IMG/VR virus record: IMGVR_UViG_2671180603_000011 | Location: 1 to 31,153 of that record | Strand: one strand, 5' to 3' | DNA from: a virus | Lineage: Duplodnaviria > Heunggongvirae > Uroviricota > Caudoviricetes | DNA length: 31,153 nucleotides | Shown: in pieces, positions 1-31,153 of the stretch | Position numbering within the stretch: position 1 is the first letter of the stretch | How the letters are laid out: each line of letters starts with the position of its first letter | Program-made: the position numbers and the translations under genes | Notes under the pieces: generated by a model | What the model saw: only the letters and a program-made list of their open reading frames with translations | Databases searched by the model: none | Told to the model about the DNA's origin: nothing

Positions 1-28
1 AAAGTGATCTACTATTCCGCGCAGCTAT

Positions 29-493
29 TTAGATTCGTCTCGCCTGCCAGAAATTTTTCTGCCAATAGACATTATCAAGTGAGGAACGCATCACTCCCTT
101 GCTGGTAGAGGCGTGGATAAATTGGTTGTTGGTATCGTAAATACCTACATGCAAACCATTTTGTCCGGAACCCGTTTTGAAAAAGACCAGGTCACCAGGC
201 AGCAACTCGTCTTTATCAATTTGCGTGCCGATAGAGGCTTGTTCTTTGGTTTCTCGGGGCAGCTGCAAATCGAAACGATCGCGCATCGTTACAACCACAA
301 ATCCCGAACAGTCCACACCGCGCCGCGTCATGCCACCATAACGATACGGCGTGCCATGCCAGCTTTGTAGCTGGTCGTTCAAACCGGCAATAACGGTAAT
401 CGAATCAGAAAGTCTGGCATTTGGCGGCGGTGCTTTATGGTGGCTACACCCGGCCAGAAACAGTGCTGTGATCAAAATAAGGCAGAAACGCAT
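29..493 (-). CDS. nlpC: NlpC/P60-family lipoprotein (peptidoglycan endopeptidase family)
   Basis: 154 aa ORF; N-terminal signal peptide with lipobox LFLAGC; C-terminal Cys-containing papain-like fold typical of NlpC/P60; lies directly downstream of btuD as in the E. coli btuCED-nlpC arrangement. Confidence 0.8.
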   Translation of the reverse strand: MRFCLILITALFLAGCSHHKAPPPNARLSDSITVIAGLNDQLQSWHGTPYRYGGMTRRGVDCSGFVVVTMRDRFDLQLPRETKEQASIGTQIDKDELLPGDLVFFKTGSGQNGLHVGIYDTNNQFIHASTSKGVMRSSLDNVYWQKNFWQARRI

Positions 494-570
494 TCCGTAC
501 GGTTCCTCTGTTTTTTATTCTTGCATTAATTTAGCGTCGTAATTACCCGATTTTCAAGATACTAATGAAA

Positions 571-1320
571 TCAGATGGTCGAAATCAGCATTCTGTGACC
601 TTCGATATCCAGACGGCGAAAATTCATCCCATAGGCCTGCGCCAGATTTGGCGGCGTGAGCACCTCTTCTCTGCGTCCACTGGCCAGCATTTTTCCACCT
701 TTTAGCAACCACGCCCGATGCGCATGACGCAATGTGTGGTTGAGATCGTGACTGCTCATCACAATCGCCAGTCCTTGCTGACACAGAGCGCTCAGAATTT
801 TGTCTAACGCACTTTGTTGCGCAACATCAAGACTGTTCATCGGCTCATCAAGAAGCAGCAATTGGCCTGCGGGATTGGCTTGTGGTGTGATTTGCAGCAC
901 CACCGCAGCAAGACGTACGCGTTGCCATTCACCGCCGGAAAGTTGATTGGTGCTACGTCCGAGTTTGTCATCAAGAGCCAGCGCCCCTGCGACATCATTC
1001 AGTAGTTCGGTACGCGTTTTATCGTGCTGATGCAGTGTCAGATAGTGCCAGACCGGCATTGCAAACGGCGGCGTCTGCTGTTGTGAAAGATAGGCGCGAT
1101 GCAGCGCGAGTTTTGTTGCGGACCATGCTTCCAGTGGTTGCCCCGCGAACTGAATACTTCCCTTACCGCTGGTCATTCCGGCCATTCGTGCCAGTAAGGT
1201 ACTCTTACCCGCGCCATTCGGCCCCACCAGGTGCAGGATCTCCCCAGCCCGAACCTCGCCAGAAAGTGGCCCCAGGCGGGTAGATTCCGCAACATCCTGT
1301 AACTGCATCACAATAGACAT
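571..1320 (-). CDS. btuD: Vitamin B12 ABC importer ATP-binding subunit
   Basis: 249 aa; Walker [13 protein letters not shown] signature LSGGEWQRV, Walker B LLLDEP; start overlaps the btuE stop. Confidence 0.9.
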
Positions 1321-1871
1321 TATTTTGCCAACGCCAGTTTAATGCTTTCCATCACAATGGGGTCTTCCGGCGTCATATCCGGGGAAAAACGCTGGATGAC
1401 CAATCCGTCCCTGCCAACTAAAAATTTCTCAAAATTCCATAAAATATCATCAGGGTACAGCGGTGCACGACCTTTGCTGACCATACGGGCATAGAATCCG
1501 CTCTCTTCCGGCGCGACTGCGGTCGGCGCTGCGGCAATCAATTTTTGATACAGCGGATGGCGTCCTTCGCCGTTAACTTCAATCTTACTGAACATCGGGA
1601 ACGTCACCCCCCATGTGGTGGTACAGTAAGTTTTAATCTCTTCATCGCTGCCCGGTTCTTGTTCCAGAAACTGGTTGCACGGGAATCCCAGCACCACAAA
1701 ACCTCGATCGGCCCAGGCTTTCTGAATATTCTCCAACTGCTCATATTGCGGCGTTAAGCCACACTTTGAGGCGACATTGACAATCAACAGCACATTACCG
1801 GCGTACTTCTCCAGCGTGGTCACTTCACCGTCGATATCTTTCACTACGGTCGTCAGAATGGAATCTTGCAT
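1320..1871 (-). CDS. btuE: Glutathione peroxidase family thioredoxin/glutathione peroxidase
   Basis: 183 aa; GPx active-site region [12 protein letters not shown] with catalytic Cys; sits between btuC and btuD. Confidence 0.9.
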
Positions 1872-1933
1872 CGTTTCTCCTGGGTGTGGTCAGTAAAAAT
1901 CTTAGCTTTTAATCATAGACCGTCTTTTTGCGG

Positions 1934-2914
1934 CTAACGTCCTGCTTTTAACAATAACCAGATAAACACCGGCGCACCCAACGTTGCGGTGACCACGCCA
2001 ATAGGCAGCTCTGCGGCAGCTAATGCCAGGCGCGCTACAATATCGGCCAGCAGCACTGCGCTCGCCCCTGCCAGCGCGCAGCCGGGAAGTAATACGCGAT
2101 GATCGGTTAAACCACACAACCGAAGAATATGTGGGATCACCAGACCAATAAAGCCGATAGCACCCGCCAGCGCCACACTGACGCCAACCATCCAGCCGGT
2201 CGCTGCCACCAGCACATTGCGCCAGAACCACAGGGGTAAACCCAGTTGCCGCGCCGAGATCTCGCCAAGTGCTAACATATTCATCGGCCTGGACTGACAA
2301 CAGATCCACAACAACACGGGGATCAATGCCAGCATCAGCCAGCTTTGCCGCCAGTCTACGCCGCCAAAACCGCCCATCATCCAGTACATCAGCTGACGTA
2401 AATCAACAGAGGTGGAAAAGTAGATAGCCCACGTCATTAGTGCGCTACAGATAATCCCTAATGCAACGCCAGCCAGCAATAACCGACTGGTCGAAAGATG
2501 ACGACGGGCGAAACGTAAGAGTATTAAAGTGATGATAAGCGCGCCAGCAATCGCACACAGCCCTAGCGCCCAGTTGGGGAGTTGCCCTTGCCCAAGCAAT
2601 ACCGCGGCGATAAGCCCCACGCCTGCGCCGTTAGAGACGCCAAGTAGTCCAGGTTCTGCCAGAGGATTTTCAAACAACGCCTGCATTACAGCGCCGGATA
2701 TAGCCAGCGCCGCACCAACCAGCAATACAGCCAGCGTACGTGGCAGGCGAATTTGCCAGACGAACAGTTCGCCACGAGGAGTAAACCAGTCACCTGGCGA
2801 AATCCATTGTTCACCGGCGCAAAGGCTTAAGAGAAGCGCCAGCAGCATCAAAACTGACAGGCATAATAACCAGCGAATATTTTGTCGCTGTTGTTGGCGG
2901 GCAAGTGTCAGCAT
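1934..2914 (-). CDS. btuC: Vitamin B12 ABC importer permease
   Basis: 326 aa, highly hydrophobic multi-span membrane protein of the FecCD/BtuC permease type; first gene of the btuCED cluster. Confidence 0.9.
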
Positions 2915-2974
2915 GGTATCCGTTCTGCTGAAGTGTCATGGCGTTGATTTTACGGTGACTCTTCGACAGTGAAA

Positions 2975-2997
2975 AGAAAAAAGGCCGCAGAGCGGCC
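2975..2997 (-). terminator. Rho-independent terminator-like hairpin upstream of btuC
   Basis: Plus strand reads GGCCGC-aga-GCGGCC preceded by AAAAAA, so on the minus strand a GC hairpin is followed by a T-run. It lies about 60 bp upstream of the btuC start and 110 bp downstream of the stop of the 3107..3688 gene. Confidence 0.5.
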
Positions 2998-3106
2998 ATA
3001 ATTACATTCAAAAATCAATAAGTTACATGATTATCAATAACTTACAGACACACAAAAACACAGCCAACCACAGCAAGTAACAGGGATGTGGTCACTTTGT
3101 GGATCA

Positions 3107-3688
3107 TCAGCCAACAAATTTAGCAACAAAATACGCGACCGCCGCCGTGAAAATGGTTGTGCACACTGGCACAATAATGCCACTCCAACGCCACTTCGTA
3201 TTATCATCAACCTTGTCAAACCGCCGATTCATCTCATCCATAATCTTGTCAAAGCGTTTATCCATCGCTTCGGTAAGCTCACCCTTCAGGCTGTTAATGT
3301 CTGATTTGAGCTGCTCTTTCAGGTTAGCTGTATCAGATTTAAGCTCACCTTTCAGATTCGCAATATCGCATTTAAGCTCACCTTTCAGATGAGCAATGTC
3401 TGCTTTGAGCTCACCCTTCACCTCACCAACATCGGCTTTGGTTGAGAGGTTTGTAGTGCGTTCAGCAAGCGTCGCAAGGTCGTTTCTTGTTAGCGATAAA
3501 TCACTTTCGAGTCGCTCAATTCGCCTTTCAAGTTTATCTGACATTCCACCTCCACTACTGCCGCCATCGCCGCCATCGCCGCCATCGCCGCCATCGCCGC
3601 CATGATAAAGCACATCACGCTCAGAATGCGACATACTACCTGCTGAATTACCGAAAAGGTTTCTTGCTACATTACCCATTTTCACCAT
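3107..3688 (-). CDS. Membrane-anchored coiled-coil protein with Gly/Asp tract and 11-residue repeats (XhlA/DUF1640-like architecture); function unknown
   Basis: 193 aa; (GDG)n tract; four tandem 11-aa heptad-like repeats (D-I-A-x-L-K-G-E-L-K-x); C-terminal hydrophobic anchor IIVPVCTTIFTAAVAYFVAKFVG. Start overlaps the upstream gene by 17 nt. Architecture assigned from sequence features only. Confidence 0.5.
   Translation of the reverse strand: MVKMGNVARNLFGNSAGSMSHSERDVLYHGGDGGDGGDGGDGGSSGGGMSDKLERRIERLESDLSLTRNDLATLAERTTNLSTKADVGEVKGELKADIAHLKGELKCDIANLKGELKSDTANLKEQLKSDINSLKGELTEAMDKRFDKIMDEMNRRFDKVDDNTKWRWSGIIVPVCTTIFTAAVAYFVAKFVG
3293..3427. repeat. About four imperfect tandem copies of a 33-bp unit inside the 3107..3688 coding sequence
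   Basis: Repeating core agctcacctttcag with periodic flanks (tcagatttaagctcacctttcagattcgcaata / tcgcatttaagctcacctttcagatgagcaatg ...); encodes the 11-aa protein repeats. Confidence 0.7.
3561..3603. repeat. Tandem 9-bp repeat (ccgccatcg, about 4.8 copies) inside the 3107..3688 coding sequence
   Basis: Perfect head-to-tail copies at 3561, 3570, 3579 and 3588 plus a partial copy; encodes the GDGGDGGDGGDGG tract; in-frame unit length. Confidence 0.85.
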
Positions 3689-4172
3689 CCTGTGCTTTGT
3701 CTTTCTCCAACCACTTCAGCACCGCAGACGTACGGTAAAGGCTCAGGTAACCACAATTCAGGCAATGCAGCGTGTAATAAGTTTTGCGCATATCAGGTAT
3801 GCTCTTAACATCACCCAAAAAAGTATAAGATACATAATGCTTTATGTTCTCTTTAATTAACTCACTCTGCTCCTCCAAGGGTAGATTGTTAAAATTTTCT
3901 GGTTTCTTATTTTTATCCCAGCAAAGATCCATACTTTCAGGCACAGATAATCGAGACGATCCACATGAAGGGCAGACACTGGAAACCCCCTTCTCAGACA
4001 AGAAACGGAAGAAGATTTCTGGCGTAATCTCCATCAGCCGCTCCTTATGTTTATTGACACGACTCATCGACTTCTTATTGATTTCATCAGCTTCTTCTTT
4101 GCATTTATCTTCTATATATTTCGATAGTAAATAGTCATATAACTCTTTTTTTGTAGGTTTTTTTATTTCCAT
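3672..4172 (-). CDS. Hypothetical Lys/Glu-rich protein with a four-Cys zinc-ribbon-like signature (CPSCG ... HCLNCG)
   Basis: 166 aa; markedly AT-rich compared with flanking genes; ATG is 3 nt downstream of the int stop, with a GGGAGGA Shine-Dalgarno lying inside the last int codons. Confidence 0.5.
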   Translation of the reverse strand: MEIKKPTKKELYDYLLSKYIEDKCKEEADEINKKSMSRVNKHKERLMEITPEIFFRFLSEKGVSSVCPSCGSSRLSVPESMDLCWDKNKKPENFNNLPLEEQSELIKENIKHYVSYTFLGDVKSIPDMRKTYYTLHCLNCGYLSLYRTSAVLKWLEKDKAQDGENG

Positions 4173-4174
4173 AG

Positions 4175-5152
4175 TTACATTCCTCCCAAGGGATTAAACC
4201 TCACCGCATCCTGCAGGTAATCCGGCGCAAGATGGGCATAAATCATCGTTGTCTGAATCTTTGCGTGCCCCAGAATTTTCTGGAGCGTCAGAATATTGCC
4301 GCCGTTCATCATGAAATGACTGGCGAAGGTGTGGCGCAGCGCATGAACAGCCTGGCCGTCAGGAACATCAGGTGCGACCGTTTTGATGACATCGCGAACC
4401 AATGGATAATCCAGCGTTGGAAACACTAGTTTCCCGCCCCGTTTTTTGATCTTTTCAAACAGATTTTCGGAGATCGGGACAGTGCGGTTTTTACTGTTCT
4501 TCGTTTTTGAAAAAGTGATTCGACAATGAAGAACACGGCGCTGCTCCAGTGCCGCTACCTCGCCCCATCGCGCCCCGGTCGACAGAAGGATTTCGACAGC
4601 CAGCCGTTCATCGGGATTTTCAGCCAGTGCATCCAGCAACTGAACACATTCAGACTTACTCAGGTATCCCATTTCGCGCTCGTTAACCTTCATTCCTTTA
4701 AGGCCTTGAACGGGGTTATCGTTAAGAAAATGGCCGGATGAGATGAGTGCGGTAAACATCGCGCTTAACGCCCCAATCTCTCGATTTATGGTGCTGGGCT
4801 GTATCCCCTGCTCTATCCTGGACACACGTAGCTCGGTGAACATCGTTGTATTAAGTTTATGCACGCACGGGTCATCCATTGCCTCACTCAAGCGCAGCAA
4901 TTTAAGGCGCGTGTTATGCCCTGACTTCATTAGCTGGCCGTGGTATTTCCACCACAAGTCAATAAGCACTGACAGAGGACGGCGATCAATGGAGTTTCCT
5001 TTCCACTCATTGTTATGCTGTTGCGCCAGCACCCACCGCTCATATAAAACTGCATCCGATTTCGTTTTAAATTTTTTGCGAATGCGTCTGCCCTTACGTC
5101 CCCCCGGGCGCATATCCAGCAGGTATCCTCCTGCAATTGATTTTATGCTCAT
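4175..5152 (-). CDS. int: Tyrosine recombinase, P2-type phage integrase
   Basis: Catalytic-domain motifs HALRHTFASHF (H-x-x-R) and LGHAKIQTTMIYAHL (Tyr nucleophile); N-terminal GRKGRRIRKKF arm-binding-like region resembles P2 Int as recalled. The ORF track extends to 5263; start placed at the MSIKSIAGG Met at 5152 so the gene no longer overlaps the repressor. Confidence 0.9.
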   Translation of the reverse strand: MSIKSIAGGYLLDMRPGGRKGRRIRKKFKTKSDAVLYERWVLAQQHNNEWKGNSIDRRPLSVLIDLWWKYHGQLMKSGHNTRLKLLRLSEAMDDPCVHKLNTTMFTELRVSRIEQGIQPSTINREIGALSAMFTALISSGHFLNDNPVQGLKGMKVNEREMGYLSKSECVQLLDALAENPDERLAVEILLSTGARWGEVAALEQRRVLHCRITFSKTKNSKNRTVPISENLFEKIKKRGGKLVFPTLDYPLVRDVIKTVAPDVPDGQAVHALRHTFASHFMMNGGNILTLQKILGHAKIQTTMIYAHLAPDYLQDAVRFNPLGGM

Positions 5153-5201
5153 TCGTGAAACCCCAGCGTTACAAGACCACCACGCCCCCAGCGTTCCATG
5201 A

Positions 5202-5513
5202 TTAGCCGGGCTGTGTGCCAGTCTTGCGGGGTCTTTGTGAACGAGATGTGACATCGTACCCATCAGGGGAGAGAGAGGGACTTATCTGTCCGGCCGCTTC
5301 GTTAGTTTCATCACTCATCAGCCAAGTCGTGTATTTTTTGAGTTGTGGATGCATCGTTACTTTGAGCAAAACTTCAGTCCCTACCCCCCTAATTCCTGTT
5401 TCGTACTGTTTGACCGTACCAACCGCAATACCTATTAAATCCGCAAACTTAGCCTGACTTAGCCCCTCAGATTCCCGAATTGCTTTTAATTTATTCGAAA
5501 TTTCCATTGACAT
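5202..5513 (-). CDS. Immunity repressor candidate, small XRE/Cro-C1-type HTH protein (P2 C / 186 cI position)
   Basis: HTH LSQAKFADLIGIAVGTVKQYETG; immediately upstream of int on the same strand; ATG at 5513 has AGGTG six nt upstream. The track ORF starts at a GTG at 5522. Confidence 0.7.
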   Translation of the reverse strand: MSMEISNKLKAIRESEGLSQAKFADLIGIAVGTVKQYETGIRGVGTEVLLKVTMHPQLKKYTTWLMSDETNEAAGQISPSLSPDGYDVTSRSQRPRKTGTQPG

Positions 5514-5536
5514 GGTGTGCACCTGACTACTATATT
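5507..5536 (+). promoter_or_regulatory. Near-consensus sigma70 promoter (TTGACA, 18-bp spacer, TATATT) reading rightward into the early operon
   Basis: TTGACA at 5507-5512 and TATATT at 5531-5536. The -35 overlaps the first codons of the leftward repressor gene, so the repressor promoter must lie to the right and the two transcripts converge. Confidence 0.55.
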
Positions 5537-5606
5537 GGTTATCAGTTGAGTACCACTTGACGCTAGAAAAGCCACAAATAGCACCAGATTTAACAGGTTA
5601 TCACAC

Positions 5607-5885
5607 ATGGCAGAAGTCCTGAACACACACGAACAAGCGGATTTGGAGCGTTTGGCGGCGTTCTATCCCTACCGCGATGAGCATGGATTACCAGTACTTG
5701 AAGAAAGCCTGAAAGATTACGCAAAGCGTACCAACCAAGCTTTTAACACCGTGAAAAGACAGGCTGACAGGGGTTCGATTCCCATCAACCAGGGTGAAAA
5801 GAACTCAAGACGCACAGTAAATCTCTTCGCTCTTTTCCTGAAAACCATCAGGAGCGCAGAGAAATACGTGCAGATGACAAAATAA
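5607..5885 (+). CDS. First early-operon protein (occupies the Cox/Apl position); function not established
   Basis: 92 aa ORF directly downstream of the rightward promoter and divergent from the repressor. Positional inference only. Confidence 0.35.
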   Translation: MAEVLNTHEQADLERLAAFYPYRDEHGLPVLEESLKDYAKRTNQAFNTVKRQADRGSIPINQGEKNSRRTVNLFALFLKTIRSAEKYVQMTK

Positions 5886-5899
5886 CGAGGTGTCATTTT

Positions 5900-6238
5900 A
5901 TGCTGAAGCAACGCCGTAATTTTCGCACCGAAACGGAACGCCAAGCTAACCGTTTCGCTACCAGCGCATCACGCAGCAACATCCGCTACAGCCTGAGCGA
6001 GACGCACGCAACGCCAGATGGCCATACAGTAAAACAAATTGGCGAGCATACCTGGATGATTGAGAAAGCTGGAATAGTGGTCCACAAATACCCGCGCAAT
6101 CCGTTTACCGGAAACCGCATTTTTGCTCTGAGCTGCGGCGACAATCAGTTCGGGCAGGATTTCACGTTGTACGAAGCGCTACGCACAGTTGATCGCCTTC
6201 TTTACGGAGAAAATTTTATTAAACAGGCTGAGTTATAA
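5900..6238 (+). CDS. Hypothetical early protein
   Basis: 112 aa ORF in the co-directional early gene string. Confidence 0.4.
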   Translation: MLKQRRNFRTETERQANRFATSASRSNIRYSLSETHATPDGHTVKQIGEHTWMIEKAGIVVHKYPRNPFTGNRIFALSCGDNQFGQDFTLYEALRTVDRLLYGENFIKQAEL

Positions 6239-6279
6239 CAGCGGGTTTATCACCGGTTATTTTTAACGAGGACTCCGTT

Positions 6280-6522
6280 ATGAGAAAACACACAGCAGAA
6301 CAGGTAAACGAATTTCTGCAGGGATATTACTTCGATAACGAAATTAATCCCCGCGCCAGAAAAACACACTTCGAAGTAATGAAGTGCGGAATATTCAGCG
6401 TCCGCAACACCCTGTTTTGTTCAAAAGATACGGGAGCCAGCGAGGACCTTAAAGAACTTAACCGGATGGCGAAACAATTAACGGATGGCATGGTTCCCGA
6501 ACCCGCAATAATTACGGAGTAA
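6280..6522 (+). CDS. Hypothetical early protein
   Basis: 80 aa ORF in the early gene string. Confidence 0.4.
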   Translation: MRKHTAEQVNEFLQGYYFDNEINPRARKTHFEVMKCGIFSVRNTLFCSKDTGASEDLKELNRMAKQLTDGMVPEPAIITE

Positions 6523-6527
6523 TCACG

Positions 6528-6713
6528 ATGAATTTCAGTTATTCATTCAGTGTACCGAAGTCGTTATTTGTTATCACACTGATTGCAGCCGCAATGTTTT
6601 TTGCCATCTGCATACTGACACTTATTGATACATGGCGGGAAATACGCGACAGACGTCGTCAGAAAAAAAACGGGATGCATATAACGCATTTATTCAGCAC
6701 AAAGAAGAAGTAG
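6528..6713 (+). CDS. Small single-pass membrane protein with basic C-terminal tail
   Basis: 61 aa; hydrophobic helix LFVITLIAAAMFFAICILTLI followed by REIRDRRRQKK; lower GC than neighbours. Confidence 0.4.
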   Translation: MNFSYSFSVPKSLFVITLIAAAMFFAICILTLIDTWREIRDRRRQKKNGMHITHLFSTKKK

Positions 6714-6810
6714 AGCGTAAAGCACGCCGCCGTCTTTAGTTAATTAACCGGTTCCGTTAATACACCGCTCACGCGGCGGAATTCGCACAATCTGAATAAG
6801 GGAAATAAAA

Positions 6811-7233
6811 ATGATTAATCCGACACTCACCCTCAAAGATAAAGCCCTTGCGGGCGCAATGTTTTTACGCAACTACGCCGCAATGATGGCTGACACTGAC
6901 AACCCGATGATGGTGCTGTCAGTGGAGCCTCACCTTATCGCCGCAGACGCAATTGAACAGGTGGTACAGGAAAACACCTGTCTGAGAAATCAGCTTGCCA
7001 CCCTTCAGACAGCAGCTGACCCGGCAAAGGAAAGTGCTGAACACACCTGCCACACCACATTCATCAAAGGGACCCGCGTATGTCTGAAAAACAGTCCGCA
7101 GCAACGCGGAACGGTCGTTGACACCCGCACCAGTAGCCCCGCCATTGACCGGGTTTTCGTCCGTTTCGATTCCCCCTTCGAGGAAGATCGCTGGGTAAAG
7201 ACCAGAAACCTGGAAATAACCCCCGACAAATGA
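6811..7233 (+). CDS. Hypothetical early protein
   Basis: 140 aa ORF preceded by a GGGAAA Shine-Dalgarno-like sequence. Confidence 0.4.
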   Translation: MINPTLTLKDKALAGAMFLRNYAAMMADTDNPMMVLSVEPHLIAADAIEQVVQENTCLRNQLATLQTAADPAKESAEHTCHTTFIKGTRVCLKNSPQQRGTVVDTRTSSPAIDRVFVRFDSPFEEDRWVKTRNLEITPDK

Positions 7234-7487
7234 AGCTGATTATCCCTGCGCGACACCGCAAAAACCGGATGAAGCCAGGGGGAAAGCCGGAACGGGCAGC
7301 AAGGGCGGCATACCGTCGCCTGCTGAAGGGGGACCGGTCACACGTGCGACGGCTGGAGCGGGTACCGCCCGCCCGCGTCATCAACGTCATGTACCGTTAC
7401 CGGCTGTTAAGTCTGGACGAAGGCCGGACATGGGTACTGCTTAACCATAACGAATACGTGAAGAGGATAAGACGATGTTACAGATGA
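7230..7487 (+). CDS. Hypothetical highly basic small protein
   Basis: 85 aa, Arg/Lys-rich; start overlaps the stop of the preceding ORF. Confidence 0.35.
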   Translation: MKLIIPARHRKNRMKPGGKPERAARAAYRRLLKGDRSHVRRLERVPPARVINVMYRYRLLSLDEGRTWVLLNHNEYVKRIRRCYR

Positions 7488-8005
7488 AATTTAAGCCCTG
7501 CTTTATTGACGCATTCCGCAACGGACGCAAGACCACATCCCTTCGCCCGACGGGGTTTGATTGCTACCAGGCGGGCCAGGAGTCAGCAGAATATTTTCAT
7601 GAAGACACCCTGACCCGCAACATCGTTCTTCCCGATTACAGCGCCGGCGGTACCCTGGTTTTTGAGGAGGGAACCACATTTACCCGCGCATCAGACTTTG
7701 CCGGACTCCTGAAAAGACAGCCCTACCGGCAGTATGACAACATTCATCTGGTCACAGAAAACAAGAACGGCGAAACCGTGCCGTTCGCCGTGGCCTTCAT
7801 TGCCGATATCGGTGTAATACAGGGCCGCCAGATAACCGATGAAGTGGCCGTCAGGGACGGCTTTAACCCTGAAAACCATCCCCGCGACGAACTCTTTGCA
7901 TTCATGCGGGACACCTGCCACATAGAAAACCCCAAAAACGAAACCTACTGGCGGTACACCTTCACCCACATCGTGATGTTGTCGCAGTGGAGGGCTGACG
8001 CATGA
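7475..8005 (+). CDS. ASCH (PUA-like) domain protein candidate
   Basis: N-terminal FKPCFIDAFRNGRKTTSLR resembles the ASCH opening motif (hydrophobic-x-G-x-K-T-x-E/T-x-R) as in E. coli YqfB; C-terminal extension of unknown function. Confidence 0.4.
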   Translation: MLQMKFKPCFIDAFRNGRKTTSLRPTGFDCYQAGQESAEYFHEDTLTRNIVLPDYSAGGTLVFEEGTTFTRASDFAGLLKRQPYRQYDNIHLVTENKNGETVPFAVAFIADIGVIQGRQITDEVAVRDGFNPENHPRDELFAFMRDTCHIENPKNETYWRYTFTHIVMLSQWRADA

Positions 8006-8241
8006 AACCCGCCATTATCTGCATTCTGTGCGAGAGCACTGTCACCGGCGACCATTACCGCATCAGGGAACGCCACATCAACCCTGACCGTTCGCTGCTG
8101 GACAACATCACCGGCCCGGATGATGAACGCGTGATCTGCCTGAACGACGGCTCGCAGTTACGCGTGCGCAATATCCGGCGCGAAATCACGCTCGAACCCA
8201 CCCCATTCACACGCGGGAAAAAACCGGAGAGTGACGCATGA
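8002..8241 (+). CDS. Hypothetical small protein with a CxxC pair
   Basis: 79 aa; start overlaps the upstream stop and its stop overlaps the methyltransferase start. Confidence 0.35.
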   Translation: MKPAIICILCESTVTGDHYRIRERHINPDRSLLDNITGPDDERVICLNDGSQLRVRNIRREITLEPTPFTRGKKPESDA

Positions 8242-9197
8242 AAGGTATTCTGAACCAGCGCTCACCGCTCAAATGGGCGGGCGGCAAATTCAGTATCATG
8301 CCGCAGCTGCGCGAATATTTACCCAAAGCCGCCTGCCTGATCGAACCCTTCGTGGGCGGCGGCTCGGTCTTCATGAACACGGATTATGACTATTACGTAT
8401 TGTGTGACAGCAACCCCACGCTGATTAATTTCTACCAGCAACTGACGACCAACACCACGGAATTAATGGATCGTGCATGGTCGCTCTTTAAGGATGGCGG
8501 CACACCGGAAGCCTACAAACGCCATCGCGGGGCATTTAACACCATCGCGCTGGCCACCGACAGATTACGCGGCGAATCCCTGGAATGGGCAGCGCTGTTT
8601 CTGTACCTGAACCGCCATTGCTTTAACGGCCTGTACCGCACCAACCAAAAAGGCGAATTCAATGTGCCATTCGGCAAACACCGCATGCCTTATTTCCCCT
8701 GCCAGGAAATGCGCCTGTTTGCTGATAAAGCCAACGAGACCCGGACCCGCTTTATTCACGCGGATTTCCGTACAGCCTTCACAATGCCGGCTGAGATCCG
8801 CCGTTTTTCTTCGGTGCACGGCGATATCGCCATTTACTGCGATCCGCCCTACCTGCCACCGGACGGTAAAGAGGCGTTCACTCACTACAACGGCCGGGCA
8901 TTTACCCGCAAAGACCACCGTGACCTTGCGGCGCTCATGATGAACGCCTGGCAGCGTTACGGTATCCACCCGGTGGTCTCCAACAGTGACACCTCCGAAA
9001 CCCGGCAGATCTATTCCTCGTTTGAGCTGCACACCCTGAGCGTTCGCCGCGCTGTGGCTGCCAGCAGCAGTGCACGCCAGCAGGCAAAAGAGGTGATTGG
9101 TGTTTATCCGCCAGCCCGTGAGGTCCGGATCCGGGATGTCAATGCGGGCTGGCTGTCTCACATTCCCGCTCCACACCCCACCACGGAGATCATGTAA
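8238..9197 (+). CDS. DNA N6-adenine methyltransferase, Dam/D12 class
   Basis: AdoMet-binding motif EPFVGGGSV near the N-terminus and catalytic DPPY (IYCDPPYLP, DNA 8840-8851); has a roughly 60-aa C-terminal extension. Target sequence cannot be read from the protein. Confidence 0.85.
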   Translation: MKGILNQRSPLKWAGGKFSIMPQLREYLPKAACLIEPFVGGGSVFMNTDYDYYVLCDSNPTLINFYQQLTTNTTELMDRAWSLFKDGGTPEAYKRHRGAFNTIALATDRLRGESLEWAALFLYLNRHCFNGLYRTNQKGEFNVPFGKHRMPYFPCQEMRLFADKANETRTRFIHADFRTAFTMPAEIRRFSSVHGDIAIYCDPPYLPPDGKEAFTHYNGRAFTRKDHRDLAALMMNAWQRYGIHPVVSNSDTSETRQIYSSFELHTLSVRRAVAASSSARQQAKEVIGVYPPAREVRIRDVNAGWLSHIPAPHPTTEIM

Positions 9198-9508
9198 TGG
9201 CCGTTATCTATATCGCTGGCCCCATGACGGGGAAGCCTGATTTCAACCGCACCGCCTTCACCATGACGGCGACCCGCCTGAGGATGCAGGGTCATACCGT
9301 ACTCAACCCCGCAACACTCCCTGACGGGCTGAGATACAGGGACTACATGCTTATCGGGAGCGCCATGCTGCACTGTGCCGATGTGATTTACCTGCTGGAT
9401 GGCTGGGAGGACTCGCCGGGGGCAAAAGAGGAACACGCCACCGCCCTGAAACTGAATCTGATCATCTCCACACCAGAAAGCCGTAAGGAGGCCAAATCAT
9501 GTTTCTGA
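9197..9508 (+). CDS. DUF4406-like protein (nucleoside 2-deoxyribosyltransferase-like fold)
   Basis: N-terminal MAVIYIAGPMTGKPDFN matches the characteristic IYIAGPMTG opening of this family (recalled); ATG overlaps the TAA of the methyltransferase (ATGTAATGG). Confidence 0.55.
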   Translation: MAVIYIAGPMTGKPDFNRTAFTMTATRLRMQGHTVLNPATLPDGLRYRDYMLIGSAMLHCADVIYLLDGWEDSPGAKEEHATALKLNLIISTPESRKEAKSCF

Positions 9509-10053
9509 AACCAATGGGGGTACCAGGTAAAGCACCGAAGCACGTCAGTGCCTGGACACAACAGGAAGACGAACTGCTTATCTCGCTTTATCAGGATCAC
9601 AGCACATGGCAAATGGCTGAACGACTTCAGCGAACCCGCAGCGCAGTGATGCACCGGATTCTTTTTTTACGTAATCGCGGGTTGATTGGTCGCAAGAAAA
9701 AAGCACCGCTGAGTGCAGAAGCCATCGCCTTTCTCATCAAAAACCGTCACGCAAAAACCGCACGGGAACTGGCCCGGAAGGCGGGATGCAGCGAGTGCAC
9801 CGTGAGGTACACACTGCATAAACGGGGTTACAGCCTTAAGAAATGCGGCGAGAGCCACCATTGCACCAGATACAGCGATCGTCTGACTGAGCTGGTTACG
9901 GAGTTACGCGACAGACGCAACATGACGTTCTGCATGATCGCGAAACACATCAACATCACGATGCAAATGCACATCAGCGATGATACGGCGTTTCACCTCT
10001 ACAACCGCCGGACCGCCGCCGACGCCCTGCTGTACGAACTGCTGCCGAACTGA
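9499..10053 (+). CDS. Putative DNA-binding protein with tandem HTH/Myb-like repeats
   Basis: 184 aa; three repeats with helix-turn-helix character (W-x17-W Myb-like spacing in the first; TARELARKAGCSECTVRYTL in the second); AAGGAG eight nt upstream of the ATG. Confidence 0.45.
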   Translation: MFLKPMGVPGKAPKHVSAWTQQEDELLISLYQDHSTWQMAERLQRTRSAVMHRILFLRNRGLIGRKKKAPLSAEAIAFLIKNRHAKTARELARKAGCSECTVRYTLHKRGYSLKKCGESHHCTRYSDRLTELVTELRDRRNMTFCMIAKHINITMQMHISDDTAFHLYNRRTAADALLYELLPN

Positions 10054-10169
10054 GTGATCATCATGCACACACAAAAAAACCGCTTGCCATGCCGCAATCA
10101 GTCAGGTTACATTTCCGCTGCACCTCATAAAACGGGTGCCGGGATTGAGACCCCGCTGACAAACGTAGC

Positions 10170-10196
10170 GCACAACCGCGCCAGCGGTTTTTTTGT
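10170..10196 (+). terminator. Rho-independent terminator candidate within the early region
   Basis: ACCGC-gcca-GCGGT stem-loop immediately followed by TTTTTTT (10188-10194). Confidence 0.5.
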
Positions 10197-10240
10197 GCGT
10201 ACCGTATCGTCACACCTTTTTCGCACACGAATTATGGTGG

Positions 10241-10306
10241 GGCGTACAGGGCCGACTTCGGTCGGGCCGGGTTCTGCGTTTGCCGGTAGTCTCAACCCTG
10301 TACGTC
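10241..10306 (+). other. Predicted structured element: 9 to 11 bp closing stem enclosing two hairpins
   Basis: CGTACAGGG (10243-10251) is the exact reverse complement of CCCTGTACG (10296-10304); enclosed are CCGAC-ttcg-GTCGG (UUCG-type tetraloop) and a CCGG...CCGG hairpin. Strand and function unknown. Confidence 0.3.
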
Positions 10307-10373
10307 TCACCACCCCGAGTTTGAGACCTCTGGATGGTGAGTTTTCAAAACTTACACACGTAGAGGCCACACC

Positions 10374-10601
10374 ATGGCAAACCGCAAACAACAGCGCGCC
10401 TACGCTGCGCGTCGTCACATCCAGACTGAAATCAACCGCAGACTTTTCCGCGCCTTCCGCGTCGCGCATATCATGCACATCAATATGCTGCATGAGCACA
10501 GTCACGCACTGTCAAACACCTATTCCGCCGCTGTTTTCAGCTATCTGGCGGATGATCTGCGCGGGCTGCGGGACCTCATTAACCAGCACTACCACCACTA
10601 A
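10374..10601 (+). CDS. Hypothetical small basic protein
   Basis: 75 aa ORF with AGAGG upstream; conflicts in frame with the long low-complexity ORF at 10054..10683, which I consider spurious. Confidence 0.3.
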   Translation: MANRKQQRAYAARRHIQTEINRRLFRAFRVAHIMHINMLHEHSHALSNTYSAAVFSYLADDLRGLRDLINQHYHH

Positions 10602-10669
10602 TCAACATCCCGAAGCCATCCCGCATCCATACGCGGGAGGCTTCCGCACGTCCGTTTCCGGAGGTTCTC

Positions 10670-11083
10670 ATGAAGAGCGTTAAGGGACTTTCAGATATTC
10701 AGGATTTTTTTAACTGGATGTGGGCGGTGGATCCACGCCTCGCTTCCCGTCTCAATGACCTGCACGACTATTACCGCCGCGCCTGTAAACAGGCCGCCAG
10801 CAGCGCCACCACATACGGTGACTTTTCCTTCACCGTTGACGACCGTTACCGCGTGGACGTCAGAGACCAGAACAACAGCCTGGAGCTGGGCCTGTTCCAC
10901 ATCAACGGACTCGACAGCAGTGTTATCAGCTGGTCATCGTCAGAAATGGTGCTCGTTCTGGAAATGACCACCCACAGCGTGGTCGTGAAAGGGATTAAAA
11001 CGGCAGAAGACTTTATCGCTGAATACCAGCGTCTTCTTGTGCTGTACCGGGCTGCATTTCAGAAGGCAACAGCAGGGGAGTAA
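10670..11083 (+). CDS. Hypothetical protein immediately upstream of the replication gene (P2 B-like position)
   Basis: 137 aa; GGAGG five nt upstream of the ATG; position only, no motif recognised. Confidence 0.45.
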   Translation: MKSVKGLSDIQDFFNWMWAVDPRLASRLNDLHDYYRRACKQAASSATTYGDFSFTVDDRYRVDVRDQNNSLELGLFHINGLDSSVISWSSSEMVLVLEMTTHSVVVKGIKTAEDFIAEYQRLLVLYRAAFQKATAGE

Positions 11084-11088
11084 GCGGA

Positions 11089-13605
11089 ATGAGCCATCAC
11101 AACACACACCTGGCGTACCCGTGGAATGCCCCGCTGCCGGTTATTGATCCTGAGACGTTCGGCAGAGCGTTACCGCAGAAGCCAACCGCATTACAACGGG
11201 CAATCCGGGACTACCTCACCGAAGACATTCGCACTGAGGCCCGGCTGGATGAAGAAACCGTGGTCTTCCTGACAACCACGGACAAAGGCAAACAAATTAA
11301 TTCACACCTTCACCGGGACGAAGAGCGGCAGACAAGGTTGGATAAGCTGGCACGACACAGACGCGAAAATCCGCCAACGGAGGTATCGGAAGCGATAGCC
11401 GAACTTCGCGCCCTGCCACCGTTTCTTGCCAGCGTGCTGATCCGCGATCTGGCACGCCTGAACCGGAAACAGCAAAGCGCCCGCAGCAAAGGTGTAAAAA
11501 ACAATAGCGCATACGTGGCCGATAACTTCGTTCGCCGTGGACTGCGCGCGCGCCTGAAACGTATCGAACGGGTTAACGACCGCTTTGCAACGCCGGCATT
11601 CAAATCCAGTGTCATACGCCATCGCCTTGAAGAGCTGCTCATGCTGCCGCAACTCAGCCGCGACAAGATCCAGCGCATCGCCACACTGACTGCGCAGTTC
11701 TTTACCGCAGAATTTGAACGCATATGTGATGAAGTTCCTGAACAGACCGGAAAGAATAATGACAGCCCGGTTATCTGGCTGCTGGCCTACCAGAAGATGG
11801 CACGCATAGCCTTAACGCTGGGCGTGATCCCGCCATACTGGCCGGAACTCGAAATCAGGCACAACCGACGCACACCGCCGGACCCTGAACTGATACCGGG
11901 TGCGGTACTGCGCATCACCTGCGCGACCTGGTGGAACAACCAGTTACGCCACATCGCCGATCTCTGGCGGGAGGAGTTACTGCGTGCCGCCGGCAGAGTG
12001 TCACGTAAACAATCCCCTTATATCAGCCATGAATCACTACTGGAGTTTCGCGAGAAGCGCCAGCGCACCCGTGATTTTCTCAAAAGCTGGGATATTGAAA
12101 ACGAAGACGGCGAGCGCCTGAGTCTGGAGGAAGTGTACTGGGCGGGCCCGGGAAATCCACGCAACCGCCGCAATGAAATGATGGTCTGCGTCAGAGGGAT
12201 GGAGATGGTAGCCGAATTGCGGGGTGACGTCGCATTCTTCATCACGGTAACAGCCCCTTCCCGCTTTCACAGCGTGAACGAAGACGGCAGCCTGAACCCG
12301 AAATACAACGGTGCCACTGTACGCGATACCAGTGATTATCTGGTTTACGACTTCTTCGCAGCCGTAAGAAAAAAAATCAAAAAAGAGGGGCTGGGCTGGT
12401 ACGGCGTGCGAACCGCTGAGCCACACCATGACGGCACGCCACACTGGCATATGCTGGTATTCACGTCCCCTGAGAACGCAGAGCGCATCATCGAAATTAT
12501 GCGCGACGCAGCGATTAAATCAGATCGCCACGAACTGGGGGACGATATTTCGCCGCGCTTTGAATGCGAGAAGATAGATCCGGAAAAAGGGTCGCCGGCA
12601 AGCTATATCGCAACCTATATCGGTAAGAACCTGGACGCCAGCGCCTTCCACAACAATGATCCGAAAACCGGAAAACCTTACGTCGATAAGGAATCCGGGA
12701 AAACCATGGCGGAAACCGTGGAGAACGCCATTGCATGGGCGAGCCTTCACCGCATACGTCAGTTCCAGTTTTTCGGCATTCCGCCCCGCCAGGTGTGGCG
12801 AGAACTCCGCCGCCTTGCAAGCCAGATGGAGCGCAACCCGGCATCACCGAAGCGACTCGATCATGGAGATATTGACGCCATTATGGCCGCCGCAGACGTG
12901 GGGTGTTTTGCCACCTACATCATGAAACAGGGTGGCGTGCTTATTCCACGCAACCAGTATCTGGTCCGCACCGCATACAAAACCGCAGACGAAGCTAATG
13001 ACTACGGCGAATTCCCGCAGCGCATCTACGGAATTTGCGCCCCGTCACTCGGGGAACGGTACACCATCTGCACCCATCCGGATGAGTGGAAACTGGTCAG
13101 AAAAGAATCTGACGCCGACAACAGCACGGACGAGGGTTTTGACCTTCGGGGCGGCTTCGCCGCACCTTGGACTCGTGGCAATAACTGTCCCGGTGACGAA
13201 AAAACAGCCGGAACCGGCACAGAAAACAGGCAGCGTGGGTCGCGGCTGACGCTTCCGGAAAGCGGCCTGGCGCACTGGTTGCAGACGTTAACCCGTCACG
13301 AGCGGAAACAGCTCATCAGACAGCTTAAAAATCAGCCGCCCACCACGGATACCGGACAAAATAACACCAGACCAGCATCAGACACCCCTGTCAGGGTGGA
13401 GGTTGTCGTGCCTGTCGACACCACGACCATCGCACAAATCACCCGCGAACTCGACGCGCTGGGTGTGCAGCTGCCTGACGCAGCCATTATTTCCGTGAGT
13501 AACGGTGCCCGCGTTCGCCCGGGCGACGGGCGTATCGCGTACTGGAGCGCCACAACCCGCCGTATCGTCATCACACAGGAGTCGTCAGCGGAGGTAAGAT
13601 CATGA
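11089..13605 (+). CDS. Rolling-circle replication initiation endonuclease, P2 gpA-like (HUH superfamily)
   Basis: 838 aa; HUH metal-binding motif TPHWHMLVF (DNA about 12421-12462) and paired active-site tyrosines YIATYIGKN (about 12601-12630) with the Y-x3-Y spacing known from P2 A. Confidence 0.85.
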   Translation: MSHHNTHLAYPWNAPLPVIDPETFGRALPQKPTALQRAIRDYLTEDIRTEARLDEETVVFLTTTDKGKQINSHLHRDEERQTRLDKLARHRRENPPTEVSEAIAELRALPPFLASVLIRDLARLNRKQQSARSKGVKNNSAYVADNFVRRGLRARLKRIERVNDRFATPAFKSSVIRHRLEELLMLPQLSRDKIQRIATLTAQFFTAEFERICDEVPEQTGKNNDSPVIWLLAYQKMARIALTLGVIPPYWPELEIRHNRRTPPDPELIPGAVLRITCATWWNNQLRHIADLWREELLRAAGRVSRKQSPYISHESLLEFREKRQRTRDFLKSWDIENEDGERLSLEEVYWAGPGNPRNRRNEMMVCVRGMEMVAELRGDVAFFITVTAPSRFHSVNEDGSLNPKYNGATVRDTSDYLVYDFFAAVRKKIKKEGLGWYGVRTAEPHHDGTPHWHMLVFTSPENAERIIEIMRDAAIKSDRHELGDDISPRFECEKIDPEKGSPASYIATYIGKNLDASAFHNNDPKTGKPYVDKESGKTMAETVENAIAWASLHRIRQFQFFGIPPRQVWRELRRLASQMERNPASPKRLDHGDIDAIMAAADVGCFATYIMKQGGVLIPRNQYLVRTAYKTADEANDYGEFPQRIYGICAPSLGERYTICTHPDEWKLVRKESDADNSTDEGFDLRGGFAAPWTRGNNCPGDEKTAGTGTENRQRGSRLTLPESGLAHWLQTLTRHERKQLIRQLKNQPPTTDTGQNNTRPASDTPVRVEVVVPVDTTTIAQITRELDALGVQLPDAAIISVSNGARVRPGDGRIAYWSATTRRIVITQESSAEVRS

Positions 13606-14033
13606 CGCGATTTCACTGCACCATGCAGCGTCAGCAGTTCGACGCCGTTATGCGCCAGCGCACGCCAGCCATGACACTGAGAGGCGTAGCCACAAGACCA
13701 CAGCCCGGGGACGAACTGGAAATCACGGTGGCCAGCCCCGATCGCACCACCACAACCACCATCACCGACATACTTAACAGGCGACCGGGCAGTGAATATC
13801 AGAGCTGGACCATTGCCGTTCGCCCACGCCGTTCGCCGGAAGAACCGGAGCCGCTCACCCCGGCCGGAAAAATCATGCAGAAGTACCACGAAGAGCAGGC
13901 CCGCAAACACAATGTCGCGCTGGCCAGAACACTGACTGCCGTCAATCGCAAGGCCGCACTGGCGCGAAGGGTCTTTTCATCGCAGCACCCTTCATTCGCC
14001 AGACCGGCACAACACAGGAGAGATCCACAATGA
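13602..14033 (+). CDS. Hypothetical protein translationally coupled to the replication gene
   Basis: 143 aa; ATG overlaps the gpA-like stop (ATGA). Confidence 0.4.
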   Translation: MTRFHCTMQRQQFDAVMRQRTPAMTLRGVATRPQPGDELEITVASPDRTTTTTITDILNRRPGSEYQSWTIAVRPRRSPEEPEPLTPAGKIMQKYHEEQARKHNVALARTLTAVNRKAALARRVFSSQHPSFARPAQHRRDPQ

Positions 14034-14278
14034 GAGAGCAATTACCAGACACCGTGCCAGTACAGGAAATCAAAGAAAATATCAGGCAACAACTTCACGG
14101 ATTTTATATTACTTATGATTTGTGGCTGAAAAACGGAGCAAATCCAGACGGAATATTTTCGCGAAACTGTGGTTTATGCGCCAGCCTCTGGGATTATCTC
14201 GAATTAACGGGTGCTGATAAAGAAGCCGCACTGGGGCTATTGCACATTGATTTCAGAAATGCCGGGCGAACCGCATAG
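14030..14278 (+). CDS. Hypothetical protein
   Basis: 82 aa; lower GC than the surrounding genes; last gene of the rightward early/replication string. Confidence 0.4.
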   Translation: MREQLPDTVPVQEIKENIRQQLHGFYITYDLWLKNGANPDGIFSRNCGLCASLWDYLELTGADKEAALGLLHIDFRNAGRTA

Positions 14279-14333
14279 CGGTGAGTCTGTCAGGGCGAGG
14301 AAGCGGAAGATCCACCGCCCCACAGAATGGCAC

Positions 14334-14609
14334 TTACGCGCCATCACTGAGCAGAATATCCAGTGCCATTTGCCTTTCGTCTGGTTTAAGGCGCTGGAGC
14401 AATGCTTTAACGACACCATCAGTTTGCAGGTCACTGGGTGAAATCACGCGAAGATCGGAAAGATTGAGCGAAAAACGCATATTACAGTCAGAATTAGTGC
14501 AGGTGCAATAAACTACCGCCAGCGTTTTTGCGTCATCCTGCCATGCAGTTTTGCGTATAGCCGCCCGGCAGTGACACGCCGGACATTCAATTTTCATCAC
14601 ACCCGCCAT
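14334..14609 (-). CDS. Ogr/Delta-family zinc-finger late-gene transcriptional activator
   Basis: Cys pattern CPACHC ... CTCTNSDC (C-x2-C-x22-C-x4-C) characteristic of P2 Ogr, P4 Delta and 186 B; about 90 aa. An alternative start at the MKIEC Met (14597) is possible. Confidence 0.7.
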   Translation of the reverse strand: MAGVMKIECPACHCRAAIRKTAWQDDAKTLAVVYCTCTNSDCNMRFSLNLSDLRVISPSDLQTDGVVKALLQRLKPDERQMALDILLSDGA

Positions 14610-14659
14610 AACCCCCCCACAATCTGACCGGTTGCAGGGGTAATATAGTCTTTTTCGGG

Positions 14660-15715
14660 TTATTTTTCATCAGCCAGCGCAGACACCACATTTTCCACAT
14701 CTTCCAGCGTAAAATTAAGGTGTAACGACGGGGGGATTTCGGGCTCGCTGTTCACAGCCTGCATGAATTTACGGCAGACAGGTGTCACTTCATCCCGTCC
14801 ATAGGTTGTCCTTGCCTTATCGGGATCGCCAAGTCCGCTCGCATTTTGCGGGATAATACCGGCAAGACCAGCCGGAAAGCGGTGCGCCGTAAGAACATCC
14901 TGAGCGCTGATATTCTTCACATTTGAAAACTCATCTTTTTGCTGATTATCCCCAACCGGAATAATTTTAATCCCGTCCGGTTGCCCTTTTGGGATACTGA
15001 TAAACATGTTACGGAAATTCCCAAGCCCGTTACCGCTCTCTATTTTTTTACGTATAGCTTCTTCAGCCTCAACAGACATATTCGGGTCGGACGCGTACAT
15101 GATGAACCCCATATGCGCACCGTTGTGATAGTAGCGACGTCTGAAAATGGTCGCCTCACTGTTCAGTAACGCTGAATGAATACCACCGATATAATCAGGC
15201 AGTCCATAAATCTGCTGTCGCGGATCATGCATACGTAAAAACACAACATCAGACGGCGAATAGACCAGCGGCTCGCCCTCCTGTAACACGATAAAATCAA
15301 GTTGCTTGCTACGACGCAGATACAAAGACGGTAATGGTGCCAGCGCCACCACCCGTCCCCACCCGTTACGGACCTTCAGAATGGCCACATCACCAAACAG
15401 CAGGTAGTCAAAGACAGCCATTTCCATCTGATCGGTCGTCAGTCCACCCCCCTGGTAGCTGGCACACACCATATTTTTGCGTGCATACAGTACGCCGCCA
15501 TGCTGGGCGTTAAGATTCGGCAACTGCGCGAGCGCAAGTCTGTCTATTGGTAGTGTCCAGTAGTTGTAGCTACCGTTATACCAGACGTTGATGTATTCCG
15601 TGCCGGTAGTCAGTATCGGTTCCGGCTCCCCGAAAGTGATAATATTGCCGCGTCCGGGAGTAAAATTTTCTGTCTGTGCCCGTTTACGCAGGCGTGCGCT
15701 TTTACGTTTACTCAT
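14660..15715 (-). CDS. Portal protein (P2 gpQ-like)
   Basis: About 351 aa, similar in length to P2 Q; lies immediately downstream of the terminase ATPase with an ATGA start/stop overlap at 15712-15715. The track ORF starts seven codons earlier at 15736. Confidence 0.75.
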   Translation of the reverse strand: MSKRKSARLRKRAQTENFTPGRGNIITFGEPEPILTTGTEYINVWYNGSYNYWTLPIDRLALAQLPNLNAQHGGVLYARKNMVCASYQGGGLTTDQMEMAVFDYLLFGDVAILKVRNGWGRVVALAPLPSLYLRRSKQLDFIVLQEGEPLVYSPSDVVFLRMHDPRQQIYGLPDYIGGIHSALLNSEATIFRRRYYHNGAHMGFIMYASDPNMSVEAEEAIRKKIESGNGLGNFRNMFISIPKGQPDGIKIIPVGDNQQKDEFSNVKNISAQDVLTAHRFPAGLAGIIPQNASGLGDPDKARTTYGRDEVTPVCRKFMQAVNSEPEIPPSLHLNFTLEDVENVVSALADEK

Positions 15716-17535
15716 GCAGCCTTCCCGAATGCCCACACCGAGGGGCGGTCATATTCATAGTCGAGCGGTTCATTACAGACCGCGTGCGATATGGCAAAAA
15801 ATACGTCCGCGTGACCGGTCGTTTCGCTGCGTTCGGCGGCGAACGTCATTGCGTTCTGACTGGCAGTCATTACACGGCGGATGGCCATAAATGCCAGCGG
15901 GATATCGGCACGTTCTTTTGTCACCTCATCAACCGCATCTTTCACCCACTGGATACGTCGCCGCTCAATGAGGTCAATCATCTTAAGCACCAGTTTATTT
16001 TTATTATCAACACTGTAGTTAATCCCCATCACCTCACGCGGTGCGGAGCGTACCAGTTGATCATAAACACCCCGGCCAATACCCGTGATATCCACCCCGA
16101 TATGCGTAAACCGGTAGCGTTTCATTAATTCTTCAATCTGCTTAACCTGCCAGGTGAAGTTAAGCCCCACCCACTGGTAGACAGCCAGCACGCGAAATTT
16201 TTCTTTAGGCTCAACAGGCGGGGCCACAATAACAAATGTTGAGTTATCACCCGTTCGTGACGGATCAAAACCGCCCCACACCTCACGATTACCAAAAGGC
16301 CGTAATGCGGAGGGGTCGAAGTCCTGCCAGATGCCGAACTCAACCTCACATTTTTCAAGGTCTGAGAATTTAAATACTGTGTCGCGGGAGTCAGTGAACT
16401 CACACATGTACAGCATGGCAAACGCCGTGGCGCTGTAGCGGTTACGCAGCTTCTCAATGTTAACTCTGGCACTGAGTCCCTTAGCGCACGCATCCTCCAT
16501 TGTGATGACATAGCGCCAGATCCCGTCAGGGCAGACCTGTCCACCTTTACGCAATTCCTTGCTGGTCGGGAACTCCGCCGCCTTACGTTTCGGATCGTCG
16601 CCCTTCCATTCATCCCCTGTCCACAGCCTGTAAGCCTGGTGCGTTTTAGCGCTGGGGGTTGAAAAATAGGTAATACGGAATTCGTCATGCGTCGCCATCG
16701 CTGACGCCACTTCATGCAGGCGGGCAAATTTCGGTATCCAGAAGACCTCATCCCCGTACAGGTCGCCACTGTAGGACTGCGCCGTATTGGGATTGGTCGC
16801 CAGAAAACGCAGTATCGCACCATTGCTGAGGCGAATCGGGTTGCCTTTAAGCTCGACACCAAAGAATTGCTGCGCAATACTGAGAATATAGAAACGGAAA
16901 ACTTCCGCCTGGGGTTTACTGGCGGAAAAGAATATCTGATTCTTGCCCGTGAGAACGGCCTTTTCAAACCCTTCCCATGCAAAATAGTAGGTAAATCCTT
17001 CCTGTCGCCCTTTCAGAATGAAGCGGAACAGTTCGTCGCCGTGCTCACGCACATATTGCTGATATTCAAACAGATGACCATTCGCTTTTTCATCAAATAT
17101 TTCTTTTGTCAGTCCGCCGACATCATTTTTACGTAGTCGCTTCCTTTTTTTACCACCTTCGTCATTCCCTTCTTCACTGCTACCCTGTCGGCCATCATTG
17201 ACCACCACGCCGGTATTGACCATCGCCCGGATCTCTTCCATCCGTTCAGCATGTTTGTTCTTCTGCGCCATCAGCCTGACGTGCTGGGATATCAGGAAGC
17301 GCAGCTCTTCAAGCTCAAGCTCGCTTTTACCATCCTTGCAGGTCAGTCGTTCCACTCGCCGGGCGACAGCCACTTCCACCGACTCGGCTGGTAACATTTC
17401 ATTCCATTGCCCCCGGACAGCCCAGTTATAAACGGTACGCACAGGAAGCCCCAGCGTGGCCGCTATCTCTTTTGGTGTACTGAATTTCAGATACAGGGCG
17501 CGGGCAGCGTCCCTGACTTCTTCGGTATATTTCAT
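15712..17535 (-). CDS. Terminase large (ATPase) subunit (P2 gpP-like)
   Basis: About 607 aa starting at MKYTEEV; N-terminal HTH-like segment; size and position match the terminase ATPase upstream of the portal. The track ORF extends to 17730, but that N-terminal extension is hydrophobic and unsupported. Confidence 0.8.
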   Translation of the reverse strand: MKYTEEVRDAARALYLKFSTPKEIAATLGLPVRTVYNWAVRGQWNEMLPAESVEVAVARRVERLTCKDGKSELELEELRFLISQHVRLMAQKNKHAERMEEIRAMVNTGVVVNDGRQGSSEEGNDEGGKKRKRLRKNDVGGLTKEIFDEKANGHLFEYQQYVREHGDELFRFILKGRQEGFTYYFAWEGFEKAVLTGKNQIFFSASKPQAEVFRFYILSIAQQFFGVELKGNPIRLSNGAILRFLATNPNTAQSYSGDLYGDEVFWIPKFARLHEVASAMATHDEFRITYFSTPSAKTHQAYRLWTGDEWKGDDPKRKAAEFPTSKELRKGGQVCPDGIWRYVITMEDACAKGLSARVNIEKLRNRYSATAFAMLYMCEFTDSRDTVFKFSDLEKCEVEFGIWQDFDPSALRPFGNREVWGGFDPSRTGDNSTFVIVAPPVEPKEKFRVLAVYQWVGLNFTWQVKQIEELMKRYRFTHIGVDITGIGRGVYDQLVRSAPREVMGINYSVDNKNKLVLKMIDLIERRRIQWVKDAVDEVTKERADIPLAFMAIRRVMTASQNAMTFAAERSETTGHADVFFAISHAVCNEPLDYEYDRPSVWAFGKAA

Positions 17536-17632
17536 TCGCCCATCATAAAGAGCAATAACACTCTGAAATATCGTTAAATTTTGGCATTTTTCGCACATAA
17601 AATCATATACGAAAAGCCCGGATTCAGAACGA

Positions 17633-18805
17633 ATGAAACCCGCGAAAACAGCCGCAATAATACCGCCAGATACATCAAAAAGCGGTAATGAAATGGCAAA
17701 GCAGAAATACACCACTGACTGGATATGCATAGCAACCGAAGGCTACGCCATCGACGGTCGCCCCATTACCCGCGAAATGATCCAGCAGGCCGCTGACAAC
17801 TACAGCACCGCCAGATACACAGCGATGATCTGGCCTAATCACCCCGTATACAGTCTTCAGGAGCGAGAATTTACCCCCAATCTGGGGCTTGTTTCCGAGC
17901 TGGCGGCTAAAGAAGACGCCGGAAGACTGCGCCTTATGGCGAAGCTGGAGCCTAACCAGGCGCTGGTTAACCTTAACGATCGCGGCCAGAAGCTCTTTAC
18001 CTCGTGCGAGTTCTGGGAGAACTATGCCAACACCGGGCAAACCTATCTGTACGGGCTGGCAGCAACCGACAGTCCGGCAAGTCTGGGAACCCAGCGCATG
18101 GAAATCAAATCAGTGGAAAACAACACACAGGGCTCACGTCCGCAGTATGCCGCCGCTGGAAATATTGAAATGTTCAGTCTTGGGCGTCTGACGCTGGTCG
18201 CTGACACCCCAACAAATCATCATGAGGATAAATCCATGACTAAAGAACAGGCGAACCAGTTGCTAGCCCAGATTGTCACTCTGACGGCAAAAATTGACGC
18301 GCAGGCGAACACGCAACCACAGGCACAGCAACCCGCACCGGCGCAGCCCACGGCATCCGCAACAGCAGACACACAGCCAGTAACCGGGGATTTCAGCGCT
18401 CACGCTAATCACGTTGCGGAGCTGAGTGAAAAGCTTTCCGTTGCCACTGACACACTGGCCATCAACCCGAAAGACGACACGGCACGCCAGAACTACACCA
18501 CCGCCGTGACGGAGCTACAGACCGCACTTAACACCTTTACGGTGCAGCCACAGGATGCTGAAACCGCAAAACTCCAGGCACGTATCGCCGCCCGTAATGG
18601 CGGACAACAGCCAGCGCCAGCCGCAGCGCAGAATTTCAGTACCCGAAAGACGGAAAAAGATGATGAGGCCGACGCCGCCACACTGACAACGCTTACCAGT
18701 GCAATCGAAAATCTGAGCCAGCGTTTTTCGGCCATTGAAGCCCGGCGCACACCGATGCCGGGCGTAGCACCCGGCGGACAACCCGCACAGTTTGAGCCGC
18801 TGTAA
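17633..18805 (+). CDS. Capsid scaffolding protein (P2 gpO-like)
   Basis: Diverges from the terminase gene; segment CEFWENYANTGQTYLYGLAATDSPASLGT resembles the conserved gpO core as recalled; Ala/Gln-rich coiled-coil C-terminus. An alternative start at 17693 (MAKQKY) is plausible. Confidence 0.7.
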   Translation: MKPAKTAAIIPPDTSKSGNEMAKQKYTTDWICIATEGYAIDGRPITREMIQQAADNYSTARYTAMIWPNHPVYSLQEREFTPNLGLVSELAAKEDAGRLRLMAKLEPNQALVNLNDRGQKLFTSCEFWENYANTGQTYLYGLAATDSPASLGTQRMEIKSVENNTQGSRPQYAAAGNIEMFSLGRLTLVADTPTNHHEDKSMTKEQANQLLAQIVTLTAKIDAQANTQPQAQQPAPAQPTASATADTQPVTGDFSAHANHVAELSEKLSVATDTLAINPKDDTARQNYTTAVTELQTALNTFTVQPQDAETAKLQARIAARNGGQQPAPAAAQNFSTRKTEKDDEADAATLTTLTSAIENLSQRFSAIEARRTPMPGVAPGGQPAQFEPL

Positions 18806-18853
18806 GCGGTCGTTGAGAAAAACAGACAAAAGGACCAACCGGAGAAAAAACCA

Positions 18854-19903
18854 ATGGCCGCACAGATGTTATCACCACAGGCGCAAAAGTTTTTGCGTAA
18901 TTACGCCATTTCGATGGCAAAAGCCAATGGCGTATTTACAGCACAACAGTTTTTTACCATCAGCCCACCGCGTGAAACCCTGCTACGCGATGCCCTGATT
19001 GAGAATGCCGACCCGTTCATGGGCAAGATCACCGTCATGCTGGTCGAACAGCTTGTCGGCCAGGTAGTCAGTACCGGAATTCCGGGGTTGTATACCGGGC
19101 GCAAGAAAGACGGACGCTTCAATAAAGCGCTGGGGAGTGAAGGCAACGAGTACAAGCTTTACGAAGTGGATTCCGGTTCATTCCTGGACTACACCACCCT
19201 GACCAACTGGGCAAACGCAGGCACCGAAAACGAGTTCTATAACCGTCTTCAGGCGTTCTTTTACAAGTCAGTCACCAACGACCTGTTACGCGTGGCACTG
19301 AACGGTACACATGCCGCAGATGAAACCAATCCTGATACCTGCCCGAACGGGGAAGATATTCACCCGGGATGGCATCAGATTGTTAAAGCGCGCACACCAA
19401 AACAGATCATTACTGACAAGGTCGTATTGAACCGTACAGGAACCGGGGCTGATTTTACGTCTGTTGATGCTATTGCCGCCGATGTAATCAATACCTGCAT
19501 TCCACCCGAATTCCGTCAACACCCGGATCTGGTTGTACTGGTATCACAGAACATTATCGCAGCAGATACGGTCAGTATGCTGAACCGCATCGACCGCCCG
19601 ACAGAAAAAGTCGCCGCCCAGCTTATCAACCGTGAGATCGCCGGACGCAAGTCATTCAGTCCGCCATTTATGCCGGATAACCGCCTGGTTGTCACCACGC
19701 TCTGGAATCTGCATATGTACTTCCAGCGCGGAACACAGCAACGCCGTGCCGAATGGATTGATGACCGCAAACGCTTCGAAAACAACTGGCTGCGTATGCA
19801 GGGTTGCGCCGTGGAATATGACGCACTCTACGGTTCGTTTGACAACATTGAACTGGCAGGACTGCCATCACCTGAACATGCGAAACCAAACCAGGCAGCG
19901 TAA
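18854..19903 (+). CDS. Major capsid protein (P2 gpN-like)
   Basis: 349 aa; positioned between the scaffold and small-terminase genes; segment HPDLVVLVSQNIIAAD resembles the P2 N DPDLVVIVG region as recalled; GGAG-containing ribosome-binding site. Confidence 0.75.
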   Translation: MAAQMLSPQAQKFLRNYAISMAKANGVFTAQQFFTISPPRETLLRDALIENADPFMGKITVMLVEQLVGQVVSTGIPGLYTGRKKDGRFNKALGSEGNEYKLYEVDSGSFLDYTTLTNWANAGTENEFYNRLQAFFYKSVTNDLLRVALNGTHAADETNPDTCPNGEDIHPGWHQIVKARTPKQIITDKVVLNRTGTGADFTSVDAIAADVINTCIPPEFRQHPDLVVLVSQNIIAADTVSMLNRIDRPTEKVAAQLINREIAGRKSFSPPFMPDNRLVVTTLWNLHMYFQRGTQQRRAEWIDDRKRFENNWLRMQGCAVEYDALYGSFDNIELAGLPSPEHAKPNQAA

Positions 19904-19914
19904 CGGACTGACGT

Positions 19915-20616
19915 ATGCAGACTCCGGCGCAAAAGTTCAGAGCCAGACTGGCCGCGCAGCAGGCAATGGAACACCGCGAGGCACTGACCGTACGCGACAG
20001 TCTTCATCTGCAACTGGCGCAACTGGAAATCGACTGCAGGGCTGTGAGCAGTTGCGCCACCAACGCCGATCGTGTGGCATTCAAGCGTGAATCCCTGCTG
20101 CCGCGCTGGATGCCGACGATTGAGGCGTGGCTGCAAAGCGGCGAGGAGTACAAATACATCCCGTTTACCTGGTGCATCGTCTGGCTGTTTGATACCGGCG
20201 AAATGGACAAAGCTCTGGAATGGGCCGATATCGCCATCGGACAGAATCAACCCATGCCACCACGCTTTGACCGTGATTTGCCAACGTTCGTCGCCGATGA
20301 GGTCATGCAGTGGGCACAGATTCAGTTTGATAAAGGCCTTTCCGTCGAGCCCTATTTCAGCCGCGTGATGAGCCATATCGAAAAAGACTGGACACTGCAC
20401 GAAGAGATAGTTGCCAGATGGTACAAATTCGCCGGTCTTAACCTGTTACGGGACAGCGATGGCAAACCGACAACCCCGGCCGCCATTTACGACGTGGCGA
20501 AACTACGTAGCGCCGATGAGTGGATGGCCCGTGCGCACAGCACCACTCCCAAAGCAGGTGTTCGCGCCATACGAAACAAAATAGCCGCCCGTCTGCGCGC
20601 ATTACGGGCGGTATAA
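19915..20616 (+). CDS. Terminase small/endonuclease subunit (P2 gpM-like)
   Basis: 233 aa; follows the capsid gene as M follows N in P2; sequence pattern (LLPRWMP ... WLFDTGE) resembles gpM as recalled. Confidence 0.6.
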   Translation: MQTPAQKFRARLAAQQAMEHREALTVRDSLHLQLAQLEIDCRAVSSCATNADRVAFKRESLLPRWMPTIEAWLQSGEEYKYIPFTWCIVWLFDTGEMDKALEWADIAIGQNQPMPPRFDRDLPTFVADEVMQWAQIQFDKGLSVEPYFSRVMSHIEKDWTLHEEIVARWYKFAGLNLLRDSDGKPTTPAAIYDVAKLRSADEWMARAHSTTPKAGVRAIRNKIAARLRALRAV

Positions 20617-20720
20617 CGAAAGCCCCACGGCTTCAGGCGGGCACGGTGAGGATGACACGCACAAGCGTCAGTCATGCCGCGGAACCGTTCGCCCGACCTG
20701 ACCTACACAGAGAATCAGTC

Positions 20721-21191
20721 ATGAACCTGAAACCAGGCTACAGCACAGACCAGAACACAGACACTGCTACAGGCATGCTTAAAAATGATGGCTTCTGGCC
20801 GGATCTGTCCATGGCTGATTTTCGCAAAAGCCGAACTATCCCACTGGATATCCCTGCATCACTGGCAGAACAGGCGTTATTGTCTGCCGTCTTTGAGGTG
20901 AACACCGCACTGACCGGTGTGAAATCCCGCTACGTAGTGCAGGGAACAGCGCAGGCGGCGGACGTGGAAGGCCCGCAACTTAACGGAGAAAGCGCCCTTT
21001 GCGCACAATACAAAAAAGCGGTCTTTGCCCGCGCCAAAGCCGATCTTCTCGGTGAGTTTACGGCGGTGAACACCCGCCACGCCGACAGCAATATCGACAG
21101 TAATGACACCCGCGAAACCCTGCTTGCTGAAGCGGCCTTTGTGCTGCGTGCTATCCAGGGCGCAGGCCGTGTGGGAGTGTACATCTTATGA
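20721..21191 (+). CDS. Head completion/stabilisation protein (P2 gpL-like)
   Basis: About 156 aa from the ATG at 20721; the track ORF begins at 20520, but the upstream part overlaps the preceding gene tail and intergenic DNA. Assignment is positional (after the M-like gene). Confidence 0.5.
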   Translation: MNLKPGYSTDQNTDTATGMLKNDGFWPDLSMADFRKSRTIPLDIPASLAEQALLSAVFEVNTALTGVKSRYVVQGTAQAADVEGPQLNGESALCAQYKKAVFARAKADLLGEFTAVNTRHADSNIDSNDTRETLLAEAAFVLRAIQGAGRVGVYIL

Positions 21192-21667
21192 GCCAGTTCG
21201 ACAGCCTTTATGCATATCTGCGGCAGGTGTTTGACATTTCCGTGTTTGACAATACCGGCTTTGATTCGTGGATGAGTGATATTCGTCTTTTGCCCGCAGA
21301 GAAAGACATGGGGCTTGGACAGATAAGAATGGGTATTCGCCAGTACAACGCCGTGTTCGACTGGCAGCGCTGGCCATGGCGTCAGGTTGACCCTGATTTG
21401 CTGTTATGCGCCCTGCTTGTCTGGCGGGACGAACAGGCTAATGACTACTACAGCCAGCTTGAGCTTGATGCGCCGGATGTCAACATCGAACCCACGGACG
21501 ACAACATTGCAGAAGTGACTGTCAGTATGCCGCTCGCTGACCCCATCATTCTGATCCCGGACGAGGCCGGTTTTATCATGATGGGCGGCATCCGTTACCG
21601 GCTGGATAAGCCAGAGATCTGGGTGGCAGAAAATATCACTGTATCCACCATCAGGGCAGGGAAATAA
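21188..21667 (+). CDS. Hypothetical virion structural protein (head-tail joining or tail completion candidate)
   Basis: 159 aa; start overlaps the stop of the L-like gene; position within the morphogenesis operon. Confidence 0.35.
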   Translation: MSQFDSLYAYLRQVFDISVFDNTGFDSWMSDIRLLPAEKDMGLGQIRMGIRQYNAVFDWQRWPWRQVDPDLLLCALLVWRDEQANDYYSQLELDAPDVNIEPTDDNIAEVTVSMPLADPIILIPDEAGFIMMGGIRYRLDKPEIWVAENITVSTIRAGK

Positions 21668-21670
21668 ACA

Positions 21671-22399
21671 ATGGACATCTCCCTGCACGGCGAACTTAAC
21701 CGGACACAGCTTAAGCAGTTGCAGACAATGCTGGCCAACGGTGAGCTCCCCCCGGCAAAACAACAGCGTCTGCTGCAGCGTATCGCAAAACGCGGCGTTA
21801 TTCCGGCCGCAAAGCGCCATGTTCGCGAACAAAAGAATGTTGATGGCAGCAGTTTTGCAGAACGCCGCTATGGCAACAGACCGCTGCTGAAGGGGCTCCC
21901 TAAATTTCTGAAAGTGCACGACATGCCATCAGCGAAATCGGTGCGTATATACGCAGCAGGCAGGAGCTATCGCCAGCCCCACAACCACAGGGAAATCAGC
22001 GTGGGTGCAGTGGGATATATCCAGAGCCATGGCGTTACGTTCACAGTGAACGCATCGCAGCTGAAAACCGACGCGATGGAAAAAGCCAGCAAGGAACCCT
22101 GCTCCCGCCGTCAGGCGATAAAGCTGCGCAAGCTGGGCTATACGGTGAGCGACAAAAAAAGGGGGACGCGCCGCAAACCATCAACGGCAGATATCCGGAC
22201 GTCGCTCACGAAAGGGCAGGCAGGCGTGATTATCCGCAGCATGGAAGGCATACCATCCAAAAGCTGCTGGACGATAACCATCCCACCCCGTCAGTTCCTT
22301 GGTGTCAGTAACGAGGAATTTGCACGGATACTGTCCCGCCAGTTGCAGGGCATCAATTATGGCTGGCAGACAAAGCCGCAGGACATTAAGAGGAAATAA
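21671..22399 (+). CDS. Hypothetical virion morphogenesis protein
   Basis: 242 aa; tightly spaced in the late operon between the head and putative sheath genes. Confidence 0.35.
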   Translation: MDISLHGELNRTQLKQLQTMLANGELPPAKQQRLLQRIAKRGVIPAAKRHVREQKNVDGSSFAERRYGNRPLLKGLPKFLKVHDMPSAKSVRIYAAGRSYRQPHNHREISVGAVGYIQSHGVTFTVNASQLKTDAMEKASKEPCSRRQAIKLRKLGYTVSDKKRGTRRKPSTADIRTSLTKGQAGVIIRSMEGIPSKSCWTITIPPRQFLGVSNEEFARILSRQLQGINYGWQTKPQDIKRK

Positions 22400-22402
22400 C
22401 CC

Positions 22403-23527
22403 ATGACGTTTCCACAGGTCACAATTAATCAGCTCAACACCCACAGCGGAAGCAAGCGTGGGATCGCCTGCACCCTGCTGATGGTGGGCGAGCATACAAA
22501 AGCCATTCTCCCGACACCGGTTACAGCACAAACCGATCTTGACTCGCTGTTAGGAACAAAGGATTCATTGTTACGCAGTAACGTGCAGGCGTTTCTGGAT
22601 AATGCCGGACAAAATGCCATGATCTGGCTGGCAACCGTGCAGACACCCCAGCCTTCTGGTCAGACCCGAACGTGGGCTGATGTGGTTATGGATGCACAGG
22701 CCACCCTCTCGGTAGAAGGCGTTGTCGTTGTTCGCGCTAACGCCTCAGGTAACGATATCGACAAAGCGCAGCAACTGCGCAGCGAACTCAATAACACCTT
22801 CCAGCGCTGGACATGGTTTATCCTGGCTGTTCGCGGCTGCGGAACAGGCGAGAAGTGGTCAGAATACGTCACCGCCATGACCGGACTACAGAAAGGCATT
22901 GCCGCTTACGCGGTGCAGCTTACCCCGATGCTGTTCGGCAATGAACCGGGGATACTGGCCGGTCGCCTTTGCAATCCATCAGTGACGATTGCTGATTCCC
23001 CCGCCCGTGTTGCAACCGGCGCACTGGTCAATATGGGCCGCAACGATAAACCGCAGGACAGCGACAAGCGCGAACTGGACATTGCCACCATCAGGGCCCT
23101 GAACAGGGCGCGTTTCAGCGTACCAACGTGGTATCCCGACTACGAAGGTTACTACTGGGCCGACGGCGTCACGCTCGATGTGGACGGTGGCGATTATCAG
23201 GCTATCGAATATCTGCGCGTTGCCGATGAAATGGCCCGTCAGGTGCGTTTGCTGGCTATCCCAAAAATCGCCAATCGCTCACTGAACTCCACCCCGGCAA
23301 GTGTGGCCGCGCACCAACAGCTTTTCGCGAAGCCCATGCGCGACAGCGCAAAGAGCCTGAAAATCAACGGCACGGTATTCCCTGGCCTTTGCATGTCACC
23401 GCGCGACGGCGACGTAAAAATCTCATGGCCGGAAAAAGACAAAGTGCAGATTGCGATCGTGGTTCGCCCGTATAACTGCCCGAAAGAAATCACCATCAGC
23501 ATCATGCTGGACGAAAGCGGAGAGTAA
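22403..23527 (+). CDS. Putative tail sheath protein (DUF2586-like)
   Basis: 374 aa, immediately followed by a roughly 150-aa tube-like gene, which is the typical sheath-tube pairing. Family assignment is from memory and uncertain. Confidence 0.4.
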   Translation: MTFPQVTINQLNTHSGSKRGIACTLLMVGEHTKAILPTPVTAQTDLDSLLGTKDSLLRSNVQAFLDNAGQNAMIWLATVQTPQPSGQTRTWADVVMDAQATLSVEGVVVVRANASGNDIDKAQQLRSELNNTFQRWTWFILAVRGCGTGEKWSEYVTAMTGLQKGIAAYAVQLTPMLFGNEPGILAGRLCNPSVTIADSPARVATGALVNMGRNDKPQDSDKRELDIATIRALNRARFSVPTWYPDYEGYYWADGVTLDVDGGDYQAIEYLRVADEMARQVRLLAIPKIANRSLNSTPASVAAHQQLFAKPMRDSAKSLKINGTVFPGLCMSPRDGDVKISWPEKDKVQIAIVVRPYNCPKEITISIMLDESGE

Positions 23528-23530
23528 CCC

Positions 23531-23992
23531 ATGAACACCGAACGCATCAGTGGTATGAGCTTTGACACGTCATTTAATGGCCGCATCGTTCACGTAAAAA
23601 CCGCCACCCTTGATATTACCGACAACACCAAAGCCATTCAGGAGCGCGGTGTACCTGATGGCTGGGTACGCGGCGACGTGGAAGCCGGCGGTGAAATTGA
23701 ACTGGATACCGTTAACTTCCAGCTTCTTGGTGAAGCCGCGCGTGAAGCAGGGAGCTGGCGCGACATCGAAGAAGCCGACTTTCTCTTCTTTGCCCGTGCA
23801 GCAAAGACAGAACTCAGGGTGGAAGCCTTTGGTTGCAAACTGCTGATCAGTAACCTGCTGAATATCGACAGCAAGGGCGGTGACAACATAAGCCATAAAA
23901 TCAAATTTATGGTGACTTCGCCGGAGTTCGTCAAAATTGACGGTGTTCCGGTTCTCAGCGCCACCGATGTTCGGGACATCATGAACCAATAG
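23531..23992 (+). CDS. Putative tail tube protein
   Basis: 153 aa gene directly after the sheath-like gene; positional inference. Confidence 0.4.
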   Translation: MNTERISGMSFDTSFNGRIVHVKTATLDITDNTKAIQERGVPDGWVRGDVEAGGEIELDTVNFQLLGEAAREAGSWRDIEEADFLFFARAAKTELRVEAFGCKLLISNLLNIDSKGGDNISHKIKFMVTSPEFVKIDGVPVLSATDVRDIMNQ

Positions 23993-24000
23993 GAAAGACA

Positions 24001-24339
24001 ATGCAAAGCACCCCCCACAACTGGAGCGACTGGCTGGCGATAATCAAAGACTGGTTACGTGGTGATATCCCTCTTGACAGTCTGCTGATGACTGCCGTCA
24101 TTGCAGCACTCAGAGTGTTTTACACAGGCCGCAGCTGGCGTCGTCTTTTGCTTGAGGTGCCGTTGTGTTGCCTGCTGGCCGTGGCGGCATTCACCCTCAT
24201 TAAGCCGGTCCCCGTCGCATGGCTGACCGAAGACTGGCGCGTCGGTATCGGTGCCGCAATTGGCCTTATTGGTGTTGAACATATCCGGGCACTGGGTGTG
24301 TTCATCACAAAGAAATTTGCAGGGAAAAGTGACGAATGA
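24001..24339 (+). CDS. Holin (class I, lambda S-like topology)
   Basis: 112 aa with three predicted transmembrane segments and a charged C-terminus (KKFAGKSDE); directly precedes the lysozyme gene with an ATGA overlap. Confidence 0.65.
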   Translation: MQSTPHNWSDWLAIIKDWLRGDIPLDSLLMTAVIAALRVFYTGRSWRRLLLEVPLCCLLAVAAFTLIKPVPVAWLTEDWRVGIGAAIGLIGVEHIRALGVFITKKFAGKSDE

Positions 24340-24779
24340 AAATTTCAGACAACGGGCTGGCCGCACTTAAACGCGAAGAAAACTGCAAACTGACCGCTTA
24401 CCCCGATCCGCGCGGCGTATGGACCATTGGTACAGGTCACACAGGAAAGGTTGATGGTGTCGCAGTTCACAAAGGCATGACCATCACCCAGGACACCGCC
24501 GACAGACTGCTACGCGACGATCTGTCATGGGTGGAGCACTGCATCGCTGAACGGGTAACAGTTCCGCTGAACCAGAGTCAGTATGACGCGTTGTGTAGCC
24601 TGATTTTCAATATCGGCGCTGACGCTTTTATCGGTTCCACCGTTCGCCGTCAGTTAAACGCCGGCAACTACACCGCCGCCGCTGATGCTTTCCTGAAATG
24701 GAGCCGCGCAGGCAGTAACCCGACAATTCTGGCCCCGCGTCGCGGACGTGAGCGGGCAATGTTTCTGGGACAGAGGTAA
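24336..24779 (+). CDS. Phage lysozyme (T4-lysozyme-like muramidase, GH24)
   Basis: Catalytic triad spacing E-x8-D-x5-T within REENCKLTAYPDPRGVWTIGTGHT, matching the T4 lysozyme E11/D20/T26 arrangement. Confidence 0.85.
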   Translation: MKISDNGLAALKREENCKLTAYPDPRGVWTIGTGHTGKVDGVAVHKGMTITQDTADRLLRDDLSWVEHCIAERVTVPLNQSQYDALCSLIFNIGADAFIGSTVRRQLNAGNYTAAADAFLKWSRAGSNPTILAPRRGRERAMFLGQR

Positions 24780-24785
24780 GGCCAC

Positions 24786-25250
24786 ATGAAACGCGCAACA
24801 CTCGCCTTTATCGTCTTCATGGTCGTCGCCGTGGCCGTGCTCGGCTTCACAGCTGACTACTGGCACAACCGCTTCACCAGGGCAGAAAAAGCCCGCCAGA
24901 AAGCCGTAAATCTTGCCGACACCCGACAGCAGACCATTGACGACATGACACTGCGTCAGCGCCAGAACGCCGCGCTTGATGCGAAATACACAAAGGAGCT
25001 CGCCAATGCAAAAGCTGAATCCGAAAAGTTACGCGCCGATCTTGCTTCTGGCCGTCGCCGGTTGCAGCTCCACGCCGTCTGTATGCCCGCCGCCACGCGT
25101 GATACCACCGCCACCGGCTCAACTGATGCAACCGCCGCCCGACTTACTCCGGACGCTGAACGGGATTATCAGCATCTCAGAGCCGAAGCGAAAGCCGTCG
25201 TTGCACAAGTGAACGGCCTGCAACAGTACATTACTGAACAATGTCATTAA
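24786..25250 (+). CDS. Rz-like inner-membrane spanin (i-spanin)
   Basis: 154 aa; N-terminal signal-anchor helix LAFIVFMVVAVAVLGF followed by a long charged coiled-coil region; follows the lysozyme gene. Confidence 0.7.
   Translation: MKRATLAFIVFMVVAVAVLGFTADYWHNRFTRAEKARQKAVNLADTRQQTIDDMTLRQRQNAALDAKYTKELANAKAESEKLRADLASGRRRLQLHAVCMPAATRDTTATGSTDATAARLTPDAERDYQHLRAEAKAVVAQVNGLQQYITEQCH
25006..25212 (+). CDS. Rz1-like outer-membrane lipoprotein spanin (o-spanin) embedded in the +1 frame of Rz
   Basis: ATG at 25006 preceded by AAAGGAG (24992-24998); lipobox LAVAGC; Pro-rich mature part (CPPPRVIPPPPAQLMQPPPD); wholly inside the Rz gene. Confidence 0.65.
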   Translation: MQKLNPKSYAPILLLAVAGCSSTPSVCPPPRVIPPPPAQLMQPPPDLLRTLNGIISISEPKRKPSLHK

Positions 25251-25280
25251 AAAATGGCACCACTCACCGGGGAAAATAGC

Positions 25281-25553
25281 ATGAAAGACGAAAATACCAC
25301 CATCATCACCCTGACCGTCGCAGGCGAGGACATTCGCTTCGCCCCGACCGAAGCTGTCTACAACAAGTTCGTGAATGAAATAACGATGGATAACAAGGTG
25401 GCGCCAGCCAAAAACTACCTGATGCGCTGTGTACACCCGGAAGACAAAGAGAAACTGGAGAAGCTCATTCACCGCCCGGGAGCAGCCCTTCAGATGGCAG
25501 CAAAACTCAATGAAGATTTTGCCGTCAATCTGGATATCACCGTAAAAAAATAA
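25281..25553 (+). CDS. Tail assembly chaperone (gpE/gpG-like), zero-frame product
   Basis: About 90 aa gene immediately upstream of the tape measure gene; ends in a slippery A-run; GGGGA ribosome-binding site before the ATG at 25281. The track ORF starts at 25254. Confidence 0.55.
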   Translation: MKDENTTIITLTVAGEDIRFAPTEAVYNKFVNEITMDNKVAPAKNYLMRCVHPEDKEKLEKLIHRPGAALQMAAKLNEDFAVNLDITVKK

Positions 25554-25741
25554 AGGCGGCACTGTCCGGCATTGAGCGCAACGGCTACGCGCAATATCTG
25601 GTATTACGCCGCCACTGGCTACCGGATGGCGAGGACACACCGGAAGACATTGCCGCTGCGGTCTGGCTGGACAACCGTTATTTCGAAAACATGAGTATTG
25701 CCGTCAATAACGGCATTGCGAGAGCATTTAAAGGTGGGTAA
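25544..25741 (+). other. Programmed -1 ribosomal frameshift site (A AAA AAA) and the -1 frame extension giving an E'-type chaperone fusion
   Basis: The heptamer at 25544-25550 sits on the last two Lys codons of the chaperone. The -1 frame is open for 63 codons (IKAALSGIERNGYAQYLV ... IARAFKGG) and terminates at the TAA at 25739-25741, which overlaps the ATG of the tape measure gene. Confidence 0.6.
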
Positions 25742-27822
25742 TGGCTGCTGAACTTGATTTTACGCTAAGTCTGGTTGATAAGCTGACGAGACCCTTAAAA
25801 CAGGCGCAATCGGCTGTGACCGGATTTGCTGACAAGGCAACAGCCGACTTTAAACGTCTCGGTTTTGGTGTGGCCGGGTTATGGGGGGCTGCTCAGGGAA
25901 TAAAAGGACTGGTCAACCCCGCCCGCGACATGGAAGCCGCGCTGGCCGAAGTCAGCTCGCTGGATGTGGCAAATAAAACACTCGATCAGCTGCGTAAAAC
26001 TTCACAGACGTTTGCCATTAACTACGGCGAAAGCGCCAGCAATTTCGTCCGCAGCGCCTACGATATCCAGTCCGCCATCGCAGGACTTCAGGGTGACGAA
26101 CTGCCAAAATTTACTGAAGCATCCGCCATTCTCGCCAAAGCCACCAAATCAGACACGGCCACCATTACTAACTATATGGGCACCATGTACGGTGTTTTTA
26201 AAAATACCGCAGAGAAGATGGGGCGCACGCAGTGGGTTGAACAAATTGCCGGGCAGACCGCAACCGCCGTTCAGGTGTTCAAAACTACCGGTAATGAAAT
26301 GTCTGCTGCCTTTACTGCGCTGGGTGCCAACGCGCAGGCAATGAAGGTATCTGCCGCTGAACAGTTCGCCGTACTGGGACAGCTCCAGTCCACCATGTCA
26401 GGCAGCGAGGCGGGAACCAAATATAAATCATTCCTGGCGGGGATTGGGAATGCGCAAAAAGTGCTGGGGCTGAACTTTACCAACCGGGACGGCAGTGCCA
26501 GAAGCATTACCGGTATCATCGACCTGATTAAAGGAAAGTTTGGCGATCTGTCAAAAGTGGCAGATGCAGACCTGCTGAAAAAAGCCTTTGGCAGCGATGA
26601 AGCGGTGTCCATGATTAAACTACTGGCCGGAGATGTTGACGGGCTGAAACGGAACATCAATACATTAGGTAACATCAAAGGCATGGATAAAGCCATCGAA
26701 ATGGCGAAAAAGATGGTTGACCCGTGGGATCAGGTTAATTCTTTACTGGAGCAGGTTCGCGTCAGCATTGGTCTGCGGCTCGATCCCGTCTTTGCCCCGT
26801 TCCTGCAAAAAATCATCACCGGCGGGAAAGCCTTCATGAAATGGCTGGATACGTTCCCCAATATTGCCCGCTGGCTGGGATATATCACTGCAATGACCCT
26901 CGCCTTTGCCGCAGCAGGGGCGCTTGCCAGTATCACGATGGGGGCCTTCGGCTTTATCATGACCGGGCTCAGCGGAATTGCTGGCGTGCTGAAAGGCGCA
27001 TGGAAAGGACTAATCTTCACCCTGGATTTATTACGCCCCTCCCTGCTTTCAACCCGTCTTGGCCTGATGGGGCTATGGATTCAGGAAAAAGCCGTCTGGG
27101 TGTGGTCAAAACTGGTCGCTCTTTGGGCAGGGATCTGTAAAGCGGCGATCGTAGCCTGGAACGTAGTGTTACGTGCGGGCGCGGTTGCAATGCGCCTGTG
27201 GGGTGTGGCGACGGCATTCGCAGGCGGTGCGCTGCAACTCCTGATAAGCCCCATAACCCTGATTATTCTCGCCATTGCCGCACTTGCCGTAGGGATCTGT
27301 CTGGCTATCAAATACTGGGACAATATTAAAGCCGCCATCATGGACACGGAAGCTTTCTGTGCCCTGCTAAAAGTCATTAACGCTGTGGTGGGCTGGTTTG
27401 ATGATGCATGGAACAGCATTAAAGCCGGATGGGACAATCTGACGAACTGGTTTAAAAATTTTTCGCTGGCCGACACGTTCGGCAATATCACGGCTGGAAT
27501 TGGCAAGCTCTTTGACGGCATATGGGATTCCATTAAGAGCTCCTTTACCGGGACATGGAACTGGATAGCAGAGAAGCTCAACAAAATCCCCGGTGTCAAT
27601 ATCAGCACCGCACAACAGACCGTCGCACCGACACCCGCCCCGGAGCTTATCACTGGCAACCGTAGCGCCGCCATCCAGGGTGGGCCGGTAAGTCACCAGA
27701 TAAGCAACAACCGGGGCGACAAAGTCACCAATAACAACGTTAAGCAGGATATCACACTGCACGTTGACACCCTGGCGACACCGGGACAACTGGCGGAATA
27801 CAGCGAACTGGCAGCGGGGTGA
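25741..27822 (+). CDS. Tail tape measure protein
   Basis: 693 aa; Ala/Gly-rich helical N-terminal half and hydrophobic segments in the C-terminal half; directly downstream of the frameshifted chaperone pair. Confidence 0.8.
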   Translation: MAAELDFTLSLVDKLTRPLKQAQSAVTGFADKATADFKRLGFGVAGLWGAAQGIKGLVNPARDMEAALAEVSSLDVANKTLDQLRKTSQTFAINYGESASNFVRSAYDIQSAIAGLQGDELPKFTEASAILAKATKSDTATITNYMGTMYGVFKNTAEKMGRTQWVEQIAGQTATAVQVFKTTGNEMSAAFTALGANAQAMKVSAAEQFAVLGQLQSTMSGSEAGTKYKSFLAGIGNAQKVLGLNFTNRDGSARSITGIIDLIKGKFGDLSKVADADLLKKAFGSDEAVSMIKLLAGDVDGLKRNINTLGNIKGMDKAIEMAKKMVDPWDQVNSLLEQVRVSIGLRLDPVFAPFLQKIITGGKAFMKWLDTFPNIARWLGYITAMTLAFAAAGALASITMGAFGFIMTGLSGIAGVLKGAWKGLIFTLDLLRPSLLSTRLGLMGLWIQEKAVWVWSKLVALWAGICKAAIVAWNVVLRAGAVAMRLWGVATAFAGGALQLLISPITLIILAIAALAVGICLAIKYWDNIKAAIMDTEAFCALLKVINAVVGWFDDAWNSIKAGWDNLTNWFKNFSLADTFGNITAGIGKLFDGIWDSIKSSFTGTWNWIAEKLNKIPGVNISTAQQTVAPTPAPELITGNRSAAIQGGPVSHQISNNRGDKVTNNNVKQDITLHVDTLATPGQLAEYSELAAG

Positions 27823-27825
27823 CAA

Positions 27826-28164
27826 ATGAGTACGAAATCACTTTATATCGACCTGCTCATTACTGACGGCGATCTTACGTTCAACTCCGCCAGTGAGCCG
27901 GTCTTGTGTGACAACCGCCAGAGTATTGCTCAGGACATGATTCACGCCCTGATTGAAAGTGGTCTGCCCTGTCGTCTGATTGCGGAGAACAGCCCCACAC
28001 TCAGGGCCGACCTGTTCACGCAAATGGTGATACTCCTGGAGGAGGATGAACGCCTCATTCCCGGCTCCGTATTTATTGACGAAGAGCAACGCGGCCAGCT
28101 CCTTGTTACCGCCGATACCTACGATTTTGGTCAGTTAAGCCAGGGGATGCGCTATGCAGAATAA
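27826..28164 (+). CDS. Small baseplate protein candidate (gpW/gp25-like position)
   Basis: 112 aa gene between the tape measure and J-like genes; positional inference. Confidence 0.35.
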   Translation: MSTKSLYIDLLITDGDLTFNSASEPVLCDNRQSIAQDMIHALIESGLPCRLIAENSPTLRADLFTQMVILLEEDERLIPGSVFIDEEQRGQLLVTADTYDFGQLSQGMRYAE

Positions 28165-29332
28165 TATCGACTTCAAAAACATACTGCGCGAAAGCGGAAT
28201 GCCGGTTGATGAACAGACCGTACGTGACACCCTGCAACAGGTGGCAGATGATGAAAAACTCATCACCAATACGTCGCGCATGTCGCCATTCTGGCGGCTG
28301 ATTCAGTTGCTGGTTATCACGCCGTATGTGTGGATTGTTGACACACTGGCTGACAATGTACTGCATAATCTGTTTCTGATGACTGCCAGAGGGCCGTTCG
28401 TTGACCTGTTCGCTGCCGCCCTCAGGCTTACCCGCAAGGAAGCCACGCGTGCGATCGGTAAAATCATTTTTACCAAAAACAACCAGAATGACAGTGTGAC
28501 CGTACCGGCTGGCACACTGATTCAGACGGAGCGTATTAACGGTGTGATTTATTCCATGGCGACCCGCGAGCAGGTAATTATCCCCGCAGGCACGCAAAGC
28601 ACCCTTATTGATGTGATCGCCACCGACAGCGGTACGGCATTCAATCTGGCACCAGGCTATTACCAGATACTCCCCAAAGCGATTAACGGAATTGCGTCTG
28701 TACGTAACGGTGATAACTGGCTGACCATACCGGGCGCAAACCGCGAAAGTGACGACGAACTAAAAGATCGTTGCCGTAACCAGTTTAACCTTGCCGGCAG
28801 TTATCACACTGACGCAGTTTACCGCAGCCTGATAGCTGCACAGGCCGGACTGACCATCGATCGCATCTTCTTTTTACATGACGCCCCGCGAGGACTTGGT
28901 ACAGCTAATGCCTACCTGCTGCTGGATACCGGGGTTATTTCGCAACCCTGGGTTGACAGCGTGAATGATTACATCATGGCACAGGGACATCACGGCCACG
29001 GCGATGATATGCGTTGTTTTGCCATGCCGGAAACCCGCCACGATCTGGCGGTTACGGTGTATGTTGAAAACCTTTCCAATATCAGCAAAAACGATATCGA
29101 CGCCCTGAAATCAGGCACTGAAAACCTGATTCGTTGTGCATTCCGTGAAAACAGTAACTACGACGTAACCCGCACATGGCCATACAGTCGCTTTTCATTC
29201 TCGCAACTGGGACGCGAACTGCATGACACCTTTCCTCTGGTGGGATCCGTGACGTTTTCCCTTGAGGATATCATCAGCGATCTGAACGTACCCCGCCTGA
29301 ACACACTGACAGTTGAGGTGAAGAATGCCTGA
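28154..29332 (+). CDS. Baseplate J-like protein
   Basis: 392 aa; overlapping starts and stops with both flanking genes; precedes the I-like gene and the tail fibre as in P2/Mu baseplate modules. Confidence 0.5.
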   Translation: MQNNIDFKNILRESGMPVDEQTVRDTLQQVADDEKLITNTSRMSPFWRLIQLLVITPYVWIVDTLADNVLHNLFLMTARGPFVDLFAAALRLTRKEATRAIGKIIFTKNNQNDSVTVPAGTLIQTERINGVIYSMATREQVIIPAGTQSTLIDVIATDSGTAFNLAPGYYQILPKAINGIASVRNGDNWLTIPGANRESDDELKDRCRNQFNLAGSYHTDAVYRSLIAAQAGLTIDRIFFLHDAPRGLGTANAYLLLDTGVISQPWVDSVNDYIMAQGHHGHGDDMRCFAMPETRHDLAVTVYVENLSNISKNDIDALKSGTENLIRCAFRENSNYDVTRTWPYSRFSFSQLGRELHDTFPLVGSVTFSLEDIISDLNVPRLNTLTVEVKNA

Positions 29333-29897
29333 TAAATCACCGGACATTAAGTTGCCGTCATGGCTGAATCGCGGCGATGTGCTCCGCCTGAAAAACACCT
29401 TTATCCGTTTCTGGGGAAAGGTGCACGACTGGGTAACATGGCCACTGAGCCAGACCGACCCACTGACATGTGCGGAATCCATTCTGAACCTGACAGCCTG
29501 GCAATATGATATAGCCCGTTTTGACGGCGAACCGCTCACGCTGTACAGAAAGCGTGTCAAATATGCCTTTATCAACGCACAGGACGCGGGCAGCGTGGCG
29601 GGATTCAGGGCAATTTTTGAACGACTGGGGATCGGTTATGTGGAGATTCAGGAGCGCCAGCCAGGCACAGACTGGGATGTTGTTCTTTTGCGCCTGACAG
29701 ACAACCAGATCTCAGAAAATACAACATTACTCAATCAGATAATTCGCCAGTACGGTCGCACCTGCCGCCGTTACCATCTTCAGATAATCACATCCACGGA
29801 TTGTGTTATCGGACACGGATACTGGCATGGCAGCTATCACTATTTTTATGCACCGGAGATGAAAAATGACCCAGAGCGCTATCACTTCAGCATTTGA
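29325..29897 (+). CDS. Tail protein I-like baseplate component
   Basis: 190 aa; immediately upstream of, and overlapping, the tail fibre gene, as P2 I precedes H. Confidence 0.5.
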   Translation: MPDKSPDIKLPSWLNRGDVLRLKNTFIRFWGKVHDWVTWPLSQTDPLTCAESILNLTAWQYDIARFDGEPLTLYRKRVKYAFINAQDAGSVAGFRAIFERLGIGYVEIQERQPGTDWDVVLLRLTDNQISENTTLLNQIIRQYGRTCRRYHLQIITSTDCVIGHGYWHGSYHYFYAPEMKNDPERYHFSI

Positions 29898-31153
29898 GCG
29901 CCTGAAAGCGCAGGAAGCCGCAGGCGGCAACCGTATCATCATTGATCAGTTTGTATTTGCAAATATCCCGGATCTGAACATTGCCGACACGCCGTCTGAA
30001 AACGAACCATTGCCCCCCGATGCACAGATAGTTCACCGCCAGAACGTTGATCGCAACGGAATGGTAAATGAGAACACCGTCGCCTACTCCGTTACCCTGC
30101 CGGAGTCCACGGGTGATTTTACTTTTAACTGGCTGGGTCTGGTAAGCAGCACCACAAATACACTTTGTATGGTGGTATATCTTCACCCTCAGAAAAAAAT
30201 AAAAACCGCAGACGGCAAACAGGGTAATACCCTGATTTATTCTGAAATTATGGAATACGCCGGAGCCAGCGCCGCAACCGGCATCACCACGCCAGTAAGC
30301 ACCTGGCAGATTGATTTTACGGCACGGCTTCACGGCATGGACGAGGCCACCCGCAAAGCGGCGCTGGATATCTACGGGCCTGGCCTGTTCTTTAATAACG
30401 CCTTTAAACTCACCGCTCAGGCTACCGGGCAGGCGACCTTCGCGCCGGGTATTGCCTATCTGCGCGGATTACGTGTGGAGCTGAATGAACAAGGCACACT
30501 GACATACGCCACCGGAATTTCACAAACTGTTTATGTTGACGCGGCATTAACCGGTACCCTGACCGGGGAAAATAAAGCCATATTCAGCCTGACGAGTCAG
30601 AAAACAGCCGACTATACCGACAGTTCAGGATTTGCCCATTATGTCGAACCCATCGCCACAATATCAGACAGTGGCGAGATCACCGATATACGAAAAACCC
30701 GCAAACCATTAAATGACCGCCTTGATGGCGAATACCTGACCCGTAACGGGAACCTGAAAGAAATTGCTGACAAAGGTGAACAGGCCCAGTCTGATGCCAG
30801 AAAGCATATGGGCCTCGGCGACAGCGCCACCCTTAATGTTGGCACCGCGCAGGACACTGTAGCCGCAGGTGACGACATCCGCATCACAGGAGCGCTGCAA
30901 AAAAATCAGAACGGAGCAGATATTCCCGATAAACCGCTGTTTATCCAGAACGTTGGTTTACAGGAAACGGTAAACAAGGCTGATAACGCTGTCCAAAAGA
31001 CAGGCGATACCTTGTCCGGTGGACTTACTTTTGAAAACGACTCAATCCTCGCCTGGATTCGGAATACTGACTGGGCGAAGATTGGATTTAAAAATGATTC
31101 GGATGCAGACACCGATTCCTACATGTGGTTTGAAACGGCGGATAACGGTAATG
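29866..31153 (+). CDS. Tail fibre protein, partial (3' end beyond the window)
   Basis: Open frame from the ATG at 29866 (GGAG at 29855-29858) to the window edge, hence absent from the ORF track. Translation MTQSAITSAFERLKAQEAAGG ... LSGGLTFENDSILAWIRNTDWAKIGFKND ... YMWFETADNGN includes a block I recall as conserved among P2 H / Mu S / lambda Stf-type fibres. Confidence 0.65.
   Translation, partial: MTQSAITSAFERLKAQEAAGGNRIIIDQFVFANIPDLNIADTPSENEPLPPDAQIVHRQNVDRNGMVNENTVAYSVTLPESTGDFTFNWLGLVSSTTNTLCMVVYLHPQKKIKTADGKQGNTLIYSEIMEYAGASAATGITTPVSTWQIDFTARLHGMDEATRKAALDIYGPGLFFNNAFKLTAQATGQATFAPGIAYLRGLRVELNEQGTLTYATGISQTVYVDAALTGTLTGENKAIFSLTSQKTADYTDSSGFAHYVEPIATISDSGEITDIRKTRKPLNDRLDGEYLTRNGNLKEIADKGEQAQSDARKHMGLGDSATLNVGTAQDTVAAGDDIRITGALQKNQNGADIPDKPLFIQNVGLQETVNKADNAVQKTGDTLSGGLTFENDSILAWIRNTDWAKIGFKNDSDADTDSYMWFETADNGN

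Follow-up and report, generated by a model that had tools for sequence, protein, structure and literature searches.

A swappable zinc-ribbon and DUF1640-like stalk gene pair between the integrase and attP arm of a prophage, possibly a Rex-like exclusion module

Two overlapping genes lie between the integrase gene (int) and the attP arm of a P2-like prophage. They encode a predicted zinc-ribbon protein (ZnR) and a tail-anchored coiled-coil protein. Comparison of related prophages indicates that the pair is a swappable, exactly bounded cassette in a true cargo slot. From its anatomy we infer a function as a new Rex-like exclusion or abortive-infection module, a tentative assignment whose chances we put slightly short of even. 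The window, the whole stretch of DNA that was analysed, is 31,153 nucleotides long.

Results

Two conserved genes behind the integrase

The pair and the cassette that it forms are located as follows.

3672..4172, minus strand, zinc-ribbon gene (ZnR, 166 aa), open reading frame
3107..3688, minus strand, DUF1640/CCDC90-like tail-anchored coiled-coil gene, long form (193 aa), open reading frame
3107-4174, cassette between the int stop and the attP arm

The coordinates of both open reading frames and their overlap of 17 nt (3672-3688), as placed by the initial annotation, were reproduced. That annotation had also set the ZnR start 3 nt behind the int stop. The adjacency was correct and the distance was not, because the int stop TAA occupies 4177-4175 and the ATG is at 4172, which leaves a spacer of 2 nt. 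The ZnR Shine-Dalgarno sequence had been assigned to the inside of int, and GGGAGGA was indeed found there, 9 nt 5' of the ATG. The ZnR gene is AT-richer than the phage backbone, again as first noted. Its GC content is 38.3%, whereas the prophage part of the window has 52.8%, and only 0.4% of the 501-nt prophage windows are as low. The GC content of the 193-aa gene is 47.1%. Judged by conservation, both open reading frames are real genes, since the ZnR homologues keep four invariant cysteines, 59 homologues of the partner protein were found and the arrangement is recurrent. Chance open reading frames were excluded by the conservation of both genes. The gene order, the overlap and the architecture of the pair were seen again in about ten independent lineages. 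The start of the 193-aa gene should be read with some caution because its homologues begin at the codon matching M4 (window position 3679), with which the overlap would be 8 nt.

An exactly bounded cargo slot

The left boundary of the cassette is the phage attP arm.

2998..3106, no strand assigned, phage attP arm, conserved in all five aligned cargo types

Homology to the host stops at 2997. When five cargo types were aligned directly, they were alike through the attP arm to 3106 and diverged at 3107, at the last stop codon. The last codons of int form the right boundary, and homology restarts within the final 0-17 nt of the gene. The same int was detected in 299 of the 5426 E. coli genomes; depending on the cassette type, the match begins at query position 1, 8, 12 or 17. 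At least seven alternative cassettes occur in prophages that share this int, some being diverged alleles of the pair and others unrelated cargo. About three quarters of the prophages with essentially the same immunity repressor (C) and int have unrelated cargo or a single unrelated gene. The commonest E. coli occupant of the slot is an unrelated 131-aa protein, so the term cargo slot does not by itself mean defence. In other genera, the PADLOC candidate/defence proteins PDC-S31 and 'cll' were found in the same slot, and the int-att region is reported to be a minor P2 defence hotspot with 3% of the P2 defence systems (PMC13586616). The initial annotation had regarded the position beside int and att as a cargo site and had proposed a comparison with related prophages. 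The five-type alignment, the alternative cassettes, the two PADLOC proteins and the published hotspot all bear this out, and the same-int prophages do carry variable cargo there. The pair resembles the P2-like hotspot cargo (old/tin, Z/fun and the minor int-att site) in being an exchangeable accessory cassette between conserved phage genes, but it is absent from the recognised systems. No copy of attR was found within the window, which ends inside the prophage.

The zinc-ribbon protein

ZnR is predicted to be a soluble Cys4 protein. It would have a long helix near the N-terminus (residues 8-46), followed by a split zinc ribbon (C67xxC70 ... C137xxC140) and, at the C-terminus, an acidic helix. 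The four residues C67, C70, C137 and C140 are invariant among 43 ZnR sequences, whose identities to the window protein are 22-57%. A predicted strand (131-137) ends at C137, and C67 and C70 lie in the loop ahead of the first strand. Two conserved CxxC knuckles at strand ends were thus identified, and zinc binding is predicted. Against Pfam, ZnR gave sub-threshold matches to several Zn-ribbon families. Its own family is small and stand-alone, with 90 clusters among 1.84 billion representatives; a further profile round added few members, and the broad alignment is without any conserved stretch of 7-10 columns. No informative structural neighbour of the fold was found in the structure comparison, the PDB sequence search with the ZnR profile gave no match, and neither did tblastn of ZnR against the phage collection. 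As the fold is without an informative neighbour, 'sensor' is a label for this protein and not a finding. The possibility that ZnR is an Ogr/Delta zinc-finger late activator of the P2-like kind was rejected, PF04606 being absent from the Pfam hits at E<=1. The relatives carry a separate ogr gene.

The DUF1640-like stalk protein

From the N-terminus, the 193-aa protein consists of a disordered peptide, a Gly/Asp linker, a heptad segment, the motif LSTKAD, a series of 11-residue repeats and a C-terminal transmembrane (TM) helix. In the AF2 model, residues 1-44 are disordered and are followed by two helices (48-164 and 172-192). The mean KD hydropathy of residues 171-189 is 2.14, and a C-terminal TM anchor after the stalk is kept in all relatives. 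A soluble Cys4 protein with a membrane-inserting coiled coil, as the pair had been described at first, fits these data and the features of ZnR. The same annotation had named no described system of this composition, and for the 193-aa protein this has to be corrected at the level of the family. By profile, motif and architecture, the 193-aa protein is a DUF1640/CCDC90-like tail-anchored coiled-coil stalk, and its close homologues are named 'DUF1640 domain-containing' or 'CCDC90 family' by NCBI. The PF07798 match scored 26.2 bits (E=8.3e-6), under the gathering cut-off of 33.5. It spans profile positions 68-171 of 175, and the Pfam head region (profile positions 1-67) is absent from the protein. 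PF07798 was matched by 15 of 28 stalk relatives at E<=1e-3 (best 1e-9), and precomputed PF07798 hits exist on many of the homologues. The beta-layer motif LSTKAD occupies residues 81-86. T83 is the sole invariant column in the 28 relatives and D86 is nearly invariant; the distant partners have YATKED, FPTKSD, FSTKSD or FATKSD at this place. In the DUF1640 family, the beta-layer motif is [aliphatic]-A-T-K-[polar]-[DE] and opens the C-terminal stalk (Hartmann et al. 2016, PMC4786415). The profile of the stalk family matched PDB entry 6h9l, deposited with three chains, at E=3e-8. Family membership and the models suggest that the stalk is a trimeric coiled coil.

The window protein shares the beta-layer motif (in the form [aliphatic]-[A/S]-T-K-x-[D/E]), the hendecad-type repeats and the C-terminal TM anchor with DUF1640/CCDC90 (PF07798), a family that includes mitochondrial MCUR1 and CCDC90B and also many prokaryotic and phage proteins. 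Unlike the PF07798 model, it has a variable disordered peptide and a Gly-rich tether instead of the N-terminal head, is obligately paired with a zinc-ribbon gene and probably has an internal start. The matches in tblastn of the stalk against the phage collection were confined to DUF1640 genes from Liberibacter and APSE phages and a single P2-like record from Klebsiella. Two other identities of the stalk protein were rejected. It gave no match to DUF883 stress proteins, and as a lysis-cassette component it would be in the wrong operon, with matches to holin/XhlA-like PHROGs that are non-significant.

A nested short form and two tandem repeats

Three further features lie inside the stalk gene.

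3107..3544, minus strand, probable nested short isoform (145 aa, stalk and TM), internal ATG at 3544-3542, GGAGG at 3553-3549
3560..3603, minus strand, perfect 9-nt tandem repeat GGCGGCGAT (coding strand), 4.9 copies, encoding a (Gly-Gly-Asp)n linker
3274..3420, minus strand, 33-nt tandem repeat, 4.5 copies, encoding 11-residue stalk units (L/V)KGELKxDIAx

The stalk gene probably makes a long form and, from the internal start, a short form. M49 is nearly invariant among the stalk relatives, and the in-frame GGAGG of the window stands 4 nt ahead of its ATG. A GGAGG at 4-10 nt 5' of this internal ATG was present in 13 of 14 loci. In the window, the glycine codons change from ten GGC to GGA-GGT-GGA directly ahead of the internal ATG, and the start chosen by PGAP is M49 (145 aa). 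The long open reading frame is conserved too, and in all lineages it is coupled to the stop of ZnR. The 9-nt linker repeat has more copies in the window than in other genomes. The copy number of the 33-nt repeat differs among alleles; the lengths of the stalk homologues follow 11-aa steps (112, 123, 134, 145 and 156), and the gaps of the stalk alignment are 11-residue blocks.

Allelic variation

Among cassette types A, A2 and B, the stalk and TM are 96-97% identical, while ZnR is 27-55% and the N-peptide 14-69% identical. The identity of ZnR correlates with that of the N-peptide at a Spearman rho of 0.46 against 0.22 for the stalk. The two parts are neighbours in the DNA, and recombination that breaks within the conserved linker and stalk could account for this co-variation. 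The three types form a natural allele series with a common stalk, which makes specificity swaps directly testable.

Operon and homologous pairs elsewhere

The cassette is flanked by the following elements.

4175..5152, minus strand, P2-type tyrosine integrase (325 aa by the PGAP start), Int_N and Phage_integrase domains
5202..5522, minus strand, C-type HTH immunity repressor (HTH_3, phrog_147)
2973..2997, minus strand, intrinsic terminator GGCCGC-TCT-GCGGCC with a T run, in host-derived DNA at attL

The C repressor gene is presumed to be the first gene of a C-int-ZnR-stalk operon, and the plus strand has a divergent early promoter-like site at 5507-5536. Between C and the end of the cassette, the minus strand showed neither a promoter-like nor a terminator-like site. 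The strong terminator at attL (2997-2983) is placed to end the C-int-cassette transcript, and it is within a stretch matched by all 5426 E. coli genomes. In every lineage the start of the cassette overlaps or abuts the upstream stop. Co-expression of the cassette with C and int, as originally suggested, is plausible on this anatomy, with apparent translational coupling, no internal promoter-like or terminator-like site and a terminator downstream.

Distant homologous pairs are located at the 3' end of an immunity operon in 11 of 14 distinct contexts, which is the position of rexAB. In P2-like prophages (the E. coli btuC-site variants and loci L003, L106-108 and L121/122) the order is C-int-pair wherever both were seen, with one extra gene intervening in one case. 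In three lambdoid prophages (L101-103, L118 and L119/120) the pair is directly behind the repressor. The link of the pair to an int/att slot, made in the initial annotation, was thus too narrow. One pair is located between the chromosomal genes cdaR and DUF3461/dapD, and its called neighbours are without prophage genes. The cassette DNA gave no match in the phage collection.

Discussion

In PADLOC-DB 2.0.0, the only match of ZnR was DUF3800_VII (E=0.0089), and the stalk had only low-scoring matches to the coiled-coil regions of LmuB, ZorA and similar models; beyond such coiled-coil noise, no known system in this database matched either protein. The pair was not described in the literature searched on DUF1640 in phages, the protein accessions, 6H9L and anti-phage terms. 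The 3' end of the repressor/integrase operon is the usual prophage home of phage-exclusion genes. A likeness exists to RexA/RexB of lambda, where an immunity operon likewise ends in two genes; these encode a soluble and an inner-membrane protein and are expressed in the lysogen, as the pair would be by its position. However, the two pairs have no similarity of sequence or fold, and no RexA/RexB homology was found in Pfam, PHROGs, NCBIfam or PADLOC. RexB is polytopic, in contrast to the stalk protein with its single tail anchor on a long predicted trimeric stalk. In having an in-frame internal start and a shorter product, the stalk gene resembles the membrane-protein genes of P22 SieB/Esc and of holin/antiholin (lambda S105/S107), in which the two products antagonise each other. 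Again there is no homology. In the stalk gene, 45-48 codons separate the two starts (M1 or M4 from M49), compared with two residues in holins, and the long form of the stalk, unlike that of holins, adds a whole putative docking peptide and a tether.

A more detailed version of the exclusion reading may be proposed, and the balance leans somewhat against it. The pair would be a hitherto unrecognised and widespread prophage exclusion system in the 'rex position' of P2-like and lambdoid Enterobacterales prophages. A hypervariable zinc-ribbon sensor would dock on the N-peptide, which is tethered to a tail-anchored trimeric stalk with two nested isoforms.

For the Rex-like exclusion or abortive-infection module in general, which is the explanation favoured here, the following mechanism is proposed. 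As the anatomy suggests, the cassette would share a transcript with the immunity repressor and integrase, and its translation would be coupled. The DUF1640-like protein would form a trimeric stalk in the cytoplasm, held in the inner membrane by its C-terminal tail anchor, as family and models indicate. Sequence conservation suggests that the long form carries the disordered N-peptide on the Gly-rich tether and that the short form is probably made too. The Cys4 zinc-ribbon protein may be the specificity or sensor subunit that docks on the N-peptide; what speaks for docking is that the hypervariable parts co-vary while the stalk and TM are constant. Speculatively, infection by another phage might trigger or titrate the zinc-ribbon subunit, and the anchored stalks might then permeabilise or depolarise the membrane, or block a step at its cytoplasmic face. 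As a pore-former the stalk protein is a poor candidate, having one C-terminal TM helix and 2-5 residues in the periplasm. The short isoform might modulate the long one, in the way that Esc acts on SieB or S107 on S105.

Other functions have to be weighed against exclusion. In an addiction (toxin-antitoxin-like) module, the stalk would be a membrane toxin and ZnR its labile or titratable antidote; the prophage would be stabilised, and defence would be a by-product. A small soluble gene followed by an overlapping membrane gene is typical of two-gene toxin-antitoxin operons, the cassette is mobile and mosaic, and the orphan chromosomal copy persists among called neighbours without recognisable prophage genes. 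The C-terminal part of the stalk also matched holin/XhlA-like PHROGs non-significantly (E 0.006-0.016). However, no toxin-antitoxin family homology appeared in the profile searches, and there is no obvious need for addiction in a prophage already having an immunity repressor and an integrase. Moreover, a hypervariable first gene and a constant second gene are explained no better than by a sensor role, and we regard an addiction module as unlikely. It is likewise improbable that the pair serves the phage itself by regulating the lysogeny/lysis decision, excision or induction, for example through a ZnR-stalk complex that sequesters a regulator at the membrane. RexA has a reported secondary role in the lambda switch, the pair is always co-oriented immediately 3' of the repressor or integrase and translationally coupled, and zinc ribbons often bind nucleic acids or proteins, ZnR itself having weak generic matches only. 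Against regulation, the cassette is dispensable, as the different cargo of most prophages with nearly the same C and int indicates, and the same pair occurs in P2-like and in lambdoid prophages, whose regulatory architectures are unrelated. Nor does the C-repressor allele follow the cassette type, WP_000904674 being found with both type C and type D.

Lysogenic conversion would give the host a benefit independent of phages, the stalk acting like the host C-tail-anchored stress proteins of the YqjD/ElaB/YgaM type or altering the envelope. We regard this as quite unlikely. The tail-anchored, mostly cytoplasmic coiled-coil architecture agrees with it and the genes, judged by position, are apparently expressed in the lysogen, but there is no sequence relation to DUF883 or other stress families. 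Type A is often carried by STEC lineages (O157, O145, O103 and O26), which sampling may explain. The hypervariability of the partner and the swapping of cassettes are more typical of conflict systems, and the paired zinc-ribbon protein would be left unexplained. Very improbable is counter-defence or anti-satellite cargo that protects the prophage or its induced progeny against host defences or P4-like satellites. P2-like hotspots do mix defence and counter-defence cargo, and the specificity part evolves fast; the lysogenic rather than early lytic operon, however, argues against a role in the phage's own infection, and the pair is also found in lambdoid prophages, which P4 does not parasitise.

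If the pair excludes phages, it is a compact two-gene system of unfamiliar parts, namely a Cys4 ribbon without a structural neighbour and a DUF1640 stalk. Unrelated temperate phage families would then share a cargo position at the 3' end of immunity operons. Exclusion by the pair would also give the bacterial members of the MCUR1/CCDC90 (DUF1640) family their first function, and a first handle on the bacterial relatives of mitochondrial MCUR1/CCDC90B. If the pair is an addiction or regulatory module instead, its conserved nested-start architecture and exact boundaries are still useful for annotation. In the PGAP annotation, only the short form of the stalk gene was called and the ZnR gene was sometimes missed.

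Layout of the prophage and the presumed lysogenic operon

Up to 2997, the window is matched by every one of the 5426 complete E. coli genomes, and most of the matches end there. From 2998 on, the window is a P2-like prophage. The features that the argument needs are as follows.

Features of the window
left 2.9 kb: host locus nlpC-btuD-btuE-btuC of E. coli
2973-2997, minus strand: intrinsic terminator with a strong hairpin and a T-run, in host-derived DNA at the prophage junction
3107-3688, minus strand: partner, 193 aa
3672-4172, minus strand: zinc-ribbon protein (ZnR), 166 aa
4175-5152/5263, minus strand: P2-type integrase (int)
5202-5522, minus strand: C-type HTH repressor (C)
11089-13605: gpA replication protein, among the divergent early genes

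The divergent early genes also include an ORF in the cox position and DUF4761/DUF4754-type neighbours, the latter seen in relatives. The ZnR and partner genes are flanked by the int stop on one side and the attachment site on the other. The int stop codon TAA occupies 4177-4175 and the ATG of ZnR is at 4172. The initial annotation had placed the ZnR start just past int, which is right, at a distance of 3 nt, which is actually 2 nt. Three other readings agree with the measurements: the Shine-Dalgarno sequence of ZnR (GGGAGGA, 9 nt 5' of the ATG) lies within int, ZnR and the partner gene share 17 nt, and ZnR is AT-rich, with 38.3% GC vs 52.8% in the prophage, a value equally low in only 0.4% of 501-nt stretches of the prophage. 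The partner gene has 47.1% GC. Its homologues begin at the codon equivalent to M4, and such a start would give an 8-nt overlap here.

Neither promoter-like nor terminator-like sites turned up in simple scans of the minus strand from C through the cassette. The terminator-bearing stretch past the cassette is matched by all 5426 E. coli genomes, and after integration this host terminator is placed to end the lysogenic operon of the phage. Considering the lack of internal sites, the hairpin past the cassette and the tight gene spacing, the anatomy fits one C-int-ZnR-partner transcript, which would be the form expressed in the lysogen. The attP arm (2998-3106), which separates the terminator from the cassette, contains a near-direct repeat at 3010-3045, TAAGTTATTGAT / TAACTTATTGAT. 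It may represent Int arm or IHF sites, and the arm holding it is kept across cargo types.

An exchangeable cassette

The int of the window is present in 299 of the 5426 E. coli genomes, with 95-99% nucleotide identity in 290 matches. On the int side, homology to the window resumes at position 1, 8, 12 or 17, counted from the int stop, depending on the cargo type. At the opposite end, the sequences of five cargo types agree along the attP arm to 3106 and part at 3107. The two breakpoints define the exchangeable unit as 3107-4174, nearly the interval that had been drawn initially. Its occupancy is variable at the btuC site.

Occupants of the int-att slot at the btuC site (L-numbers are homologous loci in other genomes)
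Type A: the pair of this window; 23 genomes
Type A2: 160-aa ZnR and 181-aa partner; L113
Types B and B2: 137-aa ZnR and DUF1640 partner; L097, L099
Type C: 120-aa ZnR and 146-aa partner; L002, L100
Type D: single 131-aa protein (e.g. WP_000416308), unrelated to the pair; L098, L109-L112
Other pair: 233-aa and 140-aa proteins, the latter with a weak HEPN match (E=0.0028); L017 6004-7117

Type D is the commonest occupant in E. coli (about three quarters of the sampled rows), and its carriers include E. coli O55:H7, O104:H4, 1303, O111 and EC571. No family was found for its protein, which has no Pfam or PADLOC match. Contamination or mislabelling is suggested for the L017 contig, labelled Vagococcus sp., by its btuC of E. 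coli type and its P2-like int with 98% identity. After related int genes, a PADLOC PDC-S31 (DUF2971) protein is found in Serratia (L022, 6490-7302) and a 'cll' protein in Thalassolituus (L081, 5926-6558).

The two proteins

ZnR belongs to no family of Pfam, NCBIfam or PADLOC and matches phrog_4293, of unknown function, at 1.4e-22. Word-indexed searches gave 18 relatives from E. coli, Shigella, Salmonella and Providencia. Searched exhaustively with a profile, 1.84 billion representatives gave only 90 clusters, all of 57-180 aa, and thus no fusions to informative domains. When 43 diverse members that share 22-57% identity with the window protein are aligned, only the four Cys and the initiator Met are invariant, while G141 and W154 are nearly so. 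In the AF2 model (pLDDT 83.5, pTM 0.66), residues 8-46 form a long helix at the N-terminus, followed by a short helix, a small beta sheet and, at the C-terminus, another helix; C67 and C70 are in the loop preceding the sheet and C137 is at a strand end. Members of 100-137 aa are without the N-terminal helix.

The partner has 59 relatives, many of them named 'DUF1640 domain-containing' or 'CCDC90 family' by NCBI. The window protein scores 26.2 bits against PF07798, below the 33.5 cut-off, over profile positions 68-171 of 175, and 15 of 28 relatives match at E<=1e-3. A family profile also matches PDB 6h9l, a three-chain entry, at E=3e-8, covering the 'ATKxD' motif and the ensuing repeats. 'ATKxD' is the beta-layer signature of DUF1640 membrane proteins (PMC4786415). 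It reads LSTKAD in the window, and its Thr is the sole invariant column of the family alignment. The AF2 model shows a disordered segment (1-44) and helices at 48-164 and 172-192. The segment 171-189 is strongly hydrophobic and ends just four residues before the C-terminus, so the partner is presumably a tail-anchored, mostly cytoplasmic stalk. The stalk would be trimeric. Its tandem repeats of 33 nt, or 11 residues, differ in number between alleles, and homologue lengths step by 11 residues. Every partner of the pairs found elsewhere is built alike: a variable peptide comes first, then a Gly linker, Met, heptads, (Y/F)x(T/K)K(E/S)D, the repeats and, last, a TM anchor.

A probable nested start and mosaic evolution

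The long partner ORF overlaps or abuts the ZnR stop in all lineages examined (overlap 0-19 nt), although distant lineages share only 7-43% identity in its N-terminal peptide. Such conservation of a start would be very unlikely in non-coding DNA. A ribosome-binding site inside the gene is also conserved: in 13 of 14 loci, an in-frame GGAGG in the Gly-rich linker is followed at 4-10 nt by an internal ATG that is nearly invariant.

Probable internal start in the window
3542-3553, minus strand: GGAGG and internal ATG (M49), 4 nt apart

Here the Gly codons change from ten GGC to GGA-GGT-GGA just 5' of the ATG at 3544, and PGAP calls this internal start for the gene. Judging from the sequence, two forms are probably made: the long one would comprise the peptide, tether, stalk and TM, the short one only the stalk and TM.

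The stalk and TM of types A, A2 and B are 96-97% identical. The types differ elsewhere, in ZnR (27-55% identical) and in the N-peptides (14-69%). ZnR identity correlates with N-peptide identity at a Spearman rho of 0.46 vs 0.22 with stalk identity, over 55 non-independent pairs whose p-values are not meaningful. This pattern would be expected if a specificity subunit varied together with the peptide of a constant effector on which it docks, but it is no proof. ZnR and the N-peptide are also encoded side by side, which could be an alternative source of co-variation. We infer that ZnR docks on the N-peptide of the partner.

Position in other prophages and possible function

The pair recurs as the last cistron set of an immunity operon in 11 of 14 distinct contexts, the position that rexAB takes at the 3' end of the immunity operon in lambda. 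In Serratia lambdoid prophages, a cI-like HTH gene is followed by ZnR (115 aa) and a 95-aa partner, and the genes in the Cro position (YdaS/YdaT) and for replication run divergently. In a second lambdoid type, the pair directly follows a Phage_CI_repr/HTH_3 repressor, whose stop overlaps the ZnR start, and in a third a Peptidase_S24 repressor. Among P2-like prophages, it comes after C-int in Klebsiella and in two further lineages, one with an extra 278-aa membrane protein before the pair, and the order from int on is int-ZnR-partner-btuC in Salmonella. In the P2-like lineage of L106 (1494-3947), L107 and L108, where the 278-aa protein precedes the pair in the int-att slot, a VasI-domain gene lies between C and int. 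The exceptions are a Providencia P2-like element with the pair beside ogr and no recognisable C or int upstream, an IS-disrupted remnant, and L116 (4001-4658) and L117, where the pair stands between chromosomal cdaR and DUF3461/dapD/glnD. No prophage genes, integrase and repressor included, are among the called neighbours in the last two loci, which may hold an orphan or domesticated copy.

Both genes are real and paired, and cargo of prophage immunity operons that joins a soluble and a membrane protein is a known kind. No description of the parts and arrangement of this pair was found in the literature or PADLOC. A census (NAR 2026, PMC13586616) places 3% of the P2 defence systems between int and att. 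Defence or exclusion is quite possibly the function of the cassette; in a speculative form of this reading, phages are excluded, or infections aborted, by action at the membrane. That the two genes instead constitute an addiction module is unlikely, as is, to the same degree, a role in the phage's own regulation; lysogenic conversion is slightly less probable again, and counter-defence is highly improbable. As a candidate for defence or exclusion, the pair is well defined and widespread, and it can be tested directly.

Two other loci of the prophage were noted. The classical gpA-portal (old/tin) hotspot (13602-14660) is short here, with a 143-aa ORF that has no Pfam or PADLOC match. The early region carries the following gene, whose best PADLOC match is an orphan methyltransferase model (6e-80).

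Early-region methyltransferase
8238-9197, plus strand: D12-class, Dam-like N6-adenine DNA methyltransferase

Follow-up and report, generated by a model that had tools for sequence, protein, structure and literature searches.

The window, meaning here the whole stretch of 31,153 nt that was analysed, carries a repressor gene and an integrase gene in a single leftward operon, facing an early operon headed by a cox-like gene. The int-C gene order is that of P2. The genes at this locus are:

4175-5152, minus strand: tyrosine integrase gene (Pfam Int_N and Phage_integrase), following the repressor gene in the leftward, lysogenic operon, with the start as in the RefSeq-annotated homolog
5202-5513, minus strand: immunity repressor gene, 103 aa, P2 C family (PDB match, HTH_3, phrog_147)
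5607-5885, plus strand: first early gene, 92 aa, Cox/Apl-like helix-turn-helix protein (phrog_575, P2 Cox by profile and hhalign)

The repressor aligns with P2 C (PDB 2l49/2xcj), residues 1-99 on 1-99 (phmmer against the PDB, E 1.9e-16), has a single HTH_3 domain and matches phrog_147 with E 2.9e-31. The 92-aa protein matches phrog_575, 'Cox-like excisionase and repressor' (E 5.9e-7). A direct sequence search of the PDB with this protein gave no match; its family profile has P2 Cox (4lhf) as the top PDB match (E 0.014), and hhalign places it on P2 Cox with 86% probability over the helix-turn-helix. Judged from these matches, its likeness to Cox is weak but consistent.

Directly after the cox-like gene lies a DUF4761 gene (phrog_2492; 5900-6238, plus strand) that is kept in P88-like phages, and to the right of it are genes for a Dam-type methylase, a gpA replication protein, portal, terminase, scaffold and P2-family capsid proteins. 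The methylase, a D12-class N6-adenine DNA methyltransferase (Dam-like), is encoded within the early operon at 8238-9197 (plus strand). Two cargo-like genes on the minus strand lie beside the integrase gene. The product of one (3107-3688) has 193 aa; in it a GGDGGDGGDGGDGG stretch precedes repeated LKGELK.DIA.LKGELK coiled-coil units, a hydrophobic segment lies at the C-terminus, and the protein gives weak CCDC90-like/DUF1640 matches. The product of the other (3672-4172) is a 166-aa protein with CxxC pairs and without a family match. A FecCD-family permease gene (1934-2914, minus strand), to the left of the prophage, probably belongs to the host. No part of the 31-kb window gave a tRNA gene, and the attachment site is accordingly not located at a tRNA inside it. 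An Rfam search of 5100-6300 gave no match, and the predicted early leader has no unusual RNA structure (z 0.25).

The early operon is preceded by a promoter with the following hexamers:

5507-5512, plus strand: -35 hexamer TTGACA, on repressor codons 1-3, inside TTGACATGGTG
5531-5536, plus strand: -10 hexamer TATATT, with a predicted start near 5543-5544

The earlier note had described a near-consensus rightward promoter with its -35 on the first codons of the leftward 103-aa repressor gene, and both statements are borne out. The TTGACA-18 nt-TATATT sequence matches 11/12 consensus positions. The 31-kb window has just two sites of this quality, and when the 301 nt around the promoter are shuffled, one arises in only 0.7% of cases. 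The other 11/12 sigma-70 match in the window is TTGACA-16-TTTAAT at 26554 (minus strand). The leftward repressor reading frame opens with ATG at 5513-5511, which is also the start that RefSeq gives for the E. coli homolog and aligns residue 1 with residue 1 of P2 C; the -35 hexamer therefore falls on codons 1-3. The hexamer is invariant in all immunity types, and the string TTGACATGGTG around it also surrounds the annotated Pe -35 of P2, without any difference. Overlap of the Pe -35 with the C start codon is the geometry of the annotated P2 and WPhi promoters, and CAGGTG on the minus strand (5524-5519) reads as a plausible Shine-Dalgarno sequence of the repressor gene. By its sequence, the rightward promoter is the homolog of P2 and WPhi Pe. 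It would drive the cox-like gene and the early operon, with its -35 overlapping the start of the leftward repressor-integrase operon.

Two exact copies of the 8-mer GGTTATCA, noted earlier as a direct repeat, are indeed present, 59 nt apart from start to start:

5537-5544, plus strand: GGTTATCA copy 1, within the 5' part of putative operator unit 2; GGT, A5541 and CA are conserved, 5540 and 5542 vary
5596-5603, plus strand: GGTTATCA copy 2, where the cox-like gene has its ribosome-binding region; read on the opposite strand it gives TGATAACC(T), a candidate extended -10 for a leftward promoter

The 31-kb window has 3 copies of GGTTATCA against 0.76 expected, a number reached in 5/100 shuffles. 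The same 351 nt contain four further exact repeats of at least 8 nt, and comparable repeat statistics arise in intergenic shuffles in 270/500 cases with up to 1 mismatch and in 81/500 with up to 2. The GGTTATCA repeat by itself is not beyond chance, and none of the short repeats within the window alone is statistically significant in shuffle tests. Readings of GGTTATCA as a DnaA box, an IHF site or a Fur-like site were dropped as poor matches by eye.

Repressors of the C family bind direct repeats 22, 26 or 34 bp apart, which flank a Pe hexamer (PMC1904268, PMC2995052). Conservation around Pe was read from an alignment of 11 distinct upstream regions of repressors that have the recognition helix G[T/M][V/I]KQYETG and are 66-99% identical overall. 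The repressor genes of these relatives are 67-93% identical in DNA and 41-84% at third codon positions, and their cox-like proteins share 32-96% identity with that of the window. Columns 5507-5516, 5519-5526, 5528-5532, 5535-5539, 5541, 5543-5544 and 5548-5554 are invariant in the 11 sequences. To the right of 5554 the sequences are unrelated, with no conservation. The block 5507-5554 travels with the recognition helix of the repressor and not with the cox-like gene. Within the block, 11/12 pairs of invariant columns at an offset of 23 have the same base (8/17 at the next best offset), and none of 5000 permutations reaches 11. Two putative operator units emerge:

5513-5530, no strand assigned: unit 1 (O1), TGGTGTGCACCTGACTAC (TGGTgtGCACCTGAcTAC), in the Pe spacer, defined by invariant columns and the match to unit 2 at offset 23
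5536-5553, no strand assigned: unit 2 (O2), TGGTTATCAGTTGAGTAC (TGGTtAtCAgttGAGTAC), over the predicted Pe start

The consensus of the two units is TGGTnnnCAnnnGAnTAC, 18 bp long, and the units stand 23 bp apart from centre to centre, on either side of the -10. The segment 5537-5554 forms a quasi-palindrome (12/18); about 1% of random 18-mers are as self-complementary. Comparative sequence thus places at Pe two direct repeats flanking the -10 hexamer at a distance within the 22-34 bp of the family. The repressor most likely binds these two 18-bp repeats, not the two GGTTATCA copies, and the 103-aa protein would shut Pe by occupying two direct copies of TGGTnnnCAnnnGAnTAC that bracket the -10, one of them over the predicted start. 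The reading given a probability of about 70% is that a P2-like prophage (P88-like, Peduoviridae) has its lysis-lysogeny (immunity) switch here, built after the P2 C/Cox plan with two 18-bp operator units at Pe, and that copy 2 of GGTTATCA is no repressor-specific site. In short, the locus is one more P2-type immunity switch of the ordinary kind, with a specificity not characterised before.

The switch is like that of P2 in having a homologous C repressor of ~100 aa, int and C in leftward orientation, a cox-like gene first in the rightward operon and the Pe -35 TTGACA on the C start within TTGACATGGTG. In the P2 record, 8-bp half-sites defined by experiment (GTTTAGAT, twice) lie 22 bp apart and flank the -10, whereas the 23-bp distance in the window is deduced from the alignment. 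The P2 C footprint covers O1, the spacer, O2 and about 12 nt further (PMC1904263), and the arrangement of the 18-bp units fits both this footprint and the 22-bp design of P2. The two switches differ in that the repressors are only 38% identical, the half-site GTTTAGAT is unrelated to TGGTnnnCAnnnGAnTAC, the P2 unit has 8 bp and the window unit 18 bp, with unit 2 quasi-palindromic, and the intergenic region of the window is about 21 bp shorter. The cox-like protein of the window is remotely similar to P2 Cox. P2 also has in its record a convergent Pc further right, with -10 TATAAT and -35 ATGAAT; in the window no Pc of the TATAAT type is visible.

The closest characterised repressor is that of WPhi, which is 47% identical and has the recognition helix GTVKNYESG where the window has GTVKQYETG. 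WPhi Pe reads TTGACA-17-TATATT, with the same overlap of the -35 and the C start and with half-sites flanking the -10. These half-sites (TATTGGTGAC) are 34 bp apart, and the position in the window equivalent to the second one is not conserved among relatives. The Pc of WPhi abuts the cox start and its promoters are further apart, giving a transcript overlap of 82 nt, compared with about 35 nt in P2 (PMC1904263).

The likeness to phage 186 is one of layout. The CI repressor of 186 is larger, has two domains and binds to inverted repeats. The repressor of the window, with 103 aa and a single HTH_3 domain, is P2 C-like and not of this type. 186 CI is said to differ in origin from P2 C (PMC3448106), whereas the window repressor is P2 C-type over its full length. 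What the window would share with 186 is a layout in which early and lysogenic promoters face each other; both also have a first early gene of Apl/Cox type (PMC3448106), with another small gene next to it. After apl 186 has cII, and the window has DUF4761 at that position.

Another reading takes both exact GGTTATCA copies as half-sites of the repressor's operator, the first at the Pe start and the second before the first early gene; the earlier note had proposed them as candidate operators. The copies are exact, 2/3 of the occurrences in the window fall within 67 bp, and repressors of this family bind direct repeats (PMC2995052). The conserved block includes copy 1. The helix GTVKQYETG is near the GTVKNYESG of WPhi C, and the WPhi half-site TATTGGTGAC resembles TATTGGTTAT at 5533-5542, which is, in a side-by-side reading, the best WPhi-like half-site in the window (7/10) and overlaps copy 1. 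Against this reading, the heteroimmune types S and T keep copy 2 and the sequence around it (AGGTTATCACA..ATG) without change; the N-domains of their repressors are 57-61% identical, with different recognition helices. Conversely, Salmonella relatives with a repressor DNA-binding domain identical to that of the window have GGTTAACA at copy 2, and W-like relatives with the same or nearly the same helix have GGTTAACA, GGGTATCA, GGATATCA, GGATAACA or GGATACCA there. Being kept in heteroimmune types and altered in relatives with the same repressor, copy 2 tracks the lineage of the cox flank and not the repressor. Copy 1 reads GGTTAGCA, GGTAAGCA or GGTTAACA in relatives, which vary at positions 5540 and 5542; the two copies change at different positions and do not co-vary. 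The repeat partner of copy 1 is the sequence 23 bp upstream, at 5513-5530, and not that at 5596, and the 59 bp between the GGTTATCA copies is outside the 22-34 bp, centre to centre, of the characterised members (PMC1904268). What stands of the proposal is copy 1, as part of a conserved operator block; that GGTTATCA forms a pair of half-sites is quite improbable.

It could also be that the block 5507-5554 consists of nothing other than promoter elements, translation signals of the repressor gene and the early leader, the operator being elsewhere or too degenerate. TTGACATGGT, a part of the block, is common to other immunity types as well; CACCTG in the block is the complement of the plausible repressor-gene Shine-Dalgarno (CAGGTG), and TATATT is the -10. 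It is possible that these three elements are conserved for reasons other than repressor binding, and no repeat within the window is significant alone. This account is nevertheless highly doubtful for the block as a whole, which follows the recognition helix and not the cox-like gene. The GAGTACC at +5 to +11 of Pe is invariant though it has no known promoter role, and 11/12 identity at a single offset is not expected from unrelated constraints.

A WPhi-like operator of half-sites CACCTGAC (5520-5527) and CACTTGAC (5554-5561), which is the best direct repeat in an unbiased scan of the window at offsets of 18-40 and shares the 34-bp offset, the experimentally defined position and matching TGAC ends with the two TATTGGTGAC copies of WPhi, and the offset and position with type S, is very improbable and was ruled out, since the second copy reads AAATGCAA, AAAAGCAC, TAAAACTG or AATAAAAC in relatives with the same helix, is unconserved in more distant W-like relatives, and the repeat is not significant alone (p about 0.14).

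Beside the two 18-bp units favoured here, a third sequence, GCACCAGA (5581-5588), resembles the O1 core GCACCTGA (5519-5526); types S and T have ACCACAGA in its place. As a third site of the immunity type of the window it was rejected, because W-like relatives with other cox flanks lack it; it is probably lineage-specific.

Converging promoters are found in both P2- and 186-type switches (PMC3448106). From the position of Pe, any dedicated repressor promoter of the window must lie to the right of 5525, beyond the Shine-Dalgarno sequence of the repressor gene. The face-to-face layout put forward in the earlier note is supported by homology to the P2 and WPhi records, the resemblance to 186 being limited to the layout; the leftward promoter itself is not confidently located. 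A simple promoter scan found no minus-strand site, and scoring with a matrix gave one weak candidate for the Pc homolog:

5595-5623, minus strand: TTCAGG (5623-5618), 17 nt, TG-A-TAACCT (5603-5595)

The TTCAGG-17-TGaTAACCT sequence has the top minus-strand score both in the window and in type S (L002), and it is present in all types. It scores 7.3, compared with 6.0 for the real P2 Pc. The score is suggestive only, as the candidate is weak and its sequence, being the start of the cox-like gene, is conserved in any case. If TGATAACCT is taken as the Pc -10, a start is predicted near 5588, and the variant GGTTAACA of copy 2 alters only the 'n' of TGn in the extended -10. AGG at 5595-5597, 9 nt before the cox-like ATG, fits a Shine-Dalgarno sequence. 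Copy 2 would belong to a segment that moves with the cox-like gene, supplying its Shine-Dalgarno region and maybe the extended -10 of Pc. A wider proposal, that copy 2 is an extra single-arm repressor site on the -10 of the convergent repressor promoter, that the Pe repressor also throttles its own promoter, possibly through a 59-bp loop, and that the direct repeats of this clade are direct repeats of quasi-palindromes, is unlikely. Short repeats of the CACA type (CCACAAAT, CACCAGAT, TCACACAT) are seen by eye at 5572-5606, in a segment conserved across immunity types, and are possible sites of the cox-like protein.

Related prophages fall into several immunity types with a common cox-like gene (78-96% identical) and differing repressor N-terminal domains. 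In place of copy 1, type S has TATAAGTACAC twice, 34 bp apart, and type T has AGACGACT twice, 32 bp apart. Type X has TGGTTCA.. twice at 32 bp and type Y has GGCAATyGCC twice at 31 bp. All these repeats, spaced 31-34 bp, flank the -10 and are significant against shuffles. The type S unit is itself a perfect 20-bp palindrome, GGTGTACTTATAAGTACACC (L002, 1899-1918), and the type Y unit, found upstream of the repressor in a metagenome contig (L193), is palindromic as well (GGCAATTGCC). If the direct repeats were repeated quasi-palindromes, as in S, Y and O2 (12/18), this would explain how a symmetric C dimer sits on a 'non-palindromic' operator.

The cox-like protein of the window is 96% identical to that of the heteroimmune type-S prophage and 78% to that of a same-immunity E. 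coli prophage, and the C-terminal tail of the repressor (TNEAAGQISPSLSPDG...KTGTQPG) is common to all types. These mosaic identities and the common tail place exchange points close to codon 68 of the repressor gene and in the stretch from 5554 to the cox-like start. The switch module, comprising the repressor N-terminal domain and the operator block (~5300-5554), is swapped independently of the cox-like gene. P88 and other Xuanwuvirus members are like the window in their downstream early genes, which are 86-88% identical in DNA from DUF4761 onward and stand in the same order, but differ from it in the switch: the P88 repressor is 34% identical and the cox gene is unrelated in sequence. The contrast between similar early genes and dissimilar repressor and cox genes indicates that the switch module was exchanged.

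The literature search turned up no paper on the P88-like switch. The locus adds one immunity specificity to the well-studied P2 C/Cox family, with a testable operator prediction of two TGGTnnnCAnnnGAnTAC copies 23 bp apart. Its value lies in annotation and in comparative operator design, and current understanding is not challenged. Among sequenced phage isolates in the collection searched, none has the repressor of the window, the best match being 63% identical. Salmonella enterica is the source of almost all of the closest repressor homologs, one of which occurs on at least 1000 contigs. Of 5426 complete E. coli genomes, about 30 carry the immunity type. A scan of genome contigs with the cox-like protein gave 2 loci only, and the scan of metagenome contigs returned mostly the E. 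coli copies again.

Follow-up and report, generated by a model that had tools for sequence, protein, structure and literature searches.

A Dam-family methyltransferase and a DUF4406 protein as an apparently linked pair in the early operon of a P88-like Escherichia coli prophage

When three consecutive phage genes overlap at their stop and start codons, the question arises whether their products also work together. Such a trio lies in a prophage of Escherichia coli and encodes a Dam-class DNA methyltransferase, a protein of the DUF4406 family and a putative DNA-binding protein with predicted helix-turn-helix (HTH) units. A preliminary description raised the possibility of a functional module, serving either simple anti-restriction or DNA base modification. 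The window analysed here (the whole stretch of DNA, 31,153 nt) is a 100% match to the chromosome of E. coli FDAARGOS_943, and the neighbours of the trio include a phage integrase, an HTH repressor, the gpA replication endonuclease, ogr, portal, terminase and a P2-family capsid. The locus belongs to the accessory cargo that a P88-like prophage of the P2 family carries in its early (lytic) operon, and is an ordinary stretch; exactly this gene arrangement is found in only 5 of 5,426 complete genomes of E. coli. With P88/Xuanwuvirus-type prophages it shares a backbone of integrase, repressor, Cox, DUF4761, DUF4754, variable cargo, C4/derepression region and gpA.

Overlapping genes are general to this early operon and not peculiar to the trio. 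Seven plus-strand genes between 6811 and 10053 are chained by six consecutive overlaps of 4, 13, 4, 4, 1 and 10 nt. The first, orf140 (6811–7233), has no match in a Pfam search and is 51–54% identical to its counterparts in the related loci L004–L006. It overlaps by 4 nt with orf85 (7230–7487), which carries a ParE-like toxin domain (PF24732 ParE_like, 1.1e-9) and is named ‘ParE family toxin-like protein’ in RefSeq. Next comes orf176 (7475–8005; phrog_27392 at 1.9e-94), probably an ASCH (PUA-like) domain protein: its own Pfam match to ASCH is weak (E = 0.019), and its Salmonella homologues (63–66% identity) have PF04266 and go by the name of ASCH domain protein. The fourth gene, orf79 (8002–8241; phrog_20193), has a 4-nt overlap (ATGA) with each neighbour and is kept alongside Dam in L004 and L006. 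Dam, DUF4406 and HTH complete the chain.

The best promoter-like site upstream of the plus-strand early genes, at 5507–5536 (plus strand) and downstream of the divergent HTH repressor gene, is a candidate sigma-70-like early promoter by consensus match only (TTGACA-18-TATATT, 11 of 12 consensus matches). Between 6811 and 10053, a consensus scan found neither a good internal plus-strand promoter (the best site has 9 of 12 matches) nor a strong plus-strand terminator. The early promoter would give rise to a single polycistronic message carrying the seven chained genes. The coding chain is closed by an immunity/antirepressor-control region (10120–10317), in which an isrK-like sRNA (10120–10194; Rfam RF01394, 67 bits) and a C4 antisense RNA (10230–10317; RF01695, 82 bits), both on the plus strand, score above gathering. 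Near isrK, a promoter-like site (10084–10113) and a terminator (10174–10189) were picked up by the scan.

As had been described, the three genes lie on the plus strand at 8238–9197, 9197–9508 and 9499–10053 and overlap by 1 and 10 nt, respectively. At the first junction, the Dam stop codon TAA (9195–9197) and the DUF4406 start codon ATG (9197–9199) share one base, and TAATG indeed occupies 9195–9199; the octamer earlier assigned to those five positions, ATGTAATG, spans 9192–9199 (plus strand). The Shine–Dalgarno sequences of Dam, DUF4406 and HTH (GGAGAG, GGAG and AAGGAGG) each lie inside the preceding gene, 7–8 nt upstream, with the GGAG of DUF4406 at 8 nt. On sequence grounds, the overlaps permit translational coupling; they do not establish stoichiometric expression. 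The two genes also share one base (TAATG or TGATG), preceded by GGAG(G), in L004–L006 and in L025, L026 and L028, where Dam is 45–67% identical, and the junction is kept across three diverged P2-like lineages.

The assignment of the first protein (8238–9197, plus strand; 319 aa) to the Dam class stands. It matches PF02086 (MethyltransfD12) at 2.5e-52 with 178.5 bits (cut-off 22) and TIGR00571 with 236.9 bits (cut-off 114.85), placing it in the same Pfam and TIGRFAM families as E. coli Dam (EcoDam; PDB 2G1P), T4 Dam and DpnII M1, and scores 232 bits against the host-Dam equivalog NF008152, under the 441-bit cut-off. PADLOC matches it to an orphan methyltransferase (MTase; 6e-80), and orphan it is, because it comes without a partner restriction enzyme. 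Compared with the EcoDam structure (2g1p), it matches at 7e-56, with an identity of ~45% (84/186) in the part tallied, the first two-thirds of the alignment. The AdoMet-binding motif I (FxGxG) is present as FVGGG at residues 38–42, and the catalytic motif IV, DPPY, at 202–205 aligns with EcoDam D181–Y184. Among the EcoDam residues with described roles in GATC recognition (K9, Y119, N120, L122, R124, P134 and Y138; PMC4417163), five are conserved as K12, N130, L132, R134 and P144, while Y119 is replaced by F129, which retains the aromatic ring, and Y138 by H148. Unlike EcoDam, the prophage protein has a 25-aa C-terminal extension (residues 294–319), and its gene sits in the early operon of a prophage, coupled to DUF4406.

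This residue pattern is consistent with GATC specificity without proving it. Judging from family membership and the conserved contact residues, the enzyme would most likely methylate GATC on replicating phage DNA, which would shield that DNA from GATC-cutting restriction enzymes and maintain full methylation. Simple anti-restriction, one of the two roles first suggested, is the best-supported reading of the predicted GATC methylase. What advantage a further GATC methylase would bring is not obvious, given that E. coli has a Dam of its own.

The second protein (9197–9508, plus strand; 103 aa) likewise belongs to the family first named for it, with a match to PF14359 at 5.8e-30 (104 bits against a cut-off of 22) that aligns residues 3–90 with profile positions 2–89 of 91. 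It is a minimal member of the nucleoside deoxyribosyltransferase (NDT) superfamily, confidently modelled (pLDDT 93) with the NDT-type Rossmann-like alpha/beta fold already proposed. No solved structure related to it is detectable by sequence, and the literature searched reports no biochemistry for any DUF4406 member and mentions the name only in passing. The closest structural match of the model is the CMP hydrolase MilB. MilB and BlsM are CMP/hmCMP N-glycosidases, and DNPH1/Rcl is a 2′-deoxynucleoside 5′-phosphate N-hydrolase; all are longer (150–165 aa), and HMMER detects no sequence similarity between them and DUF4406.

Across 42 diverse DUF4406 members, S73, G75, A76, E79, G8, N17, F21 and P38 are invariant; E79, which takes the position of the nucleophilic Glu where helix 3 begins, is so in a 33-member set as well. 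The S-x-G-x3-E spacing is identical to that of DNPH1 (Ser87/Gly89/Glu93) and MilB (Ser97/Gly99/Glu103), in which the Ser and Gly bind the 5′-phosphate (PMC3834327, PMC4081090). In N-glycosidases of the superfamily, a Tyr at the N-terminal position marks deoxy and a Phe ribo substrates, as in the F17Y switch described for MilB (PMC4081090); here the position after strand 1 is Y5, and the family has Tyr in 33 and Phe in 9 of the 42 members. An hhalign comparison with a manually entered Rcl sequence, which at E = 0.11 is alone not significant, places Y5, G8, G12, S73, G75 and E79 on Rcl Y13, G16, G20, S87, G89 and E93.

Two features set DUF4406 apart from DNPH1 and MilB. The third residue of the triad (Asp, rarely Asn, on helix 2; Asp69 in DNPH1) is not retained: the position aligned with it has Gly54 in this protein and, in most family members, Cys (Cys 27, Asp 7, Ala 4). 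Its place might be taken by N17 or N37, both invariant, or by D43, which is frequent. The protein also ends after strand 4 and helix 4, with no counterpart to the C-terminal strand/helix that in DNPH1 makes second-subunit contacts through a second phosphate-binding Ser and Met119′. Because the triad Asp position is unconserved, we class DUF4406 as working like the hydrolase branch rather than as a proven member of it. The protein could be a binder instead of an enzyme or act on a different substrate.

Another phage-encoded member of the superfamily, DmtZ of Z-genome phages (Gordonia phage Ghobes, Arthrobacter phage Wayne), hydrolyses dAMP and transfers deoxyribose 5-phosphate using a Tyr6/Asn77/Glu103 triad, and its gene adjoins that of another nucleotide-pool enzyme. 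DmtZ is longer (~145 aa), is linked to the dUTPase-like DutZ and to PurZ0 instead of methyltransferases and probably does not belong to PF14359, because no Pfam model covered it and its authors used a hand-made HMM. No sign of the Z-genome pathway was seen in this prophage. The retention of Tyr5, the Ser-x-Gly clamp and the Glu of the DNPH1/Rcl–MilB–DmtZ branch suggests that DUF4406 most likely is a (d)NMP hydrolase; the model gives the fold with high confidence, and the chemistry is inferred from the conserved residues. It would bind a (deoxy)nucleoside 5′-monophosphate and split its N-glycosidic bond to yield the free base and (deoxy)ribose 5-phosphate, and would work on the nucleotide pool rather than on DNA. 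A mycobacteriophage protein in which DUF4406 is fused to a MazG/PRA-PH-type pyrophosphohydrolase domain makes sense for an enzyme acting at the NMP level.

The third gene (9499–10053, plus strand) encodes a 184-aa putative DNA-binding protein with three predicted HTH (Myb/SANT-like) units (phrog_323 at 2e-27), whose relatives are named ‘SANT/Myb-like DNA-binding domain-containing protein’ in RefSeq. Its description as a triple-HTH protein is plausible in view of the AlphaFold (AF2) model, which has 3-helix units at residues 21–59, 73–108 and 127–168 (pLDDT 80, overall pTM 0.47), but its Pfam matches all fall below gathering (HTH_11, 23.4 against 25; Myb_DNA-bind_6, 16.9 against 22.9). Foldseek returns weak matches to bipartite HTH domains (among them Tc3, 2lvs and Pax) with E-values of 0.025 or worse.

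It is at this gene that the idea of a three-gene functional module breaks down. A mosaic breakpoint at ~9510 separates DUF4406 from HTH, and the HTH–isrK/C4–gpA block beyond it is common to many E. coli prophages; in two inspected relatives with this block, the annotation shows neither Dam nor DUF4406 in the interval from Cox to gpA. The IMG/VR loci L180 and L182 have the HTH gene without DUF4406. Conversely, the common P88-like type has a D12 Dam plus a DUF4406 protein ~60% identical to the window's and no HTH gene; its Dam and DUF4406 genes are set apart by two small ORFs, and a 3′–5′ exonuclease precedes them. The HTH protein would be an independent DNA-binding protein of the adjoining isrK/C4-derepression–gpA block. 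Its suggested role as a methylase regulator or target-recognition (specificity) factor was rejected, as the gene travels with the downstream block, in at least two prophages where neither Dam nor DUF4406 is annotated.

The remaining pair does look linked, and the connection between DUF4406 and DNA methyltransferases guessed at the outset is supported by both adjacency and co-occurrence. All 13 DUF4406-positive P2-like loci have a D12 Dam, and among 63 P2-like contigs 4 carry both genes, 15 Dam alone, none DUF4406 alone and 44 neither. An MTase lies within 5 kb of DUF4406 in 29 of 80 IMG/VR loci and immediately adjoins it in 17 of these 29, or in 7 of 14 distinct architectures where a random gene slot would give ~2 of 14, although such counts overstate the number of independent events because the sampled loci are related to each other. 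The adjacent MTases belong to three families (D12, PF05869 and C5) in a consistent order, with adenine MTases of two families upstream and C5 MTases downstream. Across 77 genome loci from diverse species, no recognisable class of neighbour is as common as the MTases, which come from four families and make up ~14 of 228 neighbours. In other phages, the DNA methyltransferases that repeatedly adjoin DUF4406 come from four or five Pfam families, and in Gordonia phage Clown an N6_N4 MTase overlaps a truncated DUF4406 gene. The repeated adjacency to unrelated MTase families, together with the Dam-only occurrence in P2-like phages, makes it probable, though speculative, that the DUF4406 substrate is connected with methylation, for example as a methylated dNMP. 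The reading towards which we lean is that of a predicted GATC methylase and a predicted (d)NMP N-glycosidase, probably linked to methylation, which lie next to an independent HTH gene as early-operon cargo of a P88-like prophage.

Alternatively, Dam, DUF4406 and HTH might be unrelated accessory genes that accumulated in an early-operon hot spot, with the overlaps as normal phage packing. The six consecutive overlaps do join seven unrelated genes, the breakpoint falls right at the DUF4406/HTH junction, and the neighbours of DUF4406 are highly varied (DnaB, replication protein O, lysozyme, integrase, a RecA-dependent nuclease, DUF551, DUF968 and others). Moreover, no methyltransferase is found within 5 kb in 51 of the 80 IMG/VR loci or nearby in ~63 of the 77 genome loci, and 15 of the 19 Dam-positive P2-like contigs do without DUF4406, so neither gene needs the other. 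Yet pure mosaicism does not readily explain why the 1-nt junction is retained although Dam diverges to 45% identity, why none of the 44 Dam-negative P2-like contigs has DUF4406, or why MTases of three unrelated families adjoin it in consistent order and far above random expectation. We consider this explanation unlikely, while still giving it real weight.

A more specific role for the pair would lie in counter-defence, with DUF4406, possibly together with the ASCH/PUA-like protein, destroying or sequestering a nucleotide alarm, the best candidate being N6-methyl-dAMP (m6-dAMP) released from Dam-methylated DNA. This nucleotide has been reported as the activating ligand of the E. coli PUA-Calcineurin-HAD system, sensed by a PUA/ASCH-clan domain (bioRxiv 10.64898/2026.01.15.699771), and a phage that adds further m6A to DNA would gain from clearing the signal. 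As a sanitising dNMP N-glycosidase that removes m6-dAMP, and perhaps 5-methyl-dCMP, DUF4406 would block the re-use of such nucleotides or the triggering of defences that sense them. This would explain the adenine-methylase neighbours of two families, the cytosine-methylase neighbours and the ASCH-like gene, which lies two genes upstream in the same conserved block. In favour, too, are the residues of a dNMP-binding N-glycosidase, the adenine MTases directly upstream and the early expression of a gene whose family extends over 531 phage records of very different kinds, many of them actinobacteriophages, and 18,672 clusters at 50% identity. The DNPH1 pocket tolerates N6-substituted adenine nucleotides, but as inhibitors and not as substrates (PMC3834327), and the counter-defences reported against PUA-Calcineurin-HAD are DNA-mimic proteins, not hydrolases (bioRxiv 10.64898/2026.01.15.699771). 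C5 cytosine MTases neighbour DUF4406 as often as adenine MTases do, and DUF4406 has no PADLOC matches. To our knowledge, P2-type temperate phages do not degrade host DNA, the source of the m6-dAMP signal. With the case circumstantial throughout, both the counter-defence role and the sanitising activity are distinctly unlikely.

That DUF4406 is a classical nucleoside 2-deoxyribosyltransferase, swapping bases between deoxynucleosides for salvage, is what phrog_355 and many GenBank annotations state, and one family member has a weak match to PF05014. True NDTs have an Asp six positions before the catalytic Glu that contacts the 5′-OH (Asp92 in the Lactobacillus leichmannii enzyme). DUF4406 has the invariant Ser73 there, as do the phosphate-binding DNPH1 and MilB (Ser87 and Ser97), its top structural match is MilB, and it is without the C-terminal segment with which NDTs complete their active site, all of which renders this activity very doubtful. 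Finally, the DNA base-modification module of the preliminary description, in which Dam and DUF4406 would install a non-canonical base with DUF4406 processing DNA bases and HTH giving target recognition, is highly improbable: a DNA methylase does adjoin a glycosyl-bond enzyme, NDT-fold enzymes form covalent deoxyribosyl intermediates and DmtZ supplies a non-canonical base (Z) to the nucleotide pool, but the substrate of DmtZ is dAMP and not DNA, DUF4406 consists of one domain of 103 aa that lacks a DNA-binding module and shows the pattern of a closed pocket of the mononucleotide type, the HTH gene is unlinked to the pair, the operon contains no further modification genes (only a ParE-like gene, an ASCH gene and small ORFs), and DUF4406 is spread over hundreds of phages of varied types, among them many actinobacteriophages for which we know of no report of hypermodified DNA.

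As it stands, the locus is routine prophage annotation, its three proteins already being so named in RefSeq. What is gained concerns DUF4406, a very large family for which the conserved residues provide a concrete prediction, namely that Glu79 is the nucleophile and Ser73/Gly75 the phosphate clamp of a (d)NMP N-glycosidase, and which acquires a reproducible genomic partner in DNA methyltransferases. If confirmed, the link to methylated nucleotides would tie phage methylases to the newly described bacterial immune sensing of m6-dAMP and would also correct widespread mis-annotations of DUF4406 proteins as ‘nucleoside 2-deoxyribosyltransferase’, ‘deoxycytidylate deaminase’ or ‘hydrolase’.

A P2-family prophage carries the Dam, DUF4406 and HTH genes in its early operon. 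Positions 7400-11200 of the window are 100% identical to the chromosome of E. coli FDAARGOS_943, and the placement follows from the RefSeq neighbours in the matching stretch: minus-strand genes for a phage integrase and an HTH repressor, and a long plus-strand operon followed by the gpA replication endonuclease (PF05840, 2.9e-105) and then by ogr, portal, terminase and P2-family capsid genes. The closest named relatives are the P88-like phages (Xuanwuvirus), with which the common region lies only downstream of the trio, and 5 of 5,426 complete E. coli genomes share the exact Dam-DUF4406-HTH arrangement. In the host chromosome record, a small BRCT-domain gene adjoins the intact phage integrase. 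The same record annotates, upstream of that integrase (window 1-2100; L001, the host record, 3294-6650), an IS2 element within a second integrase gene, split into two pseudogene fragments, which may be the remnant of an older element integrated at the same site.

All three open reading frames of the preliminary description are present on the plus strand: Dam (8238-9197, 319 aa), DUF4406 (9197-9508, 103 aa) and the HTH gene (9499-10053, 184 aa). Dam and DUF4406 do overlap, as had been reported, yet the octamer ATGTAATG occupies 9192-9199 rather than 9195-9199, the last base of the Dam TAA (9195-9197) being the first base of the DUF4406 ATG (9197-9199). The third gene indeed starts inside the second, with an overlap of 10 nt. 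The start codons of the three genes each have a Shine-Dalgarno sequence 7-8 nt upstream, within the gene before. This arrangement is common to seven genes and not peculiar to the trio: six successive overlaps of 4, 13, 4, 4, 1 and 10 nt chain the genes from 6811 to 10053. A consensus scan of the plus strand found neither a good internal promoter nor a strong terminator within the chain; its best promoter-like match covers 5507-5536. Translational coupling is thus possible, but the overlaps alone imply neither the fixed stoichiometry originally proposed nor a three-gene functional unit.

Two further members of the chain deserve mention. In the chain, orf85 (7230-7487, plus strand) encodes a protein with a toxin domain of the ParE-like type (PF24732, 1.1e-9) and shares 4 nt with the upstream orf140 (6811-7233, plus strand); the two may form a toxin-antitoxin-like pair in the early operon, for which no antitoxin family was recognised. 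An ASCH (PUA-like) domain protein is the probable product of orf176 (7475-8005, plus strand): the direct Pfam match is weak (E 0.019), but PF04266 is present in Salmonella homologues that are 63-66% identical. Together with orf79 (8002-8241), Dam and DUF4406, orf176 makes up a block conserved in two other IMG/VR loci (L004 and L006). PUA/ASCH domains have modified bases or nucleotides as ligands, and the assignment would therefore fit a methylation theme. The orf176 protein has no similarity to the ASCH-looking neighbour of DUF4406 in lambdoid loci, for which we claim no ASCH identity.

The HTH gene is part of a neighbouring mosaic block, and its overlap with DUF4406 is a recombination joint, since some prophages carry the block from the HTH gene to gpA with no Dam or DUF4406 annotated, and others carry Dam and DUF4406 but no HTH gene. 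Many E. coli prophages align to the window only from ~9510, through the RNA region and into gpA, at ~84% identity. In two inspected prophages sharing this block, no Dam or DUF4406 is annotated between Cox and gpA, and small hypothetical ORFs precede the HTH gene; two IMG/VR loci (L180 and L182) likewise have the HTH gene without DUF4406. Conversely, in the commoner P88-like prophages, which lack the HTH gene, two small ORFs separate Dam from a DUF4406 that is 60% identical to that of the window. The Dam-DUF4406 side of the joint is common to only five complete genomes. The breakpoint itself is sharp, with nucleotide similarity setting in at the opening codons of the HTH gene. A three-gene module, as first suggested, finds no support in these separate occurrences. 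As to the protein, the label 'triple HTH DNA-binding protein' is fair for the predicted fold: an AlphaFold model (pLDDT 80, pTM 0.47) contains 3-helix units at residues 21-59, 73-108 and 127-168. Pfam matches (HTH_11, Myb, sigma-70 region 4) all fall below threshold, and Foldseek matches are weak (E ≥ 0.025), pointing to the bipartite HTH domains of Tc3 transposase, a CRISPR-repeat binding protein, Pax and Reb1. A small HTH gene 3′ of DUF4406 in lambdoid loci gave no BLASTP match to this protein, while phmmer connects both to proteins of L004 and L005 (IMG/VR).

Downstream, a 209-aa ORF (10054-10683) was rejected as a gene, the region being occupied by RNA genes: an isrK-like Hfq-binding sRNA (10120-10194) and a P1/P7-type C4 antisense RNA (10230-10317), both on the plus strand and above the Rfam gathering threshold. 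With a promoter-like site (10084-10113), a terminator (10174-10189) and a Derepression-family ORF (10374-10601) 3′ of the RNA genes, the region looks like a C4-controlled antirepressor/derepression switch directly before gpA.

The Dam-class identity of the methylase, a D12-class enzyme, holds (PF02086, 2.5e-52; TIGR00571, 237 bits where the cut-off is 115). Its top PADLOC model is 'orphan methyltransferase', the other matches being generic or orphan methyltransferase models only, and no restriction enzyme gene accompanies it. Residues 7-293 align with the E. coli Dam (EcoDam) structure 2G1P (E 7e-56), with ~45% identity over the tallied part of the alignment; motif I (FVGGG) lies at residues 38-42 and the catalytic DPPY at 202-205. 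Among the residues with assigned roles in GATC contact (PMC4417163), K9, N120, L122, R124 and P134 of EcoDam are kept, Y138 is replaced by His and Y119 by Phe, so that the intercalating aromatic is retained. Because most of these contacts are conserved, the prophage enzyme is likely GATC-specific.

DUF4406, the identity of which is borne out by a PF14359 match across its whole length (5.8e-30), belongs to a family of 18,672 clusters at 50% identity (E ≤ 0.001). In an alignment of 42 diverse members, G8, N17, F21, P38, S73, G75, A76 and E79 are invariant, and position 5 is Tyr in 33 and Phe in nine. The spacing of Ser73-x-Gly75-x3-Glu79 is identical to that of DNPH1, in which Ser87 and Gly89 bind the 5′-phosphate and Glu93 holds the sugar hydroxyls (PMC3834327), and matches Ser97/Gly99/Glu103 of MilB (PMC4081090). 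A profile alignment to an approximate sequence of rat Rcl (E 0.11), to be read for residue correspondence only, places Y5/G8/G12/S73/G75/E79 on Y13/G16/G20/S87/G89/E93. In MilB, the counterpart of Y5 is Phe, and the F17Y exchange changes the substrate from CMP to dCMP (PMC4081090); DmtZ, an enzyme from phages, requires Tyr6 and Glu103 (PMC12884076). Since the Tyr/Phe position is the MilB switch site, the family may include both NMP- and dNMP-specific members. These residues argue for binding of a nucleoside 5′-monophosphate, probably a deoxy monophosphate here, and cleavage of its glycosidic bond, and against the nucleoside transferase function given in many annotations.

Some features set DUF4406 apart. 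The Asp/Asn of the nucleoside deoxyribosyltransferase (NDT) triad is not kept at the aligned position (Gly54 here, mostly Cys in the family), and, unlike DNPH1, DUF4406 has no C-terminal segment to complete the active site from a second subunit. It shares the fold, nucleophile, Tyr/Phe and phosphate clamp of the nucleotide N-glycosidase branch and lacks its conserved Asp; because of this last point, we say that DUF4406 appears to 'work like' DNPH1 and MilB and do not call it a proven member of the branch. Sequence and profile searches of the PDB found no solved DUF4406 structure (chance matches only, E > 0.6), a PADLOC search with the protein gave no match, and the literature searched names 'DUF4406' in three papers, each time in passing, and 'PF14359' not at all. 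Fusion partners are uninformative as a functional clue bar one: 38 of 42 longer proteins of the family show no second domain that can be recognised, the others only DUF7768 or DUF551, the exception being a MazG/PRA-PH-type domain in mycobacteriophage NihilNomen gp166 (annotated 'nucleotide pyrophosphohydrolase'; L087, a GenBank phage record, 1980-2726). The label 'deoxycytidylate deaminase' on actinophage Kepler gp54 and Stormageddon gp123 (GenBank records L088 1980-2348 and L089 1995-2339) is wrong, DUF4406 being the only domain.

The company that DUF4406 keeps is more telling. Of 80 IMG/VR loci with a DUF4406 gene, 13 are P2-like; each of these carries a D12 Dam, which abuts DUF4406 in eight. 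Three lineages, with Dam proteins no more than 45-67% identical, have a junction in which the stop and start codons share 1 nt (TAATG or TGATG) and GGAG(G) lies 5′ of it. Starting instead from gpA, 63 P2-like contigs include 19 with Dam and four with DUF4406, all four carrying Dam and none of the 44 Dam-negative contigs having DUF4406 (hypergeometric ~0.007, for contigs that are mutually related). DUF4406 in lambdoid loci usually lies 3′ of DnaB or replication genes; four such loci have a PF05869 adenine methylase, of an unrelated family, directly 5′ with an ATGA overlap, and seven a C5 cytosine methylase directly 3′. Overall, a methyltransferase lies within 5 kb in 29 of the 80 loci and immediately adjacent in 17; counted by distinct architecture, adjacency is seen in 7/14, against ~2/14 expected for a random slot. 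Around DUF4406 in 77 species-diverse genome loci, methyltransferases from four families (PF05869, C5, N6_N4 and EcoRI-type) form the largest recognisable class, with ~14 of 228 sizeable neighbours, and in the Gordonia phage Clown (an actinophage) an N6_N4 methylase overlaps a truncated DUF4406 gene. Across all loci, adenine methylases stand 5′ and C5 methylases 3′. A diverged P2-like lineage (IMG/VR loci L025, L026 and L028, ~3100-5300) has DUF4406 between a D12 Dam 5′ (1-nt overlap) and a C5 methylase 3′ (4-nt overlap). Most DUF4406 genes have no nearby methylase—there is none in the annotated Vibrio, Pseudomonas and Mycobacterium phage contexts—and most Dam genes no DUF4406, so neither strictly depends on the other. 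We read the association as real but facultative.

On the account with the most support, the operon, transcribed early after induction or infection, would supply Dam to methylate GATC sites of the phage DNA and, from the same message, DUF4406 to hydrolyse a nucleoside monophosphate in the pool; the HTH protein would act elsewhere, most plausibly at the adjacent isrK/C4 immunity region. The functional connection between Dam and DUF4406 we infer from gene neighbourhood only. A counter-defence role is an improbable alternative. A recent preprint reports N6-methyl-dAMP from Dam-methylated DNA as the activating ligand of the E. coli PUA-Calcineurin-HAD defence, sensed by a PUA/ASCH-clan domain (bioRxiv 10.64898/2026.01.15.699771), and either DUF4406, as a dNMP glycosidase behind an adenine methylase, or the ASCH-like protein (7475-8005), encoded two genes 5′ of Dam in the block conserved in L004 and L006, could remove this signal; a literature search for anti-defence roles of phage NDT-like proteins found nothing specific. 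The DNA hypermodification module envisaged earlier finds no support: other modification genes are lacking, as is a DNA-binding module in DUF4406, and DmtZ, the one phage relative in the superfamily that has been characterised, acts on dAMP and not on DNA (PMC12884076). That the HTH protein regulates the methylase or recognises its targets is at odds with its gene belonging to the neighbouring mosaic block.

The naming of the trio is not new, as RefSeq already gives all three genes the same identities. Dam is a further member of a well-known type of enzyme, the HTH protein an ordinary phage DNA-binding protein, and DUF4406 an uncharacterised family within a well-known superfamily. What is new here is the documented coupling of DUF4406 with methyltransferases and a specific biochemical prediction for DUF4406, and nothing else.

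Follow-up and report, generated by a model that had tools for sequence, protein, structure and literature searches.

For P1/P7, P4, N15 and Gifsy-1, the RNA families of C4-type phage immunity are already established, and so are its three-site pairing logic and covarying-site specificity. The c4 and c4-a1b1 motifs go back to Weinberg et al. 2010 (PMC2864571), IsrK has been equated with seqA and C4 with CI RNA (PMC3632133; PMC4825925), and 'IsrK-C4 immunity system' is itself a term already published (PMC3632133). In phage P1 the annotated order is promoter P1c4, a1, b1, the 77-nt c4, a2, b2 and icd, and both icd and ant of the immI region lie downstream of c4. The phage P1 sequence has a second hairpin with a1 in its loop, closely followed on the 3' side by b1 and then by a terminator-like hairpin; within c4, b' occupies a hairpin loop and a' the next junction, and a2 follows a few nt past c4. 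Citron and Schuster are said to have located, in 1990, the specificity difference between P1 and P7 in a'/b' and their targets.

The immunity region of P4 (seqA, CI RNA with seqB, seqC) has the same order of elements, with a promoter, a hairpin carrying a1 in its loop, b1, an intrinsic terminator, C4, a2, b2 with the SD, and the ATG, and epsilon and the element's replication gene lie downstream; the P4 termination mechanism has been summarised (PMC4825925; PMC3632133). The isrK-orf45(STnc1160)-anrP locus of the lambdoid Salmonella prophage Gifsy-1 contains a member of the same isrK family and a processed downstream RNA complementary to IsrK, and likewise controls an anti-repressor-type gene. 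Homologous IsrK and STnc1160 RNAs are expressed and abundant in Gifsy-1 lysogens (PMC7067206), and the pairings were verified by compensatory mutations (PMC4825925). The effect studied in Gifsy-1 is activation by IsrK in trans via an ORF inside the C4 element. The genes regulated in the studied C4 systems are anti-repressor and/or replication genes, namely P1 ant, Gifsy-1 anrP, and P4 epsilon together with alpha. A further anti-repressor gene under C4-type control is antA of N15.

Here we describe positions 10054-10373 of a viral sequence of 31,153 nucleotides (IMG/VR record IMGVR_UViG_2671180603_000011; this whole stretch is referred to below as the window). We conclude, with a probability of roughly 75%, that this island houses an antisense-RNA 'immunity' cassette, IsrK-C4, of the P1 immI / P4 CI type in the early operon of a P88-like phage. 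Searching the literature for IsrK/C4 in P2-like phages, we came across no paper that assigns the system to them.

Results

Setting and content of the island

The window is a P88-like (Xuanwuvirus, Peduoviridae) prophage of the P2 family, and the element that carries the cassette is a complete P2-like phage with portal, terminase, ogr and gene A. The region matches E. coli FDAARGOS_943 at 100% identity and phage P88, which was obtained through mitomycin C induction, at ~90%. The island is flanked 5' by a 184-aa DNA-binding-type gene (9499-10053) and 3' by a 75-aa ORF (10374-10601). An Rfam scan of the whole window returned exactly two matches above curated thresholds, both inside 10054-10373, one to isrK and one to C4, each over the full length of its model (1-77 of 77 and 1-87 of 87). 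The elements that we recognise in the island are as follows, with the names a1, b1, a2 and b2 taken from the phage P1 annotation.

10084-10113, + strand: putative promoter, with -35 TTGCCA (10084-10089), an 18-nt spacer and -10 TACATT (10108-10113)
10120-10194, + strand: IsrK-like RNA, Rfam RF01394, 67.3 bits against a gathering threshold of 50, E 1.5e-12
10120-10125/10134-10139, + strand: IsrK hairpin 1
10140-10143/10152-10155, + strand: IsrK hairpin 2
10145-10151, + strand: a1 target element TTGAGAC in the loop of IsrK hairpin 2, complementary to a'
10160-10168, + strand: b1 target element CAAACGTAG, complementary to b'
10174-10189 with T run to 10194, + strand: IsrK intrinsic terminator, found independently by a terminator scan
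10230-10317, + strand: C4 antisense RNA, Rfam RF01695, 81.8 bits against a gathering threshold of 45, E 8e-15
10235-10251/10296-10312, + strand: C4 closing stem (helix P1), 17 bp
10252-10256/10261-10265, + strand: C4 helix P2, with UUCG loop
10266-10270/10283-10287, + strand: C4 helix P3, with 12-nt loop
10274-10282, + strand: b' recognition element CTGCGTTTG in the 12-nt loop of P3
10289-10295, + strand: a' recognition element GTCTCAA, in the single-stranded stretch that joins P3 to the 3' strand of the closing stem
10321-10327, + strand: a2 target element TTGAGAC, a few nt past the C4 3' end, in the same place as a2 in phage P1
10355-10363, + strand: b2 target element CACACGTAG, overlapping the first base of the SD GAGG (10363-10366)

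A preliminary description of this DNA, made from the letters alone, had named an intrinsic terminator, a perfect 9-bp long-range stem and two enclosed hairpins in this island, and all of these features were found where it had placed them. The terminator has its stem at 10174-10179/10184-10189, the loop GCCA and seven T at 10188-10194. The 9-bp stem, CGTACAGGG (10243-10251) with CCCTGTACG (10296-10304), begins 47 nt past the terminator and is the inner portion of the 17-bp stem 10235-10251/10296-10312, G.U pairs included; two 5-bp hairpins lie within it, one at 10252-10265 with a UUCG loop and one at 10266-10287 with a loop of 12 nt. The proposal of a small structured RNA beside the terminator is borne out by the isrK and C4 matches, with the terminator belonging to the IsrK RNA. 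The further proposal of a single multi-stem element was right as to structure and too narrow in scope, as the island holds two RNAs together with their own promoter and two downstream target sites, and the suggestion of a protein-binding site found no support. Given the Rfam scores (C4 E 8e-15, isrK E 1.5e-12) and the folding z of C4 reported below, the structured elements of the island are far beyond chance.

The putative promoter and the IsrK-like leader

The two promoter hexamers match the consensus at 9/12 positions (sigma-70-like, consensus scan) and predict a transcription start at ~10120, the first position of the IsrK-like RNA. The putative promoter aligns with the annotated P1c4 (P51b) promoter of phage P1 and with the equivalent region of P4, and both hexamers are 100% conserved among 63 distinct homologues, which diverge 5' of ~10064. 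The IsrK-like RNA is the counterpart of the P1 a1b1 leader and of P4 seqA. The threshold of the c4-a1b1 motif RF03163 was missed, at 18.3 bits against a gathering threshold of 46.7 (10107-10159), and the region that this model scored weakly was captured instead by the isrK model. The phage P1 immunity region also matches the C4 model, and its leader scores as c4-a1b1 (RF03163), where that of the window scores as isrK. In contrast, the P4 immunity region matches both of the models found in the window, isrK with 60.8 bits and C4 with 74.9 bits.

The C4 RNA and its two pairs of target sites

The second RNA has the architecture of C4, in which a long closing stem surrounds two hairpins, one capped by a stable tetraloop and the other by a large loop. 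When aligned with the 77-nt c4 annotated in phage P1, mature C4 probably spans ~10236-10314, about 79 nt; the flanks AUUAU/GG and CCACC are common to phage P1 c4, and the ends of the two RNAs are nearly identical (AAUUAUGGUGGGGCGU ... CCACC). The C4 segment folds with -46.6 kcal/mol (z = -4.96; 0/200 shuffles as stable), and the opposite strand reaches only z = -2.57.

Within the window a' pairs with a1 at 7/7 positions and with a2 at 7/7, and b' pairs with b1 at 9/9 and with b2 at 8/9. No further C4 target sites are present in the window, and the island is the one place that has both a and b sites. The ATG of the 75-aa ORF at 10374 lies 57 nt past C4 and beyond a2/b2. The order and spacing of these elements are those annotated in phage P1, and the geometry of b2, SD and ATG is that of both phage P1 and P4. 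The P4-type layout, an IsrK-like leader and C4 placed 5' of an epsilon-like gene and a replication gene, is likewise found here.

Several other pairings were considered and discarded. Pairing of b' with the start-codon region AUGGCAAAC (10374-10382) was rejected, as this region is invariant while b' varies, and the covarying partner of b' is b2 at 10355-10363. A predicted local hairpin that would sequester the SD (10328-10332/10361-10365, CUCUG with UAGAG) has no covariation support, with position 10361 varying and its partner invariant. For the specificity type of the window, a2 has further complementarity to GUCUCA within the 3' strand of the closing stem of C4, and we take this to be a coincidence because the stem sequence is nearly invariant while a2 varies.

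Downstream genes

Three genes follow the island on the same strand.

10374-10601, + strand: 75-aa ORF, epsilon-like 'derepression protein', phrog_3688, E 7.6e-41
10670-11083, + strand: 137-aa ORF in the same block
11089-13605, + strand: P2-type replication gene A, 838 aa, PF05840 Phage_GPA E 2.9e-105

As judged from sequence comparison, the product of the 75-aa ORF is homologous to epsilon, the helper derepression protein of P4. In BLASTP it is 29% identical to epsilon over 66 aa (E 4e-7), profile-profile alignment with hhalign gives 94.9% probability (E 4e-8), and the score against Pfam PF25738 'Derepression', the P4 epsilon family, is 25.6 bits, under its cut-off of 27. Close homologues of the ORF are named 'derepression protein' in RefSeq and GenBank. 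Comparison with phage P1 Icd gave no alignment, and with no similarity an Icd homologue was ruled out; as such, the ORF that follows C4 in the window is unrelated to the icd that follows c4 in immI. A tblastn search for Icd/Ant1 homologues in C4 contexts, P88-like loci included, found none among the matches listed. No similarity of the 137-aa ORF to P4 orf151 was found; a phrog_3237 match lies within the block formed by the 137-aa ORF and gene A. SOS control via a LexA box was also considered and set aside, the pattern CTGT-N8-ACAG being absent from the entire window.

The locus has both kinds of gene regulated in the studied C4 systems, an anti-repressor-like gene and a replication gene. By analogy with those systems, the direct target of C4 control is most likely the epsilon-like 75-aa ORF, and from P1 and P4 it is presumed that any effect on the 137-aa ORF and gene A would be indirect, through polarity or termination. 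The window also differs from P4, in that P4 is a satellite with the alpha primase and the window a complete P2-like phage with gpA, in that epsilon lies ~250 nt further on in P4 and directly after C4 in the window, and in that the specificity sequences of the two are different.

Coding status of the island

The island had been proposed to be non-coding, and our data agree with this. Across 10054-10373, the variability among 63 distinct homologues is even over the three codon phases (0.086/0.098/0.083), whereas the neighbouring 75-aa ORF shows the third-position excess of a coding sequence (0.038/0.048/0.110). The sole + strand ORF that spans the island (10054-10683, GTG start, 209 aa) overlaps the 75-aa gene in a different frame. 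This frame is open in 55/63 homologues, but with sequences 81-99% identical an open frame is weak and largely uninformative evidence, and the other 8/63 carry frame-shifting indels (1, 2 and 17 nt) and stops. A search for a conserved coding frame with constrained substitutions found none; the substitutions in the island come as compensatory RNA pairs. The GenBank record of P88 annotates a minus-strand hypothetical CDS over IsrK/C4, which on this evidence appears spurious, and the RefSeq record of the source genome has no annotation within the island. In Gifsy-1, AUG codons within the C4 element do affect expression, which would favour an orf45-like ORF starting here from ATG 10234. We nevertheless regard it as very improbable that the island encodes a protein, be it through this ORF, the 209-aa GTG ORF or the minus-strand ORF of P88, as the codon bias that is evident next door is missing from the island and the + ORF runs out of frame over the true 75-aa gene.

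Covariation and specificity types

With the 75-aa protein as query we gathered 84 related loci, comprising P88, three genomes and 80 IMG/VR contigs. All 84 carry the island, at 81-99% identity. Homology starts at ~10062-10070, just 3' of the stop codon of the upstream gene, and so the block from the promoter to the 75-aa ORF is conserved in all loci while the upstream gene is variable; downstream, homology in some loci stops within the final codons of the 75-aa ORF. In the alignment of these relatives the variation in the island is concentrated in six patches, which are a1, b1, b', a', a2 and b2, with little or no change in the promoter hexamers, the terminator and most stem positions.

An examination of covariation across related prophages had been suggested for this island, and compensatory changes were found to back both the stems and the long-range pairings. 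The alignment comprised 50 distinct sequences, with 500 shuffles and slid partners as controls. For the intramolecular stems together with a1-a' and b1-b', 99.6% of cells are paired and 15 pairs have changed on both sides (n=50); the covariation score is 0.254 compared with 0.086 when shuffled, a value reached by 0/500 shuffles, and slid controls are 38-44% paired. Both-side changes are seen in 4/7 pairs of a1-a' (99.4% of cells paired) and in 7/9 pairs of b1-b' (98.5-99.2%; both n=50), as well as in two pairs of the C4 closing stem and two of helix P2, where 99.9-100% of cells are paired. The downstream pairings a'-a2 and b'-b2 covary as well, with a score of 0.685 compared with 0.128 when shuffled (0/500 reach it), 97.9% of cells paired, 10/16 pairs changed on both sides (n=50) and slid controls 36-48% paired; these changes fall in 4/7 pairs of a'-a2 (100% of cells paired) and 6/9 pairs of b'-b2 (92.5-99.2%). 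Covariation is as such three-way, a' changing with a1 and a2 and b' with b1 and b2, and single positions show up to four Watson-Crick pair types.

These changes define at least six variants of a' and at least 13 of b', plus one hybrid, in 25 combinations among 63 sequences. The cognate match is complete upstream, in IsrK, with 16/16 positions in 60/61 sequences, and amounts to 15-16/16 downstream, whereas non-cognate combinations are complementary at a mean of 10.7/16 positions. Cognate duplex energies are about -27 and -28 kcal/mol and non-cognate energies -15 and -16 kcal/mol, ~12 kcal/mol apart. Three sequences stand out as exceptions: a recombinant in which IsrK is non-cognate with its own C4 (L051), a 17-nt insertion that fuses two b' types (L042), and a sequence in which a G.U wobble serves a non-identical b1 and b2 (L015). 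The locus is a clear demonstration, by natural variation, of an RNA code.

Relatives beyond the P88-like group

BLAST of the island reaches the 'cA: secondary immunity repressor' of N15, the cA RNA being the secondary immunity of N15 and phiKO2, and a 'C4 antisense family sRNA' of APSE-7 that is annotated with a' and b' regions. These matches are distant (68-80% identity over part of the query) and come from phages of other families with different gene contexts. Rfam gave no match in the early regions of P2 and 186, and P88 has both RNAs, which rules out the cassette as a general feature of the P2 family and makes it, within that family, a feature of the P88-like group.

A scan of IMG/VR with a generic C4-core pattern found at least 120 loci, with 125 cassettes among the matches listed, which divide into 49 from P4-like satellites, about 22 from P88-like phages and 54 from other contexts; cognate a1/b1/a2/b2 sites accompany nearly all of the cassettes among the matches listed. 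For the P88-like phages among the matches listed, the variants so far number at least six a' and at least 13 b' in 29 combinations. We have considered that the cassette may serve in conflict between elements, with C4 silencing those P4-like satellites, or other prophages, whose specificity matches, or with the epsilon-like protein derepressing rival P2-like prophages. The idea has been raised for lambdoid prophages (PMC3632133), the annotation of P4 epsilon as a helper derepression protein would suit it, and so would the hypervariability of the specificity elements and their combinatorial reassortment (25 combinations in 63 sequences). However, among the matches listed no (a', b') combination is common to the 29 of P88-like and the 30 of P4-like elements, and cross-complementarity between the two groups is at most 13-14/16 there compared with 15-16/16 for cognate pairs; in an exact scan the window's own specificity occurred in P88-like contigs only. 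We therefore discard cross-immunity with P4-like satellites, in either direction, among the matches listed, and hold a role in inter-element conflict more broadly to be improbable.

Discussion

The main reading of the island as an IsrK-C4 cassette draws on the identities of the two RNAs, their structures and complementarities, the three-way covariation, the conserved promoter and the epsilon homology of the gene that follows. What we infer from P1, P4 and Gifsy-1 is the transcription, processing, repression and polarity that would accompany these elements at this locus. A constitutive promoter at 10084-10113 would drive transcription from near 10120, and most transcripts would end at the terminator (10174-10194) to give an IsrK RNA of ~75 nt that carries a1 and b1. 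Transcripts that read through would be processed to the C4 RNA of ~79 nt, and the b' loop and a' junction of C4 could then pair with a2/b2 on any leader transcript, whether derived from the cassette's own promoter or from an early promoter. As b2 abuts the SD, pairing of C4 with b2 would be expected to block translation of the epsilon-like 75-aa ORF, and the untranslated RNA, being prone to premature termination, would in the lysogen allow little expression of gene A and the 137-aa ORF. The a1/b1 copy on IsrK would compete for C4, such that the balance of IsrK, C4 and leader RNA may set the switch, and the a and b sequences would determine specificity, that is, the heteroimmunity group. We note that an intrinsic terminator ahead of the essential gene A requires read-through, and that this model leaves the passage of early transcripts unexplained.

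The sign and level of control are not fixed by homology, since the outcome varies among the known systems, P1 repressing translation, P4 terminating transcription and Gifsy-1 relying on activation by IsrK in trans; nor does sequence separate these three types of outcome. One possibility, which we consider less likely than not, is that C4 acts mainly on transcription as in P4, pairing with nascent a1/b1 and a2/b2 and causing premature termination at the IsrK terminator or at downstream Rho-dependent sites, and in this way limiting gene A directly and not via translation of the 75-aa ORF. The position of b1 only 5 nt 5' of the terminator stem would suit such a mechanism, as would the match of the P4 immunity region to both Rfam models, its shared layout of a1/b1, C4, a2/b2 and SD, and the epsilon homologue and replication gene that lie downstream in both. 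In contrast, b2 abuts the SD exactly as in phage P1, where the record annotation ('repression of icd ant translation') makes the primary effect translational, and our scan found no terminator-like site between a2/b2 and the ORF.

Folding of the read-through RNA bears on the Gifsy-1 type of outcome, in which this RNA would be kept silent by its own structure in cis and then be activated. The 281-nt read-through RNA folds with z = -4.03, and in its lowest-energy fold a1/b1 pair with a'/b' in cis, in a helix of 24 bp that leaves a2/b2 free. This predicted IsrK-C4 helix corresponds to the 'inactive structure A' and helix b-I of the Gifsy-1 study, in which pairing of mid-IsrK with the downstream element was proven by compensatory mutations and IsrK in trans raised anrP translation >100-fold (PMC4825925). 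The SD is also partly paired in the predicted fold (CUCUG 10328-10332 with UAGAG 10361-10365), but this is the local hairpin in which 10361 varies opposite an invariant partner. Unlike orf45 of Gifsy-1, which starts inside C4, the gene with a coding signature in the window is a separate conserved ORF that starts 57 nt past C4 and after a2/b2, and the conservation and covariation of a2/b2 argue that binding of C4 to the leader matters. Activation of the Gifsy-1 type is as such unlikely here. Since the lowest-energy fold pairs a1/b1 with a'/b' in cis, repression by C4 of the kind that we prefer may depend on the kinetics of processing.

The cassette reveals no new mechanism and is an unannotated instance of a known system, and it matters mainly for annotation and for population-level phage biology. 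The cassette or close relatives are present in 1447/5426 complete E. coli genomes, 1150 of which have most of the exact block, while the records examined either leave the cassette blank (RefSeq, source genome) or cover IsrK/C4 with a CDS (GenBank, P88). The source genome itself contains three matching places. It is a tentative and rather doubtful extension of our data that P88-like phages carry a second, purely RNA-based layer of immunity, with two independently reassorting elements that gate an epsilon-type anti-repressor and the replication gene; such a layer could decide which P2-like phages and satellites wake each other, and it may be an evolutionary source or sink of the P4 immunity/epsilon module. 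The cassette explains the early-operon 'gap' in a common prophage group, predicts an RNA-encoded heteroimmunity code for P88-like phages, and ties a helper-type phage to the immunity/epsilon module known from satellite P4.

Cassette boundary and overlapping reading frames

Homology among the 84 relatives begins at about 10062-10070, directly past the stop codon that ends the 184-aa gene upstream:

10054-10071, mosaic junction

The upstream neighbour in P88 is a different gene, encoding an SPFH-domain protein, whereas in the window the 184-aa gene occupies this position and the genes upstream of the junction, which encode a ParE-like toxin, a Dam methylase, a DUF4406 protein and a DNA-binding protein, look like variable early-operon cargo.

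Downstream of this edge, an open frame runs through C4, and annotated coding sequences cover the corresponding RNAs in two database records:

10234-10683, window, frame opened by an ATG in the 5' flank of C4 (AAUUAUGG)
L001:4056-4244, minus strand, hypothetical CDS over IsrK/C4 in the GenBank record of P88
L087:8168-8584, minus strand, 137-aa CDS labelled 'cI gene product, transcriptional repressor' over the CI (C4) RNA in the RefSeq record of P4

The ATG of the window frame sits where orf45 of Gifsy-1 starts, and the frame ends at a TAA (10681-10683), 11 nt beyond the ATG of the 137-aa ORF (10670). It is broken in approximately 13% of distinct homologues, and no coding bias was seen within it among these homologues; translation through it may occur. 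The minus-strand CDSs in the P88 and P4 records look like legacy mis-annotations.

Complementarity within and between cassettes

In the specificity type of the window itself, the closing stem of C4 is also complementary to part of a2:

10304-10309, 3' strand of the C4 closing stem, GUCUCA
10322-10327, complementary part of a2, UGAGAC

This pairing is included in the lowest-energy fold. As judged from the sequences of the relatives, the complementarity is probably coincidental, because the C4 stem is nearly invariant while a2 varies.

The 567-bp query matched at three places in the source genome, NZ_CP065615.1, one of them the locus L086, and at up to five places in other E. coli genomes. A single IMG/VR contig (L111) carries two C4 cassettes with cores at 250 and 7874, a spacing of 7.6 kb, and behind the second lie ORFs distantly homologous to the 75-aa ORF (45%) and to gpA (31%). 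In these two cassettes the a' elements read TTTCCAC and GTGGAAA, each the reverse complement of the other, and some of the 7-mers that serve as a' in P4-like or other C4 RNAs are identical to a1/a2 target 7-mers of P88-like cassettes. Such matches across cassettes may be due to chance.

Induction signals and natural recombinants

The LexA-box core (CTGT-N8-ACAG) is absent across the whole 31-kb window, in contrast to the recovery of phage P88 by mitomycin C induction, and no tum-like gene was noticed in the window.

Two relatives (L051:219-484 and L042:121-403) show the specificity code recombined in nature. In L051, IsrK carries a1 TTTCCAC and b1 CAAACGAAG, and C4 carries a' TTGAGAA and b' CTTTGCTCT, such that IsrK is mismatched to its own C4 (11/16 pairs); in L042, the b' loop is enlarged by 17 inserted nucleotides, which fuse two b' types.

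What the first reader, a model, noticed from the sequence alone, without database searches (positions are those of the whole stretch)
25544..25741. Programmed -1 frameshift at an A AAA AAA heptamer producing an extended tail chaperone that ends on the tape measure start codon
The zero frame stops right after the slippery heptamer. The -1 frame then stays open for 63 codons and terminates at a TAA sharing its last base with the tape measure ATG. This is the conserved chaperone frameshift of tailed phages (lambda G/GT, P2 E/E') and confirms the identity of both flanking genes.
Basis: partly seen in the sequence, partly recalled or inferred. Interest (0 to 1): 0.5.

Follow-up and report, generated by a model that had tools for sequence, protein, structure and literature searches.

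The report
Tail chaperone -1 frameshift, HP1-type prophage
This is the ordinary programmed -1 ribosomal frameshift that long-tailed phages use to make a short and a long tail-assembly chaperone just upstream of the tape measure gene, here in an HP1-like prophage of E. coli where the public annotation misses it.

Summary
The 90-aa gene 25281..25553 reads GTA AAA AAA TAA. The A_AAA_AAA heptamer is 25544-25550. The -1 frame then runs 63 codons to TAA 25739-25741, whose last A starts the tape measure ATG. The 0-frame protein is Pfam Phage_TAC_10 (3e-31), and its model has the HK97 chaperone fold. The -1 extension is a complete Pfam DUF6890 domain (6e-24) with no usable start codon of its own; PGAP calls a truncated 30-aa protein from an ATT.

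All relatives examined keep an in-phase A_AAA_AAN heptamer at the same position, followed by a -1 frame DUF6890 ORF that ends at or within about 30 nt of the tape measure start. These are 20 named or assembled relatives from eleven host genera plus 64 distinct IMG/VR loci. No in-frame fusion exists among 33 DUF6890 representatives from 1.84 billion proteins.

The proteins are not sequence relatives of P2 E/E' or lambda G/GT; this is the HP1-subgroup version, already projected in one GenBank record (phage ACA1). No conserved downstream RNA stimulator was found, but a 0-frame stop directly follows the heptamer in nearly all relatives. The finding is ordinary: a new member of a known kind, useful mainly as an annotation correction.

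The parts
25281..25553 (+). Tail assembly chaperone gene, 0 frame (90 aa). An alternative upstream ATG at 25254 would give 99 aa.
25544..25550 (+). Slippery heptamer A_AAA_AAA (X_XXY_YYZ in 0-frame phase); site of the -1 shift.
   Evidence: It is the only heptamer in the frame overlap. TAAAAAA is invariant in the 18-sequence alignment. A_AAA_AAN is present in all 21 sequences inspected individually and in 64/64 distinct IMG/VR loci.
25551..25553 (+). 0-frame stop codon TAA directly 3' of the heptamer; a possible 'shifty stop' contribution.
   Evidence: A stop (TAA, TAG or TGA) directly follows the heptamer in 18 of 21 individually inspected sequences and in 64/64 IMG/VR loci.
25550..25741 (+). 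-1 frame extension: 63 codons plus TAA. The DUF6890 domain is about 25604-25735. The predicted fusion product is 153 aa (...NLDITVKK|IKAALSGIERNG...AFKGG).
   Evidence: Pfam DUF6890 6e-24, full length 44/44; phrog_7050 5e-24. The only canonical start in this frame is ATG 25691. PGAP uses ATT 25649 for a 30-aa call. Variation is concentrated at third positions in -1 phase: 0.40/0.38/0.66. The model is a two-helix hairpin, pLDDT 89.6.
25731..25737 (+). Shine-Dalgarno-like AAGGTGG for the tape measure gene, embedded in the last codons (K G G) of the extension.
   Evidence: Read; inference only.
25741..27822 (+). Tape measure protein gene (693 aa). Its ATG overlaps the extension's TAA by one base.
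   Evidence: Pfam PhageMin_Tail 1.7e-28; phrog_28 5e-91.
22403..23992 (+). Context: tail sheath (22403..23527) and tail tube (23531..23992) genes of the HP1 type.
   Evidence: DUF2586/phrog_907 tail sheath; Phage_HP1_Orf24/phrog_1182.
24001..25250 (+). Context: lysis cassette (holin, lysozyme, Rz with embedded Rz1) lying between the tube gene and the chaperone gene, as in HP1-group phages.
   Evidence: PGAP names; Phage_lysis/phrog_13. The same order is seen in ESSI2_ev239.

Best explanation

Most ribosomes read GTA AAA AAA and stop at TAA 25551, giving the 90-aa chaperone. A minority slip back one base while tRNA-Lys occupies AAA 25545-47 (P site) and AAA 25548-50 (A site). They re-pair with AAA 25544-46 and AAA 25547-49, read ATA at 25550 and continue for 63 codons. 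This gives a 153-aa protein: the same chaperone domain plus a C-terminal two-helix DUF6890 domain.

By analogy with lambda G/GT and P2 E/E+E', many copies of the short form and a few of the long form coat the tape measure protein, and the extension recruits the tail tube protein. The slip frequency therefore fixes the ratio of the two chaperones.

Shown here: the anatomy of the site, the family and fold assignments, coding in the -1 frame, the lack of an independent start, and strict conservation of the site. Inferred: that slippage is ribosomal, its efficiency, and the roles of the two products.
For: Anatomy.

Protein identity:
- Chaperone: Phage_TAC_10 3e-31; fold match to HK97 chaperone 2ob9 and to 3fgx.
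- Extension: complete DUF6890 domain 6e-24 / phrog_7050.
- The -1 frame has no ATG/GTG/TTG before the domain. PGAP resorts to an ATT start that truncates the domain.

Conservation:
- tblastn of the conceptual fusion finds 76 phage records, every one as two pieces in two frames covering at least 93% of the query.
- 17 phages (hosts: Escherichia, Cronobacter, Yersinia, Salmonella, Aeromonas, Haemophilus, Pasteurella, Vibrio, Salinivibrio, Pseudoalteromonas, Pseudomonas) plus Salmonella and Edwardsiella prophages and one metagenome contig all carry an in-phase A_AAA_AA[A/C/G] at the homologous position, followed by a -1 ORF.
- In four of these phages the -1 frame opens only 3 nt before the heptamer, so the shift must occur on it.
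- 64/64 distinct IMG/VR loci have A_AAA_AAC (59) or A_AAA_AAA (5).
- TAAAAAA is invariant, including two synonymous third positions, while neighbouring third positions differ in 60-66% of sequence pairs. The last 0-frame residue varies (K or N), so selection acts on the nucleotides.
- None of 33 true DUF6890 representatives from 1.84 billion proteins is an in-frame fusion; all are 28-81 aa.

Precedent:
- The phage ACA1 record annotates the homologous gene as a joined CDS with a 'projected programmed frameshift analogous to P2'.
- Lambda G/GT mechanism and higher efficiency in P2: PMC5009743.
- P2 T6G site: PMC3931495.
- An A7 cassette gave 10% frameshifting in E. coli: PMC3711429.
Against: - There is no experimental evidence for the fusion protein in this prophage or, as far as I could find, in any HP1-type phage.
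- No conserved downstream stimulatory RNA structure was found. RNAalifold predicts none. A candidate helix is 55% paired against 50% in shuffles. The window's own downstream fold is not unusual, with z -0.3 and -1.1. Rfam finds nothing.
- In E. coli, A_AAA_AAA and A_AAA_AAC are much less shift-prone than A_AAA_AAG (PMC5009743), so efficiency may be only a few percent.
- Insertion of one A by RNA polymerase on the A7 run would give exactly the same protein.
- The IMG/VR sample was retrieved partly with a peptide pattern ending VK[KN]. That biases it towards this C-terminus, though not towards particular codons.
Confidence: 0.88

Rival explanations
1. Transcriptional slippage. RNA polymerase inserts one extra A on the A7 run in a fraction of transcripts. 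Standard translation of those mRNAs (GTA AAA AAA ATA AAG ...) then yields the identical 153-aa protein.
For: The window, five of the 17 named phages, three further relatives and 5 of 64 IMG/VR loci have a pure A7 run. Poly-A runs are known slippage sites for transcription as well as translation (PMC3711429; PMC4066793).
Against: Most relatives have A6C, and one has A6G. Runs that short are a poor substrate for productive RNA polymerase slippage; documented cases use A runs longer than 7 (PMC3711429). They do form a textbook X_XXY_YYZ tandem-slippage heptamer in exactly the right phase. The run length is held at 6-7 rather than extended, and phase conservation matters only for a ribosomal mechanism.
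Confidence: 0.07
2. Two separate genes. The DUF6890 peptide is initiated independently, as in the PGAP annotation (ATT at 25649, 30 aa) or from another non-canonical start, and no fusion protein is made.
For: PGAP and several phage records annotate a stand-alone small ORF. All DUF6890 database entries are small proteins.
Against: - The window has no ATG/GTG/TTG before the domain. The ATT call removes about a third of the 44-residue Pfam domain.
- Positions of the first canonical start in the -1 frame are scattered among relatives, and in some lie only near the 3' end.
- Amino-acid conservation and -1 phase codon periodicity run back to within a few codons of the heptamer.
- The invariant in-phase heptamer would be unexplained.
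Confidence: 0.03
3. Decay or error. A single ancestral gene was broken by a 1-nt indel in a homopolymer, either a pseudogene in a dead prophage or a sequencing error.
For: Homopolymer runs are indel hot spots. The element is a prophage, and related degraded copies exist (P0024).
Against: The sequence is identical in six independently assembled complete E. coli genomes. The same two-frame arrangement is found in every relative, including isolated viable phages such as HP1, K139, phiO18P and ESSI-2. No in-frame version exists anywhere.
Confidence: 0.01

Closest known systems
HP1-subgroup Peduoviridae chaperone pair (HP1 orf26 and downstream -1 ORF; Pseudoalteromonas phage ACA1 gp36/gp36a)
   Same: Same protein families (Phage_TAC_10 + DUF6890), same heptamer type A_AAA_AAN at the homologous position, same -1 direction, and the same gene order: sheath, tube, lysis cassette, chaperone, tape measure. 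ACA1 gp36a is annotated as a projected programmed frameshift.
   Different: The window has A_AAA_AAA, where HP1 and most enterobacterial relatives have A_AAA_AAC. In ACA1 and phi3 the 0 frame runs 7-9 codons past the heptamer; here it stops at once. Protein identity to HP1 is about 42%.
Phage P2 E / E+E' (Christie et al. 2002, PMID 12426340)
   Same: Myovirus of the same family. A small gene directly upstream of the tape measure gene T, a -1 extension lacking its own initiation site, and an extension that ends overlapping the start of T (PMC3931495).
   Different: - Different Pfam families: Phage_TAC_7 + Phage_P2_GpE.
- No detectable similarity to the window proteins: hhalign probability 0.4-0.5%.
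- The slippery site is T_TTT_TTG, and six 0-frame codons follow it.
- No lysis cassette lies between FII and E.
Phage lambda G / GT
   Same: [quoted passage not shown] The common domain binds the tape measure and the extension binds the tube protein (PMC5009743).
   Different: Lambda is a siphovirus. Its heptamer is G_GGA_AAG (from my own knowledge). It shares no Pfam family with the window proteins at E <= 1.
HK97 tail assembly chaperone (PDB 2ob9) and uncharacterised 3fgx / YqbN 3klu
E. coli dnaX and IS-element -1 frameshift sites (A_AAA_AAG)
   Same: A-rich X_XXY_YYZ heptamer decoded by tRNA-Lys in E. coli (PMC5009743).
   Different: Those sites use the far shiftier AAG A-site codon together with an upstream SD-like element and/or a downstream hairpin. 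Neither stimulator was found conserved here.

Membership tests
Frameshifted tail assembly chaperone pair of long-tailed phages (G/GT type) | Located directly upstream of the tape measure gene and downstream of the tail tube gene. | tested here: met
   The chaperone 25281..25553 and its extension end on the tape measure ATG 25741. Sheath and tube lie at 22403..23992, with a lysis cassette in between as in HP1-group phages.
Frameshifted tail assembly chaperone pair of long-tailed phages (G/GT type) | Second ORF overlaps the 3' end of the first in the -1 frame and lacks its own start codon or RBS. | tested here: met
   The -1 frame is open from 25514 to 25741. Its only canonical start is ATG 25691, 16 codons from the end. 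PGAP uses ATT.
Frameshifted tail assembly chaperone pair of long-tailed phages (G/GT type) | X_XXY_YYZ slippery heptamer in 0-frame phase inside the overlap. | tested here: met
   A_AAA_AAA at 25544-25550 is the only such heptamer in the overlap.
Frameshifted tail assembly chaperone pair of long-tailed phages (G/GT type) | Site and two-frame architecture conserved among diverged relatives. | tested here: met
   Met in 20 of 20 individually inspected relatives and in 64 of 64 distinct IMG/VR loci. There are no in-frame fusions.
Frameshifted tail assembly chaperone pair of long-tailed phages (G/GT type) | The N-terminal protein has the tail assembly chaperone fold or family. | tested here: met
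   [not shown]
Frameshifted tail assembly chaperone pair of long-tailed phages (G/GT type) | The fusion protein is actually produced at a low fixed ratio and is required for tail assembly, with binding to the tape measure and tube proteins. | not testable with these tools
   Needs a reporter assay, mass spectrometry and genetics. Known for lambda and P2 only (PMC5009743; PMC3931495).
HP1-type chaperone (Pfam Phage_TAC_10 + DUF6890) | Sequence membership of both parts above the curated cut-offs. | tested here: met
   107.7 bits against a cut-off of 25.7, and 84 bits against 23.6. 42% identity to HP1 over 93% of the fusion.
P2 gpE / E' (Pfam Phage_TAC_7 + Phage_P2_GpE) | Sequence homology to P2 gpE and to E'. 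| tested here: not met
   No Pfam hit at E <= 1. hhalign probability is 0.4% for E and 0.5% for E'. P2's own assignments were confirmed.
P2 gpE / E' (Pfam Phage_TAC_7 + Phage_P2_GpE) | T_TTT_TTG (T6G) slippery sequence. | tested here: not met
   The window has A_AAA_AAA; the P2 site was read.
Lambda gpG / gpGT | Sequence membership of the lambda gpG and gpT families. | tested here: not met
   Only Phage_TAC_10, DUF6890 and a sub-threshold DUF6848 hit were found at E <= 1.

The most novel reading that the evidence does not exclude
In the HP1 subgroup the whole recoding signal may be just the A-run heptamer plus an immediately adjacent 0-frame stop codon of any identity (a 'shifty stop'), with no RNA structure or SD-like stimulator. 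Alternatively, in the A7 variants such as this one, part of the long product may come from transcriptional rather than ribosomal slippage. Either would make this family a minimal, stop-assisted variant of the chaperone frameshift. It would also give the orphan Pfam family DUF6890 a function, as the tube-recruiting extension domain.
Probability: 0.3. Interest if true: 0.3.

Novelty: new member of a known kind. Interest (0 to 1): 0.15.

Why it matters
The value is mostly practical. RefSeq/PGAP annotates this locus as a chaperone plus a 30-aa 'DUF6890 family protein' starting at ATT, and most HP1-group phage records leave the extension unannotated or list it as a hypothetical protein. Recognising DUF6890 as the frameshift-encoded C-terminal domain of Phage_TAC_10 chaperones would correct hundreds of annotations and give a function to a domain of unknown function.

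[quoted passage not shown] It could be used to study how low-efficiency -1 frameshifting is tuned without an obvious RNA stimulator. It does not change the understanding of phage tail assembly.

Tried and rejected
- Conserved downstream stimulatory structure: RNAalifold on 18 aligned sites gave no consensus. A hairpin seen in the ESSI-2 and Vibrio lineages is not family-wide: 55% paired against 50% in shuffles. The window's own fold is not exceptional.
- Upstream SD-like stimulator: only a weak GGA about 9 nt upstream, not conserved in the alignment. Rejected.
- Rfam scan of 25200-25900 at E <= 1: nothing.
- Promoter or terminator between the chaperone stop and the tape measure gene: none.
- Homology to P2 E and E': an apparent 'HW.P...W' resemblance seen by eye was not supported by hhalign.
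- PDB sequence search with the fusion: no significant hit.
- Fold search of the DUF6890 model against viral predicted structures: no match with E <= 0.001. A two-helix hairpin is uninformative.
- Search for natural in-frame fusions: none. The two long hits, P0030 and P0062, are repeat-protein artefacts. P0024 is a deletion derivative.
- Literature: Christie 2002 and Xu 2004 are not held, so I could not check whether they list HP1 explicitly. No paper mentions DUF6890.

Full report
**Context**

The window is E. coli chromosome. It contains an nlpC-like gene and btuD/btuE/btuC at 29-2914, followed by a P2-family prophage from about 3.1 kb onward.

The 601 bases around the finding are 100% identical in 6 of 5,426 complete E. 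coli genomes. Gene content and order match the HP1 subgroup of Peduoviridae:
- P2-like head genes
- HP1-type sheath (DUF2586/phrog_907) and tube (Phage_HP1_Orf24)
- holin, lysozyme and Rz
- a small gene
- tape measure, DUF2590, baseplate J

The same order is seen in Escherichia phage ESSI2_ev239. The split of Peduoviridae into P2 and HP1 subgroups with very divergent tail modules is described in PMC10612066.

**The observation**

- The 0-frame gene is 25281..25553, using the PGAP start. An upstream ATG at 25254 is also possible.
- It ends ...ACC GTA AAA AAA TAA.
- The heptamer A_AAA_AAA occupies 25544-25550 in X_XXY_YYZ phase, and TAA follows at 25551-25553.
- The -1 frame is open from 25514. 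From ATA at 25550 it encodes 63 residues: IKAALSGIERNGYAQYLVLRRHWLPDGEDTPEDIAAAVWLDNRYFENMSIAVNNGIARAFKGG.
- It stops at TAA 25739-25741, whose last base is the A of the tape measure ATG.

An A7 run by itself is not rare: the window has 16 against 7.5 expected. The argument rests on the conjunction with the features below.

**What the two frames encode**

- The 0-frame protein matches Pfam Phage_TAC_10 at 3e-31.
- An AlphaFold model built on 16 homologues has pLDDT 86. It is a beta hairpin followed by four helices.
- The -1 extension matches the whole of Pfam DUF6890 (44/44 positions, 6e-24) and phrog_7050. It is modelled as a confident two-helix hairpin, pLDDT 89.6.
- The downstream gene is a tape measure protein: PhageMin_Tail 2e-28, phrog_28 5e-91.

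**The extension cannot be a separate gene**

- The -1 frame has no ATG, GTG or TTG ahead of the domain. The only one is ATG 25691, 16 codons from the end.
- PGAP nevertheless calls a 30-aa 'DUF6890 family protein' from an ATT at 25649. That removes about a third of the domain.
- In relatives, the first canonical start in this frame lies at scattered positions.
- Amino-acid conservation reaches back to a few codons after the heptamer.
- Pairwise nucleotide differences downstream of the heptamer are 0.40, 0.38 and 0.66 at codon positions 1, 2 and 3 of the -1 frame. This is the signature of coding in that frame.

**Conservation**

tblastn with the conceptual 153-aa fusion finds 76 phage records. 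Each is hit as two pieces in two frames covering at least 93% of the query.

I fetched 17 of these phages: ESSI-2, ev239, ev040, YenM324, SI7, phiO18P, P05B, HP1, CFP3, F108, K139, PV94, SMHB1, two Vibrio cyclitrophicus phages, ACA1 and phi3. I added Salmonella and Edwardsiella prophages and one metagenome contig.

- All 20 have an in-phase A_AAA_AAN at the homologous position. The -1 frame then carries a DUF6890 ORF that ends at or within about 30 nt of the tape measure start.
- Counting the window as well (21 sequences), N is C in 11, A in 9 and G in 1.
- In ev239, ESSI-2, YenM324 and ev040 the -1 frame opens only 3 nt before the heptamer. The overlap is 13 nt, so the shift can only occur on the heptamer.
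- In a gap-free 18-sequence alignment TAAAAAA is invariant, including the synonymous third positions of the Val/Leu codon and the first Lys codon.
- The last 0-frame residue changes between Lys and Asn. Selection is therefore on the nucleotides.
- A scan of IMG/VR gave 80 loci, 64 of them distinct. All have the -1 arrangement: 59 with A_AAA_AAC and 5 with A_AAA_AAA.
- One retrieval pattern in that scan ended VK[KN]. That biases the residues recovered but not the codons.
- A search of 1.84 billion representative proteins with the extension found 33 genuine DUF6890 proteins, all 28-81 aa. None is fused in frame to a chaperone domain.

**Mechanism**

The best-supported reading is tandem -1 ribosomal slippage of the two tRNAs on A_AAA_AAA. 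It produces a minority 153-aa chaperone-DUF6890 protein alongside the 90-aa chaperone.

By analogy with lambda G/GT, the shared domain would bind the tape measure protein and the extension would recruit the tube subunit, with the slip rate setting the ratio (PMC5009743). P2 E+E' is made at a higher frequency than lambda GT (PMC5009743) and slips on a T6G sequence (PMC3931495). That E' is essential and made at about 10% comes from my recollection of Christie 2002, which I could not open.

No conserved stimulator was found:
- RNAalifold predicts nothing.
- A lineage-specific hairpin 8-9 nt downstream in the ESSI-2 and Vibrio groups is not general.
- The window's downstream fold has z -0.3 to -1.1.
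- Rfam is silent.

The one conserved extra feature is a 0-frame stop of any identity (TAA, TAG or TGA) directly after the heptamer. It is present in 18 of the 21 individually inspected sequences and in 64 of 64 IMG/VR loci. It may act as a 'shifty stop' (Weiss et al. 1987, cited in PMC5009743). This is inference only.

In E. coli, A_AAA_AAA and A_AAA_AAC are far less shift-prone than A_AAA_AAG. One A7 cassette gave 10% (PMC3711429). A low-percent efficiency is therefore plausible, and it is appropriate for this system.

**Rivals**

- Transcriptional insertion of one A would give the same protein and cannot be excluded for the A7 variants. The predominance of A6C and the strict phase conservation argue for the ribosome.
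- Independent initiation is contradicted by the missing start codon and the invariant heptamer.
- Pseudogene or sequencing error is excluded by identity across six genomes and by the same layout in viable isolated phages.

**Comparison with known systems**

In function and architecture this is the G/GT-type chaperone frameshift. By sequence it belongs to the HP1-type pair, Phage_TAC_10 + DUF6890. It does not belong to the other two pairs:
- P2 gpE is Phage_TAC_7 and E' is Phage_P2_GpE. hhalign probabilities against the window families are 0.4-0.5%. P2 slips on T_TTT_TTG with six more 0-frame codons after the heptamer.
- No lambda G or T family is hit.

Within the HP1 group the frameshift has been projected at least once, for Pseudoalteromonas phage ACA1 gp36a. 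HP1, K139, phiO18P and others, and RefSeq E. coli, leave it unannotated.

**Verdict**

It is a routine, well-understood phage feature: a new member of a known kind. The added value is an annotation correction and a function for DUF6890. Interest is low.

Noticed in passing
window 25006-25212 (+), inside Rz 24786-25250: An embedded o-spanin (Rz1) gene lies in the +1 frame of the Rz gene. It has SD AAGGAG at 24993-24998. The product MQKLNPKSYAPILLLAVAGCSS... carries a lipobox (LAVAGC) and a proline-rich tail. It is not annotated in the RefSeq record, which lists only 'lysis protein'.
   Followed up: partly
window 25649-25741 (= L001 4450-4542): PGAP annotates a 30-aa 'DUF6890 family protein' starting at an ATT codon. 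This is an artefact of the unannotated frameshift and truncates the 44-residue domain.
   Followed up: yes
protein P0024 (Salmonella enterica serovar Montevideo, 96 aa): An in-frame deletion joins the first ~52 residues of a TAC_10 chaperone ('...NYL') directly to the DUF6890 part ('RRHWLP...'). It removes the slippery site and is presumably a degraded prophage.
   Followed up: partly
window 12369-12376 and 6663-6670 (+): Two A8 runs, longer than the frameshift heptamer. The first lies inside the 838-aa replication-type ORF 11089..13605. I did not check whether either has any recoding role.
   Followed up: no
L002, L003, L018 (ESSI-2 group) and L011, L013, L015 (Vibrio/Salinivibrio): These lineages have a stable 8-13 bp hairpin starting about 3-9 nt after the heptamer (z -1.9 to -4.1). 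The window and several other relatives lack it, so stimulators may be lineage-specific.
   Followed up: partly
[not shown]
   Followed up: no
window 3107-3688 (-): A 193-aa ORF at the prophage edge has a (GGD)n tract and repeated 'LKGELK.DI.NLK' heptad-like units, followed by a C-terminal hydrophobic segment. Function unknown.
   Followed up: no
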